62,306 bases of DNA, filler included, from Rhabdomonas costata (GCA_019059605.1; 24 parts of 24 records of this genome joined end to end with filler, not necessarily neighbours in it); one strand, 5' to 3'; counted from the first letter of the whole stretch, positions 1 to 62,306 are shown. Notes: generated from the letters alone by a model not told the origin. A program made the numbers and translations.

Positions 1-191
1 GGGGTGGTCACAAGACGGCAGCCCATTGCTAGCTTTGCCTGACCCGTTCTACTGTTAAAGGCAGGTGACTCATCGTCTGTACTGGGGGGGTAGTTTGTAA
101 ATGAGTAATGCCGCTGGCGGTCGTGTCATGCTAGAGCCGGATCATTGATGCTGACACTCTTTCTGAGTTGAGGTGGTGGCAGAATCCACAC

Positions 192-786
192 TTCGGCTCG
201 TAGAGATGGCGTGGTCGGCAGCACGGCCTGCAGCCGCAGGTGGTCCCACATGGGGTTCTGTGGGAAGCGCGCGGCTTCTTGGCGCAATCGTTGTTTGATC
301 ACCGACAGCTCACCGTACTGCATACACAGCCGGGGAAAAGCAAAAGCAAACCCGAAAAACAGGCAATCACAGGGGACCAGTGTGCTGCCAGACTCTGCGG
401 TATCCAAGCAGGCAGCAGAAAAAACAGTCACAAGAAAAGTGCACGATATAGCACGAACGTCACCACCACCGTTTCTCAGAAGCCCTCTTCTTTCCTGATT
501 GCCTGCACCGTATCGAACAGGTTGCCCTTGAAGTTTTTTTGGTGCCAGTTGTTGCGAAAGTCATTTCTCTCTTTCAACGTCATTGAAGCAACCTTGGCGC
601 GGTACTTCCTCAAAAAGAGCTCCTATTGGAAAGGCCCGCACAGCGAAGGAGGGGAAACGTTCTCGGAACCACGAATATCTGAAAAAGGATCCCTGTGCAC
701 ACCTGCTTCCCGCCAGTTTTGCACTCTCGAAGGTCTTCAAGCCAGGTTCTGCACTGAAGAGCAGGGTCAAGGGAGGAAGCCGCACA
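192..786 (-). CDS. Internal exons of a spliced gene of unknown function
   Basis: Three phase-0 AG/GT-bounded exons (786-703, 622-509, 317-192) join in frame: CAASSLDPALQCRTWLEDLRECKTGGKQ-ELFLRKYRAKVASMTLKERNDFRNNWHQKNFKGNLFDT-YGELSVIKQRLRQEAARF... Confidence 0.5.
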
Positions 787-1418
787 CTTATCGTAGCCCT
801 TGTTAAACTGAGCGAACAAAAATAGCAAAGCAACCCCAAGTCACACACATCATACGCACGAGGCAGTGATACAGATGCCACAGGGGTCGTGGTGCAACAG
901 TCGACCCGAAAGGCGATAAAAATGTACTCTATTGCACTTGAAGCCAATTTTTGCTCCGCAGCAACTTTACGCTACATCATATTCCACCGCCGGAAGAGCA
1001 GGCTGGTAAAAATGAAACTTGGCGCAAAACAAAGTCGAAAAATACGCAAAAGAAAGTGCATTTCAACTCAACATTTTCTGAGGAGTTGAAATGCAAAAAA
1101 GGGCAAAATTTTGCAGGTTGCACTTCTTACCAGCCCTGAGGAGCGGAGAAATATTTTCAACAACCCTATGCAGCGTCGGCACTGAGTCGGTTGTAAAGTT
1201 CGGCGAGTTCGGCGAGGGAGGCCGCGAGACCGGGCAAGGCTCGGCCCACGAAAGGTCCGCCAAGTCGTGCACCAATGGGGGATGGTTCACGGGGGCCAAT
1301 GAGAAAAGCTCACGGACAATGACAAAAGCTCCTTTTTGGCTATGGAATGGCGCAAGCGTAGGGTTGGGAGTTGAAAAATTGGCCCCACGGGGTGCGGGCG
1401 GAAGAGGAAAAATCCAAC

Positions 1419-2501
1419 TTAGTGCTGGGGCAACGGGAGACAGGAAGTCTCTCGTGATGAACACATCGAAAAAAGACTTCTCTTATACACACAAACACAC
1501 CCTGTGAAAATATTCAAGTGCTTCAGCATCATCACAACACTCTGTGGAGCCTCTCTGGAGCAATCCATTCTGAGAAATAACTTCTTCCCCAATAACTCCG
1601 CTGTCGTCTCATAGTCCATTACTCTGCATCCTCTGCCGTCTGTGTTATCCTCTGGATAGCAAACATCACAACCTCTAACCTCCGCCATCTGGAGCAATGT
1701 AATCCTCCATGTCTGGGTTGGTAAACTGAACTACGGCTTCACTAACTCTTTGACTGCCTTTTTGATTGCTGGCGGTGGAGCCGGGGCCGATACAGGTCCT
1801 AGCTCTTGATTCAAGGAGAGCCATCTACTGGTGTCTGGATCTGTTCCATCATCATCACTATCCACGTCTCTGTGGATGTTCAAGGAATCTAAAACGACTT
1901 CTAAGTCATTCGCGTTTACACTCATCACTGCACAGCTTTTTTCGCTTCCACTCGAACCTTGTGTGGATGGTGCTGTTCCCCTCGACCCTGTGCATTCTCA
2001 CCAGTACCTCACTCTGCGGATGGGACGCCTACATGTCCTCCAGCATCCGTATCTGGGTCATCCCTGTCTTCCTTTGGTCAACTCTATTCAACTGGCGCTT
2101 GGCGACTGTTCACTCACCTCAACCTCCATCTCTATGAACAGGTATGAACACTCTTTCGCACTCCTCCTCCATTCATCTTCCGACACTATCCTATTCCGAA
2201 AACTTGGGGTCTTCTGGTTATCACACTTACTCAGGTCTGTGTAATTCTCTTCATAAACCACACCTGCTACGTACTGGAACGCAACATTAGTGTCCACTTC
2301 TGACGAACCCTCTGGATTTGTCTCGTCATACAGAACACTCAACTTCCTGTGGTCCTTCAACATCGCCTCCTTTGTAACTAGCCCTGTAACCATCCAAGAC
2401 TCATAGACATACTCTCTCATCCACCGCACCAACTTTAGGTGGTCATAGTCATTACACCCTCTCTCCAGCAACCTCTGCAATGCAAACCGCTGCTCACACA
2501 A
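1419..2501 (-). pseudogene. Decayed intronless reading frame, possibly retrotransposon gag-like
   Basis: ORFs 2501-2088, 1928-1731 and 1697-1419 share one frame, broken by TGA (2090, 2060, 2000) and TAG (1733). It contains a Cys/Arg segment GCWRTCRRPIRRVRYW*EC resembling a decayed Zn knuckle. No splice structure. Confidence 0.35.
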
Positions 2502-2504
2502 ACC

Positions 2505-2604
2505 NNNNNNNNNNNNNNNNNNNNNNNNNNNNNNNNNNNNNNNNNNNNTTAATTAATTAANNNNNNNNNNNNNNNNNNNNNNNNNNNNNNNNNNNNNNNN
2601 NNNN
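2505..2604. other. Artificial contig linker (N-run/TTAATTAATTAA/N-run); first of 23 identical 100-nt linkers splitting the window into 24 contigs of ~2.5 kb
   Basis: An identical six-frame-stop linker recurs about every 2.6 kb (2505-2604, 5107-5206, 7709-7808 ... 59709-59808). Confidence 0.99.
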
Positions 2605-2632
2605 GTTGTTTATCTTCGCATATTTTCTCCAG

Positions 2633-5098
2633 GGACACATCGTGTACCATGGGCCAGCCAAGGAGGCGGTGGAGTACTTTCACCGGCTGGGCTACCGCAT
2701 TCCAGGGGACATGGACGAGGCAGATTTCCTGCAGCAGGTAATTTGCTCACAATGGGGCTCCAAGGGGCTTGGGTTTCCCAGCCCCAGAGGATGCCCACCC
2801 ACGACTTTCACGCCCCGAAATGAGCCCTGCATTGGACTCGTGTTATTCACATCACTCTCTGCATTGGGCCCCATGGCTTTGCTGTTTCCCCATTGGATCG
2901 AAACAAGCAGCACCCGAGCAAAAGAGTTTTCCAGCTAGTAGGGTTTGGGCCATTCTTTCCCTCCTCTCGTGTCTTCTGTGGTTTGAAGTAGTCCCAGTTA
3001 TTTTGAAGAGCTGCCGTCCAAGTACCCTGGGTTATCTCCATTGTACGGGATCCGCACTGTGCTGAGTCCCAAGGAAAACTCGCCTACGGTGCTTACTGAG
3101 CACTAACTAGCATGCAAGACTGACCGTACTCCAGCATCGTTGCACAGTTGCGGTCACATCACCACCTCTGCACCTATCTTATGGATTACAGCATGTTTCG
3201 AGAGGCACCACTGTACGTAGAAAAGTCCCAGGGCCTCGGCTTTGCCCTATGATAGAAGTACCAACTCCGAAAACGTTTCCTTTCTGGTTGTGTGGAAAAT
3301 TTGTTCATAATTTTTAACATGCCAATAACGCTCCCCAAGCGATAGGGCATCGAATCCGATTACCGTATCTATCATTTTTGCCCCCCCCCCCTTCAGGTTA
3401 CTTCCGAAGCTGGGCAGTGCTTCCTTACCGCGGAGGCGAGGGCGAACCCTCTCACCCCGAAAACTGCCCCGCAGTTTGCAGCGGCGTACAAGGCCAGCCC
3501 GTACTTCCTCGCTCAGCTTCACGCCAAACCAGTCCCTTCACAGGTCCCTGCTTCGGATGGAAGTAAAAGTTTGGGAAGAAGGGAGGGGTTGAACTGGCTT
3601 GATGGCTTGATGGCTGCAATGCGCAGCAGTGGTGCCCGATTGCAACGGGTTGGTGAGTCAAAACCTTGCAGCTTTTTTTTGGGGGGGATAAAAGCTCTTT
3701 GATTGCTCCTATTGTGTCCAAACCATGGTGGACAGCATGTGTTTTCGACTTTTATATGAGTTGGTACTCACAATCACAATCACCCTTACCAAACTCCCCA
3801 CCGGCATGTAGAAAAATACACTGTGCAATCGGGACACATTCAGCTCCTTACCCCCTCAAGCAAGCCGACGTTCTTTGGGGCGCAGCGATTCTACAGCGAC
3901 TTCCCTCACCCCTGGCGTATGCCTCAATCGCGCGCACACACACACACACCGTCATTTTGTCTACCTGCTGTCATCTTTTTGCTTAGCTTCACTTCACCTT
4001 GCTGCGCGCCAGTCACAAGTCACAAGCCATGAATTGAAACCAGGGTGGAGACACCGCTATTGCTGTTTAATGAAACTTCACTCCCGCTCTTCCCGCTTCT
4101 TCCTCTCGTCTGCTGATAATGGACGCCTACTTCTTCTGAATGTCTCAACGTTCGACGTAAGGAAAGGTTGCCTCCTTTCACCCTATTCAGGAGTGAGTGT
4201 TGGTGGTTGGTCCACTGCTGCTTATCAAGTTGTGTATTTATAGTCTTTTAAAGGTAGTAATGATATTTCGAAATAAAAGGAAACGGAAAGGGATGCCAGG
4301 GATGCCCAGAAGCCCATTTATATGGCCAGATTCACCCACTTCCTCAACCACCTGCCGAACCTGGCATTGACTTCCTGTGTTACTTTTCGGTAGACTATAC
4401 CCTGAAGCTGCTCCTGGAGAGGCAGATCAAGCTGACCGTCAGAAACAAGGCTTTTGTGATCGTGCGAAACCTCCGCATCCTAACAATGGCGGTCATCATT
4501 GGCACCCTATTCCTGCTGCTGGAGCCCGACAGCTACACGGTGTGCTCTACTACAACGTTTCGGATGACGTTTGTTTGACCTGTCGTCTGCAAAAAAGAAT
4601 TGACCGACAGGATGCTAATGAGGACATTAATCTCCGTCAATGGCCTTCTTTGGGGTCACAATGCATAAATCGAATCTTTTTTCGGGAACCAAAAGGGATG
4701 TGTGCAGCACAGAGTATCTGAATTGCCCCCTTCAGGCTGGTAGGACACGATGTTATTCCGAAAAATGCAATCGCGGATTTATCGAAAAGAAATCGGAAGA
4801 GTAATACAAGTCCAAAAATAAAGCAGAATCACCCCGTTTGTTTTCTTAGGACCCCGAATCCACCATTGCATTGCCTCGAAACTTGATCCAGTCCCCACAG
4901 CAACTCAGAGAGGCAGGGAGTTTCCTTAGCTGGGCTATGTCTTGATAGCTTCGGCTGGGTGTGATGTCCGACGCGGTGGGTTTTCTGTCCATCGGGGGAA
5001 TGGCCCTCATTCCTGGAGTGGTGGAGAGCCGCAAGATGGTGCACAAGCAGATTGACGCGAAGTTCTACCCCGCGTGGATCTTTACCCTGGTGAATACC
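2633..5098 (+). CDS. PDR/ABCG-type ABC transporter, internal fragment (end of NBD1, linker, ABC2 membrane domain)
   Basis: Exons 2633-2737, 3397-3543, 3844-3916, 4394-4539 and 4949-end splice in frame at GT-AG: GHIVYHGPAKEAVEYFHRLGY..ADFLQQ|VTS..HYTLKLLLERQIKLTVRNKAF..MAVIIGTLFL..SRKMVHKQIDAKFYPAW, matching PDR motifs. Confidence 0.9.
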
Positions 5099-5649
5099 AC
5101 CAACCCNNNNNNNNNNNNNNNNNNNNNNNNNNNNNNNNNNNNNNNNNNNNTTAATTAATTAANNNNNNNNNNNNNNNNNNNNNNNNNNNNNNNNNNNNNN
5201 NNNNNNTTTTTGGGGGGAGGGGGGAGTGAGGGCACGAACCCGCGCCGGCAATAAGGGAGCTGACGTAGCCGAGAGGCTGGAAGGGCAGAGGGTGAGGGGT
5301 CGCCCCGAGAGGCACGCCACAGCGAGGCCCCCAAGGGCATAGGAGATCGGGCTTGCAGCAGGAGTCCTGGCCCAAGGGAGGGCGGAGGCACGAGAGATAC
5401 CACATAGGAGGCCATACCCAGGAGGTAAGGAGGCAGAGAGAAAAAGCCCCTACGAATGGCAAGCCGGAGAAACTAGATGCGTTACTTCACCAAGCCACAG
5501 TGGTGCCGTGGCGAGACGAGAAAGAAGGCTGCCTGTGCTCTGCACAGTTAGGCGCGCGGCTGGTCTTGTGGTACCCATCAGGAGTTGATGTACGTGCATC
5601 TAGGATTGTATCTGAACAGGCGAAGGCAGTTAGTAAAATGAAAATAGGA

Positions 5650-6280
5650 AATAGGAAATCGGTTCTTCTGCATGCGCTTTTGGGACTGACTTGAGAAGTG
5701 GCCCGCCTTTCTTGACCACCTCCACAGGAAACAAAGCGATCAATTATTCTTGGGATCACAACAGAGTCCATCTGGTGCCTGAGGACGCAATCGGGGGTCA
5801 TTGGTAGACTCCAAATCCAATTCCACTTGGGTCCATGGCATTTCGCCGCATCCGGCCGTAGGCCGTAGCCCACCACGGCTGATAGTTGAGAGCGAGGGTG
5901 GGGAAACACAACAGGTGATCAAAAAATACGATGGACGGGCGCTCAACGCGCCCCATGTGTGGGAATATGCCACACAATGTTCGTTCCGGAGATAAAAGAG
6001 GGAAGCCATGGCTTCGCAAATGGGCAAGCGACGACCGAGCCTGAGAAGCAAAACCGAAAAAAGGCGCAGCAAAAACGTGTGCGCCAATGCTGCGGCTTTA
6101 GCCTCGGTACATGCACACAAGGGCGGGGAAAAAGAAGCAAACAAACGAATATGTACATCTCCAACTACACCAGCAACTGTTTCAGTATGTAACAGGAGAG
6201 GAAAGATATGGGCCAGGAGCAGACGAAGACAGAAGAGGAGGCCGTACAGGGAAGCCAGCAACTGGTTGTGGCGGAACCGT
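5650..6280 (-). mobile_element. Possible degenerate 3' end of an RLE-type non-LTR retrotransposon
   Basis: The minus frame has RHNQLLASL (~6273-6247) and later RPQAPDGLCCDPKNN* followed by a frameshifted VEVVKK. This resembles the RH(N/D) and PD..(D/E) motifs of restriction-like endonucleases. Stops and a frameshift are present and the motif spacing is atypical. Confidence 0.3.
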
Positions 6281-7042
6281 CAGGTAACTTGGAAGTGAAG
6301 GAGGGAGGCATGGGGTAAGCCCCAGGGTGACGGGGGCAGTGCCACGGCAGTACTTCTCAGCAACCTCACAAAGCAACGGAGCGAGCCCGCCGATGCGAAG
6401 CAGGGGCCCGTACGAGGCGCCGATCAGCAAAGGGGAGTAATCTAAGCCTCGACACGGCACGGGAGGCTGGCATGCCATCTGAGCCATCAGCTTGTCCACG
6501 GTACCATTAGCAGGGCCGAAGTGTCTTTTTGTTATTTTTTTGAACGCTTATGCTATGCTATACTTCTTAACGGCCGTATTTTGCTTTTCACCCGAAAAAA
6601 AGACAAATTCGATTTCCCGAGCGGCTTTCACGGAGCCAAGGTGTCATATTTCAGTGAGTGAAGCGGCGGAGACGTTCTCAATCGCAGCAAATCATGTTTG
6701 CACACGGTACGCCAAATCGGAGACTAGCACGAAGTAATGAGGCCTGGGGCATGCAATGCAGGTCCCACCGAAAGTTCAGGCTCAGCAAGTAGGCATGCAT
6801 AGTCGCTGGAACGGCCAAGAATATCCCAAAAAATTCATCTTGGGCTGCATACACCGGTCTCCGGTCAAGCTACAGTGATCTGGTCCGTTCCGTTCCAGGG
6901 GTCACCTGGAAGAGGTCATTTAGCCTTAAAAAAAACAGCAAAGAAAAAACGTTTGATCAAAGAAACGTCCGGAACTTCCGGAAAAATCCGTCCTGGGGAA
7001 CAAAAACGGGCGCCAGCTCTTTCGGCAACACATTTTCCCTTC

Positions 7043-7336
7043 CTAAAGGCCAGGCCTGCTGCCCTGACGTTGAGTTAACCCTCCAAAAAGCAGCCAGCCC
7101 GCACCGCCCCCTCCCGGCATCAAAGAAAGGCAACGTCGATGGATGTGCCTTGGAAGGAACGCGCTGGAGGACACCCCGTGCTCGGCCACTGTGGGGAGCA
7201 ACCCGAGACGCTTGAGATTCTCAGCGAGGAGCTCGCTGCAGAACAGGTCACTGAGATCCTCCCGGCGTAAAGCCCAGTTAAGAGGCACCACGGCGGCGGC
7301 CATCTTGGGGTATCCAGAGAATTGCCGCTGCGCCAC
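7043..7336 (-). CDS. Terminal exon of a permuted papain-like amidase (NlpC/P60, YiiX/YebB-like)
   Basis: CAG acceptor, then REDLSDLFCSELLAENLKRLGLLP..SSAFLPRH, matching the catalytic-Cys motif FCSELV..GLL...P of permuted NlpC/P60 enzymes. Ends in TAG. Confidence 0.7.
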   Translation of the reverse strand: MAQRQFSGYPKMAAAVVPLNWALRREDLSDLFCSELLAENLKRLGLLPTVAEHGVSSSAFLPRHIHRRCLSLMPGGGGAGWLLFGGLTQRQGSRPGL

Positions 7337-8002
7337 CTGAGCAGCGAACGAGAAATGCTGCGTGCGCTAGATAAATCAATCAAACAAAAACGACTTGTAT
7401 TTTTTTTGGAGGGGGGCGGGGGCGTTAATTGTTTAGCACCGCTAAACGGTCACTAATTTACAAACCCCGCTCAAATCAAAATATTTATGTTTAGGGGTCA
7501 GAAAAACAGCAGACCTAACCCCATTTCGCTAAAATGAAGGTATTTAACGGTAGTTGATCAAGTTCACCTAACCCCTCCACCCACATCAAACAATGTGTCC
7601 GATTCGGACGTTTAGCACTACTAGGTCCTTGGCTCAGGGAGGTGTTGGCTTCCATATATACCTTATGTCTTGGAGTAGCCGTTCGTCCTGCGCACATACA
7701 CCAACACCNNNNNNNNNNNNNNNNNNNNNNNNNNNNNNNNNNNNNNNNNNNNTTAATTAATTAANNNNNNNNNNNNNNNNNNNNNNNNNNNNNNNNNNNN
7801 NNNNNNNNGTTTGTTGGGGAGGGGGCAGTTCAACGGGTTTTTCGTTTTTTGCGATGTGGGCGAAAGGGCCTTTTTGTATCATTGCGGGGATGAACCTAAG
7901 TCCCGCCGCAATCTCTTCGTGTTTTTCTCCCTCTTTGTTGACCGAAATGTCTGCTGATCACTGTCCTACTCATTTCTCAATGCTGATTGCTTCTCGCCAC
8001 AG

Positions 8003-10250
8003 CATGTGGAGCTTCAGCACTGCAAGAGTAGCCAAGAAGAGACCCAGGCTCTGCTCTCCACTCTGGCCGCTGCCGTCAGCAGCTTACATGAGAATGTCCT
8101 GGAGACAATGAAGGTTGTTGTTTCACTTGGGAATCAAGCAATATTTGAGTTTGGGGGTTATGATCTTTAGTCTCTTTAAGATCAGCATCGCGAATCTGCT
8201 TGGTGGGTTTGTGTATGAAATTTCACCTGACAACTCATGACATTGTCCAGACAGCCGTAATACCACCGTCCCAATCCTTTTCTGCATGGAGCCGTTGCTC
8301 TCTCGCGTGCCTATCTGAGCACTCCCTTTTCCTTATTTTCCCTTCTCGTTGCTCGCTGCACAACACCTGATGCGCTCCATAAGGCCCACCATAAAGCAAT
8401 ATTCGCCTCCCTGTCCGATAATGAGCGAATGGCCGTGGTGGGAGTTGGGCTGTTCTCTCCTCAGGGATCAGCCTCTATGGATCCGTCTTGCTCGCCCATT
8501 GGGGAGCACCCAAGGCGGTCACCGAGCCCAGAAGGTGACTCGTGCGGTTCAAGGAGCGGGTTGTCTTCCCAGATCTCACAGCTTCAGGTGTGGTCCACTT
8601 TTCACTATATACCCCTACATCTCACCGTGCCAAAAACCTGAGATGGTGGCTGTTAAAAGGTCCTGATGGTTAGACCTCTCACCCGCTGTTGTGGATAGAA
8701 GTGAGTAAGTGAGGCGGGTGCGATGTATCCCCCTCTTATGGAATGTGAACTTAAGGCCGTCGAGGCGGCGGTGCGCACGCTGTGGAGGATGCACCAGCAG
8801 ACAATGGAGAAGCAGCTCGAGGCCGAGTCGCTGCGGCTGGCCGCTCAACGGCAGGCGGAGTCTCAGGTTTTTGCTCCCCTGTCTTCTACCTTGTCTTTCC
8901 CAGTCCCGTTCTTCTCCTCTTCGGACCGCACTGAAGCAGAGGGGTGGTGTTTCGTCATAACATTAATCGATATTCGCACATTTTGACATGGTTTTTCACC
9001 ACAATATATCCTCTTGTATAAACGAAATTGTTTTCTTTTTCGATACGCGATAATGTATGGCATACCTACGCCGCTATGCAAGTTCTCACCACTGTGTAAC
9101 CAAAAAACCAGGAAGGCCTGTAGCCATGGACCAAAAAGTGTACAGGCTAATTTATCAGGGCTTCGACAACTTGTCGCGCAAATGCTTCGTAGTTGAGTTC
9201 GTCCGCTTGGAAGTGCTCTTTGATGACCTCAGCTCATTCCCTTGTCCAGACACAGCCCAGCCCAGCTCCCTAACTTTTTCGTTTGCCAATTTGACACTGT
9301 GATGTCACATTTATAACCGTGAAGAAGGCCGATTTCCTTCAAAACTACAAACAGAAAAAGCCCTTATGCTGTATTGCTGATCGTCTCGCTGTGGGCTTGG
9401 CGCCAGGAGCAAGAGCTCTCCGATGCCCAGCTGGAGCTTTCGCGTGTGAAGGAGTTGTTGGCCCAGACCACAGCCCAGCGCGAGGAGGCCAAGAAAGCCC
9501 TCCGCGAGCTCCGTGGCGTCGTCGTGGACGGCGCAAACCGGAGAAGCGCTCTGCAGGTGCTTACACTTTTTTCAAGCTTAGACTGAATGATTGCGTATTG
9601 GGCAAGAAGTTTCACCTCATGCGTCTTACCTCATGCACTTCACATCGTGTCGAGTCGAATGGAAGATTAGCCTGAGCCTGATAATTTTGTCGCCACGCCA
9701 CGCAGGCAGAGTTGCAGGCCACGGCGGACGATCTTCGCGTGTGCAAACGCAGTGCGGACGAGATGCTGCGCAGCTCCACGGCCAAGGGCATGTTTCTCTT
9801 CTCCCACCCCTCACCCCCGGCCGTACAGCAGAAGGGGTAGAGTTGGGCCTGCGCCCTGAACATTTGTGGGCTTTTTTTTTGCCATTTGCATATCGCTCCT
9901 CGTTGCACACCGTGCTCGAGAAGCGGAAAATGCAAGCCAAGCGAAAGAGTGTGAGTCTGTGACAACTCGTCTGCAGCACATTGTTGTGCATGTGATTCTG
10001 CAGCACATTGTTGTGCATGTGATTCTGAATTCACATATCAACGGGGGTTGTGTGTTGGCGACTGCGCACGCGCCCTGAGCGGCTGGGTAAACCATGGAGA
10101 AGGGGTTGGGTTTCACAGAGGATGAGCTGAAGAACTGCAGGCGGCAGCTGGAGGCCAAGGATGCCTCTCTAGCGGAGCTCAGGCTCCGCGTGACCGAGCT
10201 GGAGAGTCGGGCGGAATCTGAGCAGCAGGCCGCCGCGGTGCGCCAAGCAG
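8003..10250 (+). CDS. Multi-exon coiled-coil protein fragment
   Basis: A series of short GC-rich AG/GT(GC)-flanked exons encodes E/Q/K/L/A heptad-rich sequence (AVEAAVRTLWRMHQQTMEKQLEAE; EQELSDAQLELSRVKELL; DELKNCRRQLEAKDASLAELRLRVTELE). Confidence 0.7.
9970..10027 (+). repeat. 27-bp tandem duplication (2 copies + 4 nt) across an exon/intron boundary
   Basis: TCTGCAGCACATTGTTGTGCATGTGAT occurs twice, exactly. Confidence 0.95.
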
Positions 10251-13064
10251 GACAAGCGAGGTGGCCCCTGCCGTTCCCCTCGCCCCCTTTTATAAAAGGG
10301 CCCACCAAAANNNNNNNNNNNNNNNNNNNNNNNNNNNNNNNNNNNNNNNNNNNNTTAATTAATTAANNNNNNNNNNNNNNNNNNNNNNNNNNNNNNNNNN
10401 NNNNNNNNNNGGGTGGTGTGGTTTAGCCTCTGTAAGTCCTCCGGAGTGTATGTGTCTTAGTGGCACTGTGGTAGTGGTACCGAAGTCCCAGATTTCAGAC
10501 CCCAACTGACGGATTTACGCGTACCTTATATCTCTTCTACGGGTGACCGTAACCGTGCTTAGGCCTGTGAAGTGAACCATATAGACGTTGGATGAGTGAG
10601 TGACCACCTCGACATGCCATCCAGTGGCAAGATGAAACCAAGGTGGTATTCATAATGTGGCTCTTTGTTGACAGCATTTGTGCGCTGGCGTAAGTTTGGT
10701 GCATGGACTGTTGCGCGTACAGGATTTGCACACCAGCTTCTGATTTTTACACTTAGATTCTAGGTCTAAAATGACCTTAGGTTCCCTCGAAAGCAGTATT
10801 GCAAAAAACGAGGGGTTACACGGAAGTGGTGTGGCTAAACCGGCTTCTAAACATTTGCGCACAGGAAGTTCAACACAGTATGCGACAAATGCCAAAAGGT
10901 ATAGGGAAAGACCCGAATCCTGGTTAAGCCGCAAAAATACTAAATGACGCATGACATGTTACTTGCCAAACCAAATGGGTCAGGATTCATATCAACAAGC
11001 CCGGCGAAAAGGTGAGCAGAGCTGTGCCAGGAGAGAAAGAATGACAAAAGAGAAACAGTGGCGTCCCGATTTTTCAAAGGCTAGGCAGATTTCAATGGGA
11101 ATTTTTGTCCGGTTAATTCAATTGTTGCCTAGCGCAAGTGGTTACAGAGAGATTTCTTGAATAGATTTTTTGATGCCACAAATCCAAAAAAGGCGCTTCT
11201 CATTTCAATTTATGGATGGTTTTGCCTTTAGTTTTGTTTTTGCTGAAAGCGCGCCGCAGATGAATTACAAATAAAGCACAGGCTAGAACAGCGGAGACTC
11301 AGCACCATTGGTGGGTTAGACGCCCTGCCTTGCATTGATGTCATATCTTGTCTTGTCTTGTCACTTTGTGGTGTCCTATGCATTGTTCTGTCGCACACTT
11401 TCACTTGAGTCTGACAGGTGTACTGCTCAGTTCAAACATAAACACACACGCCTTGGTTGTTCTTTTATAGTACATGGTACATGAATTACAATGGTAGCTT
11501 GGTGCCCGACTACCATTAAACGACTACCGGTGGTGCCGATGGACGCCCATGCGGTGGTGTTATAAACGCGTGGAATGGTACAAAGTGGTTAAGCACACCA
11601 GAAGAACTACCCAACCGTGTGGTCATGAAATCAGAGACCTACATGGTTACGGCACGGCTCACCACAGGTATCCATGGTCGGACTCTGCGCACGCACTTGA
11701 GTGACGTTGTATCACCGGTAATGTGTGACCTCCTCTCACCAGCTATAGGTGGTCTCATCCGTATGTCCACGTGTAGTCAGGCGAATCTGGCATGCAAGTT
11801 TGGACAACTGCTTGCTCAATACAAGTCTCAGCGGCTTCCAAGAGGATGGAACTAGAGAGCGGATTCTACATAATCACAGCCATCGGGCGTAAAAATAAAT
11901 GACAACTAAGGCCCAAGCAAGCACAACAGTCCCACGATCATCCAGGCACCATCACCTAACGCTTCAAAGTCCCAACAGTACCACATAAGACCAACATAGG
12001 ATTAGCGCAAACGCAAACACTCAGGCTAGAACTCCACACTCTCACAGCAGCCCAACAACGCAAAATGACCCGCAGCAACAACAGAAGTGTAGGACCCACC
12101 TCCACCCATCGAATTTTAAACTTACTAGGACCCACAACAGATACTCGACATGGTTGATCTTCCAGGTGTGACAGACACTGGATGTAAAGTATTGCAGAGC
12201 ATGGTACGGAGTAGACAAAAGGTCAGTTGCTCGATGTGATAATATGATGTCCGCCGAAAAGAACACCGCCGAACAGTCAATGGTTGGCATAAATGGTTCC
12301 GGATGTTACTTGTGACTGAGCCACGCCAAGTGTGGTGAAATAGGTGGTAATAGAATTTACTGCTGTCTCAAAAAAGATTTCGGCGTGGGGGGTCCCTCCA
12401 GGTGCGCCAATCTCACCTCATAAAGCACTGTTTGTGGTGGATATGTGTAGCAACAATTTGCTGATGTTTGGTTAAATCAACCAGAATAAAAGCGTCATTA
12501 TTTGCCACTGGTTTTCAATATCAAAAGAGGCTTCACTTAACATGGGATATTAATTCTCTTTGCATGCAACATGTTTAGCTGGATATTTAACTTCCGCAGG
12601 TGTGGGGGTCTGATTTTTGTGACGCGTCACTACATTGCGGAGAAGCGAAGTCCTCGACCAACATCACACCCCATCCACCAAAAAACAAAACACAAGTTCT
12701 GAACACAAGAGCACAGCAAAGAGGGCAAAGCCAAAACAGGCTTGGGGTCTTTTCTGTATACTCAAGCGCACACCTATAACGCACTCTGAGCTCCAGTCGG
12801 ATGTTTCCAGATTCCATCCAGCCCCACAGAAAACACAGATGGCTTTCTTGCACACCCGCAAAGCACAAATGACAACATGCAAGCATGCTAATATTTCGCT
12901 ACAACTCACCACCNNNNNNNNNNNNNNNNNNNNNNNNNNNNNNNNNNNNNNNNNNNNTTAATTAATTAANNNNNNNNNNNNNNNNNNNNNNNNNNNNNNN
13001 NNNNNNNNNNNNNGTGGGGTGGTGGAAGAGGACCCGAAGGGACCAGCAGAGAGCGAGACCCACA

Positions 13065-15221
13065 CCTTCTCTTCTCTCTTCTTCTGCAGCTCTGCCATCC
13101 GAAGGTCCTTCTGGCTAGGCCGAGGCGGGGGCGGAGTGAAGATGACCACCGAGAATGGGGATGACACCCCAGGGGAGGGTGAAGTAGACGATGATGAGCA
13201 AGACGACGAGGAGGACGTTGTGGCACCGAAGTTCAGCTGTTGGGCACACACACACGTCCGAAATTCAACAACTGTTTCCGAGAACCGCTCTCCATTCAAA
13301 TCGTAATTTCTTTTTCCTCACACACATCATTTCGAGAAATACGACGCACATAATTTGAGATGGGTGTGAAGGGTAAACACGCAACACAATACGACGCACA
13401 AACACACTTGGTGGACTTGGCAAGGATGAGTTTTTTGTGGGGAGGACTCGAGGTCCACTTCCCCCCTGGGCTCCCAACTTTCGATGGATCCTTGTCAGTC
13501 GATGTCACCTTCTACCGCTGTCTTGTCACGTAGGGTTGGCTTAACCCATGTGACCCCCCGATCCACAGTGTAAGCGGGGCCGATTGGCGCGTTTAAAGAT
13601 CTCTTTGCGGGGTGCTGACGCAAGCAAACACACAAACACACAAACACACCGGCGCAAATATTGCACGGTAAACCATGTGCATCGAGACTCCATAACTAAA
13701 TCGGGTCCAAAAAGAAATATATGTACTATATACCATCCGTATACCTCGACTACAATGTTTCGGTTTTGTTGGCTAAATATTAAAAGTACAGCCATACCCT
13801 CATCTGGAGAGGGTCTTCAGCAGGTCCTGCCACAAGGGGAGCCACCTCTTCCGCAGGGGCCTGAGCGTAAGTACAGCGTGCAAATTTACCCGATACCACT
13901 TCGGTTACCACTTCTTGCTTGAAGGGACACAGCCAGAACTTCGCACTGGAGCTCAGCGGGTTGGGAAGTATCCTGAACGTGTCTGCACCAGACACTGGGT
14001 CAAACAAGCGCCAAAACACATAAGTAAGCGTCAATTGGCAGGCTGAAAGAGGTCTCGCATGAAATTTGAAGCCTGCATTTGGGCCGCGAAGGGCCGAAAA
14101 AGAGAGAGGGAGCAATTCGATGGGACACGGGCAGTCAGCGCACCCGACACAAACCTGACGCTGCTTTTTGAGCGGGGGCAGGGCAGGGAGATCGTCCTGC
14201 GGAGCAGCGAAGAGAAAAAAAATGAGGGGGAAAACGACACAGCACAGGCAACAGAGTTGAAGCAGGGCAGAAATTCAGACCGATACCTAACTGCTTCTCT
14301 GCTCAGATGTGTGCGGCGTGTGTCCGGGTGTGTGGCAGACACTTGCAAGGCATCCATGGCTAGCTTAATCTTCTGCATCAGCAGCGGACGCACTCCCTCC
14401 TTCTCCATGGAGTACTGCCTCAGAAGCGCCTCCGCCGAGGACAGCACGTTGTGCTTCTCCTGGAGCTCTGGATGAACACAAGGAAGGACATCACGTCACA
14501 GTTCTGGCAAAGACTTGAAACCTTCGCCCAAAAAAACCCCTGAGATAAGTTTTACACAGAGCTGAAAGACACACTTCAATATTGCACGAACGAATTCCTC
14601 ACTGGATGGTACACATGGACAAAACAGTGCGTTAGTTTTGTGCGTGTGGTACCCGAGGGTGATGGAACCATCAGTCGCATGCTTATGAAAGCTTGCTTTT
14701 CCGCTGCCACGATTCAACGTCATAAAACACCTTTCAGGTGTTCAACGGGAAATGCAAAGGAGCCCTCGAAGTCGCGCAGGACAATGTCTCTCATCTGCCG
14801 TAATGCAGCCAGCTTAGGCTCAGACATCTCAGCCTGTAAAGGAAGTGAATCAAACACGCAGAACACGGAATTGCTTTCTGATGCCCAACCGCTCGCGCTC
14901 GTCCGTCCATAACGGCATAGATTATCACACACAACAAGGAATGTGGACCCTGGTGCCCTAACCCGGCGCACTTGGGATTCGGAGCTGCGGGCGAGTAGAG
15001 GTCGGCTCGAGTGGACGTACGACATAGAGTTCTGCACTACATAGCCATGCACCGTGCAAAGCAACAAGGGAGGGCGAAGTCCCAAAATACCTCGGAGGCA
15101 TCCAGGGCGCGCTTGATTAGCTCCATCAGCCCCGCGTGGGCCTTGGCGGGGTCTGCGGAATAGTCCTGGAGCAGCGCTTCCCAGGAATCGACCAGCGCAG
15201 GCCCAGCTTTCTGCCCGAGCG
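13065..15221 (-). CDS. Multi-exon gene of unknown function (helical region followed by S/P-rich region)
   Basis: Exons 15221-15091, 14833-14731 and 14467-14343 join in frame at GT-AG (ALGQKAGPALVDSWEALLQDY..AEMSEPKLAALRQMRDIVLRDF..ELQEKHNVLSSAEALLRQY). Later exons are less certain. Confidence 0.6.
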
Positions 15222-15897
15222 CTGCAAAAGAATAACCCCCACCCCCTTCATCTTGTCTGGCATCTCGCTTATACGTCGGGCACGTCGGTGCGTTCACTCC
15301 ATCCCGCCTTCTCTCTCTCTCTCTCTCTCTCGAGACTACTCAACGGCTCTGCATTCTTGAGTATATGACTCGATTTAAAAAGGATCCTCTCCATAGTAAG
15401 AAAATTGCAAATAATTCCGAAGCTTTCTGCTACTCCTTGCCCGTGACTCTAACACAGTCCTTCCCCTGAAGTTCCTTCTTGCACCATGAACTTCCCTTAC
15501 TCGCTACCCCCCAACCNNNNNNNNNNNNNNNNNNNNNNNNNNNNNNNNNNNNNNNNNNNNTTAATTAATTAANNNNNNNNNNNNNNNNNNNNNNNNNNNN
15601 NNNNNNNNNNNNNNNNGGTGGTTTGTGCGTGCGTTCGTGGGTGCAAGCGTGGTTGCACGTATGACTATATCAGCCCGCTTTCACACCTTGTCACCTTTTT
15701 CTGTGTTGGCTGGTTTATCATCTAATCCAGGTAATCGTATGATCCTCCAACAGAAAGGGAACGCGCAGACTGGCCTCGAGCACGGCATTTCACAATGTCA
15801 CGCAATAAAGATTCCCCATCGGGGCGATCTGGTGATTTGATGTTTACAGTTGCGCGGTGTTGCTGCATAAATTGAATTTTCGCCCTTTCCTCCGCAG

Positions 15898-17593
15898 GTT
15901 ATTGCTGAGGTTGGCGCAGATCTGCTGCCGCACCTGCGGTATATTCCCGTGCTCCCAGAGGTTTGCCTGGGCCCTGTCTTCCAATCCAATCGTACAGATT
16001 CCCAAGTTGCCCCCCTCCAATCCTTTGCAGCATCGGCAAGTCGTTCCCCTGTTTATCCCCCCTCAAGAATAATCTTCATTCCATGTGGTTGTCTTTTACC
16101 GTGTTTGTCTGTTCGTGTGTTTGTGCGTGCGTGTGCCCACTGGAAGGTGGGAGTGGAGTGAAAGGGTTGTTTGTTTTCTTAGCTTAACGCAAGGCCACGT
16201 TTCTTTTCTTTCTTTTCTTTGGCTCCGGGGCCCGTGGTGATTATGAGCCCTCAGACACCAGTCTCGTATGTGCGGGGGGGGGGCAGTCCTCGCAGATGGT
16301 TGGGGAGTACGACTGTGACAGCCGTACCCTGGTGGACCCGTGTGCACACTACCACGGCTCCCCGCCCGTCAAGGCCTCACTTGGCACGTCCACGGCCCAC
16401 CGCTTTGTTTTCAACGACGGGGGTGGCCTGCGTTGGCTATCGATTCAGCAGCCCATTTTCCCTCGCCCTGGGGCGTGGGCACTGCAAAGCAGGTGCGCAA
16501 TATTTGACACAACATAATGGCAACTCTTCCAAGAAAGAATTGTGCCCATAAATATTGTGCCATAAATTTTTTACGGCCTTTTTTTTCATGAGTTTGCACT
16601 GTGCATATGTTTGCTTCTCACCACACGTGTGGTTGCTATCTGGCTCTTTCCTGGTTCTGTGTGACGTGTTCTCTGGTGTTACCCGGGAGTAGCGCTGTTT
16701 CTGCCTTTCTCTCTCGCTCTCTCTCTCTCTCTTATTTTGCATTGCTCGCTCTCTCGCAGCACCACCGCTACCACCACCCTCCTCTTCCATTTCCTTTGCA
16801 GCTGCATGTGCCGGTCCTCGTGGGACGCGCCCCATTCGGCGTGCCGCAAGCGCCACAAGCAATGTAGCGTTTTCTCGACCAATTTTCCGGTGGTGCCTCG
16901 CCGCCTGCACAACCTTGCCCTGGCTGAGGTGGGCGGCGGGGTCTCAGTGTTCACTCGGAGGGCCTTTTGGGCACTTCTGGTGCCCAGCACGGGTGTGTGC
17001 GGAGAACGTGGAATGCCGAACGTGGTAACATGGAACGGGGATCGTCACTGTTGACGAGGGACGTGGGGTGTGGCGACAAGGAGGATGGACGTGATTCCGC
17101 CTCTGTGCAATTAATTCCCTCCCTCCCCTCCCTTTATCACCAGCGAAGCTTCGGCACTGGAGGAAACAGATTCTCTGTTATGGCCCTGTTTGTGGACGTT
17201 TGTCTGCTGCTGGTGTAGCGCAAGCAGCAAAGTTAACCTTGCCGCAATTTACAAGACTTTTGCACTGTTCGAAACCTGTGAATCTTGGCTTGTTGTGGTG
17301 AGTTGTGGCCCATTCGCCCTGGCGAGGGATCGTATGAATTACCTGGAGGGTTTCAGGTGGCGACTGAACACGTGAATGACGCTGCATCAGTAGTGTCCAA
17401 TGCCCAAGTTGTGTATGTTGGTATTTGATTTTTTGACGCCGGCACCTCACGTGCGGTCAGGGGATTTGCTGCTTCGCAGCCTGTGGGCCCAGCGCCTGCT
17501 GTGGAGCCTACGCTCCGGCCCCGTGTTTTACAACTCCTCGGACTACATCCCAAGACTGGCTCAGGGAGTCTCATTGGACCACCCTCAGTGCAG
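15898..17593 (+). CDS. STELLO-like (DUF288) glycosyltransferase fragment
   Basis: Exons 15898-15960, 16296-16492, 16802-16992, 17233-17277 and 17461-17593 give VDPCAHYHG, IQQPI, FTRRAFWALLVPSTV and DLLLRSLWAQRLLW. These match STELLO motifs NPYxHFG, IQQG, AFWGLxLP and DxxRxYWAQRLLW. Confidence 0.7.
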
Positions 17594-18519
17594 GCATGGC
17601 TTTGTATTCCCTCACACACACAGACACACACACACACACTTACTGAAAATGCTTTTGCATTTGGGTCGGCTTTTCTCTCGCGGGCAAATTATTGATGAAC
17701 TGCGACATAAACTGCCGCTCCCTTTTTCTGTGGCGGTTGCTCTTTCGTCCCCCCCCCCCATCTATTTTCCTCTATCCTCTATCTTTTCTCTGGCCACTTG
17801 CTGTGTGAATCACCGAATATATTTCCGGCGTGATCAAACGATGGAAATTAGAAGCCAAATGTGTGGTTTTGGTCATGCAGTCAATAACACAGAATGTCCG
17901 AAAAGTCTTTCTTTGGACGCCATTCCGCATCTTTTTTCGTATATGTGAGGTGGAGTGAGGAGAGGTGAAGTGACAAACAGATTCATCCGAGCCATAAAGG
18001 TAGGCTTGGGGAACGGAGGAGAATTGGTTCTCTGTAGAACAGCGGTTAAATGCGCCGTTGAGGTTTCTCAGGACCTCGGCCTGGCATGAGTAGGTTGATC
18101 CAAATCCCAAAAAACNNNNNNNNNNNNNNNNNNNNNNNNNNNNNNNNNNNNNNNNNNNNTTAATTAATTAANNNNNNNNNNNNNNNNNNNNNNNNNNNNN
18201 NNNNNNNNNNNNNNNTGGGTGTGTGGACCGCGTTGTGGTTTGGGTGTTTTTTTTCGCGTTTTTCCAGATTCGGCGTTTTTTCTGGTGTAGTTGTGGTTTT
18301 GTGTGATTAGTAGTTAATACGCTAGGTGCCCCAAGTGCATGAGACATCAGAAGGAAATGCCGCACGTCCTTGCAAGACAGCGACAATGATAACCAGCAGA
18401 GTGTTATGCGTTGTGTTTTATGTGAGCGGTGTGCTACGGTTGTGATGGAAAACTCTTGCTCCTCCAATAATTGGTGATGCGCTTCTAAGGGTGTGGCTTC
18501 GTCGTCTTGCTCTGCGCAG

Positions 18520-20656
18520 CTGCGGGACTTGGGGGCGCCGTGGGACGGCCCCGCGCTGATGCGGTCTCGGTGCGTTCACATGGGGATCCTGCGACTGGCA
18601 CTGAGCCAGCTCACAATGCGCAACGAGGTCTCCCTCCATCTACTGCACACTCTGCTTTGGCGTTTCTCTTTTCTCGTGAAGATCCACTAAAAAGCAGAAA
18701 CAAAGGAAAGGATTCATAGGAGCACAACCGGAAACCAGGTACAGGTGTACAGTTAGAAATGAAAATGAGAGAGACATTACCACCGCAAGAAGCCCAATTC
18801 CAACACACAGTCTGAGGACCTTGATTTGCTGTGGGGCAGCAGAGGTTGTTCCCTTGCCGGTGATTCTTGTATTGGATCGTCCTTTTTCCTCCTCTGAAGT
18901 TCGATTTTACGTGCCCGTTGGAAAATTGGAAGTTCAGGCATAATTTTCAGGGCCCTGTCGTATAACGCTCCTCGGCCAGTTTTTTTCAGGTTGACTTTCG
19001 GGACTCAGTGTTTCTCCACAATCCGCTTGTCTTCTCACAGGTCAACCCTTTGCTTCTGAGTTCCGTAGGTGTGCCTTGTTCTGAGAGGTTCTGGTTCCTG
19101 TCGCCTGTCGCTTTTCCCTGGCTTCTCGATGATGGACATTCTTTTTTGTGCTTAGCGGAGCGAAAACGGTGCTGACTGCCGCACTCCGTCCTGAGGGTGA
19201 TGCGTGAGAGTTGTTTCGGTACTTGAGGTTGCTAAAGGTCTCACCTTAGTGTGCGACCTTGCGAATAGAAGGATTTTGATTAAAATTTATGCCACAGTGC
19301 CTTCTTGGTGTGATGCGCCATTGATAAAAACTCTGAGCTCATGGGTTCAGCTTTTTTGCATGTCCTTCAGTGCGGCATTGGGTTGGCAAAAAGGAGGTGG
19401 GTTGGGATTGGAGAAGTGTTTGTGTCGGGTTGGCAGCATGGGACCCTCCGTTTGCCATGGTGGACGCCCTTCTGCTGCAGAACAACATTACGATGTTGCT
19501 GTGCCAGGTGCAGATGTGGGTCTTCTGAGTGACTGTGCGGGAGAGGGGGGGGTGGGGGATTTTTTTTAGCAAGGTCACCTGCCCCGTTGCGGGTTTCTTT
19601 GTCCATATGCTTCATCGGACTTTTTAGAACTTTCAGGTCTGGCTCTCAATTTCGCAGTTGCCGCGGTTCTTCTCTCCCACATCGCAACCCATGATAATAC
19701 CGCATATACTTCATTTCGAACGGAAATCTAATTATCCTATTTTATGCCTCTGGTCCTTCGCACAATCCAATAATAATGTGATGTGACAAAAAACTCTCAT
19801 GTGTAGCCTGCTATAAATCTGCAGAAAGCAGTCTTCGCCGCTACACTGCCCGTGCAGAACTTCAGTCAACATCAACCAAAACGGGAGGACTTCTTGTGCC
19901 GACTGCACACCTTTCATGCCCCCTTATAGAATCTTTCCACGAGAAGGCAAGAAGACATTGTGATTCCAACACGACGCGTTCGGTTAAAAAAAAGGATGAA
20001 TCCAGTTGTCTGCTAGGTTTGCGTGCCTAATTGTGTGCAGGTTGGCCACCTCCTTTCATGCTTCACGTCAGGCCACTGGACAGTGGACAGTGTTGAAGTA
20101 GTGGTTGATTTGCTATTTCTCCTGTTTGACATGACCTTGGGTTTGCCGGGTTTTCGTTTGTGCAGTACTTCGAGTACCGCGCCGATGCTGAGTCGCAGAC
20201 TTTGTCGTGTGTGCCGTACGTCAACATGTGGACCCGGTTTGATTCTCTGCGCTTCTTCTCTTCTGCAACATGTTCATTCCCATTGGTTTTTTCCTTTCAG
20301 CAAGTGCAAGTGCGTATTAGGATTTGCCTTCAGTTTTCCTGTTTGCGCTGTTTCTGCATCATCTTCACCTTCTGCCTCACCCGCTGAGCTCTATTGAGTT
20401 ACATTGTCTGATTTTCTCCAGATTCCATTGACTGCCTTTACTTTCTGTCCCCTTACCTTCCTTTGGCTCACTTGTCTCGGTACGAACCCCTCTGCGTAAG
20501 AGTTGAGTCGATTGGTGCCCTGTGGCCCTCGTGCACTGGAACTCTTACGCAGGTAGATCAAAACCCTCTCTTCTTCTTTTAGCTTCGTATGCTCGCAGGC
20601 TTTACAACACCCTGATGCCGAACTCATCGCCATATATCGCCAGGCAAGTTGCTCAG
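18520..20656 (+). CDS. Multi-exon gene of unknown function
   Basis: Chain of short exons splicing in frame: LRDLGAPWDGPALMRSRCVHMGILRLALSQLTMRNE-VVPLPVILVLDR-QPFASEFRS-GAKTVLTAALRPEA-WDPPFAMVDALLLQNNITMLLCQ-VGHLLSCF..-YFEYRADAE.. Confidence 0.55.
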
Positions 20657-21646
20657 GTATGCGTTTTGTGGAGGGGCGCATCCCCAATTCCCCCCCCCCC
20701 CATTGTCTGTTTACTTCTTTNNNNNNNNNNNNNNNNNNNNNNNNNNNNNNNNNNNNNNNNNNNNTTAATTAATTAANNNNNNNNNNNNNNNNNNNNNNNN
20801 NNNNNNNNNNNNNNNNNNNNTTTTGGTTTGATGTCTGTGCCTTCTCTCAGGTTTGCATAGCAAGGGGTTCTATTCAAAAAAATGAGCGTGGTTTGATATC
20901 AAAAGGGAACAGGAACAGACAACGAAAGAGATGGGAATTGTTTGCTTTTTTGCTTCGATTTTTGATCAGTTGGTCACAAAGTTTTATTGATCGATTGACT
21001 TTTCGCGTCCTGTTTCATCTCTACGCGTAGGGCGAACACTCTTTTGCGGGGCATTCGTTTGGCGAAGACGGTGCCAGCCCAGACCTTGACGAGCTGCGGC
21101 GTCTGGAGCAGGAGCACTACGGGTGAAGTCAAACCCAATCTGGCGAGCATCCCCGTGGCGCCACACTTTTTGTTTCCGAATGATGGCTCAGGCTTTTTCA
21201 CTCATCATTGGTTGTTGCAGCGTTTCATCGATAGCTGCTGCACAAGTTGCCCTTGGTCTGCTTTCGTGGGGTGAAATGGTCCTTGTCGATATGTGAGATT
21301 GTCTTCAACGGGTAAGAAAGGCAGGTGGAGCTAAAAAGACAAACAGCTGCTGACAATTGGGTGTGCTTATGGAAATATTGCCCGGTAGCACATGCAGCAG
21401 AACTGTCGCTCAATCGTTGGCTTCCTAGGTGCATCTTTTTGAGTATCTCTTGACCGTCTCGCGAAGTTTTATCCCTTCGGGCTTCATGCATTCCTTTTCT
21501 TACAGTCATTCTTTTCTCTCTCTGCCATCGGCGAATTCTCATACCTCTTCTTCCCATCTTTTTCGCGTCACTCAAGCCTCCCCTCCCGTGTGCACACCCT
21601 CCATTCACCGTAGCGCGTCCTTTCTTCTTTTCTCATCTCCTCGCAA

Positions 21647-22403
<757 letters not shown>

Positions 22404-23170
22404 TAAGCGGACTTGACGCTTTGGACATTAACATAACACATATATATAACACATGACATAACACATTGGCTGAAAGTTACAAAACGCAAGCACTTTCAAC
22501 CTCAGTCACGTTTTTCCCGGGGGGAGGGGTTAGGAGTTTGTGATATGATATCATATTCTGTTTTTGGTGTTGGTTTTAAAGATGGTCCGTTGCGTTGGAG
22601 GACATCGGGCACGTTACTGTCACCTCCTGTTTTTCTGGTTGTGGTTCGTAGGGGTTAAAATGCCCATGACAGTAGACAGTATAGTGAATGCACTGGGGGG
22701 GGGGGTGTTTGATGCACTGGCTGTAGCTGATTGGGATTTGTCTTTGTTCTTTACTTTTTGTCCTTTTGGGGCATCCGGGCTCGTTCATCTGCGTTACTTT
22801 GTGCGTTTGCTCACTCAGATTTTCAAATAGAAGCCCATGGAAGCCCATGGAACTGTGCGGGAGTGTGGTGTGTAGCCAAAAGAATGGGCGTGTGCCTGAA
22901 GTCAACGCAGCCACTTGATATGTGCGTGTTTCGCTGGTGTACCGCAGATTGACAATTCCACCAAATGCGTCGGGTCTTCCGCGGGGTGGAGCCTTGCATA
23001 CCCGGGAAGTTTGCGTCACTTTGACCTCAACCAAAGTCTCTTTTTTACGTTTCCTTGGAATGAGGGCGATGACGCAGCACTGTTAGGTCTAGGATATTAC
23101 GGGTGGGTGTCCCAGATACAGAGACAGAGAGCTTTTAAAACCCATCGGATCATCTCTCTTTGGTTTTCAG

Positions 23171-23307
23171 GTGGTGACCTGGGGGTGTTCGGCCGCGGGG
23201 AGATGCAAAAGCCCTTCGAGGATGCCGCCTTTGGGTTGAAGGTTGGGGAGATGAGCGCCATCGTGGACACCGACTCTGGCCTCCACCTGGTCTACCGCAC
23301 TGAGTAA
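23171..23307 (+). CDS. PIN1: Pin1/parvulin peptidyl-prolyl isomerase, terminal exon
   Basis: TTTTCAG acceptor, then [47 protein letters not shown], the parvulin C-terminal signature. Confidence 0.9.
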
Positions 23308-26106
23308 AGCACCCCCCCCACNNNNNNNNNNNNNNNNNNNNNNNNNNNNNNNNNNNNNNNNNNNNTTAATTAATTAANNNNNNNNNNNNNNNNNNNNNNN
23401 NNNNNNNNNNNNNNNNNNNNNGTGGGTTCGTGCAAAACTGTGTGGAGGAAGGTTCATCTCCGAAGGGGGGGGGGCAATCTGGCCAGCCGTTTAAACAGAT
23501 GGAATTTGGAAAATGGACGGCTGCTGCACACCATGAGAAAGGGCAGCATCCACAAATGGTAGAAAAAAACAGCATACCTACAGCAGAGCAGTATATACAT
23601 GATGTGGATGCATCATCCTAACCGTAGAGCGCTGGGAATCTGATTGAATGAATCAGACGGAAGGAACACAGAGGACAGGCCAATGAAGCGCAAGCACACG
23701 CAAGCACGCGAGAGCAAGAATGTGGAGACGTACGCATAGGCGTGGTTTTTGCCACGAAGTTGGCTGCCGCCGAGACGCACCCAGAGGAGGCCGTGAAGCA
23801 GAAGGGACCTTCACACATATATCGACGATCCATGCGGCCCCAATGACAGCCGCAAGGAAGAGAGAATGGGGCATTGCGGGAGAAGGTTCATGTAACGGGG
23901 GATGTGCGTGAAAGTCGGGTTCGGGAATCGGCCGGACAGCTGTGGAAGTCGAGAGGCTTTGTGGTTATCTCGCTGTGAGTGGGCGCGTGTAGTGGTTGTT
24001 GAAAGGTAGTGGGCGGATCGTGCATCAGCAATGCACTGCCACATTGAAAGCAAGTGAGTGGTCCAGCGACTGAGTGAGCGAAGGGTGTGCCTTTCTGTCG
24101 GTCTGTCGGTCGGTCTGCGTCGAAGCGGCCTTCTTTGCAACACCGCATACACCAGTCTTGTGTGTGTATAGCACCGTCTCACGTCTCAGCGAACAAACGT
24201 AAGGGTGTATGCCCAAGATGGTGAAGAAGGATTTGCCAGATGACCGTAAACCCAGTAAAATCTCACTCATCTTATCTCTCACAAGCACACAGCAGTTTGG
24301 AGGACACGCCGAGAAACATGAATTCTACCCATACGGGGGCAAGGGCGCAGGTATATACACATCGGCGTGTGTTCGACCCCAATTCCGCGGGCTCGCAAGC
24401 AGCACCAGGTTGTGGAGGGAGCACCTCAGAAAACAGATCCACGCTCGGGATGGAAGCGACAGTACATGGGTTCGAATGGGCGACGGAAATCTACCCATTT
24501 TTTTCGTAGAGGAAGGATTGAACGTGAGGCATGGAATATGGCACTCCAAGAAAAGAGGGCACTGGAGAAAAAAGCATGCAGCGAACTCAGCTGCGCGCGG
24601 GCCGAAAAAATCTTGTCATTCCAAAACAGGAAGCAAAGCCACCAGAAAAGCTGCACAGCTCGTGTCGATCGCCACTCCCAACCCAGAGCACTTTCTACCG
24701 AGAGGCATTACTTCGGCACAGCGGCCTGATCGTAGATGACGAACAACCTTTACTGCAATAGTACAACAAAATTTTATTATCACCGCGTACAGCAGCGGGA
24801 ACAGAGACGAGGGAGGCGGGCTGCAGAAGCTGACTCAGCCAGAGAAGAGCTGCAAAAAAAGGGCATATAAAAAACGAAAGCACCTGCCCGGCCAACGACA
24901 TCGTGCCCCAACCTGCGTACGTAAAGGGCGAAAGGGGGTGCTGTACATTCCCGGTCCCATCCCATCCGCAACCTCTCACATGACTTGGCTCTCCAGCCAC
25001 GCAACTTTGCTCCTTCGAAAGCCCTCCTCGGGGAACACCATATTTCCCTCCCTCTTACGCGTCGCGGTGACGGACAACCCATACCGCCCTTCCGGGTGCA
25101 CAGCGCTGCGGAACAGACCCCTAAGAGCCCCAAACAGCCTATTCCCGCAGCCCTTACGACGGGTGTTGGGCAGTGCCGGCGCACTGTCCATGACCGAAGA
25201 AGGGGGTGAAACACCCCCCTCTAGGCACATCACAAGGGTAAGTGTGGTGCGGGGGCCCAGGGGCACCGTCCGCACCACGGGTCTGCCCTTGGGCAGGTAC
25301 CGCAACGCGACAGCCTTTAAATTGAGGATCGAGGAGAGATTTGGTTCACGTCGCGAAAACCTTTCGACTGGTGAACGCGGGTTCGGTGTGGGATAGCGCT
25401 AGGTTAGGGGTCCAACCATTGCTATACATCTAACGGTAAGTGCAAAACGTGTTCGCAAACAAAAAGCTGCCGTGCCAATCTCGGGGTTTAGTTCACTTGA
25501 GCTGAGTCGGAATACATATGAGCACATTTAGCAGATTGTTTGAGGATCCCATGGCGTGCTGGCCGATGAATAGCTGCGGTCCGGCTGTCTACGTTTCCGG
25601 GAGTTCGTTTCGAGGAAGAATACGCATCGCATCCGCTGTCGGTGTAAGTCACAGGCGGCTTGCAATCCCGAGCCCTCAAAACAATATTCATGGTTTGCTA
25701 AGTTTTCCAACAACAGCCGTGACTTCTTAGACAAGGAACTCGGCGACAGAAACACCCAATTGAAATCCCCACTTTCAAGCGTCCCTGCGCTTTATTCCCG
25801 GCTTTCTCATCATTACGTCCGCGTATGGCCATGCGGTGCGAACAAAGCATTTGCAATGGTTGTTCTCCACCCCTACTTCTTCTAATTGCCTATCCAGATT
25901 CGTGGTTGCACCCACACAANNNNNNNNNNNNNNNNNNNNNNNNNNNNNNNNNNNNNNNNNNNNTTAATTAATTAANNNNNNNNNNNNNNNNNNNNNNNNN
26001 NNNNNNNNNNNNNNNNNNNGTGGGGGGGCATAGCCGGAGTTGAAGGGGGGGATAACCAGAGATTCGCTGCAGTACATTTGTGTCTTTTGTCCAAAAGCGC
26101 TGATAC

Positions 26107-26872
26107 CACAGGATTGTACAGGTACAAGGTTGCGAAGAACAGTCCAGAAGCTACCCGTTCCCGCTTGTAGATATTTGCTTCGGAAACAGTCCTGTGCGGG
26201 AAGTGACGCGTGAAAAACAGCTCACAAACGCAACCATTTTCATGTTGCTTATAACCAACAATTGTCCAGGGTCCAAAGCGGCAACAAAGCCCAAAAGCGA
26301 CCTTGAGGAAGAAGACAAGACACACATAAAAATGAATTAACTATATGAGGTGGGCTGGTGGTGGAGTGCACGTTAGCTGAGTGATGACTGCAATGACAGG
26401 ACAACACGAAGTGCGGACAATGCGATGGGTTGTGATTATTGCAGGCCATTGGGGAGGGGGGTGGCACAATGTTATGTATACGTTTTATGTAAAGCTATCC
26501 TTCAGAACCTACATCTCTAAGAAAGCAATGAAGTAATGAGGAGGTTTCTGTTTCTGAAGCAAAAAAAAGTCCACTGACAGCGAACCGAGTTTGCGCGTGG
26601 GCTACTTACAGTTGATGATATCATAAATTATGCGCCCCTGTCCTTTTTGACGCGCACAAAAAACCAGGAATAACCAGGAATTCGAACGAAAAGATAAAAG
26701 CGAACGCTATCAGGGAGGGAATTCTTTGTTGTGAGACGAATCGAAAGGAAGAACAAACGCTCGCGCACCTGATTTGGAGGTTGCAGCAGAGGACCAATAT
26801 CAGCAGCCCCACAACCAAGTCTCCCGCCGAGAACAAGACCTTTCCAGCGTCGGGGTGCAACCAAACATTGAC
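26107..26872 (-). CDS. PIGM: GPI mannosyltransferase I (PIG-M/GPI14)-like fragment
   Basis: Exons 26872-26769, 26301-26256 and 26163-26107 splice in frame: VNVWLHPDAGKVLFSAGDLVVGLLILVL..LYLYNPV, matching PIG-M PNxxLHxxFGKxLFxxxDL and WLxNP. Confidence 0.7.
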
Positions 26873-28359
26873 CTGCAAAAATTTCGATTGATGTCGCATC
26901 ATTGTGTTCCACTTTTCTAGCTCTTCCTCTCTAACTGTCCTCTTCGTCGAAGCACTATCTTACGACCAAACTTAATCCTATTTAAATAATCGACTGCTTC
27001 ACCCACCACATTGAAAACGAGTGCAATTTTGATTTAAAATTCAACCGCGATGTTGTCGAAGTTCAAGGATGTGTGATACCCTGGGCCTGGTTCCATGTGT
27101 AGGTTCATCCTTTTTTCATTTGTCTTTTTTACTTTTACGGTGAGCAGAGCCTCTCATTATTTGTAAGCAGACCAGACCAGCCACAGGCACACGACACCAA
27201 ACATCGCCGTCGGACTTGTCGTACTCTGAAGCTCTGCAAAGTATTCTTTTTGTTGCTCTGAAGCAATGCCCATCTTCATCCACTTTAACATGTCAAACTG
27301 ACCGACCGTTGCCACCACTTGTTCCTTGTCCTGCGAGGCTTGGCCAAATCAAAACCACGTGGTTTTAAATTTATAGCCGCTTTTGAACCGAGTTTTCTTA
27401 TTTCAAATAACCCTGTCGAAAAAGCGTTCTTTTACCACTTCTTTGGGTAGCATTTTTTTTTTAAAAAAAAGGGCAGTTCCAACCTTCCCGAAATGGGTAA
27501 TTGCACGGCAGTTACGGATGTTTTGCCTTCAAAAAAATTAGGGGCAATTTAAGGGGCAATTTTTCTTCCCAGAGCAAAACATCACGTCACGGCTGCAACC
27601 GAGGTTCCAAATTTAGGAGGGACGCGACACCACGAACAAACCGAAGCACAAAGATTTTACTGAAAGCAGGAATTAGGGAGCAATTTGGGGGCAATTAGGG
27701 GGAGTGTTCGGCGACACTTACTGGCACATTACTGGGGTTCATGACGTTGCGCCTTCATGCGTAAGAGTGAATGTACGGCCACGGATGTTTGTAATGTGGC
27801 GGACTACTCAAAGTGGACCAGCAAGACAGTCAGCAAAAGACTCTCCAAAAATCCACAGTCGGAAAATGGTGATTGAGGAGAAGCTACGCTGGGTGATACA
27901 AATTTGTAACTGGGAAAGTCGAGTTTGAACTCAGGTTACAGCTGACGTGAGCAATTAAGGACAAAAGCCGAATGAGGCCGCGAATGCACGTTAACGATGG
28001 GGGAGAAGGGCAATTGCCTTACAATGCCAACCTCGACCTACAATAATAGAGGACGTTTTGCGTCGCTTTGACCAAGAAAGGATAGGTTCTTTGCTTTGCA
28101 CTTGCCCATTTCTGTTGCGAAGCCACACATAGGATCGTATCACTGCTCACTCTTCCTGTCTACCTTCCCCTTTGATTTCTCGCACAACACCCCCTAGAGT
28201 TACCGTCTGTTATTGTCAGTGACCTCGTCAGGTGCAACTGTGCGCTACGCCTTTGGTTAATCTCTTCGTGCTCGTGTTGCATCGTGCTGACTCGTGCTGC
28301 ACTTTTTTTTTTGGAAAAAAAACTGGCTCACCATATGTTTCGCGCTTTGCCCTCTTGTA

Positions 28360-28514
28360 TGTTGTACGCTGTACTTAATTGTCGTAATCTACCCTTTGTG
28401 AATTGGCAACTGCCTTCATGCATCAGCACGAAGTAAATTCCCCAGGGCTGCTGCAAGAAGGCAGTTGCCAATTCACAAAGGGTAGATTACGACAATTAAG
28501 TACAGCGTACAACA
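28360..28514. repeat. Perfect 58-bp inverted repeat at contig end (probable fold-back artefact)
   Basis: 28360-28417 is the exact reverse complement of 28457-28514. Confidence 0.95.
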
Positions 28515-28877
28515 CACACNNNNNNNNNNNNNNNNNNNNNNNNNNNNNNNNNNNNNNNNNNNNTTAATTAATTAANNNNNNNNNNNNNNNNNNNNNNNNN
28601 NNNNNNNNNNNNNNNNNNNGAACTTTATATTTGTAGAAACGAGAGACTGGAGATGGGCGGAGAAAACGCAGAGGATGCGTGTGTGTGGCTTTCTGCAAAT
28701 TGCCTGTCGAATTGGTTGTGCGTTTTATCTCCGCAAAAAGGCAGCCTTGCAACATGTGTGGCCGATTACGGTGGCTGTGATCCAACGCGTCCGTGGTGCA
28801 GTCGGCTGTCATTGTGGAACCCAAACACAGTGGTGGCGGTTTCGGGTTTGGACAGAGATAGTGAGAGAGATGAGAGA

Positions 28878-30880
28878 GAAAGCGATGAGATACCGCCGTG
28901 GATAGTTTGCGGAGGGGCTTGGCTACACGTGCGCTGGCCGCTGCGGTGCGGCTGATGGTGCCCGCGGGGTCAACAATGCTCACTCTGGAACGGAACGTCG
29001 GGCGGCGCTCCTCCAGGGAAATCACTGCACAGGAAAAACAGATGCAGGGTGGACAAGTTGCGATGGGTCAGAGCAGGGTGAGAAGGCTGACCCGCCCGTA
29101 CTTAACCCTTTACCTAGGCAGACTATAGCTTCATGATTACCCCAGCAAGGTCTCTCGTAGTAGTGCCCATAGCGGCCTTCAGAGCAAATACACAGATCTC
29201 CCACTGAACCCCTTGCGCACCAAAATAGGGGGTTTCACAAACATGTGACGAACGCTTCCATCCCTCAACCACAACCGGATCAAGCGCACCCGAAACGACT
29301 TCAGCTTAAAGAATCCACCCAGGATGACGAGTAAACCAACACAACCACAACCACGCAAGCAAGCAATAACTGACCTGGCCATGAAACCAGCCGCACAAAA
29401 AGGACCTTGCAACGAAACTGCACGCGCACCGGGACAACACTCGATATTAGATGCTCTGACCCACCACACCAATAAACTCCCATAATTCCGTTACCATCTT
29501 CTCGCAACATTTGGTCACAATTTGAGACCAACCTAACTCAAAAGGTCATTTGTTTTGGAGGCTGCGAGGGGGACCATGCCACACCCGGTTCTGCGCAGTC
29601 AATGGCGATGCCAATAATACCAGCCTCTGCTGGGGGCTCAGGAATTGCGACATATGTTAGTCCTCTAAGCCACCATGCTCAAAAACTGTTGGTGGATCCC
29701 TGAAAAGCTCAGAGAGTGCCTTGAGCGGTACACGTCGGTATAGTTGAGGAATTAATCATCGGAGAGGGAGGGAGGCGTGGTGGTGGTAGTGGTGGTGGTG
29801 GTGGCAGATGGAATGCGAACCTGTGCTGGTGGTGGGGATGATCTGGCTACTGGAGTCCTTCAACGCACCCTTGGGGGAAAGCGCGGCCACAGGGGAGCTG
29901 TACGACGGAGTGGCCTGCACTCCGCTGAGGTCCAACGACCCAACTGCAATTCAAAAGGTATCTCACTCACTCAACCACAAGGGAACCCACTGCTAGGATA
30001 CGAATTTTGGCCTCCACTCGCTGGGCGACACACCACACGTGAGAAGGAGAAGAAGAATCACCGATCGGACGGGAGACCTGATTCACCTCTGACCTCAAAC
30101 TAAGATACGAAGGCTACGAGGGCTTTCTATTTTTTCTTTTGAAATGCACCAGCCCTTGGGTTGTCGGTTTCCGTCTGTTTCCGTCTGTTCGGTGACCCCC
30201 CTCCCCAATCACTCATAATCCAGCAAGATAGTGCTCACTATCCAACTAAAGCTGTTATCGGAGGAAAGAAAGTCTGCATCAGGTTACAGGGAAACACACA
30301 CATGTTCTGTTGTTTCTGTCCACTTCTCTGTTTTTCCGTCCCTTGGGTTTCATGTTAGAAGGCGACGCACACACCCTGTGTGCGGGACGTGTTGGGAGAG
30401 AAGTACAAGTAGTAAAGCTCGGATTTTACCCGACATTCAGTCTACTTCTTGGTTGCATATAAAACGGTGGTCGCTCGAGGTACATTTCTGCATGCAGGAA
30501 CCTAACCCGTGAGGATGACAGAGTGCGGAGTACAGCAGACTTCCGCGACTTTGCCAAAGCAGGGCGATGAGTGGTTCCCATGAGTTTGCTAGGGATTGAA
30601 TTATTTTGGTGCGAGGGCCGGCCCTCGCCGGCCGAGGCGGACTATTGAAAAATCGCTGACAGCAGCTCCAAAGAAAAAGTGGCGATTCCTGAAACTGACC
30701 GACGTATCGAGGGAAGGACGGATGACGGATAGTGCGGCAATTGACCAACCAGTGCTGAAGTGTGACACTCACCGTTCGACCCATCCCTGTCCAAACCAAC
30801 GCTCATACCAACTTCTTGGACCCAGCGGGTATACGGCAGGGCTGGAGCTGGGCTGACCGGGCTCGTGGTGGCAGGAGAAG
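28878..30880 (-). CDS. Multi-exon gene of unknown function (S/P/T-rich)
   Basis: CAG/GT-flanked GC-rich exons near 30880-30809, 29943-29821 and 29024-28894 (ASPATTSPVSPAPALPYTRW; GSLDLSGVQATPSYSSPVAALSPKG; ISLEERRPTFRSRVSIVDP). Confidence 0.45.
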
Positions 30881-31996
30881 CTGCAACCCAAAATGAGGAG
30901 GGAGGTTTCCAAAAAAGGCTGCCTTCACGGGTGCGTGCAAACTTGGCAACACAAACCGCGGATCCTTCTGCAGTCAACGGGCAGCCAAACGGATGAAACA
31001 TCCAATTGACGTTTGGAGCAACCGTTACCAGAGGTGACAAATTTCTCTTTTAGATAATTGAGCCATACATTATAGAATTCATTGAAGACCCCCCAGGCCC
31101 TGTTCCTTCACCAACACANNNNNNNNNNNNNNNNNNNNNNNNNNNNNNNNNNNNNNNNNNNNTTAATTAATTAANNNNNNNNNNNNNNNNNNNNNNNNNN
31201 NNNNNNNNNNNNNNNNNNTTGTTTGGGGGGGACACGGAGGTCGCGCTGAGTGGGGAGATGCAACACTGGCTCTCCGGCGAGGAAATGCTGGCGGCATTGA
31301 AGCACTCTGGAGCTGGAGAGGGGGACTCCATGACATATGCGAATGCCATAACGACTGACTCTTAATGTTGTGCGTCAGCTATGATCCTGGACCGAACCTT
31401 TGTCCACCTGCTGTATGATTATGGTTTGTGTGATGGCTGCGTTGGTCGCTGGCAGGTTTATTCCTGAACTTTTTTTTTCCAATTTTCATACGCATATCTA
31501 CAATCCTGAGTGCATATGAAAGGTGTAATATTATATAGCAGTTGTTGGTGCCTTCGCCACGCTGCCCAACAAGTTTGTTCAGTCGGCTGCGTTTCGCCCA
31601 GAACTTGGTCATAACCCCCTTCATTGTGGCCTTCACCAAGGCCAGCAAGAGGGCTCGCTGTGTGCAGCTTTGAAGGAAGACTTGATGTACCCTGGAGTCA
31701 AATTCCGATATGGTGCAACGGGCCATTTTGTCCGGGTAGGCATCCTCATTGTGAAGTATGGTGAGCATTCGTGATTGCAACAACGCCGGAGTCTGTAACC
31801 TCAGCAGGCTCTGGTGGATGTGGGGTGCTGCAAATCTGATGATTTGAACATTGCATGGGAGACAATCCATCAAAGTTGAAGTTTTGTCTTATGGGCTAAG
31901 AAGGGTGATTTTACGTTTTTTTTTTCCAGGTGCTTACTCTTCCTTTCTTTTTCTGCGTGTGTTGTTCCATCTTGCCAGTGCAATTATGTGGTAGGG

Positions 31997-33341
31997 ATGT
32001 CTAGCCCATGTAGCATCGCCCGGAGGGCTTCCCAAGGGCGCGATCCCGGGGTATACACTCCATGCCCAAGGGTACTCTCTTCCGGGGTTCTCAACCCGGA
32101 GCCTGACCGCTCTGCTTCGGTGCTTGTCTTGCCAGACCCGGAGGCCCACCCCATTCCTCGGGACCTGCAGCACCCCGCCCAGAGTGCCGGTGCCCGGTCA
32201 GTGCCCCAGGCTTTGACATCCGCCGTGACTCCCTCACCGAGACGGAGGTGTGGCATTCCGTTGTGGCTCAGCCTGACCGTTCCCGCCCTGCTTGTCACCG
32301 TAGCCTTCATGGTGGTGCTGTGGCAAACCACCTCTGCAACCGCGACTCATTCCGTAGACTCGCTGTCGGGGCGAGTCTTTGATGTCGTCCAACTGCAGCT
32401 CATCGCGCAGATCAGCCAGTTGACCCGAGATATGGCGACAATAGTCCAGATGGGGGTAGCTGCAGTCCAGTCCGACTCCAGCGTGGCCAATCTGCAGAGT
32501 TTCTTTGTGCGCGTTCTGAACTTCATACAAGGGCCTTCGGTCTTCGGCTATGCCACCGTCGAAGGGCATTATGTATCTGCTAAGAGGTTGGTCACAGGGG
32601 AGCTTCAGGTTGGGCTTTGTGACCCTGGTCCCAATGGGACCGGGTTCAGCAGCGCTGGAGAGCCCCTCGTGCAGTACTACCACGTGAACCCTGCGCTGCA
32701 GAAGACCACCTTGGCTACGGCCACCCCCTATGTTGCGCAGCAGCGGCCGTTCTGGCGCGCCGTGGCCGCGCATAACTACACCACTTCCTTCAGCCCAGTG
32801 TACCCTCAAGCAGTGCAAACCGTCTTTGGGATCTCGCTGGGGATTCCTCTCCGCTCCTCCAATGGCTCCCTCCAGGGCATTGTGGTAGTGTTCGATGACC
32901 TGACGACAATTCAGGAAGCTCTGGAGTCCGCCCACGAGGCCCTGCAGACGAATGGGATGCTCGTGATTCTCGCCGAGAATGGCAGCTTGATCGCCAGCTC
33001 TGTGAGCACCAACTCCTCGGAGATTCAGGCCGCCATTTTGGAGCTTCCTTCCCTCCCGACCAGAGGGCCAGGGCACGTTACACTAGCCTCCCTGCATCCC
33101 TTCGGCCCTTCGTTTGTGTTCGAGCTCACCATCCCAGGTCAGGTTCGCCCGGACTTCTTTGCGCACGGGCTGAACTGGAGACTCTTTGTGGTACTCCCTC
33201 AGGTGTGCTGTGCCTCATTAGGACGTTTTCTCTGCGATAGTCATCGTTCTCATTCAATTTCCGTTGGAAAGGGGGCTTTACTTCGCTGTCCTTTTGCAGG
33301 AGGAGTACTATGGTGGGCTGTGGAGCAACAACCAATTGGCG
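31997..33341 (+). CDS. Membrane receptor with extracellular dCache-like sensor domain (N-terminal part; output domain not on contig)
   Basis: A 1.2-kb exon (31997-33202) has TM1 (IPLWLSLTVPALLVTVAFMVVLW), then FGYATVEGHY, YVAQQRPFW, FSPVY, IPLRSSNGSLQGIVVVFDDLTTIQEAL, ILAENGSLIASS and GLNWRLFVVLPQ. A second exon from 33300 reads EEYYGGL. This is the dCache_1 layout of Cache-cyclase/kinase receptors. Confidence 0.8.
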
Positions 33342-33578
33342 GTCATGAAACCACGGGGCATCGCCGATCTTCCGGATGAACCGGCACCCCCTGGCGAGCT
33401 CGGCTTCCACCCCTTGGGCGGTCAGCTCTGGCCCTTCTGCAGAGCCAAAGCTCAGCGCGGAGGACAAGGAAAAGGACCCCAGTGACGGGGAGGACGGGAG
33501 GTCTGTGGCCTGCTTGCGCAGCGCCTCGGCCTTTTCCTCACTGAAAAGCGCCGCCGTGGAGCGCATCAGGGAGCGCAG
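33342..33578 (-). CDS. Opposite-strand coding exon abutting the Cache gene
   Basis: CAG acceptor before 33578, GC3-rich frame LRSLMRSTAALFSEEKAEALRKQATDLP..ELARGCRFIRKIGDAPWFH running straight into the plus-strand exon. Confidence 0.45.
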
Positions 33579-34352
33579 CTGAAGCATCCACACCCGAGTC
33601 ACGTCGTCCTCCGCACTGCGTGTTTGTGGGAACTCCAAACTCCCAAGTCCTGTACACTTGTGTCCTTACCCGGTCACAGAAATCGTACAAAGAAAAACGT
33701 TTTCCCGGAACACAACACNNNNNNNNNNNNNNNNNNNNNNNNNNNNNNNNNNNNNNNNNNNNTTAATTAATTAANNNNNNNNNNNNNNNNNNNNNNNNNN
33801 NNNNNNNNNNNNNNNNNNGTGTTGGGTGTGGTTGGTGTGTGGTGTCATTCCCAGAGGTTCCATCCGTACTGAGCGTGCAGATCTGCCTCCAGGACAGTTT
33901 GAAAGGGAAGTGAGGAAGGAAACAAGAAGAGTTAAAGCGGAGAACAAAACCGAGCGAGTCCTTCCAAGAAGGCAGCATTTGGTGGAACCATCGACAGCGG
34001 AGCGTTTCGTGCAACCCCCAAAAACCGAGACACACTTCCGTTTGAGTGTGCCTGCAAGATGAGGACACCGAGGGAGAAGCACGTAGAGGAGAAAATGATG
34101 CGAATGAAAAGCGGGGGTGTTGCTGACTTCAAAAACGCGCGTTCTTGTGAGCTCTCTTGCGGAGGGTCCTGCAGCACGGTTTGTGGAGTTCGCAGACTGC
34201 TCTGCTTGGTTTGGTTTGGGTGAATAGGCTCTCAAGCACAAAAATACGCTCTGAGTCCGAATCTCGGACAAACGGTAGGGGGTTGACACATAAGTGCATA
34301 AGTCCCCGTCATCGACACAATCGTCCCAAAATCCCGGAATGCAACCCAAGGA

Positions 34353-36160
34353 CAGCCAAATGGCAAAGCAAGTGTTCCATCAACAGGACTAATGCGCGCA
34401 GCAAACACGGCAGCCCCAGCGGAATGCACGTCACCTGGCATCCACGTACTAAGCGAAAATAAAAAGAACAAGCAAGAAGCGCAGGCACTGGAACACGGTG
34501 TGAAAGCCCTATACATGACACAGCAACCACTCCTCATGCCCTGTTTTCTACCCCCGGTGGGGGTGAGCTGGCCAGCAAATTCACAGCGCAACAAAGGGAA
34601 CCTGAACCCTAACTTGGGACAAATCACCCCCTCCCACATCACTGTCTGGTACGTGTAATTGAGAGTTAAAATGAGACCATTCTGCCCGAGTCACAGGTAA
34701 ACGGCAAAAAGAAAGTGATACTCACACAACAGCTTCTGGCACTCTTGCAAACCCCGAACAAGGGAGGGAGTGGGACACAACAAAATCAGCGTGCATTTCT
34801 CTTTGGGGTGTTGAGTGAAGATGAGGGAGCGAGTTGGGAAGCCGGTGCGCGACACGTCAGCAAAATCAGCAAAATGCTTTTACCCTTCCAATATACGCCG
34901 GGGAGCGGTGGGGCAGGCGGTAGACCTTGGCCTGCTGTGTGGTGAGCATGCCCCCCACGGCTCCAAGCAGTGCTATGGTCCATTGCGCGACCACCCAGAA
35001 GAAGCGCACGTTAACCCGAGGGATTTCTTTTTGTTTCCACTTTTTCAGTCATGTCTTCTTCCCTTCGGTCTGTCACAGGTCGAACACATACGCGTGCACA
35101 CTGGGGACCGGGGGGTTCACCAAAGGACTGGCAGAGTCACGGGACATGAGGACGAACCGACCATGAATGCACGCATGTAAAGCTTAAACGGCCTTCTCGC
35201 TGTGGTAACCAACCAGAGTTGACAGGGGGCCCTCAAGCGATGTATCCACAACGTCTCTCTGTTTCTCTCTCTCTCAGTACACGATAGTGTGTCTCAATTT
35301 ACACAAGAAACTTTTGCAGAGAAAGGTAGCTGGCGCAAGGCAACTCACAGGTTGTAGGGTATCTCCAGGCCCCTGGGATGGACCTGTGCCACCCGGACCA
35401 AAGCGGATAGGGCCCGGGTAACCTCCAAAGCTTCCGGGTTCGACGCAGGGTCCCCCACGATGGCGTCCAAGGGAATCTCCTCCGCTGCAAAAGAGGTCCC
35501 TGCCTGAACATGTCCAAGATACCGGTCAAAAAGTTCCGTGAGGACATGAAGAGGGCAAATCGGGACAGTAACAGTGCTCAACGAAGTGGAGGGGATGCCA
35601 ATGCTGGAGCCGATAGCGCTTCTCTGACGCGACGTGGTTTGCCGGGCAGAGAGGTTGTACATCCACTCCTATTCGTGCAAAAAAAAAAGCTCTTCTATAG
35701 ACCATAACAACAACCAAACGATTTCAGAACTGAGGGAGCAGTGCAAGCAAACAACGCAGTTTCACGGAAAGCAGCGAACAGCCATCCGTCGCCATGGCAA
35801 ATCAGAAGAGAAACGAAATTTCCAAGAATGTAGTGATGATTGAACTCGCCCGCGCCTTTGTTTCAAATCAGGAGGGGTTTGGTGGGATCCCAAACAGCTT
35901 CTTAACGTCTTCTTAACGTCTAAAAAAAGCTTTGCGAAGAGCTTTTCCCAGCAATCCATATAATTCCTGGGACTCCCTCGCGCATACTGTTAATCACATT
36001 CATCATGAGGAAGAGAGGCAAAAAATATCCCCTCAGTGCGCGGATGTGTAACCTGGTCTCCCAATACAGTTGGAAATTCGTGAGTGGGGCAGTAGACCGG
36101 AAGCACTCCCGTCGAGTAGCGAAGCACAGCAGCAGGGAGGCATAGAATCTGGCAGTCCAC
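34353..36160 (-). CDS. Multi-exon gene of unknown function
   Basis: Exons join in frame: VDCQILCLPAAVLRYSTGVLPVYCPTHEF..-ELYGLLGKALRKAFFR-RVDVQPLCPANH..-SEEIPLDAIVGDPASNPEALEVTRALSALVRVAQ. Confidence 0.55.
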
Positions 36161-36539
36161 CTGAACACGCCCCGAAAAAGGTCAGGAGCCAAACCAAACA
36201 TGACTCGAATCACTGTTCAAGGACGGGTTTCCCACAAATACGACATGGGTGTCGAGGTTTGACAAGTCTTTCCAGCTCATCTCGTTCTCTTGCACCTTTG
36301 ACTGACGAACACACCCCCNNNNNNNNNNNNNNNNNNNNNNNNNNNNNNNNNNNNNNNNNNNNTTAATTAATTAANNNNNNNNNNNNNNNNNNNNNNNNNN
36401 NNNNNNNNNNNNNNNNNNTTGTGGGGTTGAAAAATCCATATATATCTAATGTTAAATTGCTGAATAGAAGCCTCCCGTCCAGTAACCTGGCAGCTAAACT
36501 AGCTCACTGTTCACTAAATTTGGGTTTTCTTCCTTTCAG

Positions 36540-36641
36540 GGGACCTCATTCCCTGCCCAGTGTGTCAGAGCGCATTCTACTGCTCTGCCAGGCACCTGGA
36601 TCTCCATCGTTTTCAACACAAAGTGGCCTGCAAGAGTCTGC
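36540..36641 (+). CDS. Exon encoding C-terminal part of a MYND-type zinc finger
   Basis: After a TTTCAG acceptor: DLIPCPVCQSAFYCSARHLDLHRFQHKVACK, i.e. CxxC-x4-YC-x3-H-x7-H-x3-C. Confidence 0.7.
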
Positions 36642-37471
36642 AAGGGCTCCCCTGCCTCCGTTTTTCTCCTTGTGTTCCCTTTTTTGTTTGTGCTTTGTGC
36701 TTTGTTTGTGATGATCTGGAATCCTGAACCCCGACAAATTGACTGAATTCTTGTCAACCTCCGTGAGTGCCCTTTGCCCTAATTAACTCGGCCATACATG
36801 GTTGATCGGTGGAGGTGCCAAGGAGGTCGTGGGCTCCTTCGCCTTTTTGAAGACATGGAGAAATGTTTTCCAGGAGAAGAGCTGAACTGCTGCGGAAATA
36901 CGACCCAGCTCTCCAAGGAGCACTCTCTGAAGGCGCTGATATGGGTGGGTCCAAAACCACGACTACGGCAGCCCCTCGTCCTGCCTCCTCTTGCGTGGGC
37001 GTCAGCTCCTTGTCCATGACCTTGCCAACCTCAAGGACGTTTGCCGCGCTTACACGTCAGCCCCTTGACAGGTAAACCGTCGCGCTCACCATCCTCCCTT
37101 ACAACACATGAACTTGAACAACATGAATTTGAACATAACCCAAAAACTTTTTGCAGGTGGTGCAATTGTCGCTGAAATTAATTGTCACACCCGTCATGGT
37201 GATCAGTTAAGTTCTGGATGTTCCCATTTTTCCACCGACCATTGATCGGCTTTGAAGAAAAACACCCTCCCTCGTGACGACAGAAAGCCTCACCTTAGAC
37301 AGCAGACAACGTTTCAGTGGACGCTCTGCTACGATATGGAATTTTTTTTCAACCAAGTTGGTCTTTCAACTTGACAATGGCAACCACATCCCATAAATTT
37401 TGTCCTTGGAACAACTCATCTATGTTTGCATGGGGGGGGGGGGCTAGAGCGCCCCTTTCTTGTTTATACAG

Positions 37472-38588
37472 GTCGTATGTAAAGTATCCCCTGAATACTC
37501 GCGCTGCCACCGCTCTCCCCGCACCTGTGGTGAAGGTTGCCGACACCCCGGAGGCTCCCCCAGAAACGCCCCACTTCGTTCAGGAGCTTGGACGGGCCTC
37601 CTGGATGGTGATGTCCTATTTTTGATTTGTGGCTTTTGCTATTGTGGACATGCCCCTTTGATCATGGACTGAAATGCCCTGAAATGCAGATTGCGCTGGT
37701 GGCGCTAGATAGCGTTTCGGCAGTCGCTTCATTACAGCTGATGAAGTTTCGCAGATACCCTTACCTTCAGCTTTTTTGTGCTTTCCTGGGTGTCTTTGAC
37801 TGCCAAGTGTGCGCCGCGGACCTGTGAATAAACTTCCTTATTCGGAGGTCTTCAGGCCTTCAGCCGTGCGATGATAATGAATGAATGATGCAAGTCACCC
37901 CGTTCCAAATGGCACAGTTCAGCTCCCCTCCCTCCCCAACCCCGTCCTATGTTTTGCTGTCGATCTTGGACCATCTAGGTTCTCCATGCTGTCGCCGAGA
38001 AGTTTCCGCAGCTTCCCAGCATGGAAGAACAGCACAATGCTGCGCAATTCCTGGAGAGCTTTGCCTCGGTCTTCCCGTGCGGGAAGTGCCGGGTCCACTT
38101 CAAGGTCTATGTTCCCCAACCCCATTCTCTCCGATTGTTGGCAAAAAATGTGATGATTCAAGGGTTTTTTTCAGCTATTGCCGTCAAGGGAGATAACAAG
38201 TTGCCAAGACAGGTTCTAATGTGATTTGGAAGAACTACATCGAAGCAAAAGAAGAGAAGTATTAGCATTCGTGTGACACATATTACGAAACTGAACTTTG
38301 TATTTGAGTCTTGCTGTATTGAAGTCACTGCTGACAAAGAGTTGACCTTCTGAGGAGGGGTTTGGGACGCATCAGAAGACGAAGTAATTTTGGACGATAA
38401 GGACCACCAGGAAGCATATTTTAAACCAAATCAACGATGCCTTCATTCTTTGTGTGCTCGATAGTGCCCACTTTTTTATTTGCATTTTTCTTTTCCGGAC
38501 TTCTTTCCAGACTTTGCTGCGGAAGCACCCCCCAGTGTTGACCTCTCGAGAGGCCTTTGTGAAGTGGATGTCCTTCTTCCATGACCAG
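37472..38588 (+). CDS. Erv1/ALR-family FAD-linked sulfhydryl oxidase
   Basis: Exons 37472-37607, 37979-38104 and 38511-38588 give ELGRASWM-VLHAVAEKFPQLPSMEEQHNAAQFLESFASVFPCGKCRVHFK-TLLRKHPPVLTSREAFVKWMSFFHDQ, with the redox CxxC and the GxxxWxxxH motif. Confidence 0.92.
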
Positions 38589-39858
38589 GTCTTCTACCTT
38601 CGTGTTGGTTTCCGCATGTCGCCATGTTTTATGCGCTTCTCCAAACCCCTTTCATTTGTGGAAGCGTGTAGGAGTCACCATCAAACTTGATGATAAAAAA
38701 CGAGAGGACAGGTCGTATTCTTTCCTCTGCTCTGCCTTTGTTCACCGTTCGCATAATATTTTCCCCCACTTTGTCACGCCAGTCCTTTTGCGGAAATAAT
38801 TGACAAACAAAGCTCGATAAGAAAGGGGATTTGCCTGGGAAATTGCTTCTCAAACTCAGTGCTCCCTTACTCTCCTCGCCATTGGTTGGGCCAACAACAC
38901 CCAAACACACCCACCACNNNNNNNNNNNNNNNNNNNNNNNNNNNNNNNNNNNNNNNNNNNNTTAATTAATTAANNNNNNNNNNNNNNNNNNNNNNNNNNN
39001 NNNNNNNNNNNNNNNNNGGGTGAGCATGTCATGATCAACAAGGTGATGGAGACGTCAGTCCCAATTCTTGAACAACGTTTTCCTGATCTAATATTTCACT
39101 GCTGATCCAACAAAACAAAATAAATGAATAATAAACCAAATGGAAAATTTCCCCCCTTGCTCCGCGATTGAAAACGAAAGCACAAACAACGGCACTCAAC
39201 CTCCTTTCCCATCTAATATCAATTTCTCAGGGTGGAAATGTAAATTTGCGTTGATTCAACGTCCCCCAACAGCAATCCATCCCAGCCACACTGAACCTTA
39301 CCTACAGTTCCTTCCCCCCGACTGGAGGCGGAGCCACATGACCGTGCAGCGACCACCTGGCTTCCAGGTGGTAAGCACTGGGTGGTCAGTTCCACATGGC
39401 TCCGTTGTTGGGTCGGCTTGAATGGGTACCGCTGTTGGTTGTCCAAAACTGAAGAACTCGAAACTGTTTACCGAAAGAAATCCGAAGCCAGGGGCTTGGT
39501 TTGTGAGGAGTACGCAGGATGAAGGGCGACTTGGGTGGCAACGACCATCCTGCAGCGGGACTGGCCAAGATGTGTGTGTGCGCGCGCGAGAGCGGCGCTC
39601 GCGAGTCTCCCAACTGGTCCACGAGGCACAGTGGGTAAACCGAAGGAGGTAGACAAGAGCGTGAACCAGAGGGCAAGATGTGGGAGGGTGTCGCATGTCA
39701 TAGACACGCCCTACCAACAAAACAGGGAGCACAACACGGATCCAAAGAAGCCCGAAAAGAGGCCCGCACAATGCGATCTGAGAGTGAGATATATCATACC
39801 AGCATGTACACAAACACGGGGGCAGGGAAGATGTGAGATGGGCGAATGGGGTGCCTGC

Positions 39859-40718
39859 CTGTGCGAGAAGTACTTCCCGTGGGAGGCCCCGATCAGGAAC
39901 CCAGCGGGGGTGCGGAAGAACACGAACAGTCGCTGCTTGGGGCCGTTCAGAAGCCCCAGCAGGAAGCTGCTGACGGTATAGACGGTGGTCAGAACGCTGA
40001 GCTGGTGCGCGGCCTTGAGGTCTGTGGTGGGGACTTGGTAGTATGCCGTCATTTGGGAGACTCCAGTGTACGGATCAAACCACTGGAGAAAAGACGGGGT
40101 AGGGGTGGTCGAAAAGAAACCTTCGAGTTGGTGACAGCAACATTGCCTCCCTCAAAGAAGCACTACCAATTGTTCAAGGCTACCCCCTTCGCACCTGATC
40201 CCGTCACCATTTTAAGTTCTTCGCACTGACCGAACAAACATTCAGAACGAAGCACCAGCCTCAAACATGCCTTTGGTCTGCACGTTCTTTGTGTCGCCAA
40301 GAAACCCGACATACACATACACATAGGACTGCCAAAACAAGCTCAAAGAATTAGGGGGTGATTTGCTTCCAAGACATTCGGCGAGTAAATAACCTTCCCA
40401 TCCTCAACCCCCCGGCGAGCAACTGGAAAAACTGGGAAAAAAAAGGCAGGTGCACGCACCAGGTCGTTTTCCCACCAGAACGCCTCAGGCCGGCTGACCT
40501 TCGTGGGGAAGGTGTACAGGGAGGTGGTCAGATTCAGAAAAGGGGGCAGCGCCCGCAGGGTGGTCAGGTTGACGAACGAGAACGCCGCAACGGTGGCATT
40601 GCCCAATGCCAGGTCGCGGGTGCCCAATACCATGTACATGGTGAGCTTGGGGGTGTTGGCCACGACGTCCATGTTAAACCAGGTGTAGGTCAGGTACGGG
40701 CCCCAGGCGATGGTGGGG
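39859..40718 (-). CDS. Second Cache-like extracellular receptor fragment
   Basis: Exons 40718-40460 and 40082-39859 splice in phase 0: ..RPEAFWWENDL-WFDPYTGVSQMTAYYQVP..TVYTVSSFLLGLLNGPKQRLFVFFRTPAGFLIGASHG, resembling the membrane-proximal dCache pattern. Several N-x-T sequons. Confidence 0.45.
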
Positions 40719-41738
40719 CTTTTTTTTGTGAGGGAGTGAACGGAGTGAAGGGAATTGGTCTGCAGTCACGAGAAGCTGGGACGAACGGGGAACATTTCTT
40801 ACAACACGTCCCATCACGCGCCGCTTTTTAGCGGGCGGAGTGACGAGACGCGGAGCTGCCTTTTGCAAACGAACGCGAGCGAAGGGCCCAAGGCTTCAGA
40901 ATCCTGTGTCCAGAACCCGAAGAGGTTCCTCAGCGGGGCGGGAGGTGGGTCTCACAAAATCCAGCTTCCAACGGGAGGAGCTCTGCCCTATACATATAAT
41001 ATGCTCGCGAACGGTGCTCAACTGGGTATGCTGCGCCTGGATTTGCTTGCTCGTGTGGGCCCCGGGAGCTCTCACAGAAGTCACCCGGCAGCTTTCCCCC
41101 GAGTTGGAACTATGCTCCAGTCCACCCAATGTACGACCCTATCCGCACAAAGCGATTCCGCGGCGCCAGTCCCTCCCACGAGACAGCCTTTTCGCCTGGG
41201 CAGCGGCAAATGAGGCTGCCTCCCCTTGAAAAGCGTCAGCAGGGGTCCCAGTCCTGCCTCAGGTGCACAAGTCATCCGACCTTCAGATTAATGATGTGAC
41301 AGCACCCCATTTAGCAATTTAGCGGTATTTGCGTGAATTAGATTTGACATCCTCCTCACCTCACTTTTCAACTTTTTCAACTTTTGAACAGTGCCATTAC
41401 TAAGCTGACTAGTGATCACTACTCAACTGGTGGTTACGGGCAAACATGGGCAATCCACAACCCGGCACGAGAAATTCTTTGATCAACCCACCCCGCTATC
41501 CCGATTATCCAACCCCNNNNNNNNNNNNNNNNNNNNNNNNNNNNNNNNNNNNNNNNNNNNTTAATTAATTAANNNNNNNNNNNNNNNNNNNNNNNNNNNN
41601 NNNNNNNNNNNNNNNNGGGTGTTGGGTACTGGCCTCGGCATTCGTGAAAGGCCTTGTAAAAGTAAACGCTGCGAATGTTCACAGGTGCTATTTGGGCTTT
41701 TTTGGCGGCCGCTCCCGGGGGCTCTGTTTGCTTTACAG

Positions 41739-42531
41739 GGGATACGCTGTTCGTAGCCGGCTGTGGGCGGTTCTTTGAGGGAACAGCAAAAGACATGTAC
41801 GAAGCTTTCCGAAAGATCCGCGCCCTTCCTCCGGAGACTAAAGTGTCTGTGTTTCTGAAGCACGTGGGTTGGATGGGGCGGAAGCCTATCTGTTCTTTGT
41901 TTCACCATCACAAAGATATCTCGGTTGAGTGAGTCCAAATATCAAAGGCACAGCGATGTGTCAGGGTGCAAATCGATGAAGCTCTTCGATGCTCTGGTAG
42001 TGACAGGACAGGTTATTGATGCGAAGACATGCGCTGATGTGATGAGGACTGGCTAGATTGGTAAAGTAGAAATGGAGAGTCATGGTGATCAGCGGAAGCC
42101 TGCACCCCTCCAACCCCGTTCTAACCCCAGATTCACCATTTTCAATTGCGCATCTGCCCCACTCACTGCACTTGCTGTGTGATCTTCAGCGAATTTCGCT
42201 ACATTCCTCAATTGCTGATGAGGCTCCATCGGGTCTTTTTTGCGCGAGGCATCGTGGATGTTCGGTGTGGTACCTTTAGGTCTACTGTGGCCATGAGTAC
42301 ACGAAGTCCAACCTACGCTTCGCTCTCAGCGTGGAGCCGGACAACTCTGATGCTCGAGGCAAGCTTGATGAGCTACAGAACGTCGCCATATCTGTGCCCA
42401 GCACAGTGGGCCAGGAGCTGCGGATTAACCCATTCATGCGGTGTGACCTGAAACCCTTACTAAATGCCACCCGCACCTCCGACCCCGTGCAGTGTCTGGC
42501 ATCTCTTCGGGAGCTAAAAAATCGCTTCTGA
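41739..42531 (+). CDS. GLO2: Hydroxyacylglutathione hydrolase (glyoxalase II), 3' exons
   Basis: Exons 41739-41842 and 42280-42531: [71 protein letters not shown]. Confidence 0.96.
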
Positions 42532-43395
42532 TGGGCCAGATTCAATCTTATGGACTTCAGTTGTCTTCCTCTGAGTGCTTTGGGACTATAGTCCCTGAGT
42601 TTTTATTCTTTATTTTAAAGCAAAGTGGCATTTGGACCTTCTTGCCGTACTGACTTCATCGTGGGACCACCCCAATTTTGGGTGCTGTTAGGGTGACTTC
42701 TCGCGAGGAACTTCTTTGATGTTAGTTGCTTCTGGAAAGTTACAATTCCAGTGTAAATTTGAGTTGTGGTGTATTTGAACTTGTATTTGGAGATAACTAA
42801 ATGGTGCGTGTATATTTTGTTAGCTTTCATTCTGAATCATGAGTGATTTAAGTGATTGTACAACATTTTGCGTAAAATGAAATAAAAATCGGACCGTTAT
42901 TATTATTATTATCTCGTCACTGTTGTCGTTACAAATTAACTATTTCTGCGCAGTTTTGCATCAACTCATTTTTGTTTGCTTTGAAAGCTATTATATTGAA
43001 TAAAGCCATTAGAGATCTAGTGATGTTAAAACTTAGTTTTAGAATCAGTGTTCAGATTTTTGTTTATAGAATTCTTAACTCACTTTAGTGAGCAGGTTTT
43101 ATATCAAATGTTATTATCTGCAGCTTGAAATTGAGCATGTATAAACGCTCAATAAACTTTTAACTGTGGTATTCGACAACAAAAATGACGCTCTCAACAT
43201 TGCAAAACAAAACACAACGTGATCTGAAATTTTGTAAATGAAAGTAGCAATGATCAGCACCAGTACATGCAATTTGCATCGTTAATAACAGGTGAACTGG
43301 GATAGCAGCTAGCTAGTGTAATTTTGCTATCCAATTGTTAAATGGCTGTTCTAGTTGCCTTTTTGATTGTTATTAGTTTACATTTTACCGCTGCT

Positions 43396-43780
43396 TCACG
43401 CTTGCATGTCCTTCGGCAAGCAGCACTGCCCAATGAGCTTGCACCAGAAGGAGCGGTACCATCGGTGCTTGGTGTTGCCGGGGTCCGTGTACCGCGCCAG
43501 CTTCGATAACAGCCCATCTGGCAGTCCACACCGCAGCGCATGCAGACGCGTATCCTGCGACCACGGCAAGTTTCTTACGTCGCGCCTGTCACCATCGATA
43601 TCGTAGTTCCCCAGATGCGCAAAGGTGGTCTTCACTGCGTGTCCGCTTCTATCCTTCCGGTGCAGCTCCAGGCACCGCGCTTCCAGCTCAAATCCCGTAG
43701 GCATCGGCAACAAGTCCGCGCGCCCAAAATCTTCTGTCTTCCGTGCTCCTGCGTACTGCCCTGAACCCTGGCAAACTGTC
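43396..43780 (-). CDS. Terminal exon of an unknown gene, convergent with glyoxalase II
   Basis: TAG acceptor, GC-rich open frame (..RSGHAVKTTFAHLGNYDIDGD..) ending in TGA before an AT-rich intergenic region. Confidence 0.55.
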
Positions 43781-44595
43781 CTACCAAAAATCCTATTCCG
43801 TTCCCAGCACCTCTTCGCCGGCAATGAAACAATTATCCCCGCAGCTTACTGTGTGGAATGGAATGTGGCCGACCCTTCGGGTGCCGGTCCTTCCGGACCC
43901 TCCAAAACCAACCGAAAGCGGTGGGGGTAAACCAAATCAACCATTAGCAGGCAAAAGGCAAGAAAAAAGCAGCACCGGATTTCAAAACTTTGGGCCAGGA
44001 AAGTCTTTTTTACCCTCTGCTACCAGGTGTTATGCCGGGGCCGACTGGGCTGCTGGCACTTCCTCTTGCTTGGTTCGGTCTTCCGTTATGATCTTCAAAG
44101 TAAAGAACAACACAANNNNNNNNNNNNNNNNNNNNNNNNNNNNNNNNNNNNNNNNNNNNTTAATTAATTAANNNNNNNNNNNNNNNNNNNNNNNNNNNNN
44201 NNNNNNNNNNNNNNNGGTTTTTTGTTTTATATATTTTCCTCCGTGCTTATTTTTTGATACCTGTGTGCGTTTACGCGCTCGGTTTGTCCTCCCCCGTGTT
44301 CCCTGCCTTCCTGTCCGGGGTGTGGGGCCGGCCCCCTTGCCGTGTCTTCCCGCAGAAGGCGCTACACAGCAGGGAGTTGATCAGAAGTCCCTGCTTGTGA
44401 TTGTGTTTGCGTGATTGGTCGTGTGTGTGTGTGTGTGGGTGGGTGGGTCGGAAAAGCAGCTTCGCTGCAAACCCTTCTTGAGGCAGGAGAGTGACCCAAG
44501 GCCTCCCAGAAACCTGGTTTCTGGTATAAGGGTGAGGTCGAGAGCGGGTGAGGTCCTGCTAAGCAGACGCTGCGCTACCTCGTGTTGCTGCTGTG

Positions 44596-46280
44596 ATGGC
44601 GGTTATGGTGCGTGACCCGTACGGGCCCTCCCCTGGGGCTACGTACTTCATGGCCGCGGACGCGGACGGGACTGATGGAAAGGTGTTTCCGCCTTGGCTT
44701 GGCTTGGCTTGGCTTGCTTGGCTTGGCTTGGCTTGGCTTTGATTTGAGATGGCTTGGTTTGGTTTTATTCTGTTCCCCCAACCCCAGAGGAACTCACTGT
44801 CAGCCATTATTAACGTAATGCCTTTTCCAAACTTTATGGATGGCCGGTTTGGAGTCGGTTGTTGATTAGTACCACTTTCGTACCATTGATCAGTCAGCAT
44901 GCATACACGCACACTATCTCTAGCGCGCGCGCACGCACACACGCACACACAATCACGCATTTGCGCACTCGGTGGGACAGTATGGGGGCTTGTACTCGCG
45001 GGAGGTGGAGGAGCGCCGCCGCGGGCAGTGGACAGCCCTGGAGCCGATCAGCACGGGCACCCGCACCGTCACTTACGTTACCTTCGATCCCGTGGAGGAG
45101 CTGCTGTGGTCGGCAAGTGAGGCGGTGTGCACATCGATTTTTTTACTGGCCCCCTTTTCTGATTGCGCTGATGACAGAACCGGCAGCCAACAATACGCCG
45201 CCTGATCGGCACAAGAAAAGATTCTCAGTCAAGTGTGTGTGTGTGTGTGATGGCAGTGTACACGGAACAGGCACTGAGGTGCAATCCCGCCAATATGAAA
45301 AGGACAGAATTGTTAAACAGAGGTGAGTGCGTCAAATGGCCGGGGAAGGACGTTTCAATACTTACATCAGTACTCTGACAACACGATAACGAGACCCTGA
45401 GTGCTGTTGATAGTCCATTTTATGACTGTACACAGCGCCTCACCAATCATCAAATTGTTGCACTTCGCTGCCTTTACGTATTTTTCAGCGAATGCGACCC
45501 CGTGCCCCTCCCGTTCCGGGAAGACATCAAAAAAGGCACGGCGGTGGCATGCTCATGGCGCAAGCCCGGTCCCAAGCATGCAAGCACCAATTGAATGACT
45601 TTGTTTCATGGGGGGGAGATCAGGTAAACACTTGCGGTGCTTCCTAGGTGAGAGTTTTGGTTTGCACCTCAAAACTGCCGATGTCCAAGGGCTAGTTCAG
45701 GGTAGGGACTTGGGTCGGGAGACACGCATAATCAAAACCACAGGTCCAAACCCTGCCGTTCCGGTCCTTTCCGTTTCAGGGAAGGAAAACGCAAGCATTC
45801 TCATGAATTTCCCTCACTGCACATGATGAGCCACTCAACTGTCCTCGCACGGTAGGGCCGCGTGACCTCCTCCGTACCCTTCTTCCGGGAGGAGCCTGAC
45901 GAAGGCCCACTGTGGAATAAGTACAGCAGCTTCCAGGCCCACAGCCAGCCAGTTAGCCAGCTCCGCGCCGAGAACTGGGGCGTTCTGTCGCTTTCCCAGG
46001 GCGCCCTTCGGGTGCATGCCAAGGGAGGCCTGCCCACACACATTTTCAGGTGCCCCCGTTCTTCTGCCAGATCTCGCCCCACGTGTGTTTCCATGTGTTT
46101 CCATGTGCACTCGGTTTTTCATTTTCTCCTGCATTGCACCGCGGCTGTAGTGATGAGGGGTTCACCAATTTGCTGACCTTTGCCTATGCTGAGCCCATGG
46201 TACAGACCACCGTGGTGCTGGGTGGGAACATCCCCAGCCTGTTGGCGTACGACATCCACCAGAACATGCCTGTTGCCTCG
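44596..46280 (+). CDS. PAN2: PAN2 deadenylase subunit, N-terminal WD40 region
   Basis: Exons 44596-44682, 44981-45124, 45856-46049 and 46151-46280: VTFDPVEELLWSASEA-GRVTS..KYSSFQAH..GVLSLSQGALRVHAKGGL, matching the PAN2 N-terminus. Confidence 0.85.
44693..44739 (+). repeat. (GGCTT)n pentanucleotide microsatellite in PAN2 intron 1
   Basis: About 9 near-perfect CTTGG units. Confidence 0.9.
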
Positions 46281-46858
46281 GTGTGTGTGTGTGTGTGTTT
46301 GTGGGATGGATGGATGGATGGATCGCCCTTGCTTTCCTGGCAGGTTTTGCACGTGACAACTCTTGTCCTTTTGCTGCAATTTTACATGGTCATTTCCCCG
46401 CGGAAAGGATTAGAAAAGAGAGTATGTGGTCACTGCTTTTCCTGTAAACTACAGTGATCTGACGGATAATGTGGCACTCCATCGTCCAACCGCGTTGCTA
46501 AGTACTAAGCTCCGGGATGAGGCAATCACAAGGGCACCAACAGCAGTGGTAACCCATTCAGTGGGTCAGCACGCCTCTGATGAGGGGTGCAGAGCCCGTA
46601 GCCCGACCCGATCCGGAAGAGGAGCATACCGCAGAACAGGTGGCGAGCAGATCCCATCCCAGTGCCTCAACGCGCAGGCACTCATGCACGCACACACGCA
46701 CCTACCCAACAACNNNNNNNNNNNNNNNNNNNNNNNNNNNNNNNNNNNNNNNNNNNNTTAATTAATTAANNNNNNNNNNNNNNNNNNNNNNNNNNNNNNN
46801 NNNNNNNNNNNNNTTTTGTTTGGCTGTGGTGGGGAAAAAACGCGTGGGGAGGCCGCTC

Positions 46859-48062
46859 TCAGCGCTCGGCCCACTCCGAGGACTGCGCGGCGTCCTTGCC
46901 CAGGCCGTACAGGACGTTCTTCCACCGGGAGTCGCGGAGGCAGAAGGGCTTCAAGCAGGTTTTGATCATCTTGAAGAAGGTGTGGCAGGTGATCAGGCTG
47001 TCAGAGCCTGCCTGGTGGATCGGCCCAACGCGCTCCACCTGGGAAAGGCGCGCACGGCGCACGGGTAAACGAAACATTACTCCGCCACTTTTCACGGGCA
47101 GAAAAAGCGCCCGCGAGGCCAGCCCAATTCTTCACCGAACTGTGGTGCAATTAGATACACCGCAATCGCAGCTAAACCAGTGGCAGTGATCACTCACCTG
47201 CTCACCTGCTGAAAAGGAACCACGCAAGGAGGGGGAGGGGGAGCACTCCTTGCAAGTGATAATGGTGGCAATGTACGTGCCCCGAGATGAGATTATGCGT
47301 GGCGTTGGAGGGTTGGAGGGAGTCAGCTGGCGATGCACGTTGCCCCCCAAGATGAGGTTATCCCACCCACGAATGTTATTTTCGGCCTATTACCGGTCAA
47401 TTAGCGGTGGGGACTAGTGCATATGAAGAAAAAGTCCGCAAGAATCCAACCAAAGAGAAAAGGAGAGCAGAAGATACGCATAGGTCAGTGGCCAACTGGC
47501 TGAGCCCAGCCTTGTGGTTCAGGCTGCTGCACATCTTCATGATATACTTGATGTCGTACACAGAGTAGAAGTAGGCAGCAACCAGCTCGAAGAAGTCATC
47601 TTCGTCATCTTAAAAGCCACAACAAAACCTTGAAACAACGACCCATCTGGTCAACGCGCAGTGCGTCTGAAAAACAAAAAAACAATGAGCCACAGCCCAT
47701 TATAGTCTCACACAAGTGCACACTGTCTCAAAAGGGTTCTCAACATGGTCGCAAGGTACCAGTTCAACCAAGGCAAAAAGGACCAACTCGGGCCCATGTA
47801 TGTGGTCAGCCCGATTGGAACACATATCTAGGGATTTCCACCAGACTGTTTTTTATAAGGGGGCTTCTTTTTTTCTGTTTATCTCAAGGTTGCTTGGCCC
47901 TTATTCAGTGCGAGCTGAACCATGGTGAACATAAGCAATGGGGACGGGACCCGCCCATGGCGGTCTCTATCTCCGCTTGCAAACACTGGAAGAATGCAGG
48001 AAACCCGCCTACTTTCTCCTCTTGCTTGACTCCCCTGTCCCCCTACTTGAATGGAGAGGAGC

Positions 48063-48107
<45 letters not shown>

Positions 48108-49076
48108 CGAGAGAACCATTCAGTCAACTCCTGCCCCCAGCCCGCTGAGGATGGCGCAGAGAAGGGCGGTCCTAACCAGCTACCCTTTATTCGGGTTTAA
48201 ATAGTCTGGGTGCTGGTGTGTAATTGCCCACCTAAGATTTCCATCACAGGGGGTAACGGTTACTAACGGTCTTTGACAACGCACACAGATGTTTGTTTTT
48301 GCTTGGCAGCTGAAAAAACTGCTGGCTATGGCTGAGATGTGGGTGGACGAGTTGGACAGCGGACAGCTTTAGGAGCGAAGGACAGTCGGCGAGTGCGGAA
48401 GTGACCTGAGCAACTTTGATGTGCTCCCATAATAATTATTCTTTAACTCTCTTTAACTGGCACCCCAACAACAGCAACAACAACAACAACCTCCATTCAA
48501 TGGTTAAAAAACAACCCAGTTCGAGCAATCCAGGTGAATCCACACACCTGGGAGGCCGGCGTTGGTGAGGATTTTGATGAGGTAGCCAAAGTCATAGCTG
48601 CTGTGGAAGGAGATCCATTTTATGTCGTCGTTGAGGACCAGCCCACTGGTGGTGAGCATCTCCCCAAACACGGCGACATCGATGCCCTCCTTTAAAACGT
48701 AAAAAAGGAGCACTGGAGAGACAGCATTCCATGTGCATGAGGGAGGATGTTGAATGGCCGATTTTTTCAGTGCGGATATGGGCCTGGTGCTACAGTCACT
48801 TGGAGCGGTTGCGAAAGTGTTTCAGAAAAGTGATCGACGAGAGGCAGGAATTGTTCATGTGTGAAACAGAACGTTTGAGGCTGGTCAGGGCAAGGCAAGA
48901 GAGCGGAGAGATCAACAAATGTCTTGATCCGAAACCAACTTTCACTTCTTGTCACAACTTCTATGGTACTCAAAATGGTGCACGAGAACAAGAAGAGAAC
49001 AACCTGGTTGTGACGGTGAAAGTCCAGCCCACTGGATTGGAGCAGCTCGATCGAGTCTTGGGCGTACATGTCCATG
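46859..49076 (-). CDS. CAF1: CCR4-NOT deadenylase CAF1/POP2 (CNOT7/8), 3' exons
   Basis: Exons 49076-49004, 48689-48548, 47608-47478 and 47038-46859: DMYAQDSIELL..SGLVLNDDIKWISFHSSYDFGYLIKIL..YDIKY..VGPIHQAGSDSL..VLYGLG..-TGA. Confidence 0.97.
48061..48106. repeat. (GC)n(GT)n alternating purine-pyrimidine microsatellite in a CAF1 intron
   Basis: gcgcgc... followed directly by gtgtgt..., ~46 nt. Confidence 0.9.
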
Positions 49077-50212
49077 CTGGGTTAAGAAGTGGGGTGAAGG
49101 CGTGCCTGTTTGAGAGACTTGAAGTGCTTTCTCTTCGTAAAAAGGACCTCAACTTCTACTGGATGACCGCAGCCGTACACTGAGACTACACTAGGACAAT
49201 TTTTTCTTCCTTATTAATTCTTACCTTCTCTCCTTTCTTTTGTGCCGCCTCTTGCCTCACCTTACGATCAGCCAACTTTCCGTGCTTCATGCAAGAAAAA
49301 ACAACAAAAACCNNNNNNNNNNNNNNNNNNNNNNNNNNNNNNNNNNNNNNNNNNNNTTAATTAATTAANNNNNNNNNNNNNNNNNNNNNNNNNNNNNNNN
49401 NNNNNNNNNNNNGGGTTTTGGTTTACTTTTTGGGGTGAAGGTTTGAAGTTGTCCTCCGAAGTGTTGTTCCCATCCGCCACGTCCTACGTCTGGGCCCTTG
49501 CTCTCGCAACAGATGGGTGTGCGGGAAAGGCGGTAGGGAACCCTCTACTAGAGCGGTGAGACAGCCTTTTCACCTCCCCCTCGACGCGCTAATCCACCAC
49601 TGGGTGTCTGAGGATTCCCAGCCCTGCTCGAAGTGGCCGATTCCGCGTTCCACCGCTCACACACACACACACACCAGCAAGACTGCCTTTTTGCGTGGAG
49701 ACGAGTAAACGGACAATCAATAGACCGTACCATTTGCAAAAAGCAGCCTGCACAGCAAAACTGGCTTTCACCATCGGTTTCGAGATGGTGCACACACAGG
49801 TGCTGCCCGTTCATCCATCCGAAAGAAAAGCTCCAAGGGTTGTTCCCGCGAGAAAAGGCCCCAGCCCCCCCGGAAAGGAGTGTGGAGTCGCAGAGACCTG
49901 AGCAGCAATGAAACAATGCAGGTAGCCGATGGAAAAAGAGCAGCTGCGCCACAAAAGCCCGGTACGGTGGGGCAGAAGGGAAGTTATCATATGTAGAACG
50001 TTGGGCGGTGAGCCTGTTCCGGTTCCCTACGGCACCCTTCGCTCCAACGGCACCTCTCGCGAGCACCCGTCTGGCCAACAGTGCGCGCCCGGCAGCCTAT
50101 GGTCACCAGCAACCAGGCAACCCGTCAACCCTGCAGCAGCCAGCGTGCAATGCGCCCAACACCCACAGACATACACAGACATACACACACAATCATACTT
50201 TATCTTGGGTAG

Positions 50213-51748
50213 GTTTGTCACGGTGGGCACGGACTATTTCCAGCACACCACTCGGTGGAAGAAGCTCCGCCGGTTCGCGGCAGCCGCGCTGCCCGTGCGG
50301 CGGATCCCTCTGAACTCCTCCCGCACTGCCCTGCGGGTACCCCACGAGTCCTTCACCGTGACCTGTGGGCAGGCGGTGGCGTTCCACGTGCAGCCTGTGC
50401 TGGCGGCAGGGGAGGCGCCCCATGGCAGTGGTGGGGAGCGGCCGATGCAGAGCCCTGTAGGGGTGAAGCACCGCGATGCCGACCTCCAGCAAGGTATCCT
50501 GACCAACCGTGAATGGTTGAGGTGGGACAACTCACGAACGATCCACGCACCCGCTCACACAATCCGTTGTCGTAGCCCTTCCCCGAATCACCGGTGTTGC
50601 CCCGCGTCTCCCACCCGTACCGTACTGTAGGGCGGATGAGGGGCGGGGGCCGAAATGTGCAAGTGTACCCTGCTGACCTTCCCACTCACTCGTCTCCCTC
50701 TCCCTTGAACCTTCGTCATCGACTCTGGTCTGGCCCGTTTTGCAGGTTTTGGTTCTCAACAAACACGTTTGACACCCCTCGTGGATTGTTGCTTCGAGTT
50801 GCACTGATGCTGCACCATCTCTGCTGCACAACGGCTGTGCTGAAGTGCTTAGGGCGCGACGAAATAAGAGGTTCCGCGGTTGTTGTAGTTAAGGTGATGT
50901 GGGCAAAACCGCAGCATTACTTTGGCGCTGCTTTTCGGGTTTTCGTTTTTGTTTCTTTTCTTTTCGCGATTTTAACTTTTTGGGGTCGGTGGGTATGCCA
51001 CCCACCCACCCCTTCCTATTGCCTCGTCTCTTCTCGATGTTTTGGTTAATGCCTGGAAGAAAGTGCGACGAAAGGCTCTCTTTCACTTCCTCCTCTCCTC
51101 ACTCACTCACACACTCAATCACTCACCTACTCACTCGATCACCGGCCGCCGTCCACCTCCTCAAACAGTCCGAGCAGGTTCCGCGGGGCCTGATGCCGGC
51201 TCTGGTGGCTCTCGTGGTGGGGAGGCTGGCCCTTCTCCCCCGAACGTGCTGGTGCTGATGCTCGACGCCGTGTCCAGGCTGCACTTTATGCGTAGGCTGC
51301 CCCGCACCGCCGCCCTCCTGGAGAGGCTCCACACCTCTGGGGTGGCCTCATTGTTTCAGTTCTTTCGGTGTGGTGGGTTGGTGTGTCGTGACTTGCGTTT
51401 CCCGACTCGCACAAGAATCCTTCATGATATGGACAATATCACCCACGCTCGCCCCGCAATTGGGTGTTCTTTGCCACAATCCACTCGCCAGTCTGATGTT
51501 TGGGTCCTTCCCAAAAAAATAGCCCCATTGAGAAAGCCCCATTGAGAAAGGTCTCAACCTCAGTCACTTTTATAAAACTTCAATGAGAACTTTTTTGGTC
51601 TTTGGGTTTCGGCTCTTGGTTTTTGCCTTCCTCTGCATCCTGATCAATTCCCAGCCCCTGAAAGAAACGCACTCTCCATTACTTCCGGTAGGTATCTCGC
51701 CGTGGGCCACAACACGGAGGGCAACGTCCCTCTGATGCTCAACGGCAG
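50213..51748 (+). CDS. DUF229 / alkaline-phosphatase-sulfatase superfamily protein fragment
   Basis: Exons 51178-51367 and 51692-51748: PNVLVLMLDAVSRLHFMRRLPRTAALL..FQFFR-YLAVGHNTEGNVPLMLNG, the DUF229 motif. Upstream exon 50213-50493. Confidence 0.8.
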
Positions 51749-52377
51749 GTCTGTCATGCAAAGGGGGAGGAGGGCGTTTGTGTTTGTGGTGGTTCTGGTG
51801 AATCTAGCGAGGATCGATTTTTTCGGGGGCTGTCCCCTCACCCAGGTGCCTCGTCTTCGTTTTTTAGAGAGTTGCCGCGCTGCGACAGCGCTGCAGCTCT
51901 CTAAAAAACAAAANNNNNNNNNNNNNNNNNNNNNNNNNNNNNNNNNNNNNNNNNNNNTTAATTAATTAANNNNNNNNNNNNNNNNNNNNNNNNNNNNNNN
52001 NNNNNNNNNNNNNTGTGGTTGGTCGAGGCCTCTATCGAAGCTGTGAAGCGGCAGCAAAAGGCATGACTTTGGCGTGTAGGCACAGGCGTCCGCACTGTGC
52101 CTCCACACACACGCCCCACTTCCAGGGTCACAGTTGCCGAGCGCATCTGACTTCACCGTGTATCGGCTGCTGTGGTCTGGTAAATTTTGAGCTTTTTTTT
52201 TTGGCTTAATTCATTCATCTATTTCATCTGCAGTAGTCAAATTGCCCAATTGCACTCTTTCCCAGTGCAGGAATGTCCTCATGAAAGCAAGCGTTGCTTT
52301 TTGTATTTTCCTGCTCACTTCGCTTTCCCGCAAAGGAATCGTATGTGTTGAGGAAGCTTTCTTTATGTGGACCTCAG

Positions 52378-54399
52378 GATGGCAGGTGTGACCACCTGAG
52401 AGCCGCTGCCGATGCGGGAGATGTCTCGACGATGCGCAGCCTGCTCAAGACGGGTGTGGGGCTCTGTGTGGGGGTGGTGTTTGGAAAACGGGGTCTCTTT
52501 CAAGCAGGATAATAAGGTGTTCTCCATGGTGTTCTCTTGGATTATCTCTGTGATGCGATTGCTGCTTTTGTCTTCCTCTTGCAAAGCAAAACAGTCAGAA
52601 ACTGAGGTGCCACTTTACTGGCTCTTTGAGCCGGATTATCGCCGTAACTTCATAGCGGTACCGCCGCACCTTCACTTCCCCAAACCCCATATGAATCACC
52701 CCCACTTATCGCCGAGCTAGTCAAGCCCGCTGCGCAGAATACGGTGGCCCCTGTTCGCTTCTTTGGGTTCCTTCCTCATGCTGTGGAGTGGAGTTGGTGC
52801 ACGGAAGGGAAGTCTGGAGAACCCTTTTCATGACATCACACGCCCACACCTTGGGATTCCTTGAAGCCACTTCCATGATATTACGGGACTGATTTGCAAT
52901 TGCTAGGCGTCAACGTGAACCAGGACGTCTCCGAAGAAGGCACCACGGCGCTGTGGAGGGCGTCCTATGAGGGGCACTGGGCCATTGCGGAGCTCCTGCT
53001 GCAAGCCGGTGCCTTTGGCTCTGCTGCTATGCTCGAGGGGACCTTTTATGCACCTTTTCGGGGGTTGTGTTCCTCCGCTTTGATGCAGGAGACAAAGTCT
53101 AAGGGGTTGCACGGGGGGGGGGGCTTTAAATGGTTTAAAGGCTCGGCTTCCCGGGAACCCCCTTTTTATGTTTCGCTTTTGGTGCGCATCTTCACGAAGA
53201 CCTCCCAGTTCCCCGACGTTGTTTGGCCCCAGCCGCCCGCTCGGGCCGCCGCAGCTCTGGCCTTCGCAACAAGAATAACTCTTTCCCATTAAGCTACAAT
53301 CTCTTGGGAACCGCTCATCGCCGCCGATATCCCCGCAAAGTTTGCCCTGCAACACACCAGAAATACGGAGGAAAGGCACCGCAAAAACGAAATTCCCCGA
53401 CTCACACCTCACCGTTTAACACCCCCCCCCCTATAAAAATGCATCACAGTGAGTTGTGTGCGCCACACTCACTTCATTCTCAACGCACTGCCTGACATAC
53501 CTCACCTACAGCCCTCGCCTACCCATTGAGATTGAGGTATAGCACCTGAATGCAGAATACTGTCTTTTTGCTTCTTTTTGTGGTCGCCAAGAATGGACTA
53601 GAATTGAGATACGAGTTCCTACACCACTTCATCTCATACAGTGGAGATGGGGCCCAAGTGTTGATGAGATGGGTTTTGGTTTTCATTGCGAATCAGTGAT
53701 GGGTCTGTCTGCCTTTCCTGCAGGTGCGAAGGTGAACTATGCGAGGAGAGATAATGGCATGAGTCCCCTGTACATCGCCGCTGAGATGGGACGCATTGAA
53801 CTTTCCCAGCTTCTCCTTCAAAATGGTGCAGCATGTGTGTGCACACGCCCACAGTTGTGTTGTGTTTCTCTCTGAGCGTGTGTACTGCGTTTGGTTTTTT
53901 CGGTTGTTCACCTGACAAGTCTTTTTTTGTTGTTCCCCTGCTTTGTTTTTGGGGTGTACAGAACAATTATGTGAGTGAATTTCGTTCAGAATTGACGTCT
54001 GCTGGTAGGTGCATGTCATTGTTTATAATGTGAGTCTAGCTTCTTGAAACGGGGGCGGATGACTTTATTTTGTGTGTGGTGTAGTGTGTATTTTTGTTTC
54101 TTATAGGAAAGCTCCTTTTCCTGGCTGAACGTGAGAATGAACCACACAAACAATTGCTTTTGTATGACCACACGGGGTCTACGCAGCCATGTACACCGTG
54201 TCAGACCTTGACAGAAGCAGTCATTTCTCTTCGCCCTGCCCAAGCGGGTCATCGCCCACGCACCGACCTGTGAACTTCGGCATTCTTTGCGGCGCAGGTG
54301 CGAATGTCGACCAGGCTAACACGAACGACGGCTCCACCCCACTGTACGCCGCCTGCGCAGAGGGCGACCTGGAGCTCGCCGAGCTTCTCCTGGCGCAGG
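52378..54399 (+). CDS. Ankyrin-repeat protein, one repeat per exon
   Basis: Exons 52378-52453, 52907-53008, 53724-53825 and 54298-54399 (last three 102 nt, phase 1): GTTALWRASYEGH, GMSPLYIAAEMGR, GSTPLYAACAEGD. Confidence 0.93.
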
Positions 54400-54851
54400 G
54401 TGCGGTCCCGTTTGGGTTTGGGAGAGTTTTCTGACATTTGTGAGCGGGTCATCTTATCACTTGCTCGTTAGTGGCTGAATCGGGACTCGCGCTCCCTACC
54501 CCCCCCCCCCCCNNNNNNNNNNNNNNNNNNNNNNNNNNNNNNNNNNNNNNNNNNNNTTAATTAATTAANNNNNNNNNNNNNNNNNNNNNNNNNNNNNNNN
54601 NNNNNNNNNNNNGGGTTGGGTGTCTGTGGGCCGCTCTGCCTGCCCCGTTTTGGTCGCGTAAGTTTTGGGGAAGGCGAGTCCCCTTCACAAACAACATAGG
54701 CATAGGTCAAATAACGACACGGTGATGTTCTATAAATATACTTGCGCGACAAGCGTGTGCACCGGCCACCGCGCTTGAGAATAAAACCGCAGTGAACTGT
54801 ACATGGGATGCAAAGAGATGGGGGTAAGGGAGACACTGATACGCTTTAGGC

Positions 54852-57110
54852 TCAGCATACGGGGGGCACGCTGCGCACCCCCTCCGCGCTGTGCATCGCG
54901 GCCAAGCCATTCAGAGAGGCCGCCTCCGCCGCATGGGCAGCTAAGCCGGGCTGAGCCCGGGCAATCCTCAGAGACTCCTCGTACAAAGGCTCCGCGGCGG
55001 TGAACCTGCCCTGAGCCTTGTACAGGGTGGCCAAGCCGCTCAAGCTCAGCGCCACGTCAGGGTGCCCGTCTCCGAGGCGCAGCCTCCGAATCCGCAGAGC
55101 CTCGACATACAGGGGCTCTGCGGCCGCATACTTCCCCAGAGATTTGTACAGCCCAGCCAAGCTGGTCAGAGTAGCGACAAGAGCAAGGTGATCACCACCC
55201 AGCGTTTCCCTCTGGATCCCCAGGCTTTCCTCCAGCAAGGGCTCCGCAGCAGAGGGCTTGCCTTGAGCTCGGTATAGGGCTGCGAGGCGGCTGAGAGCGA
55301 TGGCCACCTCAGGATGGGTGCTTCCCTGAAGTTGCTGGCGGATTTTCAAGGACTCTCCCAGCAGCGGCTCCGCAAGCGCGTACTTACGCCAGGCCTGGTA
55401 AAGACCTGCAAGGCAGGCCAGGCTCTTCGCCACATCAAGCGATTCCGCCCCGAAATGCTGCTTCCGGATTTTCAGGGATTCTTCGAACAGCGGCTGCGCG
55501 GCTGTAAACCTGCGCAACGCCTGGTAGAGCAGCGCGAGATTGTTGAGGCTGTTTGCGACCTCGGGGTGCTCGTTACCCAGGCGCTGTTTGCGGATCTTCA
55601 GGGACTCTCGGTACAGTGGCTCAGCAACGTCGAGCTTGCCCTGGGAATGGTATACCATCGCGAGGCCGTGCAAACATGTGGCCACGGTGTCGTGATCATT
55701 GCCAAGCTGTACTTTCAGCTTCTCGAGGGAATCCAAGTACAGCAGCTCTGCCTCAGAATGCCGTCCCTCCTTCTGAAGCAACCGCGCAAGAGCACCCTTC
55801 GCCATCCCTACAGAAGCGTGCGTAGGGCCAAAGAGGCGCTCATCCGACGTCAATCGATTCCTGAAGATTTGCTCCACCTCACCAAGGCCGCCGTCGTCAC
55901 TCAAGAAGTCATCGGCGATGCTCCAAAACTCGTCTGTCGCATCCATCTCAATGACAAGCACCGGCTGCTCGCCGACCTCGATGGCAGGGCGCAACCCCAA
56001 TTCTTCACGCAGCTGTGATATGCTCACTCGTTTCATGCTCTTCAGTCTAAACTGCTGCCCGGTGGGGAAAAGCACTTCTTCCTCCTCGGAATACATCGAC
56101 AGATCTGAAAGTTTTGCGGCACAACAACGAGGATTCGAAGGATCTCCAGCGTGCAAAACAAAGAAAGCATTGCTGTACTTCTGTTCAAGTTGGGCTACGG
56201 CTTTCTCCGCAGACATGGTGCAAACCACGAATCCTTCAGAAAAGACTGCATTCTGGTGAACAGCATCGTTGGTAGCGTACTTTTTCAAGAGGTCAAGGCT
56301 GGGTGTACCAGCGGCATAGCATACCCCAGTGTGGGGTGCACGCTCCGTCAAACGTATCACTGCACTGTGCAACAACCAGACAAAGGGCCCCACAGGAGCC
56401 TCGGAAGAGACCTCAAGGGCACCCAAAGTGGCATTCACGCAGTGATACAGGAAGGACTCCATCGCGTACAGCTGCAGTGCCAAGTCGAAAAGCTCATCGT
56501 CGTTTGCTCGCAGGTAAACTTCTCGGAGGCGATGCGCGACTTGCTCCGGAGTTGGGTGCCGCGACCGAAATTCATTTTGCTCCTGAAGAAGCTGCTCTCG
56601 AAGCTCAAGCCAAGCTGTATATGCCAGATTTTCCCTGAGAAAGGCAGATCCTTCCTGGTGCACACCACCGCACAGAATCTCCACCGAAATTTTCGCCCTA
56701 TTAAAGTTGACGTGACGATCCCAAGAAAAGGGGCTGATCGCAATGGAGCGGGCAACACCACGGGAATAGAGCCTAAGATTGGCAACCCCACTACCTCGGA
56801 CCGCGGCGCCTTCTTCCATCGCAGATTCGGCCCCAACAAATGCTACCATCACTCGAAGGCACTCGGGGTGCTTCAGGGAATTCGCCTTGCAAATGTCCAG
56901 CGGGCTGTCACCCGCTGTATTCCTGAGCTTCTTCACGTCAACAACTCGCTGGCGATAGTGCGCGAGAAGCCAGGCTAATGCCCTATGACGGCCCCATTCC
57001 GCAGCAATATGAATGGGCTGACACCCCGTCGAAGGCTCTGCCCAGTTCAGGCAACCTTCTCCGCACCACTCAAACACCACGGACATCACCGACAGATGTC
57101 CCCAACACCC
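54852..57110 (-). CDS. Ankyrin - ADP-ribosyltransferase (ARTC-like) - TPR (42-aa, kinesin-light-chain type) protein, 5'-truncated, intronless
   Basis: Open frame of about 750 aa running to the contig edge. ANK: QPIHIAAEWGR, GDSPLDIC. ART-like ~56492-55941: LYAMESFLYHCVNATL, CYAAG, GFVVCT, LSDLSMYSEEEEVLFPTGQQF. Seven 42-aa repeats from 55820: HPEVANSLNNLALLY..AEPLYEESLKIR. Confidence 0.9.
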   Translation of the reverse strand, partial: GCWGHLSVMSVVFEWCGEGCLNWAEPSTGCQPIHIAAEWGRHRALAWLLAHYRQRVVDVKKLRNTAGDSPLDICKANSLKHPECLRVMVAFVGAESAMEEGAAVRGSGVANLRLYSRGVARSIAISPFSWDRHVNFNRAKISVEILCGGVHQEGSAFLRENLAYTAWLELREQLLQEQNEFRSRHPTPEQVAHRLREVYLRANDDELFDLALQLYAMESFLYHCVNATLGALEVSSEAPVGPFVWLLHSAVIRLTERAPHTGVCYAAGTPSLDLLKKYATNDAVHQNAVFSEGFVVCTMSAEKAVAQLEQKYSNAFFVLHAGDPSNPRCCAAKLSDLSMYSEEEEVLFPTGQQFRLKSMKRVSISQLREELGLRPAIEVGEQPVLVIEMDATDEFWSIADDFLSDDGGLGEVEQIFRNRLTSDERLFGPTHASVGMAKGALARLLQKEGRHSEAELLYLDSLEKLKVQLGNDHDTVATCLHGLAMVYHSQGKLDVAEPLYRESLKIRKQRLGNEHPEVANSLNNLALLYQALRRFTAAQPLFEESLKIRKQHFGAESLDVAKSLACLAGLYQAWRKYALAEPLLGESLKIRQQLQGSTHPEVAIALSRLAALYRAQGKPSAAEPLLEESLGIQRETLGGDHLALVATLTSLAGLYKSLGKYAAAEPLYVEALRIRRLRLGDGHPDVALSLSGLATLYKAQGRFTAAEPLYEESLRIARAQPGLAAHAAEAASLNGLAAMHSAEGVRSVPPVC

Positions 57111-57211
57111 NNNNNNNNNNNNNNNNNNNNNNNNNNNNNNNNNNNNNNNNNNNNTTAATTAATTAANNNNNNNNNNNNNNNNNNNNNNNNNNNNNNNNNN
57201 NNNNNNNNNNT

Positions 57212-59287
57212 GTGGTGTGGCCGGCGTTCAGTAGCACCACCATGGACGCGAAGGTGGCAAAAGACTTCCTGAAGGGCAAGGAGGGCCAGGCCGCCCGAGG
57301 GACGCTGTTTATGGTGAACACGCTGAAGGGTGGGCGGACCCGGGCCCGGGCGATCAGCAGGCTGTCTGCCTTTGGGAAGGAGCAGGTCCGCTTTACTTTC
57401 GCAGTCTTTTTCCTCTTCGTTGGCATTTGACATTTGGCATTGATGACCGCGGCTATGGCTTTTCGAATGAAATCTCCGTGCGCCTGCCCATCCGTGTCCT
57501 CGCTTTTCAACCGTGGAAATTTTGCACACGGCGTTGCTTTCTCACTTTTCTGTTGTGCAGGAAGTGCTATTTCGCTGCGACACTTGGTTTAAAGTGTCGC
57601 AGCGGTTGGGTCCTGCGGGCAAGAAATTCCTGGAGAGCCAGCTGGGCCGCTCCCTTGACAGTGTCGAGGTGTGTGTTTAGGCAGCACGGCATCTTGTCGG
57701 CATTGCCGCTGCACCCCTCCACTCCTCGCGCGGTGTGTTCGGTCTTACTTGCTTCCTGTGCTTTCGTTCGGCGACGTTCTGCTCCTTTGCACTCTCCTGC
57801 TCGCCGGCAAAATCCCATTCGCCCAGAATATCTTTTCAGCCTTCAAACAAACACAAAGCGAGCAAGCAGACACCACTGTCTGTAAGTCAGTCTAAGAAGA
57901 TAACCCCTGCACCACTGGAAATACACAAAAAAGGTCTTTGAGCTAGTGGAGGTGACGGAGGAGGAGGCCAGGGCGGCCACGGTGAAGGATGAGGCCCTGC
58001 GGACGGTGAACGCGCTGCGGGTGCTGCAGGCCATGCAGAGAGGCATCCCAAAGGAGGCGCTGAGCCTGCTGCTGCTGGAGGAGCCGTGCGACGTGGACCT
58101 GCGGGACGAGAGCGGCGACCCTATGCTGTCTGTGGCGGTGCGGAAGGGCTACTCTGAGGTCTTCCAGAAGCTGGTAGAGCGCGGTGCGGACATCCACGCG
58201 AAGGGCGAGCACGGGCGGACGGCATTGCACTGGGCTGTGGTGGAGGGCCATGCCGAGGCTTTGGAGACGCTTCTGCTGTGCAACGCAGACCCCAACTTGC
58301 AGGTGCGGCTTTTTTTCTTGCGGGTTTGCGGGTTACAGTCAGTCCGTACGACGTGGCAGGGCAAAGGACATAACGCAACGCGTGAGTGGTTTCCTGTCCT
58401 ACGCCCACAGGAGGGAGCGGCGAAATGAGCAAGCAAAATAGTTCTCACGGAAGTCAGCAGAGAAACAGAGTCAAGAAAGCCCAAAAAACAGAAAAAGCAT
58501 TCTTGCGGCTGGAACTAGTGCCGATTCAAGGCGCACCATCCTAAGAAGAAGGGGGACGAAGCTTCCCGGGATGGGCTTCTCACGGCGAAGGCCAACCCGA
58601 ACCTGCAAGTCTGTATTGTCCTGTTTCTTGCCGCGGGGCTGATTTCGGATTACACCAGTTGCCTGGTGAGCATTCAGAAACAGTCCTCGTCACCATCCTG
58701 CATCCCAACTGCATGGATGCGCCCCTTGAGCACGGCACCACCTTAGGTCCGCCTACAGCCATGGTCGTAATATATTCTCGCGTGCAAGACTCCCTGTGTT
58801 GCACCTTTTCCCCCTCGGGCCTTTGTGGACTGCTTCCTTGGGCAGCTTTTCTTCCCCCTACTTTCTTTTTCTGTCCTTTTCGCTCCGCAGGACTCCGCGG
58901 GGAAGACCGCGCTGCACTGCGCCGTGGAGAAGGGAGACGGGGCTGCACTACTCAGGGCGAAGGCCAACCCAAACTTGCAAGTCTGTGCTTTCGATATGTC
59001 TCTTTTCCTGTGCTATGGAATATCAGACTCGCTTCACACACTTTCCGGGGAGCTGCTTTCACCGAATCTCACTCATACGTGACCATTGTCCAAGTCAAAA
59101 TGGACGCTTGCACAGCGTTTCAGGTGCCCGGCTGCGCCAATCTCTGTGAGTTAATGTTAGGCCATTGTCGCGTGCGCTCACGTTTTGGCCATAGGATTCG
59201 CACGGGTGCACCGCGGTGCACTACGCCGCGAAGGCTGCGAACGTGGAGGCCATCACTGCTCTGCAGGGCGCCGGTGCCAGCCTGAGT
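57212..59287 (+). CDS. ADP-ribosyltransferase (ARTC/R-S-E clade) domain followed by ankyrin repeats; spliced, truncated at both ends
   Basis: Exons 57212-57385, 57561-57668, 57934-58302, (~58531-58608), 58891-58980 and 59195-59287, all phase 0: VWPAFSSTTMDAKVAKDF..GTLFMVN..RAISRLSAFGKEQ|EVLFRCDTWFKV..LDSVE|VFELVEV.., then ANK repeats GDPMLSVAVRKG, GRTALHWAVVEGH, GKTALHCAVEKG, GCTAVHYAAKAA. Confidence 0.88.
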
Positions 59288-59588
59288 GTATGCGCACTGC
59301 GTATCTGTGTGGTTCAGTAGTGGGAGGCAGCAGATTGCGTTTCCGCCCGCATTTGGCCTCGTGGCGGAAAGCAGCTGCGCCCTTTGGCCATTGGGATGGC
59401 CAATTCTATGTCACAGCTCGTGCATTGGTGCCAACACACCCATTTGGCAAAGTTGCTTTCTGGAAACCCCATTGGGCAAAAGGAAGACGCCAAAAGGGGA
59501 GTGCAAAAAGCGATACTTACGGGGGCCACACTTTCATGAACCCCCCAGCCCGCCATATCACCAGATCGTTGATTATTGATCCTTGTCA

Positions 59589-59702
59589 TGGGACGTTCTC
59601 TAACATTCTCACCGGCTCTCTCCATAGGACTGTGCCGAGCGCCAGGTGGCGCTCGGCACAGTCCTATGGAGAGAGCCGGTGAGAATGTTAGAGAACGTCC
59701 CA
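59589..59702. repeat. Perfect 56-bp inverted repeat with 2-nt loop at contig end (probable fold-back artefact)
   Basis: 59589-59644 is the exact reverse complement of 59647-59702. Confidence 0.95.
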
Positions 59703-59808
59703 CAACACNNNNNNNNNNNNNNNNNNNNNNNNNNNNNNNNNNNNNNNNNNNNTTAATTAATTAANNNNNNNNNNNNNNNNNNNNNNNNNNNNNNNNNNNN
59801 NNNNNNNN

Positions 59809-60637
59809 CCCAGTCGGGGAACAGAAACCCGACATTTGGGGTGCACGAATGTCGCAGATGCCGAAGGGGAGTTCCCACGGTGTTGAAGTACTCATGAGCG
59901 GCCTTGGTGATCCCCTCGGGGGCGTTTGAGACAACCACAGGAAACCCTTGCAGACGCACTAGAACCGTTCCCTTGGCAATGAACATTTTCGCGTAGAGCC
60001 CCAAGGAAGACGAACCACTACTGTATCGCAAACGAGAAGGAGGGCGTTGAAAAAAAAGCAATGTTCCGATCTATGGGACCTACACTTAAAACAATGGGTA
60101 CACAAATGGACGCATGAGTAGAAGTAACCCACCACCTTATTGCCGCTCAGCTTGCAATATGAAAAGCACTAGGGTGTGGTGAAACGTGTGGTGTGATAAG
60201 GTTTGGTCTGCAGCATCACACAAATAATAGCAGGAAGGAGAGTGGGCAGGAATGGACGGCATGGGAACGCCAAGAGGGTTAACAGACCATAATAATAGTC
60301 CAAAGGTCACTTGGGTCAGCGAAAAAGGAAAGGACAGAAAAAGAGGCCACAAGGAGATACGCGTTGGGTAGCACAGTGGCAGAAGGTGGGGACTTCACCG
60401 TAGCCTTCTCCGTAACCTTATCGGAGTTCGGGTGCTCTACCACAATTGTGTACTGGTCTAGCTGAGCACAGGAGGGCTTCGAGCGCCGGATGGCTGCATC
60501 CTGACGCTTTTGCGGGCTCAGGAACTGCAAAAAGGCCGCAGCGTGGGCTGCCGAGCCCGGGGACTCCGCAGATAAAGACCGGGTACGGTTGGGTGCGTTT
60601 GCAGAAGCCATCAGTAATTTTTTTCCGGCTGAAGAGC
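59809..60637 (-). CDS. SET-domain protein fragment (further upstream exons likely to ~62250)
   Basis: Exon 60637-60361 splices in phase 2 to 60020-59809: LGLYAKMFIAKGTVL..PLRHLRHSCTPNV, matching SET motifs GLFAxxxIxKG and RxxNHSCxPN. Confidence 0.75.
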
Positions 60638-62306
60638 CTGTAAGGAGAGAATATCCACGTGAAGCATAAAACCCCTGAAAAACTTCCGTAGAATGATTTG
60701 GGTTCATCGCAACAGTTGGGATACAGAAGGGTCCTCAACCGCAAGTGGGTTTGCAGACAGTTTCTTGGGATAGAAAGGAATTAAAGAGACACAGGAATCC
60801 CTTGCCCAATGTTTCCCTCTTTAACATGGTACACGTCTACTTCTAAGGCATCGCTTTCAGCTCTGTTTTCCTTCCCATTGCATTCGCCCTCAAAACCTTG
60901 TCTCCATTCCTCCGGAACAGGCGCAAAAGGGATAATAAAGAGCCGCCAGAAGCACCACAACCGGCCGAGGGTGAAAGATCAGAAAATTCAAATTCTTACC
61001 CCCAAGACCGGCCAGCAGCGTATGCAAACGACCCCAGACATGTTTCGGCTTCGCCCTCATACTATTGTCCCATTGTTTCCATTCGCCTGTTTCTTTTCAG
61101 CAGAACAAAGACAGATGAAAACCAGAAGCTGATTCACTAGAGTCAAAATGCTGTAGCGGACGCACAAGGTGCTACAAAAGAGTACTGCAGTCTTCCACCA
61201 CTTTGACATGGATAGCCTCACTCAGACCCCCGTACACATCCCAGCGTCCCCCATGCACGTCCAACAGTGAAACGACGACGACCACCCTGCGGTCCCCCGC
61301 GGTCTCAAACAGCAGCGAAAACGTGGCGCGGAAGATGCCTTGCGTTATAGAAACCTGTGCGACAGAGAGTCGTTACTCAATAAAAGGGAGGAAGAAAAAA
61401 GGCGGCATTTCTTATTTTGAGGTTTTGTTGAAAGACAAACGCAATACTGGCGCTGTCCATGCAATTCAAAAATGACCACTGACGCAATGATACCGACGCA
61501 CTCCCAATTCCACCACCCTCCCTTCCATCGCTGCATCGCTCCAGAAAAGCAAAGGTACAGCCACACTTTGAAAAGAAGAAAGAAAGTGTGAGCCAACCTT
61601 CTGCCTAACCGGAAACGGTTCCTCAAACGCGGGTATTCCGCCCGCCGCACCCGCCGCAGAAGTAGCCGAGCTTCGTAAGACAGCACCAGCTTCCACAATC
61701 ACTGCTTGGACTGGCCTCCGGGGCTGATAAATTAAAAAGTGAGCTTACCTGACAAGGAGCTCTAGAACGGGAGGCAGCATTAGGGTGGGATCATAGGCAT
61801 TCCTGTTCAGCGGGAAAAATCAGTGCGACAGGAAGGCACTCACAGATACAGTTATCAAAGAAGCGAACGGTGGAACAAGCCCCGGTAAAGCGGCGTGTTT
61901 GTGGCCCTGGCACTACGATGACTCAATAAAGTAGTAACCTGCGCCCTCTACACAAAGCCAGCAGCACCAACAAACGAGCAAAAGAGAAACATGCAACACA
62001 ACCACACGCAAACACCACACCCTGAGGGTGCTGTGCCGCACCAGTCCCTCGACGACCAGCCCCAGCCCGGTGCCCACCGCGACCCTCACGTCGCATCGGC
62101 AACGAGGACTTCCCTCGGGCTCCCCCGAAGGGAAGGCCTGCGGGAGGGGCAGCGTCACAAACACGGAAACCGAGGTCTCCAAGCGCAGCTGGAGCAGCTG
62201 CGCAGGCACAGGCAGGACTCCAGGGAGCCCCAGCCGGCGGTCATCAGCCGATGAGGGGCAGGCACCACCACTCCATGACTGCGTACCCCCACCTCCCCAC
62301 ACCACC

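Follow-up and report, generated by a model that had tools for sequence, protein, structure and literature searches.

ADP-ribosyltransferase domains joined to ankyrin and TPR repeats on two unlinked contigs of a euglenid-like protist

Two repeat-fused ART genes on separate contigs

The analysed window, a stretch of 62,306 nucleotides, is made up of 24 unlinked contigs of ~2.5 kb each, and the interval 54852-59287 covers two of them, contigs 22 and 23, with artificial filler (N/TTAATTAATTAA) between them at 57111-57210 (Table 1). Each carries an ADP-ribosyltransferase (ART) domain of the R-S-E clade fused to repeats, as an earlier note on this DNA had proposed. Because a six-frame HMM scan of the 1899 ORFs of the window found no ART match on the remaining 22 contigs, the count stands at two in 24, which, if the contigs are a random sample, sets a one-sided 95% lower bound of 1.5% on the share of such contigs with an ART. 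The genes differ in their repeat partners and in their structure, again as the note had described: the contig-22 gene is intronless and encodes ankyrin (ANK)-ART-TPR, and the contig-23 gene is predicted to be spliced and, in its visible part, encodes ART-ANK.

The first three codons of the contig-22 ORF are probably primer-derived, and the homologues P0002 and P0003 extend ~190-210 residues further upstream than the encoded protein, P0001. The stretch of these two homologues that corresponds to the ankyrin remnant of contig 22 passes the Pfam Ank_2 cut-off, and the ankyrin identity of the remnant is a matter of homology to P0002 and P0003 only. The TPR array is recognized by Pfam in seven stretches (TPR_12, E 3.3e-64; TPR_10, E 3.2e-59), and its 42-aa period is borne out at the DNA level by repeats spaced 126-129 nt apart. 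Its units are only 46% identical to one another and are not homogenised; those of the relative P0005 are 69% identical among themselves. With 57% GC, contig 22 is among the GC-richest contigs of the window.

The five predicted exons of contig 23 are all open and in phase 0, with GT..AG borders, and have a GC content of 65% (GC3 83%) versus 52% in the introns. The first ~10 nt of exon 1 are probably primer-derived, and relatives possess an intron at the position matching intron 1. Exon 3 (Ank, 53.6 bits; Ank_2, 54.1 bits, E 2.4e-14) connects the ART domain with the ankyrin repeats in a single reading frame, the hhalign alignment running colinearly into it, and for exons 5 and 6 the Ank scores (20.9 and 19.1 bits) fall slightly short of the single-repeat cut-off. 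The half-ankyrin preceding exon 5 has no match in the Pfam scan; the direct repeat in this part of the contig pairs 58568-58614 with 58940-58986 (85%). Since the contig includes neither the N-terminus nor the R motif, the order ART-ANK given in the note holds for the visible part of the gene.

Table 1. Positions of the two contigs and of the gene features along the window
Contig	Feature	Position	Strand	Remark
22	Whole contig	54613-57110		
22	TGA stop codon	54852..54854	-	
22	Intronless ORF, 752 codons (P0001)	54855..57110	-	N-terminus cut by contig end
22	Ankyrin-repeat remnant, residues 26-89	56844..57035	-	Pfam Ank E 0.013, Ank_2 E 0.02, both under cut-off
22	ART domain, residues 115-420, including N- and C-terminal extensions specific to the family	55851..56768	-	
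22	Seven 42-aa TPR units, KLC/NPHP3 type (TPR_10/TPR_12), residues ~432-747	54870..55817	-	
23	Whole contig	57211-59708		
23	Exon 1: ART beta strand with F-S-S-T-T (STS) motif, up to G-K-E-Q	57212..57385	+	
23	Intron 1, GT..AG, phase 0	57386..57560	+	Splits the ExE motif between E-Q and E
23	Exon 2: catalytic Glu (EVLF...) and next ART strands	57561..57668	+	
23	Exon 3: last ART-family strand (VFELVEV), helical linker, ankyrin repeats	57934..58302	+	
23	Half-ankyrin relic or alternative exon	58531..58608	+	Tandem duplicate of exon 5 3' end, including splice donor
23	Exon 5: one ankyrin repeat, 30 aa, phase 0	58891..58980	+	Pfam Ank E 4e-4
23	Exon 6: one ankyrin repeat, 31 aa, phase 0, then GT donor	59195..59287	+	Pfam Ank E 1.7e-3

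Fold and motif state of the ART domains

Taken alone, P0001 scores 18.9 bits against PF01129 (ART), under the Pfam cut-off of 22.3. A profile built from 18 family members matches XopAI (E 4.8e-7), HopU1 (1.3e-3) and Vis (2.1e-3) in the PDB, which independently upholds the ART assignment. The AF2 model of the contig-22 domain (pLDDT 85.4, pTM 0.85) retrieves HopU1, XopAI, Plx2a, C3bot, Vis and SpvB as leading Foldseek matches, at probability 1.00; the Foldseek matches listed comprise R-S-E ART toxins and effectors only, and the nearest ESM Atlas clusters are eukaryotic ART families (score 0.96). There is no PARP match in Pfam, no PARP entry among the PDB-profile or Foldseek matches listed, and the H-Y-E clade is absent from the listed structural neighbours. 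The modelling thus confirms an ART fold, a split beta-sandwich with an N-terminal helical part, for contig 22, which the model covers, contig 23 carrying half a domain. The evidence for the latter is a 94-residue fragment joined by predicted splicing and corresponding to the C-terminal half of the domain: exon 1 alone has no match in Pfam, NCBIfam or the PDB, and the match of spliced exons 1 and 2 to the ART profile of the family extends from the S motif to ExE (HMM, 20.6 bits; hhalign probability 94.5%, E 8e-8).

In HopU1 and Vis, the aligned counterparts of the family motifs Y-R, F-x-S-x-T and E-x-E are YRG, STT/STS and ExE. In contig 22, the Arg position is occupied by Ala (C-Y-A-A-G) and the STS Ser position by Val (F-V-V-C-T), and ExE is intact as E-E-E. 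The Arg is kept in 16 of the 20 aligned rows and missing from the window protein, P0002, P0008 and P0017; in the sister protein P0002 from Rhabdomonas costata, as in contig 22, both catalytic Arg and Ser are gone and ExE is retained. Contig 23 possesses the STS serine (F-S-S-T-T) and ExE (E-Q-E-V-L-F), its P-A-F-S-S-T-T and K-E-Q-E-V-L-F being nearly the same as the motifs of HopU1 and Vis. At the sequence level, this agrees with the note's suggestion of active and inactive members, one gene looking inactive for lack of R and S and the other, which keeps S-T-T and E-Q-E, looking active. The contig-23 type looks catalytically competent. The contig-22 protein is probably a NAD-blind, XopAI-like binding or scaffold protein because its Arg and Ser have been lost while ExE stays.

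A conserved protist family and its counterparts

The ART part is covered by 20 of the 150 HMMER matches listed; PF01129 is present in eight of these 20, above the cut-off in three (P0004, P0005 and P0009), and six combine Ank with TPR. Members of the ANK-ART-TPR protist family are P0002, P0005, P0006, P0008, P0017 and P0073, and contig 22 has the same layout: ANK, an S-P-L-I-G-D-R linker, ART, a V-x-V-V-E-L-x-A-V-D strand and a TPR_10/12 array. It aligns end to end with P0002 (40% identity over 333 residues, E 2e-71) and is 55% identical to P0003. This layout occurs in records from Rhabdomonas, Euglena and other protists and is kept across distant lineages (22-56% identity) with well-supported subclades; the named sources among the matches listed are R. 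costata (three proteins), Euglena longa and E. gracilis. Similar fusions are already present in public protein sets, a possibility that the note had allowed for. In the tree, P0002 is the sister of the window protein (98/96) and the R-S-E-intact P0152 is the outgroup to this pair (100/99); the Euglena members lost the NAD-binding residues separately. Judging from these comparisons, ANK-ART-TPR appears to have been conserved by vertical descent rather than newly shuffled, and the shuffled family envisaged in the note gives way to a conserved architecture, found in six of 20 homologues, including those from Rhabdomonas and Euglena.

Near-identical relatives of the contig-23 type number 13, each on a public contig of its own, and some of them may be one and the same locus taken from several assemblies. 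Exon 1 is 81% identical in the relatives P0156-P0158, and P0160 and P0162 carry NAALR...LPLYRG upstream, where L-Y-R-G is the Arg motif, located in an upstream exon. No transcript-derived relative of exon 1 or exon 3 was found in EukProt. A pattern scan of 185,579 prokaryotic species genomes, which detects close relatives only, returned no relative of the P0005 ART core.

Among the closest counterparts, HopU1, Vis and the C3-like arginine/asparagine mono-ARTs (PF01129 ART, PF03496 ADPrib_exo_Tox) have the same fold and motif order; by contrast, the window genes are eukaryotic, apparently cytosolic and repeat-fused, and no parts for signalling export or translocation were seen in them. In tankyrase, an ankyrin array that recruits substrates and an ADP-ribosyltransferase reside in one polypeptide, and the window proteins, which likewise join an ANK array to an ART, may be regarded as functionally analogous, although tankyrase belongs to the H-Y-E (PARP) clade, contains a SAM domain and has no TPRs. 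XopAI, a Xanthomonas type III effector (PDB 6k93/6k94/6kly), is the best sequence-profile match and one of the top structural matches; similar to contig 22, it combines an ART fold devoid of the canonical Arg with a retained ExE-region glutamate, but, as a secreted effector from bacteria, it measures ~300 residues and has neither ANK nor TPR arrays. The XopAI study reports an ART fold that is unable to bind NAD and binds an Arg peptide instead (PMC6829252). Identity in the structural alignment is only 13-15%, and peptide binding by the contig-22 protein would be an extrapolation from XopAI. The bacterial effectors of the OspC3/CopC family catalyse ADP-riboxanation; they reportedly consist of an ART-like domain followed by ankyrin repeats (PMC9239266), the same ART-to-ANK order as in the visible part of contig 23. 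The PDB matches listed, by sequence and by fold, include no OspC or CopC entry.

Proposed roles, alternatives and implications

The analysis shows which domains are present, their fold, the state of their motifs, the structure of the genes and their place in the family, whereas activity states, substrates and cellular role are inferred. The account that we consider probable as a whole is that of two unlinked nuclear genes, each encoding a cytosolic R-S-E-clade mono-ART flanked by protein-binding solenoid repeats. The host would be a euglenid-like protist, with its nearest named relatives in Rhabdomonas costata. Contig 22 belongs to the conserved ANK-ART-TPR family, within a subclade in which Arg changed to Ala and Ser to Val while the ExE glutamates remain, its non-catalytic ART most likely serving, by analogy with XopAI, as a peptide-binding or scaffold module and its ANK and TPR arrays holding partners. 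Contig 23 belongs to a multi-copy subfamily that has introns and is more canonical, with S-T-T and E-x-E retained; its product is most likely an active mono-ART of the arginine type, the C-terminal ankyrin array of which may recruit substrates as in tankyrase or OspC-type enzymes.

The reading closest to the note, a strongly expanded NLR-like sensor-effector family in which ligands would be sensed by the ANK and TPR arrays, the ART would consume NAD or modify targets as an immune effector, and active members would occur alongside inactive ones (decoys or helpers), appears unlikely. It would fit the two ARTs in 24 contigs and the lower bound derived from them, the 13 contig-23-type variants, the coexistence of degenerate and active-looking members, the 69% identity among the TPR units of P0005 and the one-repeat-per-exon, phase-0 organization with tandem exon duplication, which makes repeat shuffling possible. 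Fungal and bacterial NLR-like STAND proteins also use ANK arrays and 42-aa KLC/NPHP3-type TPRs, but they have a central NTPase (NACHT/NB-ARC), and no NACHT, NB-ARC or other P-loop NTPase was found in P0001 (752 residues) or in 20 scanned relatives including full-length homologues, nor do P0001 and the full-length relatives have an oligomerisation domain. Without an NTPase or another NLR hallmark, and with TPR units that are not highly similar to each other, the suggested NLR-like kinship is poorly supported; the conservation of the architecture in distant lineages also speaks against this reading, as do PADLOC, which returned only a generic TPR match and nothing for the ART part, and the euglenid-named proteins, only five among the 150 matches listed.

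The remaining alternatives concern the individual genes. That the contig-22 protein is still an enzyme, using non-canonical NAD-binding residues or a different substrate chemistry, is decidedly unlikely: the lost residues fall precisely on the YRG and STS positions at which HopU1 and Vis contact NAD, XopAI as the best match by sequence has an ART fold reported not to bind NAD, and a binding role explains the conservation of the domain equally well. The loss of R and S is nonetheless no proof of inactivity, and the E-E-E motif and the conserved Cys-Cys in the preceding loop could support unusual chemistry; the complete ExE region (E-E-E-E-V-L-F-P), the family G-Q-Q-F motif, the intact 752-codon ORF and the identical substitutions in the R. 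costata sister, implying selection on the domain, favour this view. A contig-23 locus that is decaying and non-functional, one of many such copies (a pseudogene or repeat-associated fragments), is very unlikely, too, despite the relic exon with a duplicated splice donor inside intron 3, the many near-identical relatives on short contigs and the lack of EukProt relatives for exons 1 and 3; the predicted exons are open and compositionally distinct from the introns, the catalytic S and ExE are intact, and exon is far better conserved than adjacent intron (two distinct exon strings versus seven intron read-through strings in 12 relatives). Bacterial contamination of an amplified single-cell assembly, or a very recent bacterial transfer, is hardly credible: contig 22 is intronless and GC-rich and the nearest solved structures are bacterial effectors, but the best homologues are transcriptome-derived euglenid proteins, spliceosomal introns are predicted in contig 23, and the prokaryotic scan, within its reach, was empty.

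Returning to the account of two solenoid-flanked mono-ARTs, the genes are new members of an ART-repeat family that is visible in databases, a real but fairly ordinary finding. The family is functionally uncharacterised because full-text literature searches retrieved no paper on such ART-repeat proteins in euglenids. The finding lies mainly at the level of annotation, the domains being standard, the homologues already in public protein sets and the expansion a claim only. A bolder conjecture, to which we attach little probability, is that euglenids and some other protists possess an intracellular arginine-ADP-ribosylation network run by one diversifying ART-repeat family, in which active multi-copy ART-ANK ‘writers’ would be complemented by NAD-blind ANK-ART-TPR ‘readers’ or ‘decoys’, and phase-0 shuffling of one repeat per exon would generate new specificities, possibly for a non-self surveillance free of NTPases. 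An ART located between ANK and TPR arrays, with at least two independent losses of NAD-binding residues, provides natural enzyme/pseudo-enzyme pairs for study. R-S-E ARTs have been studied almost wholly as bacterial toxins and vertebrate ecto-enzymes, and a conserved cytosolic family in protists would widen the known roles of the ART fold inside eukaryotic cells.

Contig boundaries and content of the window

The window's 62,306 bases do not represent one locus. They comprise 24 contigs of 2498–2505 bp separated by spacers of the form N44-TTAATTAATTAA-N44, and the interval 54852–59287, which begins at the stop codon of the contig 22 gene and closes with the final exon that can be recognised on contig 23, crosses one of these artificial spacers. 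The two ADP-ribosyltransferase (ART) genes are thus unlinked, as the earlier note had stated. At least seven G/T-only bases are found at the start of 21 of the 24 contigs and A/C-only ends in most of them, when the contig ends are read; this combination is typical of whole-genome amplification with degenerate primers. The contig ends therefore look like primer remnants rather than reliable sequence, and, given this likely origin, the last ~10 bases at either end of every contig are untrustworthy, including the first three codons of both ART genes. The 3′ end of contig 23 (59584–59707) forms a near-perfect terminal palindrome with arms of 61 nt, 97% complementary, and a loop of 2 nt, which is probably an amplification hairpin or chimera artefact and not biology.

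With the exons of contig 21, ankyrin genes are present on three of the 24 contigs, apparently with one repeat per exon. The open frame of contig 13 is the longest in the window apart from that of contig 22.

Features of the window, in order of position
Feature	Position	Strand	Details
Artificial spacer (example)	2505–2604		
EF-hand pair exon, contig 9	21972–22403	+	E 5e-13
Parvulin-type PPIase exon, contig 9	22900–23304	+	Rotamase, E 1e-10
499-codon open frame, contig 13	31880–33376	+	weak, sub-threshold dCache_1 only, E 8e-4
ORF, contig 20	50976–51542	+	short DUF229 match, 26 bits (cut-off 25)
Ankyrin-repeat exon, contig 21	53543–53872	+	Pfam Ank, E 5.7e-6
Ankyrin-repeat exon, contig 21	54168–54431	+	Pfam Ank, E 7.4e-7
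Contig 22	54613–57110		
Stop codon TGA, contig 22	54852–54854	-	
Uninterrupted ORF, contig 22	54855–57110	-	752 residues, N-terminus cut by contig end
Artificial spacer (example)	57111–57210		
Contig 23	57211–59708		
Exon 1, contig 23	57212–57385	+	open, phase 0, GT..AG; P-A-F-S-S-T-T
Exon 2, contig 23	57561–57668	+	open, phase 0, GT..AG
Exon 3, contig 23	57934–58302	+	open, phase 0, GT..AG; V-F-E-L-V-E-V at start, then ankyrin repeats
Half-ankyrin, contig 23	58531–58608	+	26 codons; tandem duplicate of exon 5 end with splice donor, 85% over 47 nt
Exon 5, contig 23	58891–58980	+	open, phase 0, GT..AG; single ankyrin repeat
Exon 6, contig 23	59195–59287	+	open, phase 0, GT..AG; single ankyrin repeat

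Architecture, fold and active site of the contig 22 protein

In Pfam, the contig 22 product (P0001) displays seven TPR units of 42 residues each (TPR_10, E 3e-59; TPR_12, E 3e-64), together with sub-threshold matches to the ART family PF01129 (18.9 bits; cut-off 22.3) and to Ank (E 0.013). When residues 100–450 were used as a HMMER query against 1.84 billion representatives, 489 proteins were recovered at E ≤ 0.001; among the 150 matches listed, 20 cover the ART part and most are TPR-only, because the query took in the first TPR. The best listed match is an 848-aa R. costata protein (P0002; 40% identity over 333 residues, E 2e-71), next to which stands a second protein of this species (P0003; 55% identity over 161 residues), followed by proteins of E. 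longa and E. gracilis and several from ENA, Logan and JGI; a Picozoa single-cell record falls within one cluster. A word-index homology search with the same residues gave no scoring match among 7999 candidates, although HMMER found clear relatives, and we treat this null result as a search miss. Pfam reports PF01129 in eight of the 20 ART-covering matches (over the cut-off in three) and places Ank and TPR on the flanks of the homologous region in six. ANK-ART-TPR is thus an architecture conserved within a family of protist proteins, and not a one-off rearrangement.

The ART fold proposed for the P0001 domain was borne out by profile and structure comparisons. Run as a profile against PDB sequences, an alignment of 18 family ART cores (A2) matched XopAI (E 4.8e-7), HopU1 (1.3e-3) and Vis (2.1e-3), whereas a phmmer search of PDB with the single ART region gave no match. 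The Y-R, G-F-x-S-x-T and E-x-E-V-L columns of the family align to the YRG, STT/STS and ExE motifs of HopU1 and Vis. An AlphaFold2 model of residues 115–420, built with A2, reached a mean pLDDT of 85.4 and a pTM of 0.85, and its Foldseek matches in PDB were led by HopU1, XopAI, Plx2a, C3bot, Tre1, Vis, SpvB, CDTa, C2-I and VIP2 (probability 1.00 each); in the ESM Atlas, the closest clusters are ART families of eukaryotes, from haptophytes and rotifers (score 0.96). We regard the fold and the R-S-E clade of the domain as settled. A genome scan sensitive to close relatives only found no prokaryotic relative of the ART core of P0005, another family member. A bacterial contaminant as the source of the ART genes was considered and rejected.

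The arginine of the R-S-E motifs is kept in 16 of the 20 alignment rows covering the site; its position is occupied by Ala in P0001, Cys in P0002, Gln in P0008 of E. longa and Cys in P0017 of E. gracilis. In P0001, the family alignment also has Val in place of the STS-motif serine, with the ExE region intact (E-E-E-E-V-L-F-P). The maximum-likelihood tree unites P0001 and P0002 as sisters (support 98/96), with P0152, in which R-S-E is intact, as outgroup (100/99), and sets both Euglena proteins on long branches in a separate clade, among intact members. It follows from these positions that the NAD-binding residues were lost at least twice and that each degenerate lineage was retained. XopAI, the closest PDB sequence match to the family of P0001, is described as having the ART fold with a modified site that is incapable of NAD binding; a glutamate of its ExE region captures an arginine-containing peptide instead (PMC6829252). 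Our preferred reading is that contig 22 would encode a non-catalytic, peptide-binding or scaffolding ART.

The motif S-P-L-I-G-D-R lies directly N-terminal to the ART domain in most members (S-P-F-S-W-D-R in P0001), and its invariant-looking arginine may act as a pseudo-substrate within the same chain, much like the arginine peptide that XopAI itself contains. The family alignment also displays a conserved Cys-Cys-Pro, common to most members, in the loop that connects the STS motif to ExE. P0003 begins with M-G-C, a myristoylation/palmitoylation-type start; the C-terminus of P0002, C-S-F-M, resembles a CaaX box, and P0001, the N-terminus of which lies off the contig, ends in ...P-P-V-C. Judging from the termini of P0003 and P0002, some family members may be lipid-anchored.

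The predicted spliced gene of contig 23

Exon 1 of contig 23 ends with G-K-E-Q and exon 2 begins with E-V-L-F, so that intron 1 splits the ExE motif. The exons have a GC content of 65% (GC3 83%) versus 52% for the introns. Joined in silico, exons 1 and 2 reach 20.6 bits with the A2 HMM, and their hhalign alignment runs from the S motif to past ExE across 66 columns (probability 94.5%, E 8e-8); with exon 3 added, the alignment remains colinear into the V-x-V-V-E-L strand of the family. Because exon 3 holds this strand followed by ankyrin repeats (Ank_2, E 2.4e-14 in Pfam), ART and ANK belong to a single reading frame. Assembly chimerism as the source of the apparent shuffling is accordingly rejected, given that ART and ANK share this exon and that ANK-ART-TPR of contig 22 is colinear with transcript-derived homologues. 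The half-repeat between exons 3 and 5 has no Pfam match and is read as a relic or alternative exon.

Exon 1 alone has no match in Pfam, PDB or NCBIfam, its read-through relatives P0159, P0160 and P0162 have none in Pfam, and the 61 matches to exon 3 are all generic ankyrin proteins, none with ART. Relatives that are 81% identical to exon 1 come from short ENA and Logan contigs and have an intron at the same place; they amount to 13 distinct sequences on 13 contigs. Among the 12 that span this region, two distinct versions of the exon portion (48 residues) occur versus seven of the intron read-through (30 residues), a pattern consistent with multiple genuine copies in which the exon is under selection. 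Two relatives have an upstream exon with N-A-A-L-R...L-P-L-Y-R-G; the R motif of the contig 23 gene would be located upstream of the contig, and this gene type looks catalytically competent. GC3 differs markedly between the two ART genes (64% for contig 22 versus 83% for the contig 23 exons), with expression level, gene age or origin as possible causes.

Family size and the role of the repeats

The observation of two ART-repeat genes is confirmed, and a six-frame scan of the other 22 contigs (1899 ORFs, both profiles) revealed no further ART. Provided that the contigs were sampled at random, two in 24 corresponds to a 95% interval of 1.0–27% (one-sided lower bound 1.5%) and, for an assembly that is large and fragmented, would mean many copies; this proportion may be too high if amplification was uneven or multi-copy DNA was assembled preferentially. 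A full-text literature search on ART proteins with ankyrin or TPR, including those of Euglena, found no description, although a 2015 review on the natural history of ARTs may list such fusions; in the main text of the R. costata genome paper, the terms ADP-ribosyl, ankyrin and tetratricopeptide are absent.

The earlier note had further proposed a strongly expanded sensor-effector family, possibly with a role in immunity. This interpretation is supported in part: an ART-repeat family of modular build, in which some members look active and others degenerate, is real, whereas the strong expansion and the immune role are hypothetical. Several observations count against an NLR-like system and an immune role: no NTPase domain is present in P0001 or the 20 relatives, deeply separated lineages share the architecture, and the TPR units are not homogenised, those of P0001 averaging only 46% mutual identity (69% in P0005). 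The PADLOC match, moreover, is to generic TPR only. Recruitment of substrates or partners accounts for the repeats at least equally well, by analogy with enzymes of the tankyrase or OspC type. Both genes add new members to an ART-repeat family that is visible in databases but uncharacterised.
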